41,584 nucleotides of DNA. It comes from a virus. Lineage: Duplodnaviria > Caudoviricetes. Positions within the stretch are counted from its first letter, which is position 1, and each line of letters opens with the position of its first letter. The notes below the pieces were generated by a model. The model was not told the DNA's origin. It saw nothing but the letters and a program-made list of their open reading frames with translations, and searched no databases. A program made the translations under genes and the position numbers. Positions 1 to 41,584 of the stretch are shown in pieces. The DNA lies in the IMG/VR virus record IMGVR_UViG_3300033407_000048, positions 1 to 41,584 of that record; one strand, given 5' to 3'.

Positions 1-129
1 CGGTCCCGGATGAGACGGCGAACGAGGTGGATTTTCTCGTCGCGTCGATGCGGCTACGCGTCGCCGACGGTTCGACTAAGGTGAAGCTCAGATCCCTCAC
101 ACCCGCAACGACGGACGCGGGCGGCGGGG
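1..129. repeat. Terminal direct repeat, left copy (circular assembly overlap)
   Basis: 4-129 is identical to 41459-41584; 1-3 (cgg) differs from 41456-41458 (cgt) at one base. Confidence 0.97.
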
Positions 130-148
130 GTGGTGGAGGCGAGATCCC

Positions 149-1117
149 ATGAGGCGATTGATTCTCATAGTTCTCGGAATGGCGGCGCTCGTCGGCACGT
201 TGTCGGCTGATCTGACGTTCCAGCAGACGACAGAGCGGATGCATTTCTACGGGCGCGACGCGACCGGGAGTCCCTACGATTCGACGGCTAACGGGATCGT
301 GTTGATCGACGCCGGGATTGCAATCCCGGCCGCCGCGGACTACATCGTCGCGACAAGTTACGAGGAGCGGAACGTTTGGGCCGACACATCCGAGACGTTC
401 GGCATGTGGACATGGGACAACGTGGCGCCCGGGATTTATGACTTGTGGGACACGGTGGGGGCCGATGCGCAACTCGATTATCCCGAGCATTTCCGTGCGG
501 GCGACAAGACGGCCCCTGCGGGCTACGTCGCGAATCAGGCGGCCTACGGGGACACGTCGATTCCCTCGACCGCGTTCAAGGATTCGTCGCTCGTTCTGCG
601 AATGGTTCCGACGCGATTCTTCCCTGGCAACCGGTTGCAACTTCTGTCCATCACCGGGGCGCTGATCGAAAACGAAACGATCGACGCATCGACGAAGCTC
701 TCGGATTACTCGATCCCGGCAGCGAAGATCGACACGGGGGCGGTCGGGAATCTGCAACTAGCGACGAACGCGATCCAAGCAGGAACCGGGAAGGTCGCAT
801 CGTCGGCAATCGCCGCATCACAGATCATCAAGTCCGACGACTTCGCATGGACCGGAGACCACACGTGGTCGAGCGCGGCATTCCCGCGGTTCGGGAAGGC
901 GCAATGGCCGACCGGGACACCGGCGTTCTATACTCTTGCGGTGAGCGGCGTCGACACAACGATGAGAGCCGGTGCGTGGTGGGTCGACGATGCGGGGGCA
1001 GCCGGATACTTCGAGTTCATCGATTGCGTTGTGGATTCCGTTACATTCACGCTTTCAGGTGCTTCTGGTCCAGCGGCAGGGACCGATTTCTGGTTTGTCG
1101 TCATCAAATTCCAATAG
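149..1117 (+). CDS. Tail fibre-like virion protein with N-terminal Sec signal peptide
   Basis: ATGA overlap with the stop of the tail-tip ORF; GGAGG RBS; MRRLILIVLGMAALVGTLSA signal; IPAAKIDTGAVGNLQLATNAI fibre-type repeats. Confidence 0.7.
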   Translation: MRRLILIVLGMAALVGTLSADLTFQQTTERMHFYGRDATGSPYDSTANGIVLIDAGIAIPAAADYIVATSYEERNVWADTSETFGMWTWDNVAPGIYDLWDTVGADAQLDYPEHFRAGDKTAPAGYVANQAAYGDTSIPSTAFKDSSLVLRMVPTRFFPGNRLQLLSITGALIENETIDASTKLSDYSIPAAKIDTGAVGNLQLATNAIQAGTGKVASSAIAASQIIKSDDFAWTGDHTWSSAAFPRFGKAQWPTGTPAFYTLAVSGVDTTMRAGAWWVDDAGAAGYFEFIDCVVDSVTFTLSGASGPAAGTDFWFVVIKFQ

Positions 1118-1135
1118 GAGAGGAGAAGACAGATC

Positions 1136-1549
1136 ATGGCCGCGATCTCGGATTATTTGGAGGTAAAACTCCAGCAGTTGACGTTCAACGGTGTCGCGTT
1201 CACGGCGCCTGCGACGTACATCGCTCTGTTCACGGCTGCGCCGTCGGACGCCGGCGGGGGGACGGAAGTCTCGGGTGGAAGTTATGCCCGGGTACTCGTG
1301 AATCCGACCGGCGGCGCATCCCCGACATGGGATGCCTGCACGGCCACGGGGGGTCTCATCACGAATACGCACGCCATCACGTTCGCGCAGGCGACCGCGG
1401 CTTGGGGAACCGTCACGCACATCGGCATTTTCGATGCTCTGACCGTCGGGAACCTCCTGTGGCACGGCGCGCTCACCGCGTCGAAGGTCGTCGAAGACGG
1501 TTCCACGTTCTCGATTCCGGTCGGCGATCTGGACTGCACGCTCGCGTAA
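1136..1549 (+). CDS. Small phage tail fibre/structural protein (YIALFTAAP...EVSGGSYAR family)
   Basis: Motifs SDYLE, YIALFTAAPSDAGGGTEVSGGSYAR, WGTVTHIGIFDA typical of a widespread phage tail protein; strong RBS. Confidence 0.8.
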   Translation: MAAISDYLEVKLQQLTFNGVAFTAPATYIALFTAAPSDAGGGTEVSGGSYARVLVNPTGGASPTWDACTATGGLITNTHAITFAQATAAWGTVTHIGIFDALTVGNLLWHGALTASKVVEDGSTFSIPVGDLDCTLA

Positions 1550-1553
1550 GAAC

Positions 1554-1820
1554 ATGGCGACGCCGTGTTGGTGCGGTGGCGTCTGCTGTCCTCCGGTCCC
1601 GGTGTCCGATGAGGAAGCCGCGGACATTATCGCGTTCACGGGAACGGAGGAAGGTTTCCGCATAACGAACGCCGGACGCTTCACTGCGGACGTTCGGGTG
1701 CGCGATCCGGAGATCGACATGCTTCGGCACTATTGCGGTTTCTTCGATCTGGAGACGCGGCTCTGCACGATCTACTCGGTGAGACCTCAGTTGTGCCGAG
1801 ACTTCGAGCATGAGGTTTGA
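1554..1820 (+). CDS. YkgJ-family cysteine-cluster (CxxCxxCC-like) protein
   Basis: CWCGGVCC ... CGFFD...CTIYSVRPQLCRDF motif set. Confidence 0.8.
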   Translation: MATPCWCGGVCCPPVPVSDEEAADIIAFTGTEEGFRITNAGRFTADVRVRDPEIDMLRHYCGFFDLETRLCTIYSVRPQLCRDFEHEV

Positions 1821-1823
1821 TCG

Positions 1824-3017
1824 ATGGCACAGCAGACATTCGGGTTCACTTCCGGTAAGAGCGGATTTGTAGGATTAACCCCTCCGAGCAGTTACACAGT
1901 CGGAACTGGCGCGCTCAACTGCAAGATCGACCGGAATACAGCGACGTCGCACGAAAAACGCGCCTTCTTCAGCTTCGATACGTCATCGCTGGGCGATTCA
2001 ATCACGATCCTCAAGGTCGAGTTCTTCATGGTCATCGGCACCGAGGCGCCGCCCGATAACCCGAAAGCCAACTTCTATCTCGGCACGTGGATCGGTGCAA
2101 CACTCGACGCAAGCGCCGCCGACTACAACGGCGGGACACTCGTTCATGTGGACGAGAGCGACCCGTATCAGACGAGCGTCTGGTTCATGCTCGACAGCGA
2201 AGGCGTCGACCCTGACACCGTCGTCTCGAAGACCGGAGACACGGATCTCAAGATCGACGATTTCTCGACGCACTCGGGTTCGACGTGGTCCGTTAATTTC
2301 AACTCAGGGAAGGTCCTGTGCCAGCTAAGGGTCACATGGGCGGACGAGGTTACTGGCGCGGCATCGCTTTCAGCGGCCGGCACGCTGTCCGTTTCCGGGA
2401 CGGTCACGGCAGGCAGCGTAGAGGGCAGCGCCTCACTGACGGCGTCGGGGACGCTCGATGTATCCGGGGAAGTTGCGGCCCGTGGCGCGGCATCGCTGTC
2501 AGCCGCAGGAACGTTAGCAGCCTCGGGGACGGTTGCGGTTCGAGGCTCCGCGATTCTCGAAGCGACCGGGACGCTGTCGGCTTCGGCTGTGGTGTCCGTC
2601 ACGGGTTCGGGCTCGCTGTCGGCTGTGGGGACGTTGACGGCTTCTGCGCAGGTGGGGATCCTGGGCGCTGCGTCCCTCACCGCGGCCGGCACGCTGACGA
2701 TCTCGGCCACGCTGACGCTCGGGGCGTCCGCAAGCGTCGAGGGCTTCGGAACGTTGACGGCATCCGCCCGGCTCGACCTCGTGGCGTCTGCCTCCTTGTC
2801 CGGCGCGGGATCTCTCACCATCACGGCTGCGGTCACGGGTGCCGCCTACGCGATCGATACAAGCGTTGTCGTCTTCGATGGCATCGAGGCCTCGGAATGC
2901 CACTTCGCGGCGGTCGACTCTTCAACCCTCGCCTACGATGCGGCTGAAACAGACACCACGGCTTTCGCTGGTATCGATGCCTCGGTCGTGGTATACTCTG
3001 AGCAAGAGGAGATCTAG
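1824..3017 (+). CDS. Tail fibre/adhesin: DNRLRE-like N-terminal domain plus ~19-aa Ala/Ser/Gly/Thr repeats
   Basis: RAFFSFDTSSL motif; about nine GAASLSAAGTLS-type repeats; position in tail module. Confidence 0.7.
   Translation: MAQQTFGFTSGKSGFVGLTPPSSYTVGTGALNCKIDRNTATSHEKRAFFSFDTSSLGDSITILKVEFFMVIGTEAPPDNPKANFYLGTWIGATLDASAADYNGGTLVHVDESDPYQTSVWFMLDSEGVDPDTVVSKTGDTDLKIDDFSTHSGSTWSVNFNSGKVLCQLRVTWADEVTGAASLSAAGTLSVSGTVTAGSVEGSASLTASGTLDVSGEVAARGAASLSAAGTLAASGTVAVRGSAILEATGTLSASAVVSVTGSGSLSAVGTLTASAQVGILGAASLTAAGTLTISATLTLGASASVEGFGTLTASARLDLVASASLSGAGSLTITAAVTGAAYAIDTSVVVFDGIEASECHFAAVDSSTLAYDAAETDTTAFAGIDASVVVYSEQEEI
2355..2838 (+). repeat. Degenerate ~57-bp coding repeat (GxASLSAxGTLxxS)
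   Basis: Periodic protein repeats in 1824..3017. Confidence 0.7.
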
Positions 3018-3021
3018 ATAA

Positions 3022-3405
3022 ATGGCAGTCCTGAACAAACGTCTCGGCATCGGACGTGTTGCGGGGGATGATCTCGAAATCCGCGTCACGATCACGTCTC
3101 TCCCAGCGACGATCTCCGCCGCGTGGCTCACCATCAAGGATGAGATCGCGGATCTCGACGCAGCCGCCGTCCTGCAAAAGGAGATCACGTCGTCCGACGT
3201 TCCAGGGACAGGGCAAATCGAGGACACGGGCGCGGATGGGACCGGCGTGCTGCGGTTCGACCTGACGAACGATGACACTGCCTTGCTCGCGACCACGGCC
3301 TACGAGTACGACGTACAGATCCTCCTGTCGACCGCGAAACTCAATACGCCTCAGCGCGGTATCATCAAGATGGATGGGGCAGAGGTGACCAAGTCGACGT
3401 CGTGA
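3022..3405 (+). CDS. BppU N-terminal-like tail accessory protein
   Basis: GDDLEIRVTI...WLTIK...LRFDLTNDDT...YEYDVQI pattern. Confidence 0.55.
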   Translation: MAVLNKRLGIGRVAGDDLEIRVTITSLPATISAAWLTIKDEIADLDAAAVLQKEITSSDVPGTGQIEDTGADGTGVLRFDLTNDDTALLATTAYEYDVQILLSTAKLNTPQRGIIKMDGAEVTKSTS

Positions 3406-3406
3406 A

Positions 3407-3628
3407 TCATCCAACCGGCAGACGGCCGCCGCGGTCTTTTCGGTTCGCGTCAACGGCGTGGAGATCGGGACCGTCACGTTCGACGGATCGACGATCACGT
3501 TCGCCTTGGATTCGATCGGCGCAGCGGATGTCATCGCCGGAGACGTCGTGACCGTCGTCGCACCGACGCCGCAGGATTCGACGCTTGCAGACGTGGCGAT
3601 CACGTTGCTTGCGACACGAAAGGCGTAG
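3407..3628 (+). pseudogene. Start-less remnant of a tail fibre beta-sandwich domain
   Basis: Frame 2 reads TAAAVFSVRVNGVEIGTVTF...AGDVVTVVAPTPQDSTLADVAITL* with in-frame stop at 3386-3388 and no start before the domain. Confidence 0.55.
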
Positions 3629-3680
3629 AGTTGCCGACTCTTCGTTCTGGCAGACGGGAGACGGAGGGAGAAATGAGAGG

Positions 3681-3860
3681 ATGGCAATCGATAACCGAAG
3701 CGATCATGATATCCTCATTCGACTTGAGACTCGCGTCGAGGGTCTTGAGGAGTCGATGCGCACGATCCGTCGCGCCGTCGTCGGTGGTGTCATCGCCATC
3801 GTCATCGGCGGATTCACGGCATTGCTGACATGGATCATAAATCTGGTCTCGCGAGCATGA
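3681..3860 (+). CDS. XhlA-like holin (coiled coil plus one C-terminal TM helix)
   Basis: LIRLETRVEGLEE then hydrophobic helix; first gene of lysis cassette; RBS upstream. Confidence 0.6.
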   Translation: MAIDNRSDHDILIRLETRVEGLEESMRTIRRAVVGGVIAIVIGGFTALLTWIINLVSRA

Positions 3861-4450
3861 AGTTCGTCCCGATCGCCGTCTCCCTCGCCGGTCTCGCAAT
3901 TCTCATCGGAGGATGGGTCGTCGGTATGGGGTTTCTGCGATCTCCTCATCCCAGCATGACCCCGACTCTCCCGATGACCGCCGTGGGCTTCGTCCTCTCT
4001 GGGATCGTGGTCTATGTCGCCGCAGGGGACGGTCTCGGGGAATGGTCCGAGTTTGTTGGGGCGGCGGCATCCTTCGGGCTCATCGGTCTCGTCATCGACT
4101 CTTTTCAGCCCGGCGGCGGCGGTCTCGTCCGTCTCGTCACCCATGCAGACTTTCAAGATCTGCCATACGTCGTCAGAGGGCAACCAAGCCCTCTGACGGG
4201 CTTCGGGTTCCTGTGTGTGGGCGCCTCGGGGATCTGTTGGATGTTCCGCAAACCCTGGCGATGGATTGTCACCATAGCCTGCGGTGTCGGCGTCGTCGCG
4301 CTCTGTGGGATCATAGCCGGACTCCCGATCCTGTCCGGCTACGTCGAAGGCTTAGCGACGGGGATGGCGCTCTACACCGCGGTTCTGTTCATCCTCCTCG
4401 GCGTGAGCGTCGCCTCGGTGGGGTCAGGACATGGGGACCGGGTCGACTGA
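3857..4450 (+). CDS. Multi-pass membrane protein resembling the input domain of sensor kinases/GGDEF proteins
   Basis: ATGA-coupled; about 5-6 TM helices; GW..LRSPHP..PMTAVGF, PSPLTGFGF, GMALYTAVLF motifs. Confidence 0.65.
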   Translation: MKFVPIAVSLAGLAILIGGWVVGMGFLRSPHPSMTPTLPMTAVGFVLSGIVVYVAAGDGLGEWSEFVGAAASFGLIGLVIDSFQPGGGGLVRLVTHADFQDLPYVVRGQPSPLTGFGFLCVGASGICWMFRKPWRWIVTIACGVGVVALCGIIAGLPILSGYVEGLATGMALYTAVLFILLGVSVASVGSGHGDRVD

Positions 4451-4706
4451 GGGGGGGAGCTTCACGATTCGGCTTCGCCTTACTAGGCGGACCGCACTCA
4501 AGCTCCTCCCGCTTCTCGCGCCCATCCTGTTCGATGCCGCACAGGACTATCATCTGCGAGGAGAACGGATCGCACGCCTCGAGCGCATCGTCGCCGAGAA
4601 TCAACTTGTTGACAGCGGGGCGATGGGACCCCCGCAACCACTTGGAGAGAAAGATCGAACGATGATTCGGAAATTGTTAGAGAACGTCGCGAGGTTAATC
4701 CCATGA
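4431..4706 (+). CDS. Hypothetical lysis-cassette protein
   Basis: Fills gap; stop overlaps endolysin ATG (ATGA). Confidence 0.5.
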   Translation: MGTGSTEGGSFTIRLRLTRRTALKLLPLLAPILFDAAQDYHLRGERIARLERIVAENQLVDSGAMGPPQPLGEKDRTMIRKLLENVARLIP

Positions 4707-5227
4707 CGACGTGGAGGAGATTCAGATTGCCGTCCATCAACATCTTCAGGGAGACGTCGACCACATCGGCATTGCCGTTCATTCCATCGACTGCGTTCTC
4801 GATCGCGGAGCGCTTCGTAGGAGTGCGCGAGGTTCCAGGGACGAAACACCACCCGCTGATTCTCGCGATGCTTCAACTCGACGATTCGTGGCCGGTGGCG
4901 GATGAAGTGCCGTGGTGTTCGGCGTTCGTCAATTTCATCGCGTGGCTGATCCGACTCCCGCGCTCGAAGTCGTTGACCGCGCGTTCGTGGCTGACCGTCG
5001 GCAAAAGCATCGGCCTCGCAGACGCTCGCGTGGGATTCGACGTCGTGATCCTGCGCAACATGGCCGGAGCGCCTGGTCCCGAGGTGCTCGATGCACCCGG
5101 GCATGTCGGCCTCTACGCGGGGCAGGAGGGCGGTGGCATCATGGTGCTTGGAGGCAACCAATCTGATTCCGTTTCCGTCGCACGCTTCGCGAGTGATAGA
5201 CTGATCGGGATTCGGAGGCTGATCTGA
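4703..5227 (+). CDS. Endolysin, TIGR02594 family (NlpC/P60/CHAP-like peptidase)
   Basis: DEVPWCSAFVN, ARSWL..G, GHVGLY, VLGGNQSDSV motifs. Confidence 0.88.
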   Translation: MTTWRRFRLPSINIFRETSTTSALPFIPSTAFSIAERFVGVREVPGTKHHPLILAMLQLDDSWPVADEVPWCSAFVNFIAWLIRLPRSKSLTARSWLTVGKSIGLADARVGFDVVILRNMAGAPGPEVLDAPGHVGLYAGQEGGGIMVLGGNQSDSVSVARFASDRLIGIRRLI

Positions 5228-5252
5228 ACTCGATCGAAAGGAGAAACGTCCC

Positions 5253-5561
5253 ATGAGTCTCATCGGAACGCTTAAGAAAATCGCCGGAGTCTTCAACATC
5301 CTCGCCCCGTTCATCTCGATCTGGAGCGGCGGCAAGGTCAACGTCGCGGATGCCGCGGTCCCCATCGGTGAACGCCTCGAGGCCGTGAAGATCGTCCTCA
5401 AGGAGGCGCAGGAGTTCGTCGCGGCGCTCGAGGCTGCGATCGCTCCGGACTCCGACGGCATCGTCCGGATCACCGAAGCGGAGCTGGACCGGATCATCGA
5501 CGAGGCGGCCGATTTCCCGGCTGCGATCGCTGCGCTCCGTGGGGTCAGCGGGACGGGTTGA
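5253..5561 (+). CDS. Hypothetical lysis-associated protein
   Basis: AAAGGAG RBS; amphipathic N-terminus; follows endolysin. Confidence 0.6.
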   Translation: MSLIGTLKKIAGVFNILAPFISIWSGGKVNVADAAVPIGERLEAVKIVLKEAQEFVAALEAAIAPDSDGIVRITEAELDRIIDEAADFPAAIAALRGVSGTG

Positions 5562-5596
5562 TGATCTCCCGGGCCCGATCAGGGTAGAGGCGCAGG

Positions 5597-5632
5597 GGGG
5601 GGCCTTTCGAGGAGGTCCCCTCTTCCTTTCCC
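5597..5632 (+). terminator. Probable intrinsic terminator of late/lysis operon
   Basis: GGGGGCCTTT-CGA-GGAGGTCCCC hairpin followed by TCTTCCTTT. Confidence 0.5.
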
Positions 5633-5634
5633 GG

Positions 5635-5663
5635 TTGACAGCCGGGCGGCCTGCCGGTACGAT
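5635..5663 (+). promoter_or_regulatory. sigma70-type promoter of candidate sRNA
   Basis: TTGACA (5635-5640), 17 bp, TACGAT (5658-5663). Confidence 0.75.
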
Positions 5664-5668
5664 GCCCG

Positions 5669-5744
5669 CAGTCGACTCCCATCGACTCTTCCACCCGCCC
5701 GGCCGAGAGGCCCCCGGACAGCCCGCCCGGGGGCTCTCTCTTTG
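5669..5744 (+). ncRNA. Candidate ~75-nt small RNA with C-rich loop
   Basis: Between consensus promoter and terminator hairpin; AGTCGA-CTCCCA-TCGACT stem-loop; no RBS/ORF. Confidence 0.6.
5705..5744 (+). terminator. Intrinsic terminator hairpin
   Basis: GAGAG-GCCCCCGG...CCGGGGGC-TCTCTC then TTTG. Confidence 0.65.
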
Positions 5745-5751
5745 CCCGAAA

Positions 5752-5788
5752 ATAAACCCTTGACAGCGCAAACGGTTTATCCTAGATT
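5752..5788 (+). promoter_or_regulatory. Early promoter 1 with operator AACCCT-N11-ACGGTT over -35
   Basis: TTGACA 5760-5765, 17 bp, TAGATT 5783-5788; inverted repeat 5755-5760/5772-5777. Confidence 0.75.
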
Positions 5789-5848
5789 GGACGAGATCGA
5801 CGAAGAGAAGGAGGGGGACATGCCGGGCCAGGCTGGAAAGGAGTCTCC

Positions 5849-6022
5849 ATGACGAAGGAAGATCTGCTCATGCGAGCGAAGAAACTCGAGGCGTACTTCC
5901 GAATCCTTCGGCTCAAGCGACGTCACGATCCACCGCTTGCGACGCGGAAGGAGTACGACCGCGTGCGAAAGAATCTCGTCGGAGCGCGGCGCGCTGCGAA
6001 GGGATGGGAGGAGAAGCGATGA
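5849..6022 (+). CDS. Small basic hypothetical early protein (57 aa)
   Basis: AAAGGAG RBS; MTKEDLLMRAKK...; stop overlaps next ATG; too short for ORF track. Confidence 0.6.
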   Translation: MTKEDLLMRAKKLEAYFRILRLKRRHDPPLATRKEYDRVRKNLVGARRAAKGWEEKR

Positions 6023-6195
6023 CCGACCTTGAGCGTAAGATCTGGTGCGCGATCCATGACGCGGATGCGGGCTTCCAAAAGCGCGGAGACGCCGGTACAA
6101 AGACCTGGATGCGCGACTACTTTCTCCCCGCGCTGACGGCGCACGGGCTTCAGATCGTGGAGATCGAGAAGGCGAAGAAGGAGGGGGAGACGTGA
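6019..6195 (+). CDS. Hypothetical protein
   Basis: GGAGG RBS; coupled overlaps on both sides. Confidence 0.6.
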   Translation: MTDLERKIWCAIHDADAGFQKRGDAGTKTWMRDYFLPALTAHGLQIVEIEKAKKEGET

Positions 6196-6455
6196 GACAG
6201 GCGCAATACTCCATCATCGAGGACGACTACTTGCAGAAGAAGCCGCTAATCATCCGCGACGTTGGGCCTTGGGACCTGCATCCGACTGTGACCAATGCGG
6301 CTGAGGAAGTGGTTGCCGGTCTCGTGCGTCGTGGGCTCCTGCCCCCTGGCCGGCGATTACTGTACTACGACTCCGACGGGACGCTTGACGAGATCGTGGT
6401 CGAGGACGGAGCGTTCGCAGGTTTCCGTCCTGGCCCGCGCGAGGCGACGCCATGA
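6192..6455 (+). CDS. Conserved small phage protein (TVTNAAE...YYDSDG motif)
   Basis: GTGA coupling, RBS; recognisable motif of a widespread uncharacterised family. Confidence 0.65.
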   Translation: MRQAQYSIIEDDYLQKKPLIIRDVGPWDLHPTVTNAAEEVVAGLVRRGLLPPGRRLLYYDSDGTLDEIVVEDGAFAGFRPGPREATP

Positions 6456-7348
6456 ACCGAGGTGCGATCTACATGCCGCCCTACGGCAAGCTCAACGAAG
6501 CAGAGAAGGACGCGGCGGCGCAGTTTCCGCTTGCCCTCGTCGGCTGGCATCGCATCGAGGACTTGCGGGAGATGAAGCAGCGCGCACCGGATCAGGTGCG
6601 CCTCAAGCTCGCACTCCCCGACATCTGTGCGCCGCCGGATCATCCGCGCTTCAAGGACCTCACCGAAGCCGACCTGGAGTGGAATCTCGACGCCGCCTAT
6701 TCCTCGGCGCTGCAGGAGAAGGGGCTCCAGACGGCCCGCGTAGGCTGGCCAGGCTGGAATCTGCCGAAGATGGGCAAGGCGACGGCGCAGGCGTTCTGTC
6801 GCACCCACCGCGCGTTCCTGCGCAAGTACGGGCCTCTCGGGGAGGGTCTCGTGGACGGGTCGCACTTCGAGAACTTCGTCGTGGACCCGCGCTCGATGTT
6901 CGGCACGTTCACGGATGACGAGTGCGCGGAGTGGGAGATCGCATGGGAACATATCACCACGGCGTTTGCCCGGATGCGACAGAACGGCGTGATCTCGCGA
7001 CTCACGGCGCAACGGGTGTCACGGTGGACGTGCCGTGATACAGAGATCGCGATGTTCCACGGCGCGTTGGGCGGAATCAAGCTGGAAGCAAACCCGCGTC
7101 TCCGAGATTTCACCTTGGCGGAGTGGTGGAACCATCACGACCTCCGCGGCCCGAGGTGCTACATCGACGCGGGCGTCGACATGGCGCAGTCCTTCTTCGA
7201 GGCGTGGCTCGATCCGTCTCACACGCCCGAAGCGCAAGAGGCGTGGAGGACGCGGATCTTCCGCAAGGCGCGATCCGTCGGCGCGCTGGCGATGACGGCG
7301 CACAGAGATGAGCGGTTCCACCGCGAAATACCGGAGGCGATGGAATGA
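6452..7348 (+). CDS. Hypothetical protein, possible glycoside-hydrolase-like TIM barrel
   Basis: 298 aa, ATGA-coupled; LVDGSHFEN and GGIKLE resemble GH barrel strands; function is a guess. Confidence 0.55.
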   Translation: MNRGAIYMPPYGKLNEAEKDAAAQFPLALVGWHRIEDLREMKQRAPDQVRLKLALPDICAPPDHPRFKDLTEADLEWNLDAAYSSALQEKGLQTARVGWPGWNLPKMGKATAQAFCRTHRAFLRKYGPLGEGLVDGSHFENFVVDPRSMFGTFTDDECAEWEIAWEHITTAFARMRQNGVISRLTAQRVSRWTCRDTEIAMFHGALGGIKLEANPRLRDFTLAEWWNHHDLRGPRCYIDAGVDMAQSFFEAWLDPSHTPEAQEAWRTRIFRKARSVGALAMTAHRDERFHREIPEAME

Positions 7349-7542
7349 ACGACACTTGCATCTGTACATGGGAGCTATCATGTGCCGGAACAAGAATCTT
7401 GCGGTGCGAAGGCTGTGGCGGTGATCTCTGCGTCTGCGCCGCTTGTCCAAACAGCGGCGAGATAGCCTGTCCAGGCTGCGAGGATTGCTGCGAGCCGGAG
7501 CCAAGTGGGGCGGGTGAAGACGAACCGGACGCGATGGAATGA
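7345..7542 (+). CDS. Cys-rich small zinc-binding protein
   Basis: Multiple CxC/CxxC motifs; coupled. Confidence 0.6.
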   Translation: MNDTCICTWELSCAGTRILRCEGCGGDLCVCAACPNSGEIACPGCEDCCEPEPSGAGEDEPDAME

Positions 7543-8255
7543 GCTATCGTGTGCAGATTGAAGTGAAAGTCTACCATCTTGATGGCACACTGTGGGCCGC
7601 GGCCGATTCTCTCAATGCGCTCCGGCCGCTTCTCGACCGCGTCAAGCTGGGCGACCGCGTCAAGCTGGGCGACGGGGTCAAGCTGGGCAACTGGGTCAAG
7701 CTGGGCGACCGCGTCAAGCTGGGCGAGGGGGTCACGCTGGGCGACGGGGTCAAGCTGGGCGACGGGGTCAAGCTGGGCGACCGCGTCACGCTGGGCGACC
7801 GCGTCACGCTGGGCGACGGGGTCACGCTGGGCGACGGGGTCAAGCTGGGCGACGGGGTCAAGCTGGGCGACGGGGTCACGCTGGGCAACCGCGTCACGTC
7901 GACCCGACTCAACGAGGACGCTTGCACAGCGTATGCCGCGCTCGGCCCCGTACACCGTTTCACAAAATGGGTCACAGCGAGTCGCATGAGCCCGAACTTC
8001 GACGGCGGAACGCGGATCTCGTATCCCGTCGGCGAGAAGATCCGCACCGAATCCGCGGTGAGATCAGATCAGCAATGCGCGGAGGGGCTGCACGTCCTGG
8101 AGTACGGCCACAGACCCGAGTGGCATGGACTATGCGAGGCGGATCACAACTACATCCCGATCGACGTGGAGGTCAAGAGCGAGGACATTCTATTCGCCGG
8201 CGTGGCGTCGATGCGCGGCAAGATCCGCGTGCGTGCGCTCAAGGTGCTAACGTGA
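7539..8255 (+). CDS. Hexapeptide-repeat (left-handed beta-helix) protein with C-terminal CAEGLH domain
   Basis: 14 x V(K/T)LG(D/N/E)(R/G/W); CAEGLH and GKIRV motifs. Confidence 0.75.
   Translation: MSYRVQIEVKVYHLDGTLWAAADSLNALRPLLDRVKLGDRVKLGDGVKLGNWVKLGDRVKLGEGVTLGDGVKLGDGVKLGDRVTLGDRVTLGDGVTLGDGVKLGDGVKLGDGVTLGNRVTSTRLNEDACTAYAALGPVHRFTKWVTASRMSPNFDGGTRISYPVGEKIRTESAVRSDQQCAEGLHVLEYGHRPEWHGLCEADHNYIPIDVEVKSEDILFAGVASMRGKIRVRALKVLT
7641..7892 (+). repeat. 18-bp tandem coding repeat, 14 copies
   Basis: gtca(a/c)gctgggcgac(cgc/ggg) units. Confidence 0.92.
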
Positions 8256-9079
8256 TGACCCCAGAATTGCTTAACGCAGTGGCAGTCCCGCAATTCATTA
8301 GCCTTGGTGCTGGCGTGCAATCATCAACGATGGCACTGTTGGCTGCCGATGGCGCGATCGCGCCGTCCCCGGTTGCGGCAATCTTCGCGGACACGATGGC
8401 TGAGCCACGTTCAGTTTACTCGTGGCTTGATCAGCTCAAAACGATGCTGCCGTATCCCGTCATCTGTGTCTCTGCCGGCAACCTGCGATCTGCCTCTACG
8501 TCTGTCCGCGTGTCAAGGAACGGTCGGGCCTATGTGCCTACCTCCATCCCGGGATTTGTCGGCCAGTCGTTAGCGCCGATGATGCGGCAATGCACACGAG
8601 ACTACAAAATACGCCCCATCATGAGAGCCGTCCGCAGGGTGCTGTCCGATAGAGGATTACCAAAGCGAGCAGTACAATGGATTGGGATAAGCACAGACGA
8701 AGTAATGCGGATAAAGCCCTCCCGTGAACGCTGGACGGAGAATCGCTGGCCGCTGATCGAGCTGAATATGAGTCGGGGAGATTGCGTGGCGTACCTCGCG
8801 GCCCGTGGCCTTAAAGCTCCAAGGTCAGCTTGTGCCTTCTGTCCGTTTCATTCCGATGCGGAGTGGTCGCGTCTCAAGAGAGAGGAGCCAGACACCTTCG
8901 CGGCTGTGGTCGAGTACGAGCGCGAGATGCAATCGGCCTTCTCTCGGACGCGCCACTTAGATGGAGTCCCCTGGCTCCACAGATCAGGATTGCCCATCGG
9001 TGAGGCGGTAGATTCCAAAGTCAATCAATCACAGATGTCATTGTGGGGCAACGAATGCGAGGGAGTCTGCGGGGTATGA
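8255..9079 (+). CDS. PAPS-reductase-like / adenine nucleotide alpha-hydrolase protein
   Basis: ISLGAGVQSS PP-loop, AIFADT, RQCTRDYK, WIGISTDE, SACAFCPF; start at TGATG overlap. Confidence 0.8.
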   Translation: MTPELLNAVAVPQFISLGAGVQSSTMALLAADGAIAPSPVAAIFADTMAEPRSVYSWLDQLKTMLPYPVICVSAGNLRSASTSVRVSRNGRAYVPTSIPGFVGQSLAPMMRQCTRDYKIRPIMRAVRRVLSDRGLPKRAVQWIGISTDEVMRIKPSRERWTENRWPLIELNMSRGDCVAYLAARGLKAPRSACAFCPFHSDAEWSRLKREEPDTFAAVVEYEREMQSAFSRTRHLDGVPWLHRSGLPIGEAVDSKVNQSQMSLWGNECEGVCGV

Positions 9080-9275
9080 CCCGCCGACAGTCCCGCCGGC
9101 GGCCGGTTTCTAGTCCGGCCAGCCGCCCGCTTCTGAATGAGGAGGAGACCGATGCCAACACCAACACTGTGCAAGCGTGAGGTTTCAGAAAGAGGCCGCG
9201 GAGTGGCGCAAAATCGCAGGACTTGGAGGAGCCAAAGAGTGAAGCTATCTAGCGTGCGAAGGAGGATGCCGAACA

Positions 9276-9557
9276 ATGAAGCGCGAATTGCTGCACAACA
9301 AGTGTAACTGGAAGGTGCAACCGGTAACTCTTGACACAGACCCCGTCGCACTTGCGGAGGTCTTTGTGTTTGGCGAAGACGTCACGCGCGTTTATGGCAC
9401 GGCCCGCGGCTCGTACATGTGCGACAACTGCGGCGAAGGGATCGAGATGGGCGAGCCGGTCATTGCCCTGTCGGTTTCAACGACAGCGGCGCCCTACTTC
9501 AAATGGGAGGACGACTACGTGGAGGTCGCGGAGGAGCCGAAGAATGAAGCTACCTAG
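9276..9557 (+). CDS. Hypothetical protein with CxxC
   Basis: GGAGG RBS; YMCDNCG. Confidence 0.55.
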   Translation: MKRELLHNKCNWKVQPVTLDTDPVALAEVFVFGEDVTRVYGTARGSYMCDNCGEGIEMGEPVIALSVSTTAAPYFKWEDDYVEVAEEPKNEAT

Positions 9558-9645
9558 CGTCCGCAGCCTGATCTACATCGCAATCGCGAGCATCGTGATT
9601 CCATTCGCCATGGCTTGGCTCCTCGACGCCTGCGGGATGTGGTGA
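9544..9645 (+). CDS. Small single-TM protein
   Basis: GGAGGAG RBS; MKLPSVRSLIYIAIASIVIPFAMAWLL. Confidence 0.45.
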   Translation: MKLPSVRSLIYIAIASIVIPFAMAWLLDACGMW

Positions 9646-9646
9646 G

Positions 9647-9759
9647 ATGAAGCCGTACTACGACCACGGCGGTTGCGGCACGGCGTCGATGGCCAAGAAG
9701 TCATCGACCTGCCAACTGCAACGCCGATTCAGCACGTCCAAGGAGAGATCCTCGAATGA
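9647..9759 (+). pseudogene. Internally deleted DNA methyltransferase remnant
   Basis: MKPYYDHGG start typical of phage adenine/N4C MTases, joined out of frame to RLRHGVDGQ...QGEILE* whose stop overlaps the next ATG. Confidence 0.5.
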
Positions 9760-10091
9760 GCCTTCTGGAAGCTGATTTCCAGCGTCAAGTCATGGCGCTT
9801 CTGCGCGCTTCGCCGCGCGTCGTGTGGGCTCGGCGCCTGAACAGCGGGAAGATCAAGAGTCGTCGCGGAGGATGGGTCAAGCTCGGAGACACAGGCGATC
9901 CCGACATCGTGGGAATGCTCGACGGCGGCCGATTCTTCGCGATCGAGCTGAAGCGCGCCGACGCGCCGCAGAGCGACCACGCGGAGCGACGCGAGAAACA
10001 AAGGGAAGTGCTGAGAACGATCGGCGCAGGACACGGTCTCGTCGTCTTCGCGTCGACCATCGAGGAGATTCAGAAAGGGCTCGGGATATGA
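9756..10091 (+). CDS. VRR-NUC domain nuclease (Holliday junction resolvase-like)
   Basis: EADFQ, GDPDIVG, FFAIELK, Q motifs. Confidence 0.85.
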   Translation: MSLLEADFQRQVMALLRASPRVVWARRLNSGKIKSRRGGWVKLGDTGDPDIVGMLDGGRFFAIELKRADAPQSDHAERREKQREVLRTIGAGHGLVVFASTIEEIQKGLGI

Positions 10092-10131
10092 TCCAAGGAC
10101 GGACATTGGCGCAGGGATGCGCCGCAGTTCG

Positions 10132-10287
10132 ATGAGGCTCGCGCTCGCTTTCATCCTCGCATTCTTCGTCCTCTCCGAACTCGTCGGCCTATGGTGGGCC
10201 GTGCCATGGGAGGTCGACATCATCGGCGCCGGAGCGATCCTCTTGACGTTGGCGGCATGGTGGTTGAAGCCGTGGCGGAAGCCGTGA
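10132..10287 (+). CDS. Small two-TM membrane protein
   Basis: MRLALAFILAFFVLSELVGLWW...ILLTLAAWWLKPWRKP. Confidence 0.45.
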   Translation: MRLALAFILAFFVLSELVGLWWAVPWEVDIIGAGAILLTLAAWWLKPWRKP

Positions 10288-10535
10288 TCCGGTCCGGCAT
10301 GCTCCACACCTTCGGGCTCGCCGACGTCATCTACGACGGGCGCCGGAGCGATCCTCAGCCGCGAGTCCCACGGCTGCGCCTCTGCCCGGGCTACGAGTCG
10401 ATCATCGATGCGGAGTCGATTACTGGCGCGAGGGTCATGGCGTCATGCCCGGTCTGCCGGCGGCGCGTCGCCGGGGCCTTCTGGGCCGGGGAGTTCCGGA
10501 TCGGTAGGCATCCGCGCCACAGGAGGAGCCACTAA
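10284..10535 (+). CDS. Small hypothetical metal-binding protein
   Basis: GTGA overlap; CPG...CPVC...H motif; start uncertain. Confidence 0.4.
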   Translation: MIRSGMLHTFGLADVIYDGRRSDPQPRVPRLRLCPGYESIIDAESITGARVMASCPVCRRRVAGAFWAGEFRIGRHPRHRRSH

Positions 10536-10580
10536 CTCTATATCCCATGCGACCTTAGAAGAAATCTTCTCCCTGCCAAA

Positions 10581-10617
10581 ATAAACCGTTGACATCGTGG
10601 ACGGTTCGCCCGATACT
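10581..10617 (+). promoter_or_regulatory. Early promoter 2 with operator AACCGT-N11-ACGGTT
   Basis: TTGACA 10589-10594, 17 bp, GATACT 10612-10617; perfect inverted repeat 10584-10589/10601-10606. Confidence 0.75.
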
Positions 10618-10657
10618 TGGCCTAGGTAGAGGAGAAGGCCATGAACCGCAATCAATC

Positions 10658-10729
10658 GACAGCGAAGCCCGGCAGCCGTACCCCAAGGAGACTGGCCTCT
10701 CCAGCGGCGCGCCGGGCTTCCTGTCTTTC
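10658..10729 (+). ncRNA. Structured leader RNA / possible attenuator
   Basis: GACAG-GAAGCCCGGC-GCCG pairs with CGGC-GCCGGGCTTC-CTGTC; inner CTGG/CCAG hairpin. Confidence 0.5.
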
Positions 10730-10745
10730 CACAAGGGAGAGTGTG

Positions 10746-11213
10746 ATGGGATACGACGAATCGAAAGCCAGAGAGCCGCAGCACGTCGGCGATGACCGCT
10801 GCCCGGAGTGCGGAGGTGACCCAACCGGGACTCCGTGCTGCGATTCCGAGGCGGCACGCCAGAGCCAATCGTCCGCTCGGACATCGACTCAGGCCGCGAT
10901 CGCGGTGGGACGAGCGATCCTCAATCTTCAGGTCGTGGCGGACGGCATGACGAGCATCCATCGAGATCACCGCGGCGATCTCGCGGCAGACGTCCGCGCT
11001 ATCCTGCAATCCGGACTCGATCCGGTGGCCTACCGCCGCGCTCTTGCTGCGGCGCGGGGTGTCGATGTCAGTGAGGTCGATGCCGTCATCGCGGCCGTGG
11101 GCGGGACTCCTCGCCAGGTCTCGGCCGAGACGGTCGCCCAGGAGCGGCTGGCTGAGGAGCGTCGGCACGACGCCGCGTGGAGAGTCCACGACGGAGAGGA
11201 GGAGACGGCATGA
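10746..11213 (+). CDS. Hypothetical protein (CPECGG motif)
   Basis: AGGGAG RBS before ATG 10746; alternative in-frame start 10641. Confidence 0.6.
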   Translation: MGYDESKAREPQHVGDDRCPECGGDPTGTPCCDSEAARQSQSSARTSTQAAIAVGRAILNLQVVADGMTSIHRDHRGDLAADVRAILQSGLDPVAYRRALAAARGVDVSEVDAVIAAVGGTPRQVSAETVAQERLAEERRHDAAWRVHDGEEETA

Positions 11214-11635
11214 CGACTCAGAGAGAGTGCGCGATCTGCGCGAGTGCCGGGATCGAGACCGAGGGAGTGGTCGAGATCCCGCGCGATGACGTGCGGGACG
11301 GGCTGGAGCTGCGGGCGGTCTACGCCTGCGCGGAGTGCGCGAGAGAGATGCAGGATACCCCGAGTCCCTGGATGCTCGCGGCGGACGGCGCGCTCAGGTG
11401 CAGGGGGTGCCAGCTCACCCCGGACCTGTGCGCGTGCCGGCGCACCGAGGCGCCGCCGCTGGGCGGCGAGGCGTCGCACCGTCTCTCCACGGGCGACCCG
11501 GTGGCGTGCGAGGCGTGCGGAGCTGCTGGCCCCTACGACCCGGCCGCCGATCTACCCGGCGCCATCACGCACGCATCGGACGGCGTGACGCTGCTGTGCG
11601 CAGACTGCCCCGACGCGCTCGCGGAGGAGCGGTGA
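11210..11635 (+). CDS. Multi-CxxC zinc-finger protein
   Basis: Five CxxC motifs; strong RBS; coupled. Confidence 0.6.
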   Translation: MTTQRECAICASAGIETEGVVEIPRDDVRDGLELRAVYACAECAREMQDTPSPWMLAADGALRCRGCQLTPDLCACRRTEAPPLGGEASHRLSTGDPVACEACGAAGPYDPAADLPGAITHASDGVTLLCADCPDALAEER

Positions 11636-11925
11636 GCGCGCGGGTGTGGGTGCTAGGGGCCGACGACCCCGAGATGATGGCGATCGAGGCGCTGCTCATG
11701 CAGACGGGCGAGGAGGTCAGATACGCGACGATGGGTGGCGTGTGCTTCGTGTCCGACGGGCTACCCGGCCCGGACGGCCGCGTAAAGACGGTGTGCCAGA
11801 GCGGCACGCCGGAGCAGATCGCCGCGTTCATGGGCTCGTGGGCGCCGGCTCACGGGCTCACGGACATCTATGGCGACCCCGCGCGAGGGTTCGCGGGCGG
11901 AGACAAGCAGGAAGATGCGAGATGA
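11632..11925 (+). CDS. Truncated member of phage LGxxDPEM...YGDPARGFAGG family (DHH/NrN-like N-terminus)
   Basis: GTGA coupling, GGAGGAG RBS; both terminal motifs present but no DHH core. Confidence 0.55.
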   Translation: MSARVWVLGADDPEMMAIEALLMQTGEEVRYATMGGVCFVSDGLPGPDGRVKTVCQSGTPEQIAAFMGSWAPAHGLTDIYGDPARGFAGGDKQEDAR

Positions 11926-12215
11926 GCGACGCCGCCGAAAGAGCCCTGCGGCGCGCGGAGGCCGACTACCGCCGCCTCCCGTGCCACCACACGGAGACCC
12001 ACCGCGACCTAGCGCGCCGCCGCGCCGAGTCCGAGTCCCGCATCCGCGCCTACTTCCGCGACACCTACGACGGGCCCGCCGACGGCGGCGGGTCCGGCAT
12101 CGACCCCGCGATCCGTGATCTCATGGACGCCTGGGCCGACGCTCACGGTATCGTCGGCACACGCGACCGGTGGGAAGCGGTCATGCAGATGATAGATCAG
12201 ACGGAGGCGACCTAA
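11922..12215 (+). CDS. Hypothetical protein
   Basis: ATGA coupling. Confidence 0.5.
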   Translation: MSDAAERALRRAEADYRRLPCHHTETHRDLARRRAESESRIRAYFRDTYDGPADGGGSGIDPAIRDLMDAWADAHGIVGTRDRWEAVMQMIDQTEAT

Positions 12216-12249
12216 CCGCGGCCTAACCGCCGCAACGGAGGCATGCGCC

Positions 12250-12669
12250 ATGTCCCTGGACCACGTAATCCGTATCATCCCAATCCCGGGCACAGTCCCC
12301 CCGACGCCGCGTCACCAGCCCGTCGCCGATCCCACCGCCGCGATCCTCGCGCTCGCAGAGCTGGCCGACCTACTCCTGTCCCATCCCATCACCGACGCGG
12401 AAGCGCAGCACTACGCGGAGAGCGTATCTCGCGCCGCGTACCGGCTCCAGCACGCGCTGGACTGGACCTACGACGCTACTCCGATTGAAATCGATCTCAT
12501 GGACCACGTCTATCTCGTGTGCCGCGCAGATGTGCGGATCCACATCGAGCAGAAGGTGGGCGCGATGCCGGCGATGCTGTACCGGTACGCGGTGGACAGG
12601 CCGCTGCGGACACTGATCGGTATCGCACGCGGGCTCGGGCTCGATCGGATCGGAGGTGAGCATGTCTAG
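12250..12669 (+). CDS. Hypothetical protein
   Basis: GGAGG RBS; plausible codon usage. Confidence 0.55.
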   Translation: MSLDHVIRIIPIPGTVPPTPRHQPVADPTAAILALAELADLLLSHPITDAEAQHYAESVSRAAYRLQHALDWTYDATPIEIDLMDHVYLVCRADVRIHIEQKVGAMPAMLYRYAVDRPLRTLIGIARGLGLDRIGGEHV

Positions 12670-13183
12670 CCTACCTCGTGTCACGATCGATCAGGTCATG
12701 TCCTGGCAGCCGTGTATCTCACGCGATGAGGTCGCCGTTTACTTCCGCGGCCGCGTCGATCTCGACGCGCGGGAGATCCTCGCGCTTCATGCACCCGTGG
12801 AATACCGCCTATGGGCCGTACTGCGGCCCGAGATGATCCCGGAGTCGATGCTGTGGGCACTCGCCTGCGACTACGCAGAGCACGTGCTACACATCTACGA
12901 GGCTGCGTATCCGGGCGACGAGCGGCCTCGGGATGCTATCGCGATGAGGAGGGCATGGCTGCGCGGCGAGGCGGATGATGTGGCTCTGGCCGCAGCCTGG
13001 TCCGCAGCCAGGGCCGCAGCCGACGCAGCCGGGGGCGCAGCCTGGGACGCAGCCGACGCAGCCGGGGGCGCAGCCTGGGACGCAGCCTGGGCAGCCAGGG
13101 ACGCAGCCGACGCAGCCGGGGGCGCAGAATCTCTATGGCAGATCGAGCACACGCTAGCTGAACTCGACAAGATCGGAGGATGA
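12662..13183 (+). CDS. Imm5-like protein with Ala-rich AAW(D/A)AA repeats
   Basis: LACDYAEHVLHIYE..YPGDERPRDAI motif, then gcagcc-based repeats around 12990-13126. Confidence 0.7.
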   Translation: MSSLPRVTIDQVMSWQPCISRDEVAVYFRGRVDLDAREILALHAPVEYRLWAVLRPEMIPESMLWALACDYAEHVLHIYEAAYPGDERPRDAIAMRRAWLRGEADDVALAAAWSAARAAADAAGGAAWDAADAAGGAAWDAAWAARDAADAAGGAESLWQIEHTLAELDKIGG

Positions 13184-13230
13184 GTCGCAAACAGACGAGG
13201 CCGACGAGGCCGAATCGAAAGGAGAATGAC

Positions 13231-13599
13231 ATGGGGAAGAAGAAGACGCAGGAACAGATGGAAACGCCCACGACGAAGGAGCCCGACGGGCTCTTGGAAC
13301 TCGGGAACACCATCGCCGACGTCATCATCGAGCTACAGCAGACCTTCACGACCCGGCAGATCAGCGAAGCGTTCAAGGTCGCGCGCGCCGGGCTCAAGTC
13401 CAAGGGAGTCATCGTGAGCGTGGCGGCGCTCCCCGATCTGGAGTTCGGCGACGTCGTCACGGTCAACGCGCGGCGCAACGGCGCGAACGAGCACGTGACC
13501 GGGCGGTACGTCAGGAACACAGACCGCGGGCGTGTCACCGTGCTCGAATCCGGCACCGGCAAGTTCGCGAGCGGGCGGTTCGTGAGCAAGGAAAGGTAG
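13231..13599 (+). CDS. Hypothetical protein, SH3-like C-terminus
   Basis: AAAGGAG RBS; LEFGDVVTV..TGRYV..RVTV. Confidence 0.6.
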   Translation: MGKKKTQEQMETPTTKEPDGLLELGNTIADVIIELQQTFTTRQISEAFKVARAGLKSKGVIVSVAALPDLEFGDVVTVNARRNGANEHVTGRYVRNTDRGRVTVLESGTGKFASGRFVSKER

Positions 13600-13603
13600 A
13601 GAC

Positions 13604-13674
13604 GATGCGCGGGCGGCCGGGTAGTCGTAACCCCATCCGTCAGCCAGGCCAAGACTCCCGGCCGTCCCGCCATC
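13604..13674 (+). ncRNA. Long intergenic stem-loop with ~26-nt loop
   Basis: GATG-GCGGGCGGCCGGG-AGTC pairs with GACT-CCCGGCCGTCCCGC-CATC. Confidence 0.5.
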
Positions 13675-13700
13675 GTTCAAGAAGCGGAAAGGAGATCGTA

Positions 13701-13877
13701 ATGAGCAAGCCTACGGAACTGGAGTTGCAGGAGTTGCAGGACGCCAAAGACGACGATACTTACCACAGCGTCTTCGATGACATCCTGGAGAAGAAGCTCA
13801 TGGAACTCGATCCAGAGTGGATGACAGAGATCAGCAGAATCTATCAGGAGAGCGGAATGGCGCGATGGACCGCGTGA
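13701..13877 (+). CDS. Small acidic hypothetical protein
   Basis: GAAAGGAG RBS. Confidence 0.6.
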   Translation: MSKPTELELQELQDAKDDDTYHSVFDDILEKKLMELDPEWMTEISRIYQESGMARWTA

Positions 13878-14013
13878 CCAAAGAAAGCAGAACGTGATGA
13901 GTAAGTACGACATCTACCACAGCGTCTTCGACGACTTCAAGGAGTTCGTCGAAATGTTGGAAGGAGGCCAGGTCACGATGAAGATGAACTTCACGGCTCG
14001 AAGGAGAAGAGAG

Positions 14014-14394
14014 ATGATCATGTACTACAAAAGAGACGGAACACCTTATGAGAGTACGCCAGAAGATCCATACGGCATGAAAGCGTGGGCGGAGTCCATC
14101 GACAACCATGACAGAAGAGTTGCGCGTACCAAAGTCCCCGGAGGACTTGTCTCAACGGTGTTTGTTGGGATGAACCATCAGTTTGGAGACGGGCCGCCAC
14201 TGATCTTTGAGTCCATGTTCTTCGGAAACGACGGAGAACCAGAAGAGGAAGATCAGGAGCGGTATTCGACCGAGGCCGAGGCGCTCGCCGGTCACGCTCG
14301 CATGGTGAAGAAGTATTCTGGAATCTCACACTGGGTGCGGGCCGTCTGGGCCAAGATAAGGAGGAGCACATGCCACCCACGCAATTCTTCGTGA
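14014..14394 (+). CDS. Conserved phage protein (VSTVF..GPPLIFE.M family)
   Basis: AAGGAG RBS; recognisable motif set; in-frame upstream start near 13897 possible. Confidence 0.7.
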   Translation: MIMYYKRDGTPYESTPEDPYGMKAWAESIDNHDRRVARTKVPGGLVSTVFVGMNHQFGDGPPLIFESMFFGNDGEPEEEDQERYSTEAEALAGHARMVKKYSGISHWVRAVWAKIRRSTCHPRNSS

Positions 14395-15032
14395 TCGACC
14401 CGGATTCTCCGAACGGGAAGCGCCGCGTCCCTGGAGTAACGACCATCGTCAAGTTCTGCGGCGAGTCGGCGGATGGCCTCATCCAATGGGCATGGAAGGT
14501 CGGCTACGACGGCCAGACGCTCGACGACGCCCGACAGAAACCGCGCGATGCAGGCAAGATTGTCCACGCCATGATCGAGGCCGACGTTCGGGGCCAGGAC
14601 CCGCCCGATCTCACGAGTCTCGGTATGGAGATGCGCGAGAAAGCGGAGCGCGCGTTCTCGCAGTTCATCGAGTGGAAGAGAACGGAGAGCTTCGAGACCA
14701 TCGGAGCTGAGCTGTCTCTCGTGAGCCAAAAGCACGGATATGGCGGGACGATGGACCTCGCACGGACGAACGGGCGGGTCACGCTCATGGACTACAAGGC
14801 AGGGAAGGGTCCGTACATCGGGCATCTCGTTCAGCTCGCCGGCTATGGCGGACTCTGGGCCGAGCACAACCCAGACAAGCCGATCGAACGATTCGAGCTA
14901 CTCCGGATCTCGGCAGAGGGCGCATTCCATCATCATTCATGGGAGGCTGCGGTCTTGCGTCCAGCGTGGAGATCGTTCCTCCTCGCGCTCGAACAGCACG
15001 CGCTTCATGCCAGGATGAAGGAGATCCTGTGA
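14370..15032 (+). CDS. PD-(D/E)XK exonuclease (Cas4/RecE-like)
   Basis: PGVTTI, GKIVH, AE, YGGTMDL, MDYK, QLAGY motifs. Confidence 0.85.
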   Translation: MPPTQFFVIDPDSPNGKRRVPGVTTIVKFCGESADGLIQWAWKVGYDGQTLDDARQKPRDAGKIVHAMIEADVRGQDPPDLTSLGMEMREKAERAFSQFIEWKRTESFETIGAELSLVSQKHGYGGTMDLARTNGRVTLMDYKAGKGPYIGHLVQLAGYGGLWAEHNPDKPIERFELLRISAEGAFHHHSWEAAVLRPAWRSFLLALEQHALHARMKEIL

Positions 15033-15169
15033 TCCGATCGATGCTCTATTTCCTCGCCCGTATGATCGGCGACGTGAACGCCGTCCGTCGAGGCCGCGTC
15101 GGGCGCCGACTCGCGCGCAGAGCGGCGGGGAAGCTGACTGGCCGGGCGCTCTGGAGAATGTTCCGATGA
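15029..15169 (+). CDS. Small Arg-rich protein (LARMIGDVNAV family)
   Basis: GTGA coupling, AAGGAG RBS. Confidence 0.6.
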   Translation: MIRSMLYFLARMIGDVNAVRRGRVGRRLARRAAGKLTGRALWRMFR

Positions 15170-15205
15170 AAACCCTTGACAGGTTCAACGGTTCGCGCTT
15201 ACGAT
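15168..15205 (+). promoter_or_regulatory. Early promoter 3 with operator AACCCT-N11-ACGGTT
   Basis: TTGACA 15176-15181, 18 bp, TACGAT 15200-15205; inverted repeat 15171-15176/15188-15193. Confidence 0.72.
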
Positions 15206-15231
15206 ACGCCCTCAAAGGAGGGAATACCGCC

Positions 15232-15495
15232 ATGTTGACATCTCTCGAGTCCAGCGTCCTCGACGCCGTCCACAAACTCGGGCCGCGCCAGGCTAGCGGC
15301 CACGCCGTCCAGCGCGCGCTCGGCCGGCGAAACGCTGTCTATCAAGTCCTCCATCAGCTCGTCAGCAAGGGGCTCGTGACCTGCGACTGGAAGGATCCGC
15401 AGCATACGCGAGGCGGTCAGGGGAAGGTGCGTCTGTACCGCATAACGCCGCGTGGTCGAGCGGTCATGCGCGTCGCGAAGGAGGTCGCGACTTGA
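15232..15495 (+). CDS. PadR-like winged-helix transcriptional regulator
   Basis: AAAGGAGG RBS; SGHAV..VYQVLHQLVSKGLV..W..RLYRITPRGR matches PadR pattern. Confidence 0.78.
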   Translation: MLTSLESSVLDAVHKLGPRQASGHAVQRALGRRNAVYQVLHQLVSKGLVTCDWKDPQHTRGGQGKVRLYRITPRGRAVMRVAKEVAT

Positions 15496-15731
15496 AAACG
15501 GAACGTGTTGATTTCGCAGTCGGCGATCTCGTGCGTCATCGAGCGAGCGGGCAGGTAGGCGTCATCACGGTTGTGTTCGAGAAATGCGTTAATCCAGAGC
15601 ATCCGGTTATCGGCATGATCTTTCATCCTGTTGGATGTGTGATCGAACCGACCGGTTACTACAACGTTTCAGTCGGTTTCAACGATAGCAGCCATGAAGT
15701 TCCGCTCGTCCTGTTGGAACATGTGGAATAA
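15492..15731 (+). CDS. Small SH3-like protein
   Basis: TTGA coupling, AAGGAGGT RBS; FAVGDLVRHR..GQVGVI. Confidence 0.6.
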   Translation: MKTERVDFAVGDLVRHRASGQVGVITVVFEKCVNPEHPVIGMIFHPVGCVIEPTGYYNVSVGFNDSSHEVPLVLLEHVE

Positions 15732-15747
15732 AAAGGAGGAGGAGTCA

Positions 15748-16680
15748 ATGGGAGAAAAGAAAACAGCCGACATGCCCTTAGTGTCGGAAGGGCCTCACGC
15801 CCTCTACCGCCGCGACACCGAGACCGGTTTCGCGCGAATCAATCCGCAAGATCTCATCCAACAGGCCATCGAGGCCGGGTCGGGAATCGAAACGCTCGAA
15901 CGACTCGTCGACCTGGCCATACGGGTCAGAGAGCAGGATGCAAAGGAGGCGTGGTACGCCGCCATGGCAGAGTTCCAGCGCACCTGCCCGCCGATCCCGA
16001 AGACGCGCACAGCCGATGTACCGACGAAGAGCGGCGGGAGATTTTCCTACACCTACGCGCCGCTCGACGAGATCCTTAGCGTCGTACAGCCGATCATGGG
16101 CGCGCTCGGGCTGTCGATCCAGTGGGGCTTGAAGTACCAGCCGAACGTCGTGATCGCCAACTGTCGGATCCTTCACCGGCTCGGGCACTCGGAAGAGTCC
16201 GGGGAGCTTGGGATCCCCGTCGACATGTCGAGCGGAATCGGAGCGAATGCGGCTCAGCGGGTCGGCATCGCGACGACCTACGCGAAGCGCTACGCGCTGC
16301 GCGCTGCGCTCGGAATCGAACCCGAAGGCGATCCGGACGCTCAAGGCACAGATCGTCCGGCACCCGCAGAGCCGCGGCGCAAGTCCGGCGCGACCGACGC
16401 TCCGAAGCAGTCCGCACCGCTGCGCGTCGAAGTGCTCGACTACCAGAAGAGCACGGGGACGAAGAAGACCGGCGAAACATGGACGCTCCACACGCTGACC
16501 TTCAGGACAGAAGACGGCAAACAGTTCCAGGCCGGGACGTTCTCGAGCAGCGTCGCGAAGTCGCTCATGGCGTACAAGACCGAAGGCCAGCTCCCGTGCG
16601 TCGTCTTCGCGCGGACCGACAAGGGGATCAACATCGAGACGATCGTGGAGGAGGATTCGCAGGAGGAAACGATCCAGTGA
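15748..16680 (+). CDS. erf: ERF-family single-strand annealing protein
   Basis: YTYAPLDEI, HRLGHSE, QRVG.ATTYAKRY, D.DA motifs; strong RBS. Confidence 0.88.
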   Translation: MGEKKTADMPLVSEGPHALYRRDTETGFARINPQDLIQQAIEAGSGIETLERLVDLAIRVREQDAKEAWYAAMAEFQRTCPPIPKTRTADVPTKSGGRFSYTYAPLDEILSVVQPIMGALGLSIQWGLKYQPNVVIANCRILHRLGHSEESGELGIPVDMSSGIGANAAQRVGIATTYAKRYALRAALGIEPEGDPDAQGTDRPAPAEPRRKSGATDAPKQSAPLRVEVLDYQKSTGTKKTGETWTLHTLTFRTEDGKQFQAGTFSSSVAKSLMAYKTEGQLPCVVFARTDKGINIETIVEEDSQEETIQ

Positions 16681-17222
16681 CCGACGCCGTACCGTCTGCA
16701 ACGCGCCTGCTCCGTGACATCGGAATCACGGACATTTCCCACGTTCCGGAGTGGGCGCTCGAACGCGGGAGGCATGTCCACAGGGCGCTCGAGTTCTTCG
16801 ATCAGGGCGATCTCGATGAGGATTCGGTCGTCGAGGAGTTCCGCGGCTACGTCGAGTCGTGGAAGCGGTTCAGAACCGCTCACGATCCCGAAATCGTCCG
16901 CGTCGAACATCGGTTCGAGTCGCCGCTGTGGCGTGTCTCGGCACGCCCCGACGTCGTGTGCCGCATGCAGGGCGCTCTGTGGGTGATCGAGCGCAAGGTC
17001 GGCGGCCCCGCGCCGTGGCACGCGCTACAGACGGCAATACAACGTCTCGCGATGGAAGGCATCCAAGACGTCGAAGTTCCAACGCGACGCGGTGCCGTCT
17101 ATCTCGAGGACGACAATCAGGGCAAGCTACGCGAGCACACGAACCCGAGAGATCGGGACGTTGTGCTCGCGCTGCTAACCGTATGGAGGTGGAAACATGG
17201 GAATGGAGTTGATCAGAGTTGA
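16677..17222 (+). CDS. Second PD-(D/E)XK-fold nuclease-like protein
   Basis: PSATRLL, RGRHVH, VEHR, RPD, IERK, LQTA; GTGA coupling. Confidence 0.7.
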   Translation: MTDAVPSATRLLRDIGITDISHVPEWALERGRHVHRALEFFDQGDLDEDSVVEEFRGYVESWKRFRTAHDPEIVRVEHRFESPLWRVSARPDVVCRMQGALWVIERKVGGPAPWHALQTAIQRLAMEGIQDVEVPTRRGAVYLEDDNQGKLREHTNPRDRDVVLALLTVWRWKHGNGVDQS

Positions 17223-17904
17223 AGCCCCGGAGACGAGCGGCCTGGAGAAGTCGGTCCTCGTCCTCGTGCGCGATGTCGACGCGCTGCAGGTTGAGACGGA
17301 CGAGGATCACAATCGCGCGCAGGGATACCGCATCCGAGTGCGCGACTACATCCGGAGCGTCGATGAGACGTTCCATGCGAGCCTACAGGCGACCCATCGC
17401 GCGCACCGGACGGTCATCGACGAGACGAAGCGCCTCAAGGTGCCGGCAGAGCAGGCACTCGGAATCATCGACCAGAAGATCATCGGATTCCGCCGCAAGC
17501 GGCAGGTCGAAGAAGACCTCCGCCGGCGCGAACAGGAGGAGCGGCAAAGGAAGGTCGAGGAGGAGAACCGGATCCAGGAGGCGCAGTCGCTCGTCGACGC
17601 GGGCCGGCCCGTCGAGGAGGCCGAGGCCGTATTGGAGCGGCCCGTCGTCGTCCCGGCCGTGGCGACGCCGAAACGGGCACCCGAGCCGGTAGCACAACGG
17701 AGGACCTGGAGCGCCGAGGTCATCAGCATCCTGGCGCTTGTGCGCCACGTCGCGCAGCACCCCGAGGACGTGGGCTATCTGATCGCAAACGGCCCTGCGC
17801 TCAATGCGCGGGCGAGGGCAGATCAGGAGAACATGACGCTGCCCGGTGTCCGTGCCGTGGCACGAGATGGGTTGGCGAGTCAGAGACGGAGCGGAGAGTT
17901 CTAA
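17197..17904 (+). CDS. Coiled-coil phage protein typical of recombination modules
   Basis: Long charged helices; W.AEV..., LPGV C-terminal motif. Confidence 0.65.
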   Translation: MGMELIRVEAPETSGLEKSVLVLVRDVDALQVETDEDHNRAQGYRIRVRDYIRSVDETFHASLQATHRAHRTVIDETKRLKVPAEQALGIIDQKIIGFRRKRQVEEDLRRREQEERQRKVEEENRIQEAQSLVDAGRPVEEAEAVLERPVVVPAVATPKRAPEPVAQRRTWSAEVISILALVRHVAQHPEDVGYLIANGPALNARARADQENMTLPGVRAVARDGLASQRRSGEF

Positions 17905-17922
17905 CAAGAGAAAGGAGTTGGA

Positions 17923-18036
17923 ATGATGAAAGATCGGATTCGCGGGTGGTTCATCGCCGCAGTGGTCATGCTCGGGCTGGTGCTGATGGCGGCGCAGGCC
18001 AGGGCACTCGATCTGTTCTGGTGGCTCAGAAGGTAG
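17923..18036 (+). CDS. 37-aa signal-peptide-like microprotein
   Basis: AAAGGAG RBS; MMKDRIRGWFIAAVVMLGLVLMAAQARA-LDLFWWLRR. Confidence 0.5.
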   Translation: MMKDRIRGWFIAAVVMLGLVLMAAQARALDLFWWLRR

Positions 18037-18048
18037 CTTCATTCGCAT

Positions 18049-18158
18049 GATGAGCGGGCTGGTTGAGGCTGAGGCGCTTTACGCCCGCCGTCGGTCGATG
18101 TTCCGGGCTGCAAAGCAGAGGACATCGAGGGCGGCACCGAGGCCAGCCCGTCTCCATC
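18049..18158 (+). ncRNA. Multi-branched structured intergenic RNA
   Basis: Outer stem CGGGCTGGTT/GGCCAGCCCG; hairpins GGCG/CGCC and GCCGTC-TCGATGTTC-CTGC/GCAG-GGACATCGA-GGCGGC. Confidence 0.5.
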
Positions 18159-18184
18159 CATTCAAGGGAAAGGAGCTGTTGAAA

Positions 18185-18556
18185 ATGAGTGATCTGAAGC
18201 AGGTCGACATCTCGACGGTCGGCGAAGGCGCCGTCGTCGAACTCTTCGAGGAAGGTCAGAAGGAGGTCCTGGAGAACATCCGGGACCCGAACACAGAGTG
18301 GAAGATTCCGAGGAAAATCGTTCTGGAGATCGAGTACCGGGTCAACGAGGACCGGCGCGACGGCGTCGTCATCGTGGGGATGAAGACGAAGCTCGCGGCA
18401 ATCCGCGCGGCCGTCTCGCAGTTCGCGATCGGCGCTTCGCAGGACGGCGCCCGCCTCGCGGTCTACCAGCATCAGCCCCTCCCGGGTCTCGGCCCGGGCA
18501 CGATCATCGACAGCCGGACTGCAGCGGCCGGCGAAAGAGAGGAGGACGGAGAATGA
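18185..18556 (+). CDS. Conserved phage protein (NIxDPNT family)
   Basis: VLENIRDPNT..RKIVLEI motif; AAAGGAG RBS; usual partner of next gene. Confidence 0.75.
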   Translation: MSDLKQVDISTVGEGAVVELFEEGQKEVLENIRDPNTEWKIPRKIVLEIEYRVNEDRRDGVVIVGMKTKLAAIRAAVSQFAIGASQDGARLAVYQHQPLPGLGPGTIIDSRTAAAGEREEDGE

Positions 18557-19326
18557 GTACCGGCTCATGGTTATCTCAGGGTCTCGACAAGCTCCTCGAG
18601 TTGAGGCGCCCCCCGACGTTCGAGATCGATGGCCTGACGTACCGGACCGATACGGGCGCGATCGTGAGACCGCCGCTTCCTGGAAAACCGGAAGTGGTGA
18701 CCGTCTCGACGTTGCGCGGCGTAGTCGATGCCGCCAAGAATCCGGATGAATCGTTCGGCGGCGGCGTCGTCATCATCCATGTCGCGAACCATCGCGAGGT
18801 CAACATCATGACGCCTCTCATGGATGAGTACCCGTATCAGAACGTGCGTGAGATCTACGTCACGGCGAAGCCGATCGCCGCATCAGTCGATCCGTGGTTC
18901 GGGACGTTCCTTCCCGTCGATGAGTTCCTCGTCCGTTTGCGCTCGCAGTTCGTCCAGTCCGAGGCGCGGGATGGCCTCCTCGACATCCTGTCGAGGATCG
19001 AGGAAAAGGACACGCAGGAGTTGAGTGATGACGGGATGTCGCAGGCGGTCGTCATCAAGCGCGGTGCGGCCGTCGGGCGGCAGATGAAGGCGCTGCCCGG
19101 AGAGGTCCGGCTCGCGCCGTTCAGGACCTTCCCGGAGATCGAGCCGCCCGAGTCGCCGTTCGTCTGCCGGCTGGAGAGGTCGCAGGAAGGGCCTCAACTC
19201 GCGCTGTTCGAGTGCGATGGCGGACTGTGGCGACTCAAGGCCGTAGGGGAGATCCGCGATTGGCTCGAATCCGAGGTCGAAAAGGCAGCGTTACCAGATG
19301 GTCGGACGGTCAAGATCTACGGATAA
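18553..19326 (+). CDS. Conserved phage protein (LAPFRTF.E / LFE.DGG.W family, DUF2303-like)
   Basis: DDGMSQ, LAPFRTFPEIE.PESPFV.R, ALFECDGGLW motifs. Confidence 0.75.
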   Translation: MSTGSWLSQGLDKLLELRRPPTFEIDGLTYRTDTGAIVRPPLPGKPEVVTVSTLRGVVDAAKNPDESFGGGVVIIHVANHREVNIMTPLMDEYPYQNVREIYVTAKPIAASVDPWFGTFLPVDEFLVRLRSQFVQSEARDGLLDILSRIEEKDTQELSDDGMSQAVVIKRGAAVGRQMKALPGEVRLAPFRTFPEIEPPESPFVCRLERSQEGPQLALFECDGGLWRLKAVGEIRDWLESEVEKAALPDGRTVKIYG

Positions 19327-19350
19327 CTCAATGCCACACGCAGATTTGCC

Positions 19351-19380
19351 TTGACACGGGAGGTCTGCGCGTGGTAGTCT
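19351..19380 (+). promoter_or_regulatory. Promoter of replication operon
   Basis: TTGACA 19351-19356, 18 bp, TG-G-TAGTCT extended -10; CGCAGA/TCTGCG inverted repeat flanks the -35. Confidence 0.65.
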
Positions 19381-19386
19381 GCAAGG

Positions 19387-19545
19387 AGATCGAGTAGCAC
19401 CGATCAGAGATCCAGCATTGAAAAACAGGTTGAGCGGCGGCCCGGTCCTACAGTTGCCCCGCGCCGGTGGAATGCGCGCCGGGGCGCGATCGGTGCTACA
19501 GCCGGGTCGCCGCCTCATACCCTTTCTCCTAGGAAGAGGAGCCTG
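19387..19545 (+). ncRNA. Structured leader RNA resembling P4 CI / P1 C4 antisense architecture
   Basis: Double stem-loop 19431-19517; its 3' bulge 19488-19499 is the exact complement of 19394-19405. Confidence 0.55.
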
Positions 19546-19548
19546 CCG

Positions 19549-20463
19549 ATGGGGTCCGAGCGCAACGACGGTTACTTCCGGGTCTCCAACTTCATCGGGC
19601 ACAACGACAAGATAGCAACTCTCCCCTCGGATCATGTCCGGTGGACCCTCATTCTCGTCTGGGCCGCCGGCAAGCTTCAAGACCCGATCGGCCAGTGGGT
19701 GAGCCTCGATCACCTACGCGCCTGCGTTCAGCGACCGATGAAGCACTTCCTGGCCCTCATCGATGCCGGCTTGATCGAGGCCTTCGAAGATAAGATTTGC
19801 TGTCACGACTTCGGCGAATGGCAGACTCCGCGGCGCCGTGATCCAACCAATGCGGAGAGGCAGTCGAGACATCGTCGACGCGTCGCCGAGGCTTCGACGA
19901 CGACGAGACGAAGCGTCTACGACGATGAGACGAAGCAGAGGCGCACACGAAAAGACAACGACTTAGCTCAAGAAGTAACGTTACGTAACGTGGCCGTAAC
20001 GAAGGCGAGTAACGCATATACGGAGACGGAGACAAAGACAACTAAGAGTCTTGGTATTGAGTCAGAAGAGCCTCTTGAAAGCTGCATCTCAGTGGACGCC
20101 TCGCCCGCAAAAGAGGCTCCTTCCAAACCAGAACCAAAGAAGACCAAGACACCGCGCTTCCGCCAGCTCTCCGACTACCTCGACGATCCCGACGCTCGAG
20201 ACGCCGCAGCAGAAGTCATCGCCCGCTACGGACCCAACCGCGGCAAATCAATCCTCGACGCCGCAGCTCGAGCGCAGGGATTCCCGTCCGCTTTCACCCG
20301 CAGCCTTCAGAACGTCGTGAAAACACGACCTGATGATCCGGAAGCTTACGTCACAGTAGCGATACGTGAAGGTTCTCAAGACGACGTGTTCGCAAATCAT
20401 GTCAAGGAACATGAGCAAAGAAAGCGCGAGAAACCGATCGACTTGGAGGACATCCCACAATGA
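19549..20463 (+). CDS. Replication initiator / replisome organiser
   Basis: HDFGEWQ, TNAERQSRHR, VT.RN..VT, TETET motifs. Confidence 0.78.
   Translation: MGSERNDGYFRVSNFIGHNDKIATLPSDHVRWTLILVWAAGKLQDPIGQWVSLDHLRACVQRPMKHFLALIDAGLIEAFEDKICCHDFGEWQTPRRRDPTNAERQSRHRRRVAEASTTTRRSVYDDETKQRRTRKDNDLAQEVTLRNVAVTKASNAYTETETKTTKSLGIESEEPLESCISVDASPAKEAPSKPEPKKTKTPRFRQLSDYLDDPDARDAAAEVIARYGPNRGKSILDAAARAQGFPSAFTRSLQNVVKTRPDDPEAYVTVAIREGSQDDVFANHVKEHEQRKREKPIDLEDIPQ
19975..20014. repeat. GTAACG iterons, candidate replication origin
   Basis: GTAACG at 19975, 19985, 19996, 20009 plus inverted CGTTAC at 19979. Confidence 0.6.
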
Positions 20464-20993
20464 ACGATCCTGTCACGCTCTACTCCGGCGATCCGACGGA
20501 CATGCTTTCGTGTGCTACAATTCGACGCGTCCTCGAGTGGCACGAAGCGTTCGACGAACGGATCACCGGAAACGAACGCAGAGAAATCGCGCTGCATCAA
20601 CTTCGACTCGACGACGTCCGCGATCTCGGGCAATGGGTACTCAACGGCCTCAGGCAATACGGCGCCGCATGGGCGCAAAGGGAGGAGCAATGTCACCCGA
20701 AACTCGAGATGAGAAAGAAATGCAGCGTCCACGGCGAGAACTCGTTCACCTCTGGCAGTTCGCAGCATCAGAAGATGAGACCTCTGCCCGATGCTGGCGG
20801 CATTGCCAACTCTGCGGACGAGTCGAGCAGTCAGTGCGCGTCGGACTTTGTCACGTCTGGTGCGACTTCATCCGCGGAGATGGATCCTGCGAGTCCATCG
20901 CCGCCGATGACCACGAAACCGGAACCGCCGTTGGACGGCGATCCGCTGACGGAAGCACCGTCACCTGACGATGACGACGACCTGCCGTTCTGA
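20460..20993 (+). CDS. Hypothetical protein with SSB-like acidic tail (DDDDDLPF)
   Basis: ATGA coupling to initiator; GGAGG RBS. Confidence 0.6.
   Translation: MNDPVTLYSGDPTDMLSCATIRRVLEWHEAFDERITGNERREIALHQLRLDDVRDLGQWVLNGLRQYGAAWAQREEQCHPKLEMRKKCSVHGENSFTSGSSQHQKMRPLPDAGGIANSADESSSQCASDFVTSGATSSAEMDPASPSPPMTTKPEPPLDGDPLTEAPSPDDDDDLPF
20690..20968 (+). CDS. Nested out-of-frame small zinc-ribbon-like protein
   Basis: AAAGGGAGGAG RBS; HLW...CQLCG motif. Confidence 0.45.
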   Translation: MSPETRDEKEMQRPRRELVHLWQFAASEDETSARCWRHCQLCGRVEQSVRVGLCHVWCDFIRGDGSCESIAADDHETGTAVGRRSADGSTVT

Positions 20994-21058
20994 AAAGAGG
21001 CTTGCAACTGAGACGCCTCATGGATAGATTGATCAAAACCCGCACACTGGAAAGGCGC

Positions 21059-21679
21059 ATGAACAAGAAACTGAAGCGCAAAAGCCCTAAACAATCTCCA
21101 TGGTCCAATCTCCAAGGAAGGGGGCTCACGAAACTTAACGCCGACATCGCGACGAAAATCACCAATCTCATTTTCTCATCCGGATGCTACATCGAAACTG
21201 CCGCCGCCTATGCTGGCGTCGCACGCCGCACGTTCTACGACTGGCTCTTGAAGGGGCGGCGTGATCTGGAGGACGGCAAAGACACGGTCCACGCGAAGTT
21301 CAGTCACATGCTCGATGAAGCGTCGGCGAAGGCCGAGATCTCTGATCTGTCGACAATCTCTCAACATGCCGCCGGATACATGGTCGAAGAAAGACGAGAG
21401 ATCCTTGGATCTGACGGCACAGTCAAGGAAGTCGTCACGACGCGCAAGTTCAGACGCGACTGGCAACCGGCAGCGTGGCGTCTCGCGCGCAAGCACCCGG
21501 AACGATGGGGGGCGCGGATAGAGGCGAAGATCAAGATCGATATGCCCGCTGAGTTCGAGTCGGCGCTCTTGGCGGCGCTCGAGGATCACCCCGAGGCGCT
21601 GTCCGCCGTGCGTAGCATGATGGAATCACTCGCAGGAGCATCGAACGGGAAGGTCGATGAGACAAGCCGCGCACGGTAG
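21059..21679 (+). CDS. terS: Terminase small subunit
   Basis: HTH G.YIETAAAYAGV.RRTFYDWL; DWQ.AAW.L.RK.PERWG; precedes TerL; start could be 21020. Confidence 0.8.
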   Translation: MNKKLKRKSPKQSPWSNLQGRGLTKLNADIATKITNLIFSSGCYIETAAAYAGVARRTFYDWLLKGRRDLEDGKDTVHAKFSHMLDEASAKAEISDLSTISQHAAGYMVEERREILGSDGTVKEVVTTRKFRRDWQPAAWRLARKHPERWGARIEAKIKIDMPAEFESALLAALEDHPEALSAVRSMMESLAGASNGKVDETSRAR

Positions 21680-23237
21680 AACCGCGGAAGATTGCGCAGT
21701 CGCCTTCCTCGATCTGCTCCAGAATCGCGAGGTCCACGGACCCGAACGGGCTCGGTGTGCCGATGATCCCTGGTATTTTCTCACCACCTATGCGATCACA
21801 TACGACGAGATGCAGACATCCGAAATCCCGTTCCCGGATTTCGCGTACGTCAAAGAACTGATTATCGACAATCTCGTTCCGGTCCCACAGGGGAATATCC
21901 ACGTCACCAAGACACGTCGATTCTTCTGTTCGTGGGCATGGATGGGAGCGTACCTCTGGGCTCTTACGTTCACGTCCTGGCCTCTTTTCGTGATGTCGCT
22001 CAAGGCGTCCTACGCGGACGATGGAGGCGGTCATTCGACATGGAGAAGCCTGGCAGGGAAGATCCGTTTCATGCACGAGCGGCTCCCGCTGTGGCTTCGC
22101 GCTCCACTGATTTTCAAGTTGGGTCTCATCCAGAACCCGAAGACAGGCTCATTCCTCGTTGCCGAATCCACTTCGGACGACCCCGCGCGTGGTGGCGGGT
22201 TCGTCCTTGGTCTCGCGGATGAGTTCGCGACGATCCCACATTCCGAGATGGTTCTGTCAGCGCTCGGAAACGCCGTCGTCAATCTGACGCTGCTGTCGAC
22301 ACCGAAGGGAAAGGCGAACGCACACGGCCGGATCTGGCGTCAGGGCTCGCCGCAATACAAGAAGGTCAACATCCTCTGGAGCGACCCGGAGACAGGAGCG
22401 AACATCCACGAGGGGCGAGATCGGGCGTGGCGCGACAACGAAGTCCGGAGGCTGAATCTGCTTCCTCACCTCGCGGCGCAGGAACTCGATGGAAGCTACG
22501 AGGGCTCGGTGCCGTACCGGATCCTCTACAATTACGACGCGTCGATCCACATGGCACCGACGCCATACCGGCCGGATCTCGCGATGTATTCCTTTTGGGA
22601 TTTCGGAGCCTCATCGCAAACGGCGATCGTCTTCTGTCAGGTCGAGATCGTGAATGTCCGCGGCGTGGATCTGTGGCGGCTTCGGTTCCCGTTCGCCGTC
22701 GGGGGAAGTCAGAAACCAGATCGGGAGTTCGCCACGATGTACCGCGAGGCGCTCGACGCGATGGGCTGCCGCAGATCACGCGACTACGGCGACCCGTCCG
22801 GGTGGGGCATGCAGATCGAACGCGAGAAGGTCACGAGCCGGATCAGGAACCTCGCGGATCTCGGGATCCATCTCCAAAAAGCGCCCGTCGTTGGGATGGG
22901 GCGTGAGGATATGTGGAACGATGCACGGCACTTCTTGGAGTTCAGGGAGCCGGCGTTGGTGCAGCTCGATCCGGTGAACGCGGCTGATCTCGGGTGGGAC
23001 ATGGAAAACTACAGATACAAGACCGACAAGGAAGGACGGCCCACAGGCGACCCCGATAAAACGAAGTTCTCGTCTCACTTCTCCGACGCGTACACCTTCG
23101 CTGCGTGCATGTTCCGGCACAGCGCGCGGGGGACGTCTCCTGGCATCACGACGGCGGAGCCCGAAAACGCGAGCCAGATCTATCGGCAATTGGGGGCTCC
23201 AGAGAGCATGCTCGCCGACGAACTCGGAGAACGGTGA
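21657..23237 (+). CDS. terL: Terminase large subunit
   Basis: KTRR..CSW Walker A region, LADEFA Walker B, LSTPKG, WDFG, DPSG, HFSDA nuclease motifs. Confidence 0.9.
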   Translation: MRQAAHGRTAEDCAVAFLDLLQNREVHGPERARCADDPWYFLTTYAITYDEMQTSEIPFPDFAYVKELIIDNLVPVPQGNIHVTKTRRFFCSWAWMGAYLWALTFTSWPLFVMSLKASYADDGGGHSTWRSLAGKIRFMHERLPLWLRAPLIFKLGLIQNPKTGSFLVAESTSDDPARGGGFVLGLADEFATIPHSEMVLSALGNAVVNLTLLSTPKGKANAHGRIWRQGSPQYKKVNILWSDPETGANIHEGRDRAWRDNEVRRLNLLPHLAAQELDGSYEGSVPYRILYNYDASIHMAPTPYRPDLAMYSFWDFGASSQTAIVFCQVEIVNVRGVDLWRLRFPFAVGGSQKPDREFATMYREALDAMGCRRSRDYGDPSGWGMQIEREKVTSRIRNLADLGIHLQKAPVVGMGREDMWNDARHFLEFREPALVQLDPVNAADLGWDMENYRYKTDKEGRPTGDPDKTKFSSHFSDAYTFAACMFRHSARGTSPGITTAEPENASQIYRQLGAPESMLADELGER

Positions 23238-23524
23238 TGGTGCCAGACAACCGATCCGCCTTCGCGCGCCTCCCGGGATATCTCCGGGGCGATCTGCGCA
23301 AGTGCGCGCCGGGTCAGATCATCTACGTGCCGAAAGGAGGGATGGCGGCCCCAGTGAACCCCGAGGCAGTCGCCCGGCTCGTTGACCTTCTGCTCGCGGA
23401 CGCATCGCGCTGTCCCACCAGAGCGGCAGCGATCCGGGAAACCGCTCGGACATTGGATCTTACCCCGCGCCACGTCCGCGGAATTCTCGCCCGGCTCGAC
23501 CCCGACGCAGCGGAAATGCTCTAA
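23237..23524 (+). CDS. Mor/C-like late transcription activator
   Basis: GQIIYVPK then HTH IRETARTLDLTPRHVRGIL; directly before head genes. Confidence 0.65.
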   Translation: MVPDNRSAFARLPGYLRGDLRKCAPGQIIYVPKGGMAAPVNPEAVARLVDLLLADASRCPTRAAAIRETARTLDLTPRHVRGILARLDPDAAEML

Positions 23525-23529
23525 GACGA

Positions 23530-23565
23530 TTTCCATTTCATCCCGCCGCAATTCTGCGCTATCGT
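23530..23565 (+). promoter_or_regulatory. Putative activator-dependent late promoter
   Basis: TATCGT -10 at 23560-23565, poor -35, just after Mor-like gene. Confidence 0.4.
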
Positions 23566-23593
23566 GTCCCTCGTAAACGGGAGACCGCTGACG

Positions 23594-25258
23594 ATGCGCT
23601 CGTGGATTGCCTCACAGATTCGACGGTTCGCGGACACCGTGGAACCGCCCACGATGTCCCGGGGCGTCCCAATCGCGCCGGAGTCCACCGGGCAGGTCGG
23701 TCTTTCGACGCAGGTCTTCACCGGCTTCCCGACCGGAGAGATCCCCGACTGGAACCCCGACGAGATCGTGGCTCGGCACGGCGTCCGCGTGTGGCGCAAG
23801 ATGATGCGTGAAGACGAACAGGCGAAGGCGGCGATCCAGTTCCGCATCCTCGCTCGGCTCGCCTCTGGGTACACGATTCAGCCGGGCGGGAAACTTCCGT
23901 CTCACGAGACGCACAAGGACTTCATCGAGGCGGTCATAAAACAGATGCGCGGTTCGATGAACGGGCTTCTGTCGACATGTCAGGATGCGCTCGGCATGGG
24001 GTTCTCAGCAGTCGAACTCGTTCCTGGTCTCGTCTTCGATTCCGGACCGTTCCGCAACAAGATCGGAATCTCGCATTTCCACGCGCTCGATCAGGAGTGG
24101 ATGGAGTTCAAGTCCGATCCATTCGGGAATCTGTTGGCTGATGGCATCTGGCAGCGCAATCCGCACTTCGCGTTGCCGGGGATTCTCGAGGACAACCGAG
24201 GTCTCTATCGAAAACTCCCGCGCGATCGGTTCATCGTCCATTCGCACAACAAGACGACGGACAACTGGTACGGGGAATCGGATCTGCGCCCCGCGTGGCC
24301 GTACAAAGTGCTTAAGGAAGTTACGCTCCGGCATTGGGGTTTCCGGCTCGAGACGTTCGGGCAGCCATTCGTCTTTTGGGAAGGACCGGAAGAAGCCGGC
24401 AATCTCACGAAGGCGCAGGTGTTGCAAGCCCTAGAACGATTGCGGAAATATGGATACGGGACGGTCCCGGCAGGGTGGAAACTCCACATCGAACAACCGA
24501 CGAACCAGGCCACCGTGGAATTCCGCGATCTGCTCAACATCTGCAACCGCGGCGAAGCGCGCGCCGTGCTTCTCCCGTCTCTTCTCTTGGAATCGACGGA
24601 CGTTGGAGCTTATGCGCTCGGCGAGAAACATCAAGACCAGTTCGTATGGGTCCTGGACAACGACGGGAAAACGATCGAAGAGGATTTGATCGGTGAGCAG
24701 TTCATCCGTCCATTGATCGAGCGCAATTTTGGATCCGTCGACGAGTACCCCTATCTTCAGTTTCAGCCGTACCACAAACCCGACCTCGAAGTGATCAGCA
24801 ACGCATTGCAGGCGCTCACGAATATGGGACTTGAGGTCGGCAAGCAATGGGTTTATGAGAAGACGGCAATACCTCAACCGGAGGACGGCGACGAGATCCT
24901 CGAACCTCAACGCCAGGAGCCCGCGGTCGTCGGTGATCCGTTGTCGATACCCCCGGAGCCCGACGAAGAGGGAGCCGCGTCCTCCGGTTTCATCGATGAG
25001 ATTCGGAAGTCCGGATGGGAACCGACAGGTCAGATTCTTCGTCCAGGTCAGGCTCCGATGGTGTTCGCCCGTAAACGCTGGCGGGAACCGTTCGAGCATG
25101 AACTGTCCATCGACTTCGACGAAGGTGAGAACGACATCGACGAGGCGACGCTCGAAGGCTCCGACACCATAGGGCTCGCTCTGACGCTCGCGGCCAGGAC
25201 AGCGGCCGATCTCGCGAAAAAAAAAAGGGGACACAATGGAACCAGCCGCGAGCGATAG
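23594..25258 (+). CDS. Portal protein (Mu gp29/DUF935-like)
   Basis: DALGMGFS.VE, YGESDLR, LETFGQP, GAYALG motifs; start uncertain (23564/23594/23654). Confidence 0.88.
   Translation: MRSWIASQIRRFADTVEPPTMSRGVPIAPESTGQVGLSTQVFTGFPTGEIPDWNPDEIVARHGVRVWRKMMREDEQAKAAIQFRILARLASGYTIQPGGKLPSHETHKDFIEAVIKQMRGSMNGLLSTCQDALGMGFSAVELVPGLVFDSGPFRNKIGISHFHALDQEWMEFKSDPFGNLLADGIWQRNPHFALPGILEDNRGLYRKLPRDRFIVHSHNKTTDNWYGESDLRPAWPYKVLKEVTLRHWGFRLETFGQPFVFWEGPEEAGNLTKAQVLQALERLRKYGYGTVPAGWKLHIEQPTNQATVEFRDLLNICNRGEARAVLLPSLLLESTDVGAYALGEKHQDQFVWVLDNDGKTIEEDLIGEQFIRPLIERNFGSVDEYPYLQFQPYHKPDLEVISNALQALTNMGLEVGKQWVYEKTAIPQPEDGDEILEPQRQEPAVVGDPLSIPPEPDEEGAASSGFIDEIRKSGWEPTGQILRPGQAPMVFARKRWREPFEHELSIDFDEGENDIDEATLEGSDTIGLALTLAARTAADLAKKKRGHNGTSRER
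25217..25226 (+). other. A10 slippage/frameshift site linking portal to MuF frame
   Basis: GCG AAA AAA AAA AGG; the -1 frame is open from here to 26574. Confidence 0.65.
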
Positions 25259-25311
25259 AGAATTGGTCGCTCGGGGAACGGGGGACCGTCCTCGCAGAGA
25301 TCGAGCGCGTT

Positions 25312-26574
25312 ATGCTCCGAGCCTACGTGTTCGGCGTCCTCGATGCGTTGCAGGAGCGTCATCGCGAGTTCATGGAATTGGGATTGCCGGAGAAAGCGGC
25401 GGCCGTCTCAACAAGACGACGTCGCAGGGTGTCGGCTCGCAAGCTGCGACAGATTCACGCACGTGCTTCGCAGGATTCGCAGCGCCTGATCGGAGAGATC
25501 GAATCAAAGATCCGGTCAACGCTTCTCAACGCGTTGTCGACCTCCGGGACGTTATCTGGCGCACAAGTGGCCGCGACGATCGAGGGGACCGTCGGATCGT
25601 ATTTGGAACGGCCGACGGAGAATCTCCGGGCGTTCCTCGACATATCGGCGCTTCCTCAACCTCCGAAACACAAGGAGGATTGGCTTCGGTGGGAACGTGT
25701 GCGAATGCGGCACGTTCAACTTCTCAAGCAACGAGCGGCAGCCGAGAAGATCGGGGCGCGAGACGTCAGATTGAAGGCGATCCATCGAGACAACGTCCTG
25801 CGAACCGCTTGGACGACGCACTACAGCGACGGGGTATACGACGAGGCGCTCGAGGACGAATCGGTCGAGAAACTCGCCTACGTCGCGCTGGCGGATGCCT
25901 GCCCGATCTGTCGTGCTTACGATGGGACGATCTTGCTGAAGCGGCATCCGTGGTGGGGATCGCATCGTCCATCGAATCATTACCGGTGCCGCTGTCGTCT
26001 GAAGGCGATCACCTTCGAGGAGGTCACGGAGAAACGCATCCGGGACGCAAAGGAGCTTTCCACGATCCCGCCGGCACCTGGGTTCGGTGGGGACGGGACG
26101 ACCTTCGATCCGCTCCTGCGGGTGTCCCCTGCGGCGGGCGGGACGGGGCGCGCGGCACGACTCGAGATCGTGGCCGGGAGGACAACGCCCACGCCCGGCC
26201 GGCGGACCCCGGCGGCGGCCGTTGCGCTGTTGGCCGGCGTGACAGTCCCTGGACGCCCAACGATGGTTCCGCTCGACGTGCGGGTGGATCGGGCTCGTCC
26301 GTACCTGTCGGAGATCACCGCGGCCGGCGTGGCACCTGCAGCGCGGTCCGTGGGCGTGTCCACCGTCTCGGTCCGAGATCTGATCGTGTCCGCCCCGTTG
26401 ACATCGCGGCGCACGGTCGCGAGTCTCGTGAAGAGGTCGCCGGATTCGTGGGAGCCGATCGTCATCGTTCAGACGAAGGACGGGTTCTATGTTCACTCGG
26501 GATCGGCCCAGGTGGCGGCCGCGCGGTTGCGCAACCTCACCCGGATCCGAGCGCGAGTCATCAGGAGGTTCTAA
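25312..26574 (+). CDS. MuF (SPP1 gp7-like) minor head protein with C-terminal ParB/Srx-like domain
   Basis: CPIC..DG..HPWW..PSNHYRCRC; frame open from 25216; weak RBS at 25312. Confidence 0.85.
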   Translation: MLRAYVFGVLDALQERHREFMELGLPEKAAAVSTRRRRRVSARKLRQIHARASQDSQRLIGEIESKIRSTLLNALSTSGTLSGAQVAATIEGTVGSYLERPTENLRAFLDISALPQPPKHKEDWLRWERVRMRHVQLLKQRAAAEKIGARDVRLKAIHRDNVLRTAWTTHYSDGVYDEALEDESVEKLAYVALADACPICRAYDGTILLKRHPWWGSHRPSNHYRCRCRLKAITFEEVTEKRIRDAKELSTIPPAPGFGGDGTTFDPLLRVSPAAGGTGRAARLEIVAGRTTPTPGRRTPAAAVALLAGVTVPGRPTMVPLDVRVDRARPYLSEITAAGVAPAARSVGVSTVSVRDLIVSAPLTSRRTVASLVKRSPDSWEPIVIVQTKDGFYVHSGSAQVAAARLRNLTRIRARVIRRF

Positions 26575-26577
26575 GTG

Positions 26578-27840
26578 ATGCCCGATGAACAGTACATCCC
26601 GAAGGGGGAATGGACGAAGGCGTCGGATGGCAGTTGGTCGATCGACGGCCTCGAGGTTGCAACGACCGGTCTTTGGAACGGGCGCAACGTGAGCCCCGCG
26701 TTCCTCGATCTGGTCGTCGAATCCACCAATGAGGTCTTCGACAAGGCGCGGCCGAACATCGTTCTTGGGGATCACGACAACCCCATCTTCTCGTCCGTGG
26801 CGATGGGGCAGTTTACGGGAAAGCTGCGGCGGATCGGGAAGGCGATCTACGGGGACGTCAAGAACATCCCGGACACCGTCGCTCAGATGGTGCGCAAGGG
26901 GATGTTCCGGACAGGCTCGATGCAGGTCCGGCCGGTCTTTGCTGACACGACCACAGGGCGCGTGCATCACTTCGTGCTCGAACACTTCGCGTTCCTCGGT
27001 GCGAGGCAGCCGGCGATGAAGACGCTGCGAGAGATCCAGACGCCGGAGCAATTGGCGTCATTCTGCGGCGTCGAGCCCGGGGCCGTTCCCGCCTTCAAGG
27101 CGGACAAGCCGGAAGATCTCTTGAGGATCGAGTTCTCCGGTGGAGAGGGTGTGACGACAGACGGATCAATCGTCCATCACTACCACCATTACGACGCGGG
27201 ACACCGTACGCCCGATTCTGGGGACGGTGCGGAACATGGAAAGGAGGTGGACGATTTGACGAAGGAAGAACTGGACAAACGAGAAACGGAACTCGCAACG
27301 CGCGAGACGGCGATCAAGGCGAAGGCGGTGAGAGCGAAGCAAGACCTCGTCGACTTCAGTTGGCGCAATCTGCTCGAGGGTGGGAAGGTCGAGCCGGCAG
27401 GAGAGGCCGCCTTCAAGGCTCTCGCCATGTCGATCGATCACGAGACCACCATCAAGTTCGTGGACGCGAAGGGGGCGACGGTCGAGAAAACGCCGCTCGA
27501 GGTCCATCTATCGCGCGAGAACGAGAGGGGGAAGGTCGTCGAGTTGTCACAGAAGTCAGGCACGACCGACGACACGAAGGGGAAGACCGGCACCGGCGGC
27601 GATGCCGTCAAGCCATGGAAGGACGAGAAGAAGCCAGCCTATGAACGGTTCGAGGCGTTGATCGACGACGTCCGCGGCCGAGGCTACAAGAACCCAGACG
27701 GGGCGCCATTCTCCGAGCGTCAGGTTCTGGACTTCGCGGCCTCGGAGGACCGCAATCTCGCGATCGCCTTCAACGACGATCCTGGGCCGGTTGACGAGGA
27801 ACGCAGCCGGCACACGAAACGCACGGTTCGCAGCGCGTAA
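26578..27840 (+). CDS. Mu gpI-like prohead protease/scaffold
   Basis: TGLWNG, LGDH, V.KG.FR.GS, L.H.AFLGA..PA.K.L; coiled-coil C-half. Confidence 0.8.
   Translation: MPDEQYIPKGEWTKASDGSWSIDGLEVATTGLWNGRNVSPAFLDLVVESTNEVFDKARPNIVLGDHDNPIFSSVAMGQFTGKLRRIGKAIYGDVKNIPDTVAQMVRKGMFRTGSMQVRPVFADTTTGRVHHFVLEHFAFLGARQPAMKTLREIQTPEQLASFCGVEPGAVPAFKADKPEDLLRIEFSGGEGVTTDGSIVHHYHHYDAGHRTPDSGDGAEHGKEVDDLTKEELDKRETELATRETAIKAKAVRAKQDLVDFSWRNLLEGGKVEPAGEAAFKALAMSIDHETTIKFVDAKGATVEKTPLEVHLSRENERGKVVELSQKSGTTDDTKGKTGTGGDAVKPWKDEKKPAYERFEALIDDVRGRGYKNPDGAPFSERQVLDFAASEDRNLAIAFNDDPGPVDEERSRHTKRTVRSA
27256..27840 (+). CDS. Probable internal in-frame scaffold protein (Mu gpZ-like)
   Basis: AAGGAGGT at 27241-27248, 7 nt before in-frame TTG. 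Confidence 0.55.
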   Translation: MTKEELDKRETELATRETAIKAKAVRAKQDLVDFSWRNLLEGGKVEPAGEAAFKALAMSIDHETTIKFVDAKGATVEKTPLEVHLSRENERGKVVELSQKSGTTDDTKGKTGTGGDAVKPWKDEKKPAYERFEALIDDVRGRGYKNPDGAPFSERQVLDFAASEDRNLAIAFNDDPGPVDEERSRHTKRTVRSA

Positions 27841-27871
27841 AACCGAAATCGATGAGAGGAGGTGAAGCGAA

Positions 27872-28264
27872 TTGAGCACGCAAGTCGGACCCGATTTCAC
27901 TCGCAGCTTCATCGCGGGTGGAACCATCACCAAAGATCGCGTCGTCTACGTGTCGGACGCGAACACGGTTCTCCAGAGCGACGAAGCGGCCGCAGGGCAT
28001 GGAGTCGCGCAGGAGGACGCCACGAGCGGGAATTACGTCTCCGTCAACATGTTCGGCCCGTCGAGGAGAATGACCGCAGGAGGCGCGATCACGGCACCTG
28101 CAACGGTGCTACTCGACACGGCCGGCCGCGTGGTGACGACCGCAACCGATGGATCGTACCACATCGGCATTGCCCTGCACGACGTCGCCGCCGCGGGAGA
28201 CGTGATCGAGATTCTGCTTCTTCCGTTCCAGACGGAAGACGTGAGCGATCACACGCACTCGTAA
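27872..28264 (+). CDS. Capsid cement/decoration protein (DUF2190-like)
   Basis: GGAGGT RBS, TTG start; AGGAITA..D.AGR, IGIAL..AAGDVIE. Confidence 0.75.
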   Translation: MSTQVGPDFTRSFIAGGTITKDRVVYVSDANTVLQSDEAAAGHGVAQEDATSGNYVSVNMFGPSRRMTAGGAITAPATVLLDTAGRVVTTATDGSYHIGIALHDVAAAGDVIEILLLPFQTEDVSDHTHS

Positions 28265-28322
28265 CATCTGATCGAGCAGGTGGAAAAACTCGGGGTGTCG
28301 CAATGAAGGAGGTGAGCGGTTC

Positions 28323-29312
28323 ATGCCAGATCCACAGATGTCTACCGTCCATGTCAACCGGCCACTGAGTAATCTATCGGTGCGGCACCGGAACGCCGAC
28401 GCGATCGGACCGATGGTCTTTCCGACCGTCCCGGTCCTGAAGGAATCGGATCTGTATTACCGGTTCCTGCGGCGTGCGTGGATTCGCAGATCGGTTGGAG
28501 TGATTCGTCCAGGAGACCCCGCTCCTGAGGCGGGCTTCAAGGTCACGACCGACAGCTACGCGGCCGAGGAGTACGGTGTGCGCACGAAGTTGCCTTGGCG
28601 CATCAGGGACAACTCGGACGAGCCACTGCGGCTTCCGGCGAACAAGACCGAGTTCGTCACGGATCAGATCGTGCTCGATGCCGAGTACCGCGTGGCGCAA
28701 CTCGTCGAGACCACGTCCTGGGACAGCGCGACGGCGATCGGTGCGGGCGATCGGTGGGATGAAGGCGGGGAAGTCCTCGCACTCGTCGACGCCAAGAAGA
28801 TCGCGATCCGCAAGGCGTGCGGATTCAATCCAAACGTCGCGGTCATCGGTGCCGAGGTCTGGCCGGCGCTCAACCGTCATCCGCAGCTCCTGCGCTCGTT
28901 CGAGCAGATCAAGATGACCGGCGAGGTCATGCAAGGGGAAGGTGACGGCGGCGATCATCCCGGGATTCTCAGGGTCGGGACCGTGGCCGGGTTGCTCGGA
29001 ATCAGACGTCTCCTCATCGGTGAGATGGTGTACGACGTCGAGGAAGAGGATGCCGGCGACGCCGACGCGGACTCTGACGTCGCCTTCATCTGGGGCAAGT
29101 ACTTCTGGCTCGGGTATGTGAACCCCTCACCGTCACTCGACATGCCGTCGGCAGGGTATCGGTTCGTGAGTCGACGGGACGGGTTCGACCGCACGATCCG
29201 GCAGTACGACCAGAACGACATCAAGTCCACGTGGTACGAGGGCTCCGAGATCGTCGATGAGAAGGTCGTCTCGACGGCGTGCGGCGGAATCTTGACCACC
29301 GTGGTCAACTGA
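28323..29312 (+). CDS. Major capsid protein (HK97 fold)
   Basis: LSNLSV, FP.VPV, PN.AVIG..VW.AL.RHP, PSAGYRF; AAGGAGGT RBS. Confidence 0.88.
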   Translation: MPDPQMSTVHVNRPLSNLSVRHRNADAIGPMVFPTVPVLKESDLYYRFLRRAWIRRSVGVIRPGDPAPEAGFKVTTDSYAAEEYGVRTKLPWRIRDNSDEPLRLPANKTEFVTDQIVLDAEYRVAQLVETTSWDSATAIGAGDRWDEGGEVLALVDAKKIAIRKACGFNPNVAVIGAEVWPALNRHPQLLRSFEQIKMTGEVMQGEGDGGDHPGILRVGTVAGLLGIRRLLIGEMVYDVEEEDAGDADADSDVAFIWGKYFWLGYVNPSPSLDMPSAGYRFVSRRDGFDRTIRQYDQNDIKSTWYEGSEIVDEKVVSTACGGILTTVVN

Positions 29313-29379
29313 TCCTGGGTGGGGAGACGGTTAGGGGTTCTCCCCGCGGTGCACTCCCGACAAGGAAGGAGGTGACAAG

Positions 29380-30009
29380 ATGGCACAGGGAGATCACGGC
29401 CGAGGTCGGCCTTATGCCGACTGGAAATCTCGGAACGAAGTCACTCGATATGAGAAGGGCGGCCATGTCTCGATTCTGGAGGATCGCATCGACAATCCGG
29501 CACTGACGGATGACGATCGACTGCTCGTCGATCAAGCGACGTCGGCGACTGTCACGACGACGGTAACGACGTTCCTCGCGCAGCCGGATGTTCCGAGGAA
29601 TATCATCATCACTCCTGGCGGCACGACGACGGACGTCCCGGCCGGGGACATCGTGGTCTCAGGGACGAACCGTTACGACGAGGCGATCACGGAGACGTTT
29701 ACGCTGACTGCGAATCAGACGGCGGTCGACGTCGGAATCCAGGCGTTCAAAACGGTGACGTCTGTGGTGTTCCCCATTCAGGACGGCGCAGCCGCGACCT
29801 ACGACGTGGGGACAGGATCGAAGATCGGGCTCACCAGAGCCTATCGAACGCGATCGAAGGTCGTCGCGTCGTGGCTTGGGAACACCGAAGAGTCCGCATC
29901 GGGAACGCTCGTGGTCGATGTCGATGAGGTCGAGAAGAACACGTACACGCCGAACGGGACGATGGACGGTGCGCTCGATCTCGCGGTCCACATCATCGAG
30001 TCAGAGTAG
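29380..30009 (+). CDS. Head-associated structural protein
   Basis: QPDVPRNI..V.GTN..AFKTVTS motif; strong RBS; follows capsid gene. Confidence 0.6.
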   Translation: MAQGDHGRGRPYADWKSRNEVTRYEKGGHVSILEDRIDNPALTDDDRLLVDQATSATVTTTVTTFLAQPDVPRNIIITPGGTTTDVPAGDIVVSGTNRYDEAITETFTLTANQTAVDVGIQAFKTVTSVVFPIQDGAAATYDVGTGSKIGLTRAYRTRSKVVASWLGNTEESASGTLVVDVDEVEKNTYTPNGTMDGALDLAVHIIESE

Positions 30010-30053
30010 TAACGAGGGGGATCAATCAGACATCGACGAAAGGAGGTGAAGAC

Positions 30054-30299
30054 GTGGCAAGATATCTGGTCAAGAAACATCCGTCAGGATCGCAAGGTCA
30101 GATTGAAGTGATCTGCGGCGGCAAGTACTACCGCAGCGGAGACGTCGTCGAGATGTCGGAAGAGGAAGCGGCGAAACTGCCGGCGTACATGCTCAGTGCT
30201 CCGCTTGACAAGCACGGCGCGCCGTCAGCGAAGAATCCCGCGGAACCGTCGACAACGACGAAAGAGGTGAAGCCGTCGGGGGAGAGGGAACGCAAATGA
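30054..30299 (+). CDS. Small head-module protein
   Basis: GKYY.SGDVVEMSEEEA motif; AAGGAGGT RBS. Confidence 0.65.
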   Translation: MARYLVKKHPSGSQGQIEVICGGKYYRSGDVVEMSEEEAAKLPAYMLSAPLDKHGAPSAKNPAEPSTTTKEVKPSGERERK

Positions 30300-30667
30300 A
30301 GAAGGCGTTGCCTGTACTGATTGGATTCCTGATCCTGGTCTCGGTCGTTGTCGCTGAACTCGGGCCGTTTCGGTCCGTTCACGTCACGGAGACATCGCTC
30401 GGTGCCTGGGACACGCTCGTTGCGGAGACGATCTATCCCTATGGATCGTATTCGGGGATTCCATCGAAGTTCCAAGCGTGGAAGATCATCAACAATCTGA
30501 CGACGGCTCAGCTTTGTTCCGCCGTCGTGGTCAACGGATCGACGAAGGATACGATTCCCGTCGATGTGCCCGGGACGACCGTAACCGACTGGTTTCCATT
30601 CCTCGCCGACAGTTTGATCGTCAAGACGGATTCGACCGTGCAAATCCTTGCGGTTCCGAACAGGTGA
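30296..30667 (+). CDS. Head-module protein with Sec signal peptide
   Basis: ATGA coupling; MKKALPVLIGFLILVSVVVA signal; beta-rich mature region. Confidence 0.7.
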   Translation: MKKALPVLIGFLILVSVVVAELGPFRSVHVTETSLGAWDTLVAETIYPYGSYSGIPSKFQAWKIINNLTTAQLCSAVVVNGSTKDTIPVDVPGTTVTDWFPFLADSLIVKTDSTVQILAVPNR

Positions 30668-30670
30668 TCC

Positions 30671-31150
30671 ATGGCTGGCGCGTACTGCAAACCTGAGCAT
30701 GTCCGCGCGTTCAACGACAAACTTCCGAACTCGACGACGTGGGGTGACCAGCAGATCCAAACGCTCGTCTCGATCTATGGGGAACGGATCATCAACTCAC
30801 GTTTGGCAGGTCATTACGACGTACCATTTGTAGAGGGTTCCATACCGCGCGAAGTCGAGACGTTGACGGCGATGTTCACTTGCGCCGTGGCGCTCGACGG
30901 GATTTTCGGTCGTGTCGGCCCGGGGTCGAAGTCGACTCAGGCGTCCGGGCTCGCGAAGGACGCCGAGGACTGGATCAAGAGGATCATAACGGGCAAGGAC
31001 GAGCTTCATCTCGAGGACGGGTCTGTGATTGAGCGAACCGGTGGCGGTGCGGCGTTGTTTACGCCGCTCGGTCAAGAGCGGCATTCCGAATCGATCTTCG
31101 TTGGGGAGCCCCACGATTGGATCTTGCCCGACGAGACGAGGGCAGATTGA
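30671..31150 (+). CDS. Head-tail adaptor (Mu gp36/DUF1320-like)
   Basis: YC...V, INSRL.G.YDVPF, DA.DW.K.I..GK motifs. Confidence 0.75.
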   Translation: MAGAYCKPEHVRAFNDKLPNSTTWGDQQIQTLVSIYGERIINSRLAGHYDVPFVEGSIPREVETLTAMFTCAVALDGIFGRVGPGSKSTQASGLAKDAEDWIKRIITGKDELHLEDGSVIERTGGGAALFTPLGQERHSESIFVGEPHDWILPDETRAD

Positions 31151-31743
31151 AGGTTCAACTCAAATCGCGCAACACGCCGAAGGATGGCATGCTTGGAGAA
31201 GCGCGCTCATTCGCTCAGGTGTGGGAGAATCTGCACAAGACGGCCATTCCGCGTTTCGTGGATTGGAAGAAATCAGTGGCGTTGCCTCGGATGTTCCGAC
31301 GTAAGGGCAGAGCCGGACAGGGTACGAGCGTCTGGAGCGCCAACTCGGCATGGGTCCGCGGCGTCAAGGGTAAGAACGCGCCTCTTATCTCCAATGCACG
31401 CGGGACAGGACCCGGGAGCCTCGCGAGGGGTTTCGACATTACGACGCGGCGCACGGGCATCAGAAGTCATGCGGTGTCGTTTCAACTGATTCTCGCCAGC
31501 AGCAAGCCGGCGGCGGACTATCTGCACGAGGGGACCCCCGCGCATGACGTCCGCGCGCGATGGGCGAAGACGCTTCGGATTCCTGCACCTGGGGGCGGCT
31601 TCATCTTCCGCAGGGCCGTCAGAGTCGGGAAAACGCCGGCACGCGCTCATATCGTGTGGACGCCGCAGGAAGACCTGGACCGCCTCAACAGCGAAATCGA
31701 AAAGGAATTGAAGGCGTGGGAACGCGGCGGGGGCCGTCGATGA
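31147..31743 (+). CDS. Virion morphogenesis / tail completion protein
   Basis: Basic; A.YLHEGT, K.LR, PARAHI motifs; TTGA overlap. Confidence 0.65.
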   Translation: MKVQLKSRNTPKDGMLGEARSFAQVWENLHKTAIPRFVDWKKSVALPRMFRRKGRAGQGTSVWSANSAWVRGVKGKNAPLISNARGTGPGSLARGFDITTRRTGIRSHAVSFQLILASSKPAADYLHEGTPAHDVRARWAKTLRIPAPGGGFIFRRAVRVGKTPARAHIVWTPQEDLDRLNSEIEKELKAWERGGGRR

Positions 31744-32624
31744 GATACCTGTTCCAGGATCGCCTCGATTTCGCGTCGGCTGCCGACTTCGGCGCGGTTC
31801 TGACAATCGAAGAAGTCGAGATCCCGATCGGAACCTATGCCGCGGGCTTCAAGCAACGCGACATCTGGTTCCGCTTCGATTGGCCTGGGGATGACGTTTA
31901 CCCCACCGACCCGATCCAACTGCGCGCCTACAAGACGCGATCCGGAGACGCAGGAATCACGGACGAAGCACTCGCGACACCGGGGGCGATCGCTCAGAAT
32001 CTCGCGATCGTGCATACCGGGGCGCTGAAGGTCACGCTGACCGACAACGACGGTTCACCAGGATGGGGCGATGATCTGCGCGTGCAGATCAACGTCCGCG
32101 ATGCTTCGGCGCTTGTCGCAGGCCATCGCTCGAAGTGGGGTTACACGTCGAGGATCTCCGAACTCATCGCGACGAACGCAAAAGCGGTGCTCTCGAAATA
32201 CACGGGTTCTAATCTGGATCTGGAGGACGTGCGCGCGATCTATCCGCATGTCGCAGGGGATTCCTGGGTCCATTCCGACCTTCCGGCGCTTTACGTGTCA
32301 GTCGGGGAGCCAACGCCGATCATCGGCAACGCCTCTGAGCATGCCGTTCATGCGCCTCTGCGCGTGCGGTGTCACACGATGATTCTCGACGAACTTGAGG
32401 AGACGCACCGAGTGAACATCGCGCTTCGCGACCGCGTCGCCGGGATCATCTTCGACGAGCAGCGAACGTTGCTCGGAGCGGTCAAGGACGTCATGCTCGC
32501 ATCCATCGGAGAACCAACACCAATGGACACGGACGACGGATGGGGCTACATGACGTCGATGATCAGCGGGCTTTGCGTGATTGAACGGCTGCGGGATGAT
32601 CGCTCGTATCCACGAGAGGTCTGA
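31740..32624 (+). CDS. Tail terminator-like structural protein
   Basis: ATGA coupling; LPALYV motif; precedes tail tube. Confidence 0.55.
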   Translation: MRYLFQDRLDFASAADFGAVLTIEEVEIPIGTYAAGFKQRDIWFRFDWPGDDVYPTDPIQLRAYKTRSGDAGITDEALATPGAIAQNLAIVHTGALKVTLTDNDGSPGWGDDLRVQINVRDASALVAGHRSKWGYTSRISELIATNAKAVLSKYTGSNLDLEDVRAIYPHVAGDSWVHSDLPALYVSVGEPTPIIGNASEHAVHAPLRVRCHTMILDELEETHRVNIALRDRVAGIIFDEQRTLLGAVKDVMLASIGEPTPMDTDDGWGYMTSMISGLCVIERLRDDRSYPREV

Positions 32625-32628
32625 GGAA

Positions 32629-32853
32629 ATGAAAGTAACGAACACGCAATCGACTGTGTGGGATACCTGTCCTGGTGTGCGGCTCATATGGACGCCAGGT
32701 GAGACGAAGGACTTGGAATTGACGGACGAGCAGGTCAAATGGTTCATCGCGTGCGGATTCATAGTCGAAGGGATGATCGGCGGCGTCGCGACGACAGACT
32801 CCACGACGCGGGTTCCGTGGCAAGATGCCCCGTCCGTGGATAAGGAGGAGTAA
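32629..32853 (+). CDS. Small structural-module protein
   Basis: RBS; PGETKDLEL motif. Confidence 0.5.
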   Translation: MKVTNTQSTVWDTCPGVRLIWTPGETKDLELTDEQVKWFIACGFIVEGMIGGVATTDSTTRVPWQDAPSVDKEE

Positions 32854-32856
32854 CTC

Positions 32857-33870
32857 ATGTCACTCGCCACAACGCTCGCCCCGTGGCAGAGACGGGGCCT
32901 TTATATCGGGAAGCAGACCGTGATCGGTACGGCGGTACGAACCTCCATGTTGATCGCGAACGAACGGACACGCGCATTACCGGGAAAGAACCGACAGATT
33001 GCGGCCGTCGGACACACCGGGCGAGGCGTGCCGCACAAGGTGGATGCGGATTACATTCAAGGATCGGTGATTCCGAAGGTGATCGACACCGAGCACTCTT
33101 TGAGTGCAACACTCGCGCATCACATTTTCATGCTGATGTTTCAGGCCAACACGGTGAACGTCGGGACGCTCTACGATTACGATCCGTACACGACGCCTGC
33201 CGTGTCGAAGTGGGCAACGCTCATCGGAAAGGGGTTTCAAGGTTCCGGTGTGCATGAGAACTGGGAGGCGCTCGGTGCGGTAATCTCGCGCTGTCAGATT
33301 CGGATGATGAACGCCAGCAACGCCGATGGCGGAGACGTCATAGCCCGGCTCAGTTGGGACGCCGCGAACGCGAACCTTGACACGGCCGACCCTACGAGCG
33401 GGACGGACGATGCGACGCCCTACGCACGGACGAATGATTGCGGGCTGACCATGGACGCCGGTGGCGGTGGCGCATTGATCAAATTCGTCGAGGCGACCAT
33501 CGACATTGCGAACAACGCGACGAAGGTCCCGACAAACAACCTCACGGCCGAAGCGCACAATCTCGGAGAATGCGCGATCACGGGGTCCGTGAAGGTGTTG
33601 CTGTCGAGCACGTCGACAGATCCTGCGGCGATGCTTTACACCGCGTTTCGAGACAAGACGGAAGTCCAACTGACGTGGACTTGGGCTGGTGGCTCCATCG
33701 GTACGAGCAACGTCATCACCTTGGGCACTTTCTTCTGCTGGATCACGGGAGAACCGGAGGAGGAAGTGCAAGGCGGCGTCTCTCTCGCAACGTTCCCGTT
33801 CGAGGTTCGCGAATCTGCTAACGGCTCCTATCAATTCCAAGTCAACAACGGAGCCGTGTTCACCTGGTAA
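32857..33870 (+). CDS. Major tail tube protein
   Basis: LYIGKQT..GTAV, IDIANN, ITGSV; between terminator and chaperone. Confidence 0.8.
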   Translation: MSLATTLAPWQRRGLYIGKQTVIGTAVRTSMLIANERTRALPGKNRQIAAVGHTGRGVPHKVDADYIQGSVIPKVIDTEHSLSATLAHHIFMLMFQANTVNVGTLYDYDPYTTPAVSKWATLIGKGFQGSGVHENWEALGAVISRCQIRMMNASNADGGDVIARLSWDAANANLDTADPTSGTDDATPYARTNDCGLTMDAGGGGALIKFVEATIDIANNATKVPTNNLTAEAHNLGECAITGSVKVLLSSTSTDPAAMLYTAFRDKTEVQLTWTWAGGSIGTSNVITLGTFFCWITGEPEEEVQGGVSLATFPFEVRESANGSYQFQVNNGAVFTW

Positions 33871-33889
33871 CATCGAAAGGGGTATCGAC

Positions 33890-34282
33890 ATGATCCGATG
33901 GCTGAATGACGAAGGAATCGAGGTTATCTTCCCAGACGATCCCGCACCGGACGACAGTAAGACGGTGATTCTTGGGCGGCAGATGACGCGCCGTGAGGCG
34001 AACATCGCGGACCAGATCATCAAGAAACGCGTCAGAGATTACACGCGGGCACGGAGTGACGAGGACCCGGTCGCACTCGCGAACATTATCTCCGAAGCCG
34101 AACTGGACCAGGTCTGTTCTTGCATATCAGAGATCCGCAATGCCCCGGACGGGGAGACGCTTACGGATCCGAACCTGATCCGGTCAGTTCTCGCGAAGCG
34201 TTTGAACAACCGGATGTTCGCGTATCTCTTCCAGGGACTCGTCGAAGGATCGCGGTTGGAGACGCTGGAAAAAAAAGACTAG
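33890..34282 (+). CDS. Tail assembly chaperone (gpG-like)
   Basis: Position; ends GAA AAA AAA GAC TAG slippery site. Confidence 0.8.
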   Translation: MIRWLNDEGIEVIFPDDPAPDDSKTVILGRQMTRREANIADQIIKKRVRDYTRARSDEDPVALANIISEAELDQVCSCISEIRNAPDGETLTDPNLIRSVLAKRLNNRMFAYLFQGLVEGSRLETLEKKD

Positions 34283-34755
34283 GGCTCCTGGCTGAACTCG
34301 TCTCCATGCGGGCCTCGGACCTTGCGGAACCTGGCAGAGAGGATCTGTTCGATTGTCGCGTGTGTCGCGGATATGAACTGCACATCAAGGAGAGGGTATG
34401 TTTCCTCGACCGCGAGACCGCGCTGTTCCACCGGGATACCGTCTACCTGACGCTCTCGATGGACGATGTTCTATCCTTCTCCGGCGAGGAAGGGATTGTC
34501 TCATCGGTGACCTCGTGGAAGGAAGCCGGCACGCTGAAGAGCTGTTGCCCTGTACCCGCCGTTCATCTTCATCCCGACACACTCGAAATCTCGCACCTGG
34601 AAACAGAGTGGGAGAATTACGGCCACGCGCCACTTCCAACGCACCGAGACGACTGGCCGGCCGAAGCGGTCGACGCCATGCGCTACATGCGCCAAGCACG
34701 CGCCCGGGTGGAATCGGAACGCGTGCGCGCGATCAAACAGAAGGGCGATAAGTGA
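34276..34755 (+). CDS. -1 frameshift extension of tail chaperone (gpGT-like)
   Basis: A8 at 34269-34276; -1 frame open to tape-measure start; CxxC and CCP motifs. Confidence 0.75.
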   Translation, partial: RLGLLAELVSMRASDLAEPGREDLFDCRVCRGYELHIKERVCFLDRETALFHRDTVYLTLSMDDVLSFSGEEGIVSSVTSWKEAGTLKSCCPVPAVHLHPDTLEISHLETEWENYGHAPLPTHRDDWPAEAVDAMRYMRQARARVESERVRAIKQKGDK

Positions 34756-36875
34756 GCCGCGTCAAGACCGTTTGGGACATCGAGACCGGCGGCGAGGAGC
34801 AGCTCCGCAAGGTCGTCACGATTCTCGAGGACATCCGAGACGCCGAGTCCAGGATCGGTCAAGGGGGCGCTGTCGGGGGTGGGCGCAGGGGCGGTGGTGG
34901 TGGTGGTGGGGCCGGTGGATTCATCGCCCTGGGCGCGACCATCGGGACCGTCATTGTCGCTGCAAAGGCCGTATCGGAAGCGGTCGAACGTGTCGGCCGG
35001 ACCGTCGTTGGCGTCGGCCGGTCCATCGTCGGAGCGACGAGTGATTTCGAGGTCATCGGCGTCCAGTTCGAGACGATTCTCGGTTCCGCGTCCGCCGCTC
35101 AAGTCCGCCTCGAGGAGCTTGCCGAGTTCGCCGCCAAAACGCCGTTCGAGATGGAAGGCATCGCCCGGGCGGATCGGCTCCTGCAGATCTTCGGCGGGGA
35201 CTTCCTGGCGACCGGCGACAACCTCCGGCTGACAGGAGACATCGCCGCTTCCGTCAACACCGACTTCGCCGAACTCGCCATGTGGGTTGGTCGGATGTAC
35301 GACGCGCTGCAATCCGGAAGGCCGTGGGGCGAGGCTGCGATGCGATTGCAAGAATTGGGTGTCATGTCCGGTGCTGTGCGGAGCAATCTAACGGAGATGA
35401 CAGAACAGGGCCGGAGTGGAATCGAAGTCTGGGGTGAGTTCGCGCGCGTCATGGATGAGCAATTCGGCGGGGGCATGGAACGTCTCGCCAAGACCTCGCA
35501 GGGTCTGTTCTCGACGTTGCGGGACGAAGTGACGTTGCTCAAGGTGGATCTCGGTAAGGGCGGGATTCTCGATCTCGTGAAGATCAACGTTGAGGAGACG
35601 ATTCGATTACTTGGATCGTTGCGAGAAGGCGGGCAGGCCACATCAATTGGTGAATCGCTCACATTGGTTCTGATCTCCGTGAATCTTCGATTCTTGGATC
35701 TCGTGGACACGGTGTCTACATTGGGTGACGAGATCGATGGCCTCATCCGAATCTCCAAGAAGTTTCTCGGAATAGGAATTGAACGACCAGAAGCTTTTTC
35801 TAATAACTTTATGGGGAAATTGCTGTCCAGCTCCGCGATCACCAACCCGTCCGAACAAGAAGATATGATCGAACGTGCTTTCGCCAGCACGATGACGTTT
35901 CGTGTTCCTGGTGGACCTGCATTCAATCTCCCGATCGGCGTTGACAAAGGACTCGACCGCACACAAGAGAAGATCCAAGGCGCCACCGACAAGATCCGTG
36001 AACGGCTCGAAGAACTTGCCGAGGAGATCAGATCAGGTCGTCACAGAATCAAAGAGGCGATCGACGAAGGCGCAGGGAAAATCCAGCCTTCTAAGCGCGG
36101 CGGCGGTGGCGGGGCGGCCGATTTCATTGGCCCGGAACTTCCGATCGATTTCTACGCGGAGCGCAACAAACGGGAACTCGAAGAGATGTTCCAAGGGCCG
36201 CCTGTCCCCGAAGACCTCTACGACAATGCCAAGTTGTCATTCCAGGAGTACCGACTCGAGGTGCTCGAAGGTTGGCAAGAGATGGGAATGGCCGGCGAGA
36301 TGGCCCTCCACGGTCTCGAGGGCTTGGCAACGGGAGTCTATCAATCCATCGAACGCGCGGCACGCATGGCAGGAGAGACCGAGCGGCTAACCAGATTGCA
36401 GGGGCTCGAGGTTGTGAAGTTCGTGGCGAAGTCGTCGCTCGCGTTTGCGATCGATGCGCTCGTAGAAGAAGCGAAACGACGCGCCGCTCTGGAGGTCATC
36501 AAGCTGCTCGGTGGCGATCTCTCAGCCGGGGCCCGGCTCGCCGGTTACAGCGCGTTCATCGGCGTGACGTCCGCGATCTCTGCTTCCGTTCGCGCATCGG
36601 CGGAACGTGAATTCATGGAGTCGTTGCCGGCGCGCCGCGGGTCGAATGGCAGAGATATCTCGTCCGTCGGTTCTACGGGTGGCGGGCGTACGGGGACAAC
36701 GTCACGTTCTGGCGTGTCCGTTGCCGGGCAGGCAGCCGTTGCCGGAACGCTGAATCTGACCGTCAACATCAATCATTACGGTGGGACGGTGTACGGGCGC
36801 GGGGGGATTAAGGAAATGGTGCGCGCGGAAGTGCTCGAAGAGATTCAACGCGCCCGAGATTACGGGGAGATCTGA
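34752..36875 (+). CDS. Tape measure protein
   Basis: FAAKTPFE, GDIAAS, FGGGME..T..GLFSTL.D tape-measure domain; helical. Confidence 0.9.
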   Translation: MSRVKTVWDIETGGEEQLRKVVTILEDIRDAESRIGQGGAVGGGRRGGGGGGGAGGFIALGATIGTVIVAAKAVSEAVERVGRTVVGVGRSIVGATSDFEVIGVQFETILGSASAAQVRLEELAEFAAKTPFEMEGIARADRLLQIFGGDFLATGDNLRLTGDIAASVNTDFAELAMWVGRMYDALQSGRPWGEAAMRLQELGVMSGAVRSNLTEMTEQGRSGIEVWGEFARVMDEQFGGGMERLAKTSQGLFSTLRDEVTLLKVDLGKGGILDLVKINVEETIRLLGSLREGGQATSIGESLTLVLISVNLRFLDLVDTVSTLGDEIDGLIRISKKFLGIGIERPEAFSNNFMGKLLSSSAITNPSEQEDMIERAFASTMTFRVPGGPAFNLPIGVDKGLDRTQEKIQGATDKIRERLEELAEEIRSGRHRIKEAIDEGAGKIQPSKRGGGGGAADFIGPELPIDFYAERNKRELEEMFQGPPVPEDLYDNAKLSFQEYRLEVLEGWQEMGMAGEMALHGLEGLATGVYQSIERAARMAGETERLTRLQGLEVVKFVAKSSLAFAIDALVEEAKRRAALEVIKLLGGDLSAGARLAGYSAFIGVTSAISASVRASAEREFMESLPARRGSNGRDISSVGSTGGGRTGTTSRSGVSVAGQAAVAGTLNLTVNINHYGGTVYGRGGIKEMVRAEVLEEIQRARDYGEI

Positions 36876-36879
36876 GAGC

Positions 36880-37908
36880 ATGGCGGTCGCCGATACGAGA
36901 TTCGCTGTCGGGATCCCAATCGGGAATCCAAACTTCGAGCATCCCAACGCCTCCGGCGTTCCGAAAGGATGGAGGATCGGCGCGAGTGTCTCCGGGCATA
37001 CCTTCGGCGTCGGGCGTCATCCGGCAAGCGCCGGCACCGCGTCCGCAGCGTATCGATATGGGACGGGCCGATCGCTCGTCATCGAACTGCAATCCGACAT
37101 GACCGGGATCGATGACACCGACGGAATTGAATCGCCGCTCACACCGGCCGGCGTAACACCGAAAGCCGGAACGTCCATCACTGTGTGCGGCGCGGCGATG
37201 ATGCGAGCGGACCAGGCGATCGGGACCGCCACAATCAGGCTCATTTTCCGCCAGTACAACGCCGCCGCGGCCAAGGTCGCGGATCAAACGATCCTCACGG
37301 TCTCGACAGGTCTCAGCACGACCTGGACCCTCTTCGAGGATGTCGCGACGTTCGCAACGCACGCGGATCTCAACATGTGCTCGCTGTTCATCTCGATCGA
37401 TACGAATTCCGATGCGGGCGACGAGATCTATCTCGATTTCGCGGGGCTCGGGTTCGTATTCGGCGCTTCGGATTGGATGTCCATGACGCGGGATTATGAC
37501 TCCAGCGGCTTCCTTCCGGAACGGTTGTCAGGCGCGCGTCGGCTCGGTGGCGGGTCGCCGTTCCGTCGGCGTGTCCGAAACATCGAGGAAGGGGTGATCG
37601 CTGCGCGGTGGCCGTATCGCGTGCGCGCGATGTCGCAGGCGGACGCTGAACTCCTCGATTTCTTGTGGGACGCGCAGCAAGGCGGGGGACGGGGCGCGGA
37701 TAATCCCTTAGCGGCCAACGACAATCAGTTGGGCGGGCACTCGTGGCCCCTCCTGATTCTCCCTGGCCGTGACGGGCTGAAGCAGGCGTTCTACGGGTCG
37801 ATGAACCTCGAGCGGTCCGGCATCGTGCCACACACGTCCGGCGGGTGGATCCCCGATCCGCCGATCTACGACGCCGACATTGTCTTCGAGGAAGAGGTCT
37901 ACCCGTAA
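36880..37908 (+). CDS. Distal tail protein with carbohydrate-binding-module-like insert
   Basis: Follows TMP; NPNFE..PKGW...WT...IYLD jelly-roll pattern. Confidence 0.6.
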   Translation: MAVADTRFAVGIPIGNPNFEHPNASGVPKGWRIGASVSGHTFGVGRHPASAGTASAAYRYGTGRSLVIELQSDMTGIDDTDGIESPLTPAGVTPKAGTSITVCGAAMMRADQAIGTATIRLIFRQYNAAAAKVADQTILTVSTGLSTTWTLFEDVATFATHADLNMCSLFISIDTNSDAGDEIYLDFAGLGFVFGASDWMSMTRDYDSSGFLPERLSGARRLGGGSPFRRRVRNIEEGVIAARWPYRVRAMSQADAELLDFLWDAQQGGGRGADNPLAANDNQLGGHSWPLLILPGRDGLKQAFYGSMNLERSGIVPHTSGGWIPDPPIYDADIVFEEEVYP

Positions 37909-40900
37909 ATGGCGCTCACGGCTCGACAGAGTTCCGGCCGCGCGGTGAACCATCGACTCGTTGTCGCGTTTCGTTCTGACGACGGCGTCTGGTGCGACAT
38001 CAACAAGCCCGTGAAGGTGGCGCACGATGACAACGGCGTCGACCGCGTGCTGAACGAGGATCAGGTTGAGATCGTCTTCAATGCCGAAAGCAATTACAGG
38101 AAGTTCGTAGCCAAGCCGTTCGACTTGAAACTCGACAACAACGATGCGTTCTTCAACACCACGTTACCGGTCACGATGTACGATGATACGGACACGGCGC
38201 GCACCATCAGTTCCGTCTACGGTGCAACGCTCCGGCTGAGTCTCGTCCCAACCGCGCGTGGAACCGGCTGGACATCCCGCCATCTCGGGATCTTCACGAT
38301 CGAGGACATGGAAGACGACGCCGACAGCGGCGTCTGCACCGTCACTCTGGCGAGCCCGCAGAAACGCTTTCAGGAACAGCCGGCGGATTCGATCATGGAC
38401 GGCGGATCCTGGTATGAGAGACGGTCCGCCGGCTACATCGCAAAGAAGATCGTTGAGCGGGTCTTCGGGAATGATGCGTCGTTCGCCACTGACTTTCCGC
38501 CCCCGTTGTTGGTCGATGGGGAGACTGGCGACGAAGTCGCCTTCGCCCACTACGGCAAACCCGGTGATCTAGACGAGACCGGAGATTACGTCTTCAACGA
38601 CGGGTTCATCCCAACATCAATGGCGGGTGACGATGATTTCCTTTACGTCGGTGGCGCGAACATGACCGGCCCGGGGACATTCAATGGACGGCTAGTGAAG
38701 GTCGAGAAAGCGACAGGAAAGGCGGAGACGATTCGATCGGAAGCCGGTGCAGATTCAACGATCGTTGTCATCGGCGTCGCACAAGGGAAGGTGTGGTTCT
38801 GGACGGTCGGGAACATCAACGACTCTGGATTCAGCGATCGTTTCTGTCGCGTCGGTGTGCTCCGTAATTGGGACATCACGACGGAGACGACGTCAGCGAT
38901 CATCTACTCGGGGTCGGTGTGGATCTGCCTCGATTCGTGGCGCACCATGTCGGCGCAGAGCCCGAACCCGTCATGGATCGGCGGGTTCGGCAACTTCAGA
39001 GGAGAGAATCTGTCCATCCCGTGTTGGCAGCAACCGATGGTGTGGGTCGACAATTCATCCCCCCCGATGTTCGCTCCTGTGACCACATTCGCAACGGGTC
39101 CGACCTACGACACGAACTTTGACCACATGGACAACACTCCGAACGTGTCTACGCAGGACACCGGATGGCGGCCTTCAGAATCCTTGAGCATTGCCAACCA
39201 CAACTACATCAGGACGGTCATCAATCCGTATCCCAAGGTCGCTGAGATCAAAGGAACCCTCATGCATTGGCTGCGCTACGATCGCGTATCCGATACATGG
39301 CGTCACTACAAATTGACGTTGTCGACTCTCGCAATCACGCAGATAACGCTCGATTTTGCGGCAACGAGCCCCGGCACGCATCCGACGCCCTATGATCTTA
39401 TGTTCCGGCGACAAGTGACGGCATGGGCTGTCGGGAACAGCCGGATCTATATCGCCTCAATGTCTTGGGAAGATGAGAACGCGGACGCCGACGTCGACAA
39501 CGTTCTATCGTCCTCGCGCGTCGACGAGTTCAATCTCGTTGGGACGTTCCAGTCCAACCATCATTCATGGTCTGTCGCAACGGCAATGTTCACCATCGTT
39601 TGGCTCGACGTCAGCCAACAGGTCGACGACGATTACCTGATCGGGTGCGTCTTCGATCGCCACAGCGGGCAGTTCGGGCTTACCTCATGGGACGAGAACG
39701 ATCCGACGGGGACTCTCAAGATTATGCATTCCGCGGGGCTGTTCCTGCCTATTTCATCCGGCCCGTTCATGGGGTGGAGTGAGATCTCATCCGGACTCTG
39801 GCATATCCTCGACTGCGCGAGTGGCAACGCGTGGGCGCTAGCTAAGGACCTCTCGACGGCGCAACAACTCGGATCCGGCTCGGCTGCACATGAACGCGAG
39901 ACGTGGCTTGCGTGTCCTGTGCTCGGCAAAAGTGAGGGCGTCTCATTCGGCATCACCGCGCCCTATGCGCCGATCTTCCCATACCCTTATGTCACGTCGA
40001 TGGATCCGGCTCACAACGCCGTCTGGTCCATGTGGGAATTATCGACTCGACGCTCGTTGTTGGTCGAGATCGCGGACTTCGAGGACAAGACCTGCGATGA
40101 GGCGTTGGATTGGCTGGTCGAACTCGCCGGTGATTACGTGATCGGATTCGATGTCGATTTTAAGTTTATCTTCCGACCGCGAAATCAGTCCCCCGCGTTC
40201 ACGCTGATTCCTGTTGGCGAAGGACTCGCGATCCGAGACGATTCCGAGTTCCAGGTATCGAATCTCGTCAGGCGGATCAATTACCGGAACATCGTAAACT
40301 CCGTCGAAGTCACGCCGTATCATGCAGAGGTCGTGGCGCTCGACATCAATTTCGACATCCAAGCGAACTCGACGCTCTCAACGTCCGTCGTCCCGATGGC
40401 AACGCAGTACGATAGACGGAGGAAGAGGATCGCGTTGCGGTGCGTCTCGAGCGGGACAATTGGACGGACCACGAGTCTCGACGACATCAACACACCGATC
40501 GATACGGACAACGACTCGACGTTGCTTTGGACTTGGGTGGAAGGCGTCGCGGAGATCATCGCGGAGACGAGTCAGAACCTCGACGGAGATACCACGATCG
40601 TTATCGTCGAAGGATTGCGCAACGGTCCAGGCCTCGAATCGGATCAGCGTTATCTCGGCAATGCAATCGTAACGGTTGGAGATTATTGCTACGTCGGCAC
40701 CGGTCCAGAGCGTCAGGTTACATCCTACTTCGGCAGTACAGGACTCGTGTTGAACGGGAACATGTTGACGACCGCCGACGTTGTTCCCGCACGGACCCGG
40801 GTTCGCATCATCCCTAAGAACGCGTCGCGCGGGGTGTCGTCAGAAGAGGGCATTACGACATTGGACGAGGATCTTGGGACGGTGGAGGGACTGATCACGC

Positions 40901-41584
40901 TCGTTTCCGTCAAAGCCATCAAGGTGGGAATGATTCTGCAAGTGAACGCAGAACGCATGCGCGTCACAAGCCTAATCAATGGGACAAATGATATCACGGT
41001 CGTCCGCGACGTTTTGGGAACAGAACCGACGACGCATTTAACGGGAGACACCGTGCGCGCGTACATTCATCCGGTGATCCCGAATGCCATGTATGAGGTC
41101 GGGGATACGTCCATAGCAATCGGGTTCCTCGTTGACACAGACGAGAATCTGGACCCCGAGGAGAGACGATTCTCTATCGGAGATCGGATCTCGATTGAAG
41201 CCTCAGGGGAGCGAGCGGTGAAAGCGCGGTACACGAAGATCACGGCCGACGAAGCCGTATCCATAGGCAAGTGGGGAAAGCGTACGGGGAACCGTCGGGC
41301 GGACGCCAATCGCTTGTTGAATTACGAACAGGCGCGATCCGTGGTGCGCAGCATCATCAACCTTCAAGCATTCCCACCTTACGAGATCGACTGCGACGTC
41401 CAGGAACTCGGGGCTCTCGATCTGTTCGGAGCCGTGTCCGTAGTGTCGCCGCGCGCGTTCCCGGATGAGACGGCGAACGAGGTGGATTTTCTCGTCGCGT
41501 CGATGCGGCTACGCGTCGCCGACGGTTCGACTAAGGTGAAGCTCAGATCCCTCACACCCGCAACGACGGACGCGGGCGGCGGGG
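37909..41584 (+). CDS. Large tail tip/hub protein, 1232 aa, continues across junction to stop at 150-152
   Basis: ATG right after previous TAA; frame reads open to contig end and ends ...GGGGGGGEIP* overlapping ATG 149; absent from ORF track. Confidence 0.85.
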   Translation, partial: MALTARQSSGRAVNHRLVVAFRSDDGVWCDINKPVKVAHDDNGVDRVLNEDQVEIVFNAESNYRKFVAKPFDLKLDNNDAFFNTTLPVTMYDDTDTARTISSVYGATLRLSLVPTARGTGWTSRHLGIFTIEDMEDDADSGVCTVTLASPQKRFQEQPADSIMDGGSWYERRSAGYIAKKIVERVFGNDASFATDFPPPLLVDGETGDEVAFAHYGKPGDLDETGDYVFNDGFIPTSMAGDDDFLYVGGANMTGPGTFNGRLVKVEKATGKAETIRSEAGADSTIVVIGVAQGKVWFWTVGNINDSGFSDRFCRVGVLRNWDITTETTSAIIYSGSVWICLDSWRTMSAQSPNPSWIGGFGNFRGENLSIPCWQQPMVWVDNSSPPMFAPVTTFATGPTYDTNFDHMDNTPNVSTQDTGWRPSESLSIANHNYIRTVINPYPKVAEIKGTLMHWLRYDRVSDTWRHYKLTLSTLAITQITLDFAATSPGTHPTPYDLMFRRQVTAWAVGNSRIYIASMSWEDENADADVDNVLSSSRVDEFNLVGTFQSNHHSWSVATAMFTIVWLDVSQQVDDDYLIGCVFDRHSGQFGLTSWDENDPTGTLKIMHSAGLFLPISSGPFMGWSEISSGLWHILDCASGNAWALAKDLSTAQQLGSGSAAHERETWLACPVLGKSEGVSFGITAPYAPIFPYPYVTSMDPAHNAVWSMWELSTRRSLLVEIADFEDKTCDEALDWLVELAGDYVIGFDVDFKFIFRPRNQSPAFTLIPVGEGLAIRDDSEFQVSNLVRRINYRNIVNSVEVTPYHAEVVALDINFDIQANSTLSTSVVPMATQYDRRRKRIALRCVSSGTIGRTTSLDDINTPIDTDNDSTLLWTWVEGVAEIIAETSQNLDGDTTIVIVEGLRNGPGLESDQRYLGNAIVTVGDYCYVGTGPERQVTSYFGSTGLVLNGNMLTTADVVPARTRVRIIPKNASRGVSSEEGITTLDEDLGTVEGLITLVSVKAIKVGMILQVNAERMRVTSLINGTNDITVVRDVLGTEPTTHLTGDTVRAYIHPVIPNAMYEVGDTSIAIGFLVDTDENLDPEERRFSIGDRISIEASGERAVKARYTKITADEAVSIGKWGKRTGNRRADANRLLNYEQARSVVRSIINLQAFPPYEIDCDVQELGALDLFGAVSVVSPRAFPDETANEVDFLVASMRLRVADGSTKVKLRSLTPATTDAGGG
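41456..41584. repeat. Terminal direct repeat, right copy
   Basis: Matches 1-129 apart from one base. Confidence 0.97.

What the first reader, a model, noticed from the sequence alone, without database searches (positions are those of the whole stretch)
5635..5744. Self-contained sRNA gene antisense to the ERF ribosome-binding site
Seen: TTGACA-17-TACGAT promoter, ~75-nt unit, own terminator hairpin and a 5' stem-loop displaying CUCCCA. The reverse complement of 5676-5692 (GGAAGAGTCGATGGGAG) matches 15738-15754 (GGAGGAGTCAATGGGAG, SD plus AUG of ERF) at 15/17, with one G:U and one mismatch. Weaker matches lie at the starts or RBSs of 10746, 17197, 19549 and 6019; several early genes begin ATG-GG. 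This promoter lacks the early operator. Inference: a trans-acting sRNA lets the PadR-like gene be expressed while silencing downstream recombination/replication genes.
Basis: partly seen in the sequence, partly recalled or inferred. Interest (0 to 1): 0.78.

Follow-up and report, generated by a model that had tools for sequence, protein, structure and literature searches.

The report
Phage sRNA pairing early start codons
An uncultured soil phage has a protein-free promoter–hairpin–terminator unit whose front half is complementary to the ribosome-landing sites of two of its own distant early genes, so it likely makes a small RNA that would switch those genes off, though no transcript or effect has been seen.

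Summary
In a complete ~41.5 kb orphan phage genome, 5635-5744 is a sigma70-type promoter, a ~76-nt ORF-free unit with a CUCCCA-loop hairpin, and a terminator-like stem (fold z -3.6). It lacks the operator of the three early promoters. Bases 5676-5692 pair with the ERF start (15 Watson-Crick, one G:U, one mismatch), the best match in the genome. That match alone is not rare: 10 of 76 unrelated loci score as well. A second start, 10746 (first gene of the second early operon), pairs as strongly (-20.2 versus -21.3 kcal/mol; next -10.0 of 64). Only 0-1 of 826 foreign starts and 4 of 790 shuffles reach that. The loop reads AUG-GGA, the start codon and codon 2, not the Shine-Dalgarno site. 17197 and 5849 are weak targets; 6019 and 19549 are background, so silencing of 'replication genes' is unsupported. 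No relative for covariation was found, and expression is untested. Best reading (0.55): a trans-acting antisense RNA that works like P1 c4 but is not a family member. The scan has noted such RNAs before in other phages (8 notes seen, unchecked).

The parts
5582..5632 (+). Hairpin after the putative holin gene, likely the late-operon terminator that separates the unit from lysis-gene transcripts
   Evidence: fold of 5580-5634, -31.7 kcal/mol; position after ORF 5253-5561
5635..5663 (+). Promoter P0, TTGACA-17-TACGAT, without the early operator
5669..5744 (+). Predicted small RNA, about 75 nt (start probably A5670, inferred from the spacing after the -10 box), with no open reading frame
   Evidence: sequence; fold z -3.61; no Rfam family
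5670..5687 (+). 5' hairpin with loop CUCCCA (5676-5681), complementary to AUG-GGA-G start regions
5671..5695 (+). Pairing segment (loop, 3' stem strand and single-stranded UCUUCC) used for both strong targets
   Evidence: duplexes
5705..5744 (+). Terminator-like stem with a short U tail
15735..15754 (+). Predicted target 1: Shine-Dalgarno site, AUG and codon 2 of the ERF gene
   Evidence: 15 WC + 1 G:U; -21.3 kcal/mol, first of 64 starts; rank 2 of 1795 genome sites
10735..10757 (+). Predicted target 2: Shine-Dalgarno site, AUG and codons 2-4 of the first gene of early operon P2
   Evidence: 18 WC + 2 G:U, one bulge, two mismatches; -20.2, second of 64; rank 5 of 1795; start supported by homolog P0106
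17185..17222 (+). Weaker predicted target: start of gene 17197 (ATG-GGA; phrog_10477 exonuclease-like)
   Evidence: -10.0 to -18.5 depending on context
5822..5845 (+). Weaker predicted target: leader and Shine-Dalgarno site of gene 5849, first gene of early operon P1 after a 10-codon ORF
   Evidence: third-best gapped match of 65; -4.9 to -15.6 depending on context
5755..5788 (+). Early promoter P1 with inverted-repeat operator
10584..10617 (+). Early promoter P2 with operator
15171..15205 (+). Early promoter P3 with operator, upstream of the PadR-like gene and ERF
15232..15495 (+). PadR-like winged-helix gene, presumed operator-binding repressor (binding inferred); its start is not predicted to pair with the RNA
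   Evidence: PF03551 E 5.6e-07
15748..16680 (+). ERF single-strand annealing protein gene
   Evidence: PF04404, phrog_155
10746..11213 (+). Unknown 155-aa gene with a Cys-rich N-terminus, first gene of operon P2
   Evidence: no family hit; homologs P0106 and P0107

Best explanation
The unit is likely the gene of a ~75-nt trans-acting antisense RNA, made from an operator-free sigma70-type promoter, that is predicted to block translation of the phage's own ERF gene and of the first gene of early operon P2. Proposed steps: the exposed loop CUCCCA first pairs with AUG-GGA on the mRNA. The hairpin then opens at a cost of about 6-7 kcal/mol. Its 3' strand and the following UCUUCC zip onto the Shine-Dalgarno site and would shut out the 30S subunit. 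Because P0 lacks the operator of P1-P3, the RNA would keep accumulating while the PadR-like protein (presumed) closes P1-P3, giving a delayed second shut-off of early translation that spares the PadR-like gene. Shown: promoter consensus, fold, absence of an ORF and of the operator, complementarity and its rank against controls. Inferred: transcription, ends, pairing in vivo, repression, timing, and the PadR-operator link.
For: Only 5 sigma70-like promoters occur in the genome; the other 4 lead into genes, while this one leads into a 76-nt ORF-free unit closed by a stem. Two of 64 gene starts stand 10 kcal/mol clear of the rest. The same RNA reaches -20 or better on 0 of 826 starts from 105 unrelated GC-matched viral loci with a narrow window and on 1 of 826 with a wide one; Fisher p 0.005 and 0.015. 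A second-best site as good as the real one occurs in 4 of 790 dinucleotide shuffles, 1 of 242 other intergenic windows (a minus-strand copy of an RBS, on a strand with no promoter hit) and 1 of 554 random windows. The three best gapped matches fall one in each operator-bearing operon. ATG-GGR starts: 4 of 35 automatically called starts against 22 of 826 in background (binomial p 0.014), while Gly at position 2 occurs in only 4 of 99 ERF homologs. Strains X6 and X7 vary in the promoter spacer, the terminator loop, P1 and the upstream spacer, but not in the pairing segment.
Against: The single ERF match is not rare: 10 of 76 unrelated ERF loci hold an equal or better ungapped antisense score to their own ERF start, and 25 of 790 shuffles match some start as well. 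Genome-wide, a site inside gene 6452-7348 (6926-6948) ranks first, and three of the top five sites are not gene starts. Energies shift with context: 10746 -17 to -20, 17197 -10 to -18.5, 5849 -5 to -16. The gapped-score enrichment is borderline (3 of 65 against 7 of 629, p 0.058). The closest homolog of 10746 begins M-P-G, so it lacks ATG-GGA. The strain data are few, low-depth changes and cannot show constraint. The U tail is weak. No covariation could be tested.
Confidence: 0.55

Rival explanations
1. The RNA is made, but it is a generic anti-Shine-Dalgarno/anti-AUG RNA, or it aims mainly at host mRNAs or a host RNA-binding protein; the phage matches are by-products of its C/U-rich sequence.
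For: The segment is C/U-rich and carries both CUUCC and CAU. One of 12 foreign ATG-GGA starts reaches -19.4. The host is unknown, so host targets were not examined.
Against: The real RNA's third-best own start is weaker than in 735 of 790 shuffles, and strong-SD late genes score near zero. The profile is selective, not generic.
Confidence: 0.17
2. The unit acts in cis as an attenuated leader or insulator between the lysis genes and early operon P1, somewhat like the P4 PLE/CI region; read-through feeds P1 and any pairing is local (5822-5845).
For: The U tail is weak and P1 lies 16 nt downstream. The linker can pair with the P1 leader (cofold gain -15.3). On a read-through RNA, 5641-5649 pairs with 5695-5703.
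Against: It does not explain the two distant sites that lead the ranking. P1 has its own full promoter, so it needs no upstream leader.
Confidence: 0.13
3. The stems are DNA or terminator elements and the promoter is weak or relic; the complementarity is chance, found by looking at many places.
For: Equal ungapped scores arise in 10 of 76 unrelated loci. A coding site ranks first genome-wide. The tests were chosen after seeing the match.
Against: P0 scores 10/12, as well as P1-P3. The fold has z -3.61. The two-target pattern is rare in three separate nulls.
Confidence: 0.15

Closest known systems
c4 antisense RNA of phages P1 and P7 (immI); PMC12197685 section 7 read, PMC8198154 passages read
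   Same: A short phage RNA that blocks translation of a phage mRNA by imperfect pairing around the ribosome binding site, with the pairing sequence probably exposed in loops.
   Different: c4 lies in the same operon as its target (c4-icd-ant), in temperate phages, and its target is an antirepressor. Here the RNA has its own promoter and stem terminator, its predicted targets lie 5 and 10 kb away in separate operons (ERF and an unknown gene), no integrase or CI-type repressor was detected, and there is no Rfam hit.
CI RNA of satellite phage P4 (PMC4825925 passage read)
   Same: A small RNA at the head of an early transcription unit that pairs with sequences of the phage's own transcript.
   Different: CI is processed from the leader and causes premature termination through seqA and seqC that flank it. 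Here the best sites are distant translation starts.
sar of P22, OOP and aQ of lambda (PMC12197685 section 2 read)
   Same: Phage antisense RNAs that repress the phage's own genes; sar acts on translation initiation.
   Different: These are encoded on the opposite strand of their targets (recalled for sar and OOP; aQ is described as acting in cis). This unit is on the coding strand and far from its targets.
Start-associated sequences (SAS) of cluster K mycobacteriophages (PMC3203893 passages read)
   Same: A private signature at the starts of non-structural genes; the authors left open binding by an RNA or a protein and noted single inverted copies.
   Different: SAS is a 13-bp repeat upstream of many genes. 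Here there is no shared repeat, only two strong and two weak sites, and the common core lies in the reading frame (AUG-GGA).
Unpublished candidates of this scan (8 notes seen, e.g. e1-9718025, e1-6320508, e1-9791401; AI notes, unchecked)
   Same: Stand-alone phage sRNA genes complementary to the starts of the phage's own early genes; one is also placed between lysis and early genes.
   Different: No sequence similarity was found. The notes describe shared RBS motifs of 3-15 genes, some with covariation; this case has two strong targets and no covariation.

Membership tests
c4 antisense RNA (P1/P7; Rfam C4 families) | Match to the covariance model | tested here: not met
   No Rfam hit at gathering score in the genome; only 2 chance hits at E 3-4.5, neither C4, in 5560-5860
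c4 antisense RNA (P1/P7; Rfam C4 families) | Encoded in one operon with its target icd-ant antirepressor genes | tested here: not met
   No antirepressor hit among the ORFs scanned; best targets lie 5 and 10 kb away under other promoters
c4 antisense RNA (P1/P7; Rfam C4 families) | Loop-exposed complementarity to the ribosome binding region of a phage mRNA | tested here: met
   Predicted only: loop 5676-5681 unpaired; duplexes at 15748 and 10746
P4 CI RNA | Complementary sites upstream and downstream of the RNA in its own leader that cause termination | tested here: inconclusive
   5641-5649 and 5822-5828 are complementary to the linker, but 5641-5649 lies inside the promoter and the energies are modest; no Rfam hit
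cis-encoded antisense RNA (sar, OOP, aQ) | Encoded on the opposite strand of the target gene | tested here: not met
   The unit is intergenic on the + strand; the targets are distant
trans-encoded base-pairing sRNA | Own promoter and terminator, no ORF | tested here: met
   (consensus and fold only; weak U tail)
trans-encoded base-pairing sRNA | Discrete transcript that represses its target by pairing | not testable with these tools
   Needs RNA data and a reporter assay
trans-encoded base-pairing sRNA | Seed and target conserved or covarying in relatives | tested here: inconclusive
   No relatives found beyond near-identical strains
SAS of cluster K mycobacteriophages | A repeated 13-bp motif before many gene starts | tested here: not met
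   No 7-mer of the RNA's complement is shared by more than 3 of 64 leaders; no such repeat among the 20 largest repeat families shown
tRNA/tmRNA | ARAGORN or Rfam hit | tested here: not met

The most novel reading that the evidence does not exclude
An integrase-less phage runs a two-arm early switch. A PadR-like protein closes three operator-bearing promoters, and one stand-alone RNA closes a gate gene in each of those three operons (5849, 10746, ERF). The RNA reads its address partly inside the reading frame: targeted early genes carry a purine-ending glycine codon at position 2 so that AUG-GG(A/G) docks the RNA loop.
Probability: 0.25. Interest if true: 0.75.

Novelty: new variant of a known kind. 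Interest (0 to 1): 0.45.

Why it matters
How phages that rely on host RNA polymerase turn early genes off is poorly mapped, and the self-targeting phage RNAs in the papers read here are immunity elements of temperate phages, encoded beside or opposite their target. A stand-alone RNA acting on several distant early operons, with its seed on the start codon and codon 2, would add a compact post-transcriptional timer and explain an odd second-codon bias. It is easy to test in a reporter strain. Because the scan has noted better-supported cases in other phages, this one matters mainly as a further, sequence-unrelated instance with a different seed geometry.

Tried and rejected
Relatives. The seed 15-mer in viral contigs gave 42 loci, none with similar flanks and none with a blastn hit to the window. 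The ERF, capsid and gene-10746 queries found no locus in viral contigs. The endolysin query gave 68 loci; by tblastn they share at most one further gene with the window. The ERF alignment gave 80 of 126 loci, of which 76 had a start called; among the 16 closest with a start, the best antisense score was 12, and none of the contexts printed showed a promoter-terminator unit; these loci cover only up to 10 kb on each side. The operator pattern gave 1 viral, 54 metagenome and 27 genome loci; apart from 3 loci of the window's own record, none had homology. The ERF alignment found nothing in genome contigs. The nearest capsid protein is 35% identical, cultured phages are at about 27%, and blastn of the unit found nothing.

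Expression. No RNA holder was listed; this is no evidence either way. X2 has 4 differences in 10418-11124 whose positions were not shown.

Raw duplex energy without accessibility was uninformative: ERF was not in the top 40 windows. The 6943 site (SD plus ATG-GGA, 31 codons, out of frame) was rejected as a gene start because homolog P0120 covers gene 6452-7348 across it. 10641 was rejected as the main start of the P2 gene because homolog P0106 begins at the 10746 position. tRNA/tmRNA and Rfam families were rejected. No integrase, partition protein or CI-type repressor was hit in the ORF scans, which does not prove a lytic lifestyle.

Literature. Eight searches listed no paper on a stand-alone phage sRNA repressing several of its own early genes; the library lacks most subscription papers, and no supplements were read.

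Full report
Setting. The window is one contig with a 129-nt terminal repeat, so it is a complete circular phage genome of about 41.5 kb and 61% G+C. The runs that hold it are soil and sediment metagenomes; X2 (sediment) and X3 (soil) were laid and carry the unit unchanged. All recognised genes lie on the + strand: lysis genes end at 5561, early and recombination genes run from 5849 to about 20990, and head and tail genes follow. No integrase, partition protein or CI-type repressor was hit in four family scans. The phage is an orphan: its nearest capsid protein is 35% identical, and cultured phages reach about 27%.

The observation. TTGACA-17-TACGAT stands at 5635-5663. Only five sigma70-like sites score 9/12 or more, all on the + strand: 5635, 5760, 10589, 15176 and 19351. 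Three of them carry the inverted repeat AACC[C/G]T-N11-ACGGTT; 5635 and 19351 do not. The four others lead into genes. 5635 leads into 76 nt with no reading frame, folding as a 6-bp hairpin with a CUCCCA loop, a single-stranded linker and a long stem with a short U tail (z -3.61, 0 of 200 shuffles). A separate hairpin closes the lysis genes upstream. There is no Rfam, tRNA or tmRNA hit. Bases 5676-5692 pair with 15738-15754, the Shine-Dalgarno site and start of ERF (PF04404), by 15 Watson-Crick pairs, one G:U and one mismatch; the next best site has 13. The loop pairs with +2..+7 of the reading frame, not with the Shine-Dalgarno site.

Is it more than chance? The ERF match alone is not decisive. 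In 76 of 80 unrelated ERF loci where a start could be called, 10 hold an equal or better ungapped antisense score to their own ERF start, and 25 of 790 shuffles of the 5' domain match some start of this phage as well. The case rests on a second site. With hybrid energy plus the cost of opening both RNAs (my own script, not IntaRNA), 15748 gives -21.3 and 10746 gives -20.2 kcal/mol; the third of 64 starts gives -10.0; 6019 gives -4.5, and 19549 and the PadR-like start give none. 10746 is a real start: homolog P0106 (88% over 65 residues) begins at the same place.

Controls. The same RNA reaches -20 on 0 of 826 starts called in 105 unrelated GC-matched viral loci and on 1 of 826 with a wider window; Fisher p 0.005 and 0.015, or 0.045 at a -19 cut-off. 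Some of those loci had been fetched by the seed 15-mer, which favours the background. A second-best site as good as the real one occurs in 4 of 790 shuffles, while 735 of 790 shuffles have a better third site, so the real RNA is selective. Among 242 other intergenic windows 1, and among 554 random windows 1, has a second site as good; both are on the minus strand. Among 108 automatically called SD starts, ERF ranks first in both contexts tried and 10746 second or third.

Results against. Genome-wide, ERF ranks 2, 10746 ranks 5 and 17197 ranks 9 of 1795 sites, but first place goes to 6926-6948, inside a gene whose homolog spans it. Energies for 17197 and 5849 move by 8-11 kcal/mol with context. 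A gapped alignment puts 15748, 10746 and 5849 on top, one in each operator-bearing operon, but the enrichment is borderline (3 of 65 against 7 of 629 after dropping the seed-fetched loci; p 0.058). ATG-GGR begins 4 of 35 automatically called starts against 22 of 826 (p 0.014, ERF included), and ERF homologs have Gly at position 2 in only 4 of 99 cases; yet P0106 begins M-P-G.

Relatives. None suitable was found (see Tried and rejected). Near-identical strains add little. X2 is identical over 4600-5788 and 15562-16139. X7 has a rearranged spacer after the holin stop, one extra G in the P0 spacer and one base missing in the terminator loop; X6 and X7 share a change at 5766; neither changes the pairing segment where it is covered. 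These contigs have depth under 5, and three changes in 160 nt cannot show constraint. The strain variant P0113 of gene 17197 keeps the M-G start.

Mechanism. Most likely (0.55) P0 makes a stable RNA whose loop docks on AUG-GGA, after which the opened stem and UCUUCC cover the Shine-Dalgarno site and block initiation at ERF and 10746, perhaps weakly at 17197 and 5849. P0 is outside operator control, so the RNA would build up while the PadR-like protein, presumed to bind the operators, closes P1-P3: a delayed second shut-off of early translation, which in a carrier state would also act as immunity. Sequence features and ranks are shown; transcription, pairing, repression, timing and the PadR-operator link are inferred. 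Rivals are a generic or host-directed RNA (0.17), chance (0.15) and a cis leader (0.13).

Comparison. It works like c4 of P1/P7, which blocks translation by loop-exposed pairing around the ant ribosome binding site (PMC12197685: parts 1-2 of 6, section 7 and passages read; PMC8198154: passages read). It fails c4 membership on the covariance model and on operon context. P4 CI acts by termination through flanking sites (PMC4825925: passage read). Cluster K SAS motifs are start signatures with an unknown reader (PMC3203893: passages read; lead taken from earlier notes of the scan). Eight literature searches (listings and abstract starts only) showed no stand-alone phage sRNA repressing several of its own early genes. 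The scan's own notes hold 60 findings with the search words, of which 8 were shown, all describing such RNAs in other phages; none resembles this sequence and none was on this genome. They are unchecked and are not counted as support.

Verdict. A real, self-contained candidate sRNA gene with a moderately significant two-target signature, no covariation and no expression data. New variant of a known kind; interest 0.45. The boldest reading, an RNA that closes one gate gene in each early operon through an address in codon 2, has probability about 0.25.

Noticed in passing
window 5755-5777, 10584-10606, 15171-15193: Inverted repeat AACC[C/G]T-N11-ACGGTT wrapped round the -35 box of three early promoters, exact at only these three places; one lies just upstream of a PadR-like gene, which suggests an autoregulated repressor-operator system in a phage with no integrase hit.
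   Followed up: partly
window 5641, 5822, 10711, 15141 and 5697: GCCGGGC lies 27, 35 and 25 nt before starts 5849, 10746 and 15166, and in the P0 spacer (4 of 7 plus-strand copies); its complement is in the RNA's single-stranded linker. It lies in this zone in 2 of 64 listed own starts against 3 of 826 foreign ones. Possibly a second pairing site; noticed after the fact.
   Followed up: partly
window 10657-10723: Long branched hairpin in the leader of operon P2, between a strong-SD ATG at 10641 and the homolog-supported start at 10746, in the same frame; possible attenuator or dual start (z -1.53 for 10624-10780).
   Followed up: partly
window 5820-5852: Ten-codon ORF with a strong SD whose stop overlaps the start of 5849; possible translational-coupling leader of operon P1.
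   Followed up: no
window 19351-19548: Fifth sigma70-like promoter, without the operator, followed by a ~160-nt highly structured leader before gene 19549 (ATG-GGG; 304 aa, no family hit).
   Followed up: no
window 15166-15495: The PadR-like ORF has a second in-frame ATG at 15166, overlapping the stop of the upstream ORF and upstream of P3, so a longer form could be made from read-through transcripts.
   Followed up: no
window 7539-8255 and 12970-13143: Hexapeptide-repeat gene with an 18-nt tandem array (PF00132), and an Imm5-like gene with 9-21-nt repeats.
   Followed up: no
window 9561-10039: Strain X2 differs at many positions here (31 listed rows) around an endonuclease-like gene but is identical over 4600-5788: a mosaic segment.
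   Followed up: no
L052 13221 (+): In an unrelated phage with a similar endolysin, a TTGACA-17-TAAGAT promoter is followed by a GC-rich, structured-looking stretch; possibly another small RNA.
   Followed up: no
L170, promoter match at 9330-9381 (+): Promoter followed by CTCCCAT and a strong terminator about 80 nt later in an unrelated phage; similar anatomy, but best self-match only 13 of 17.
   Followed up: partly
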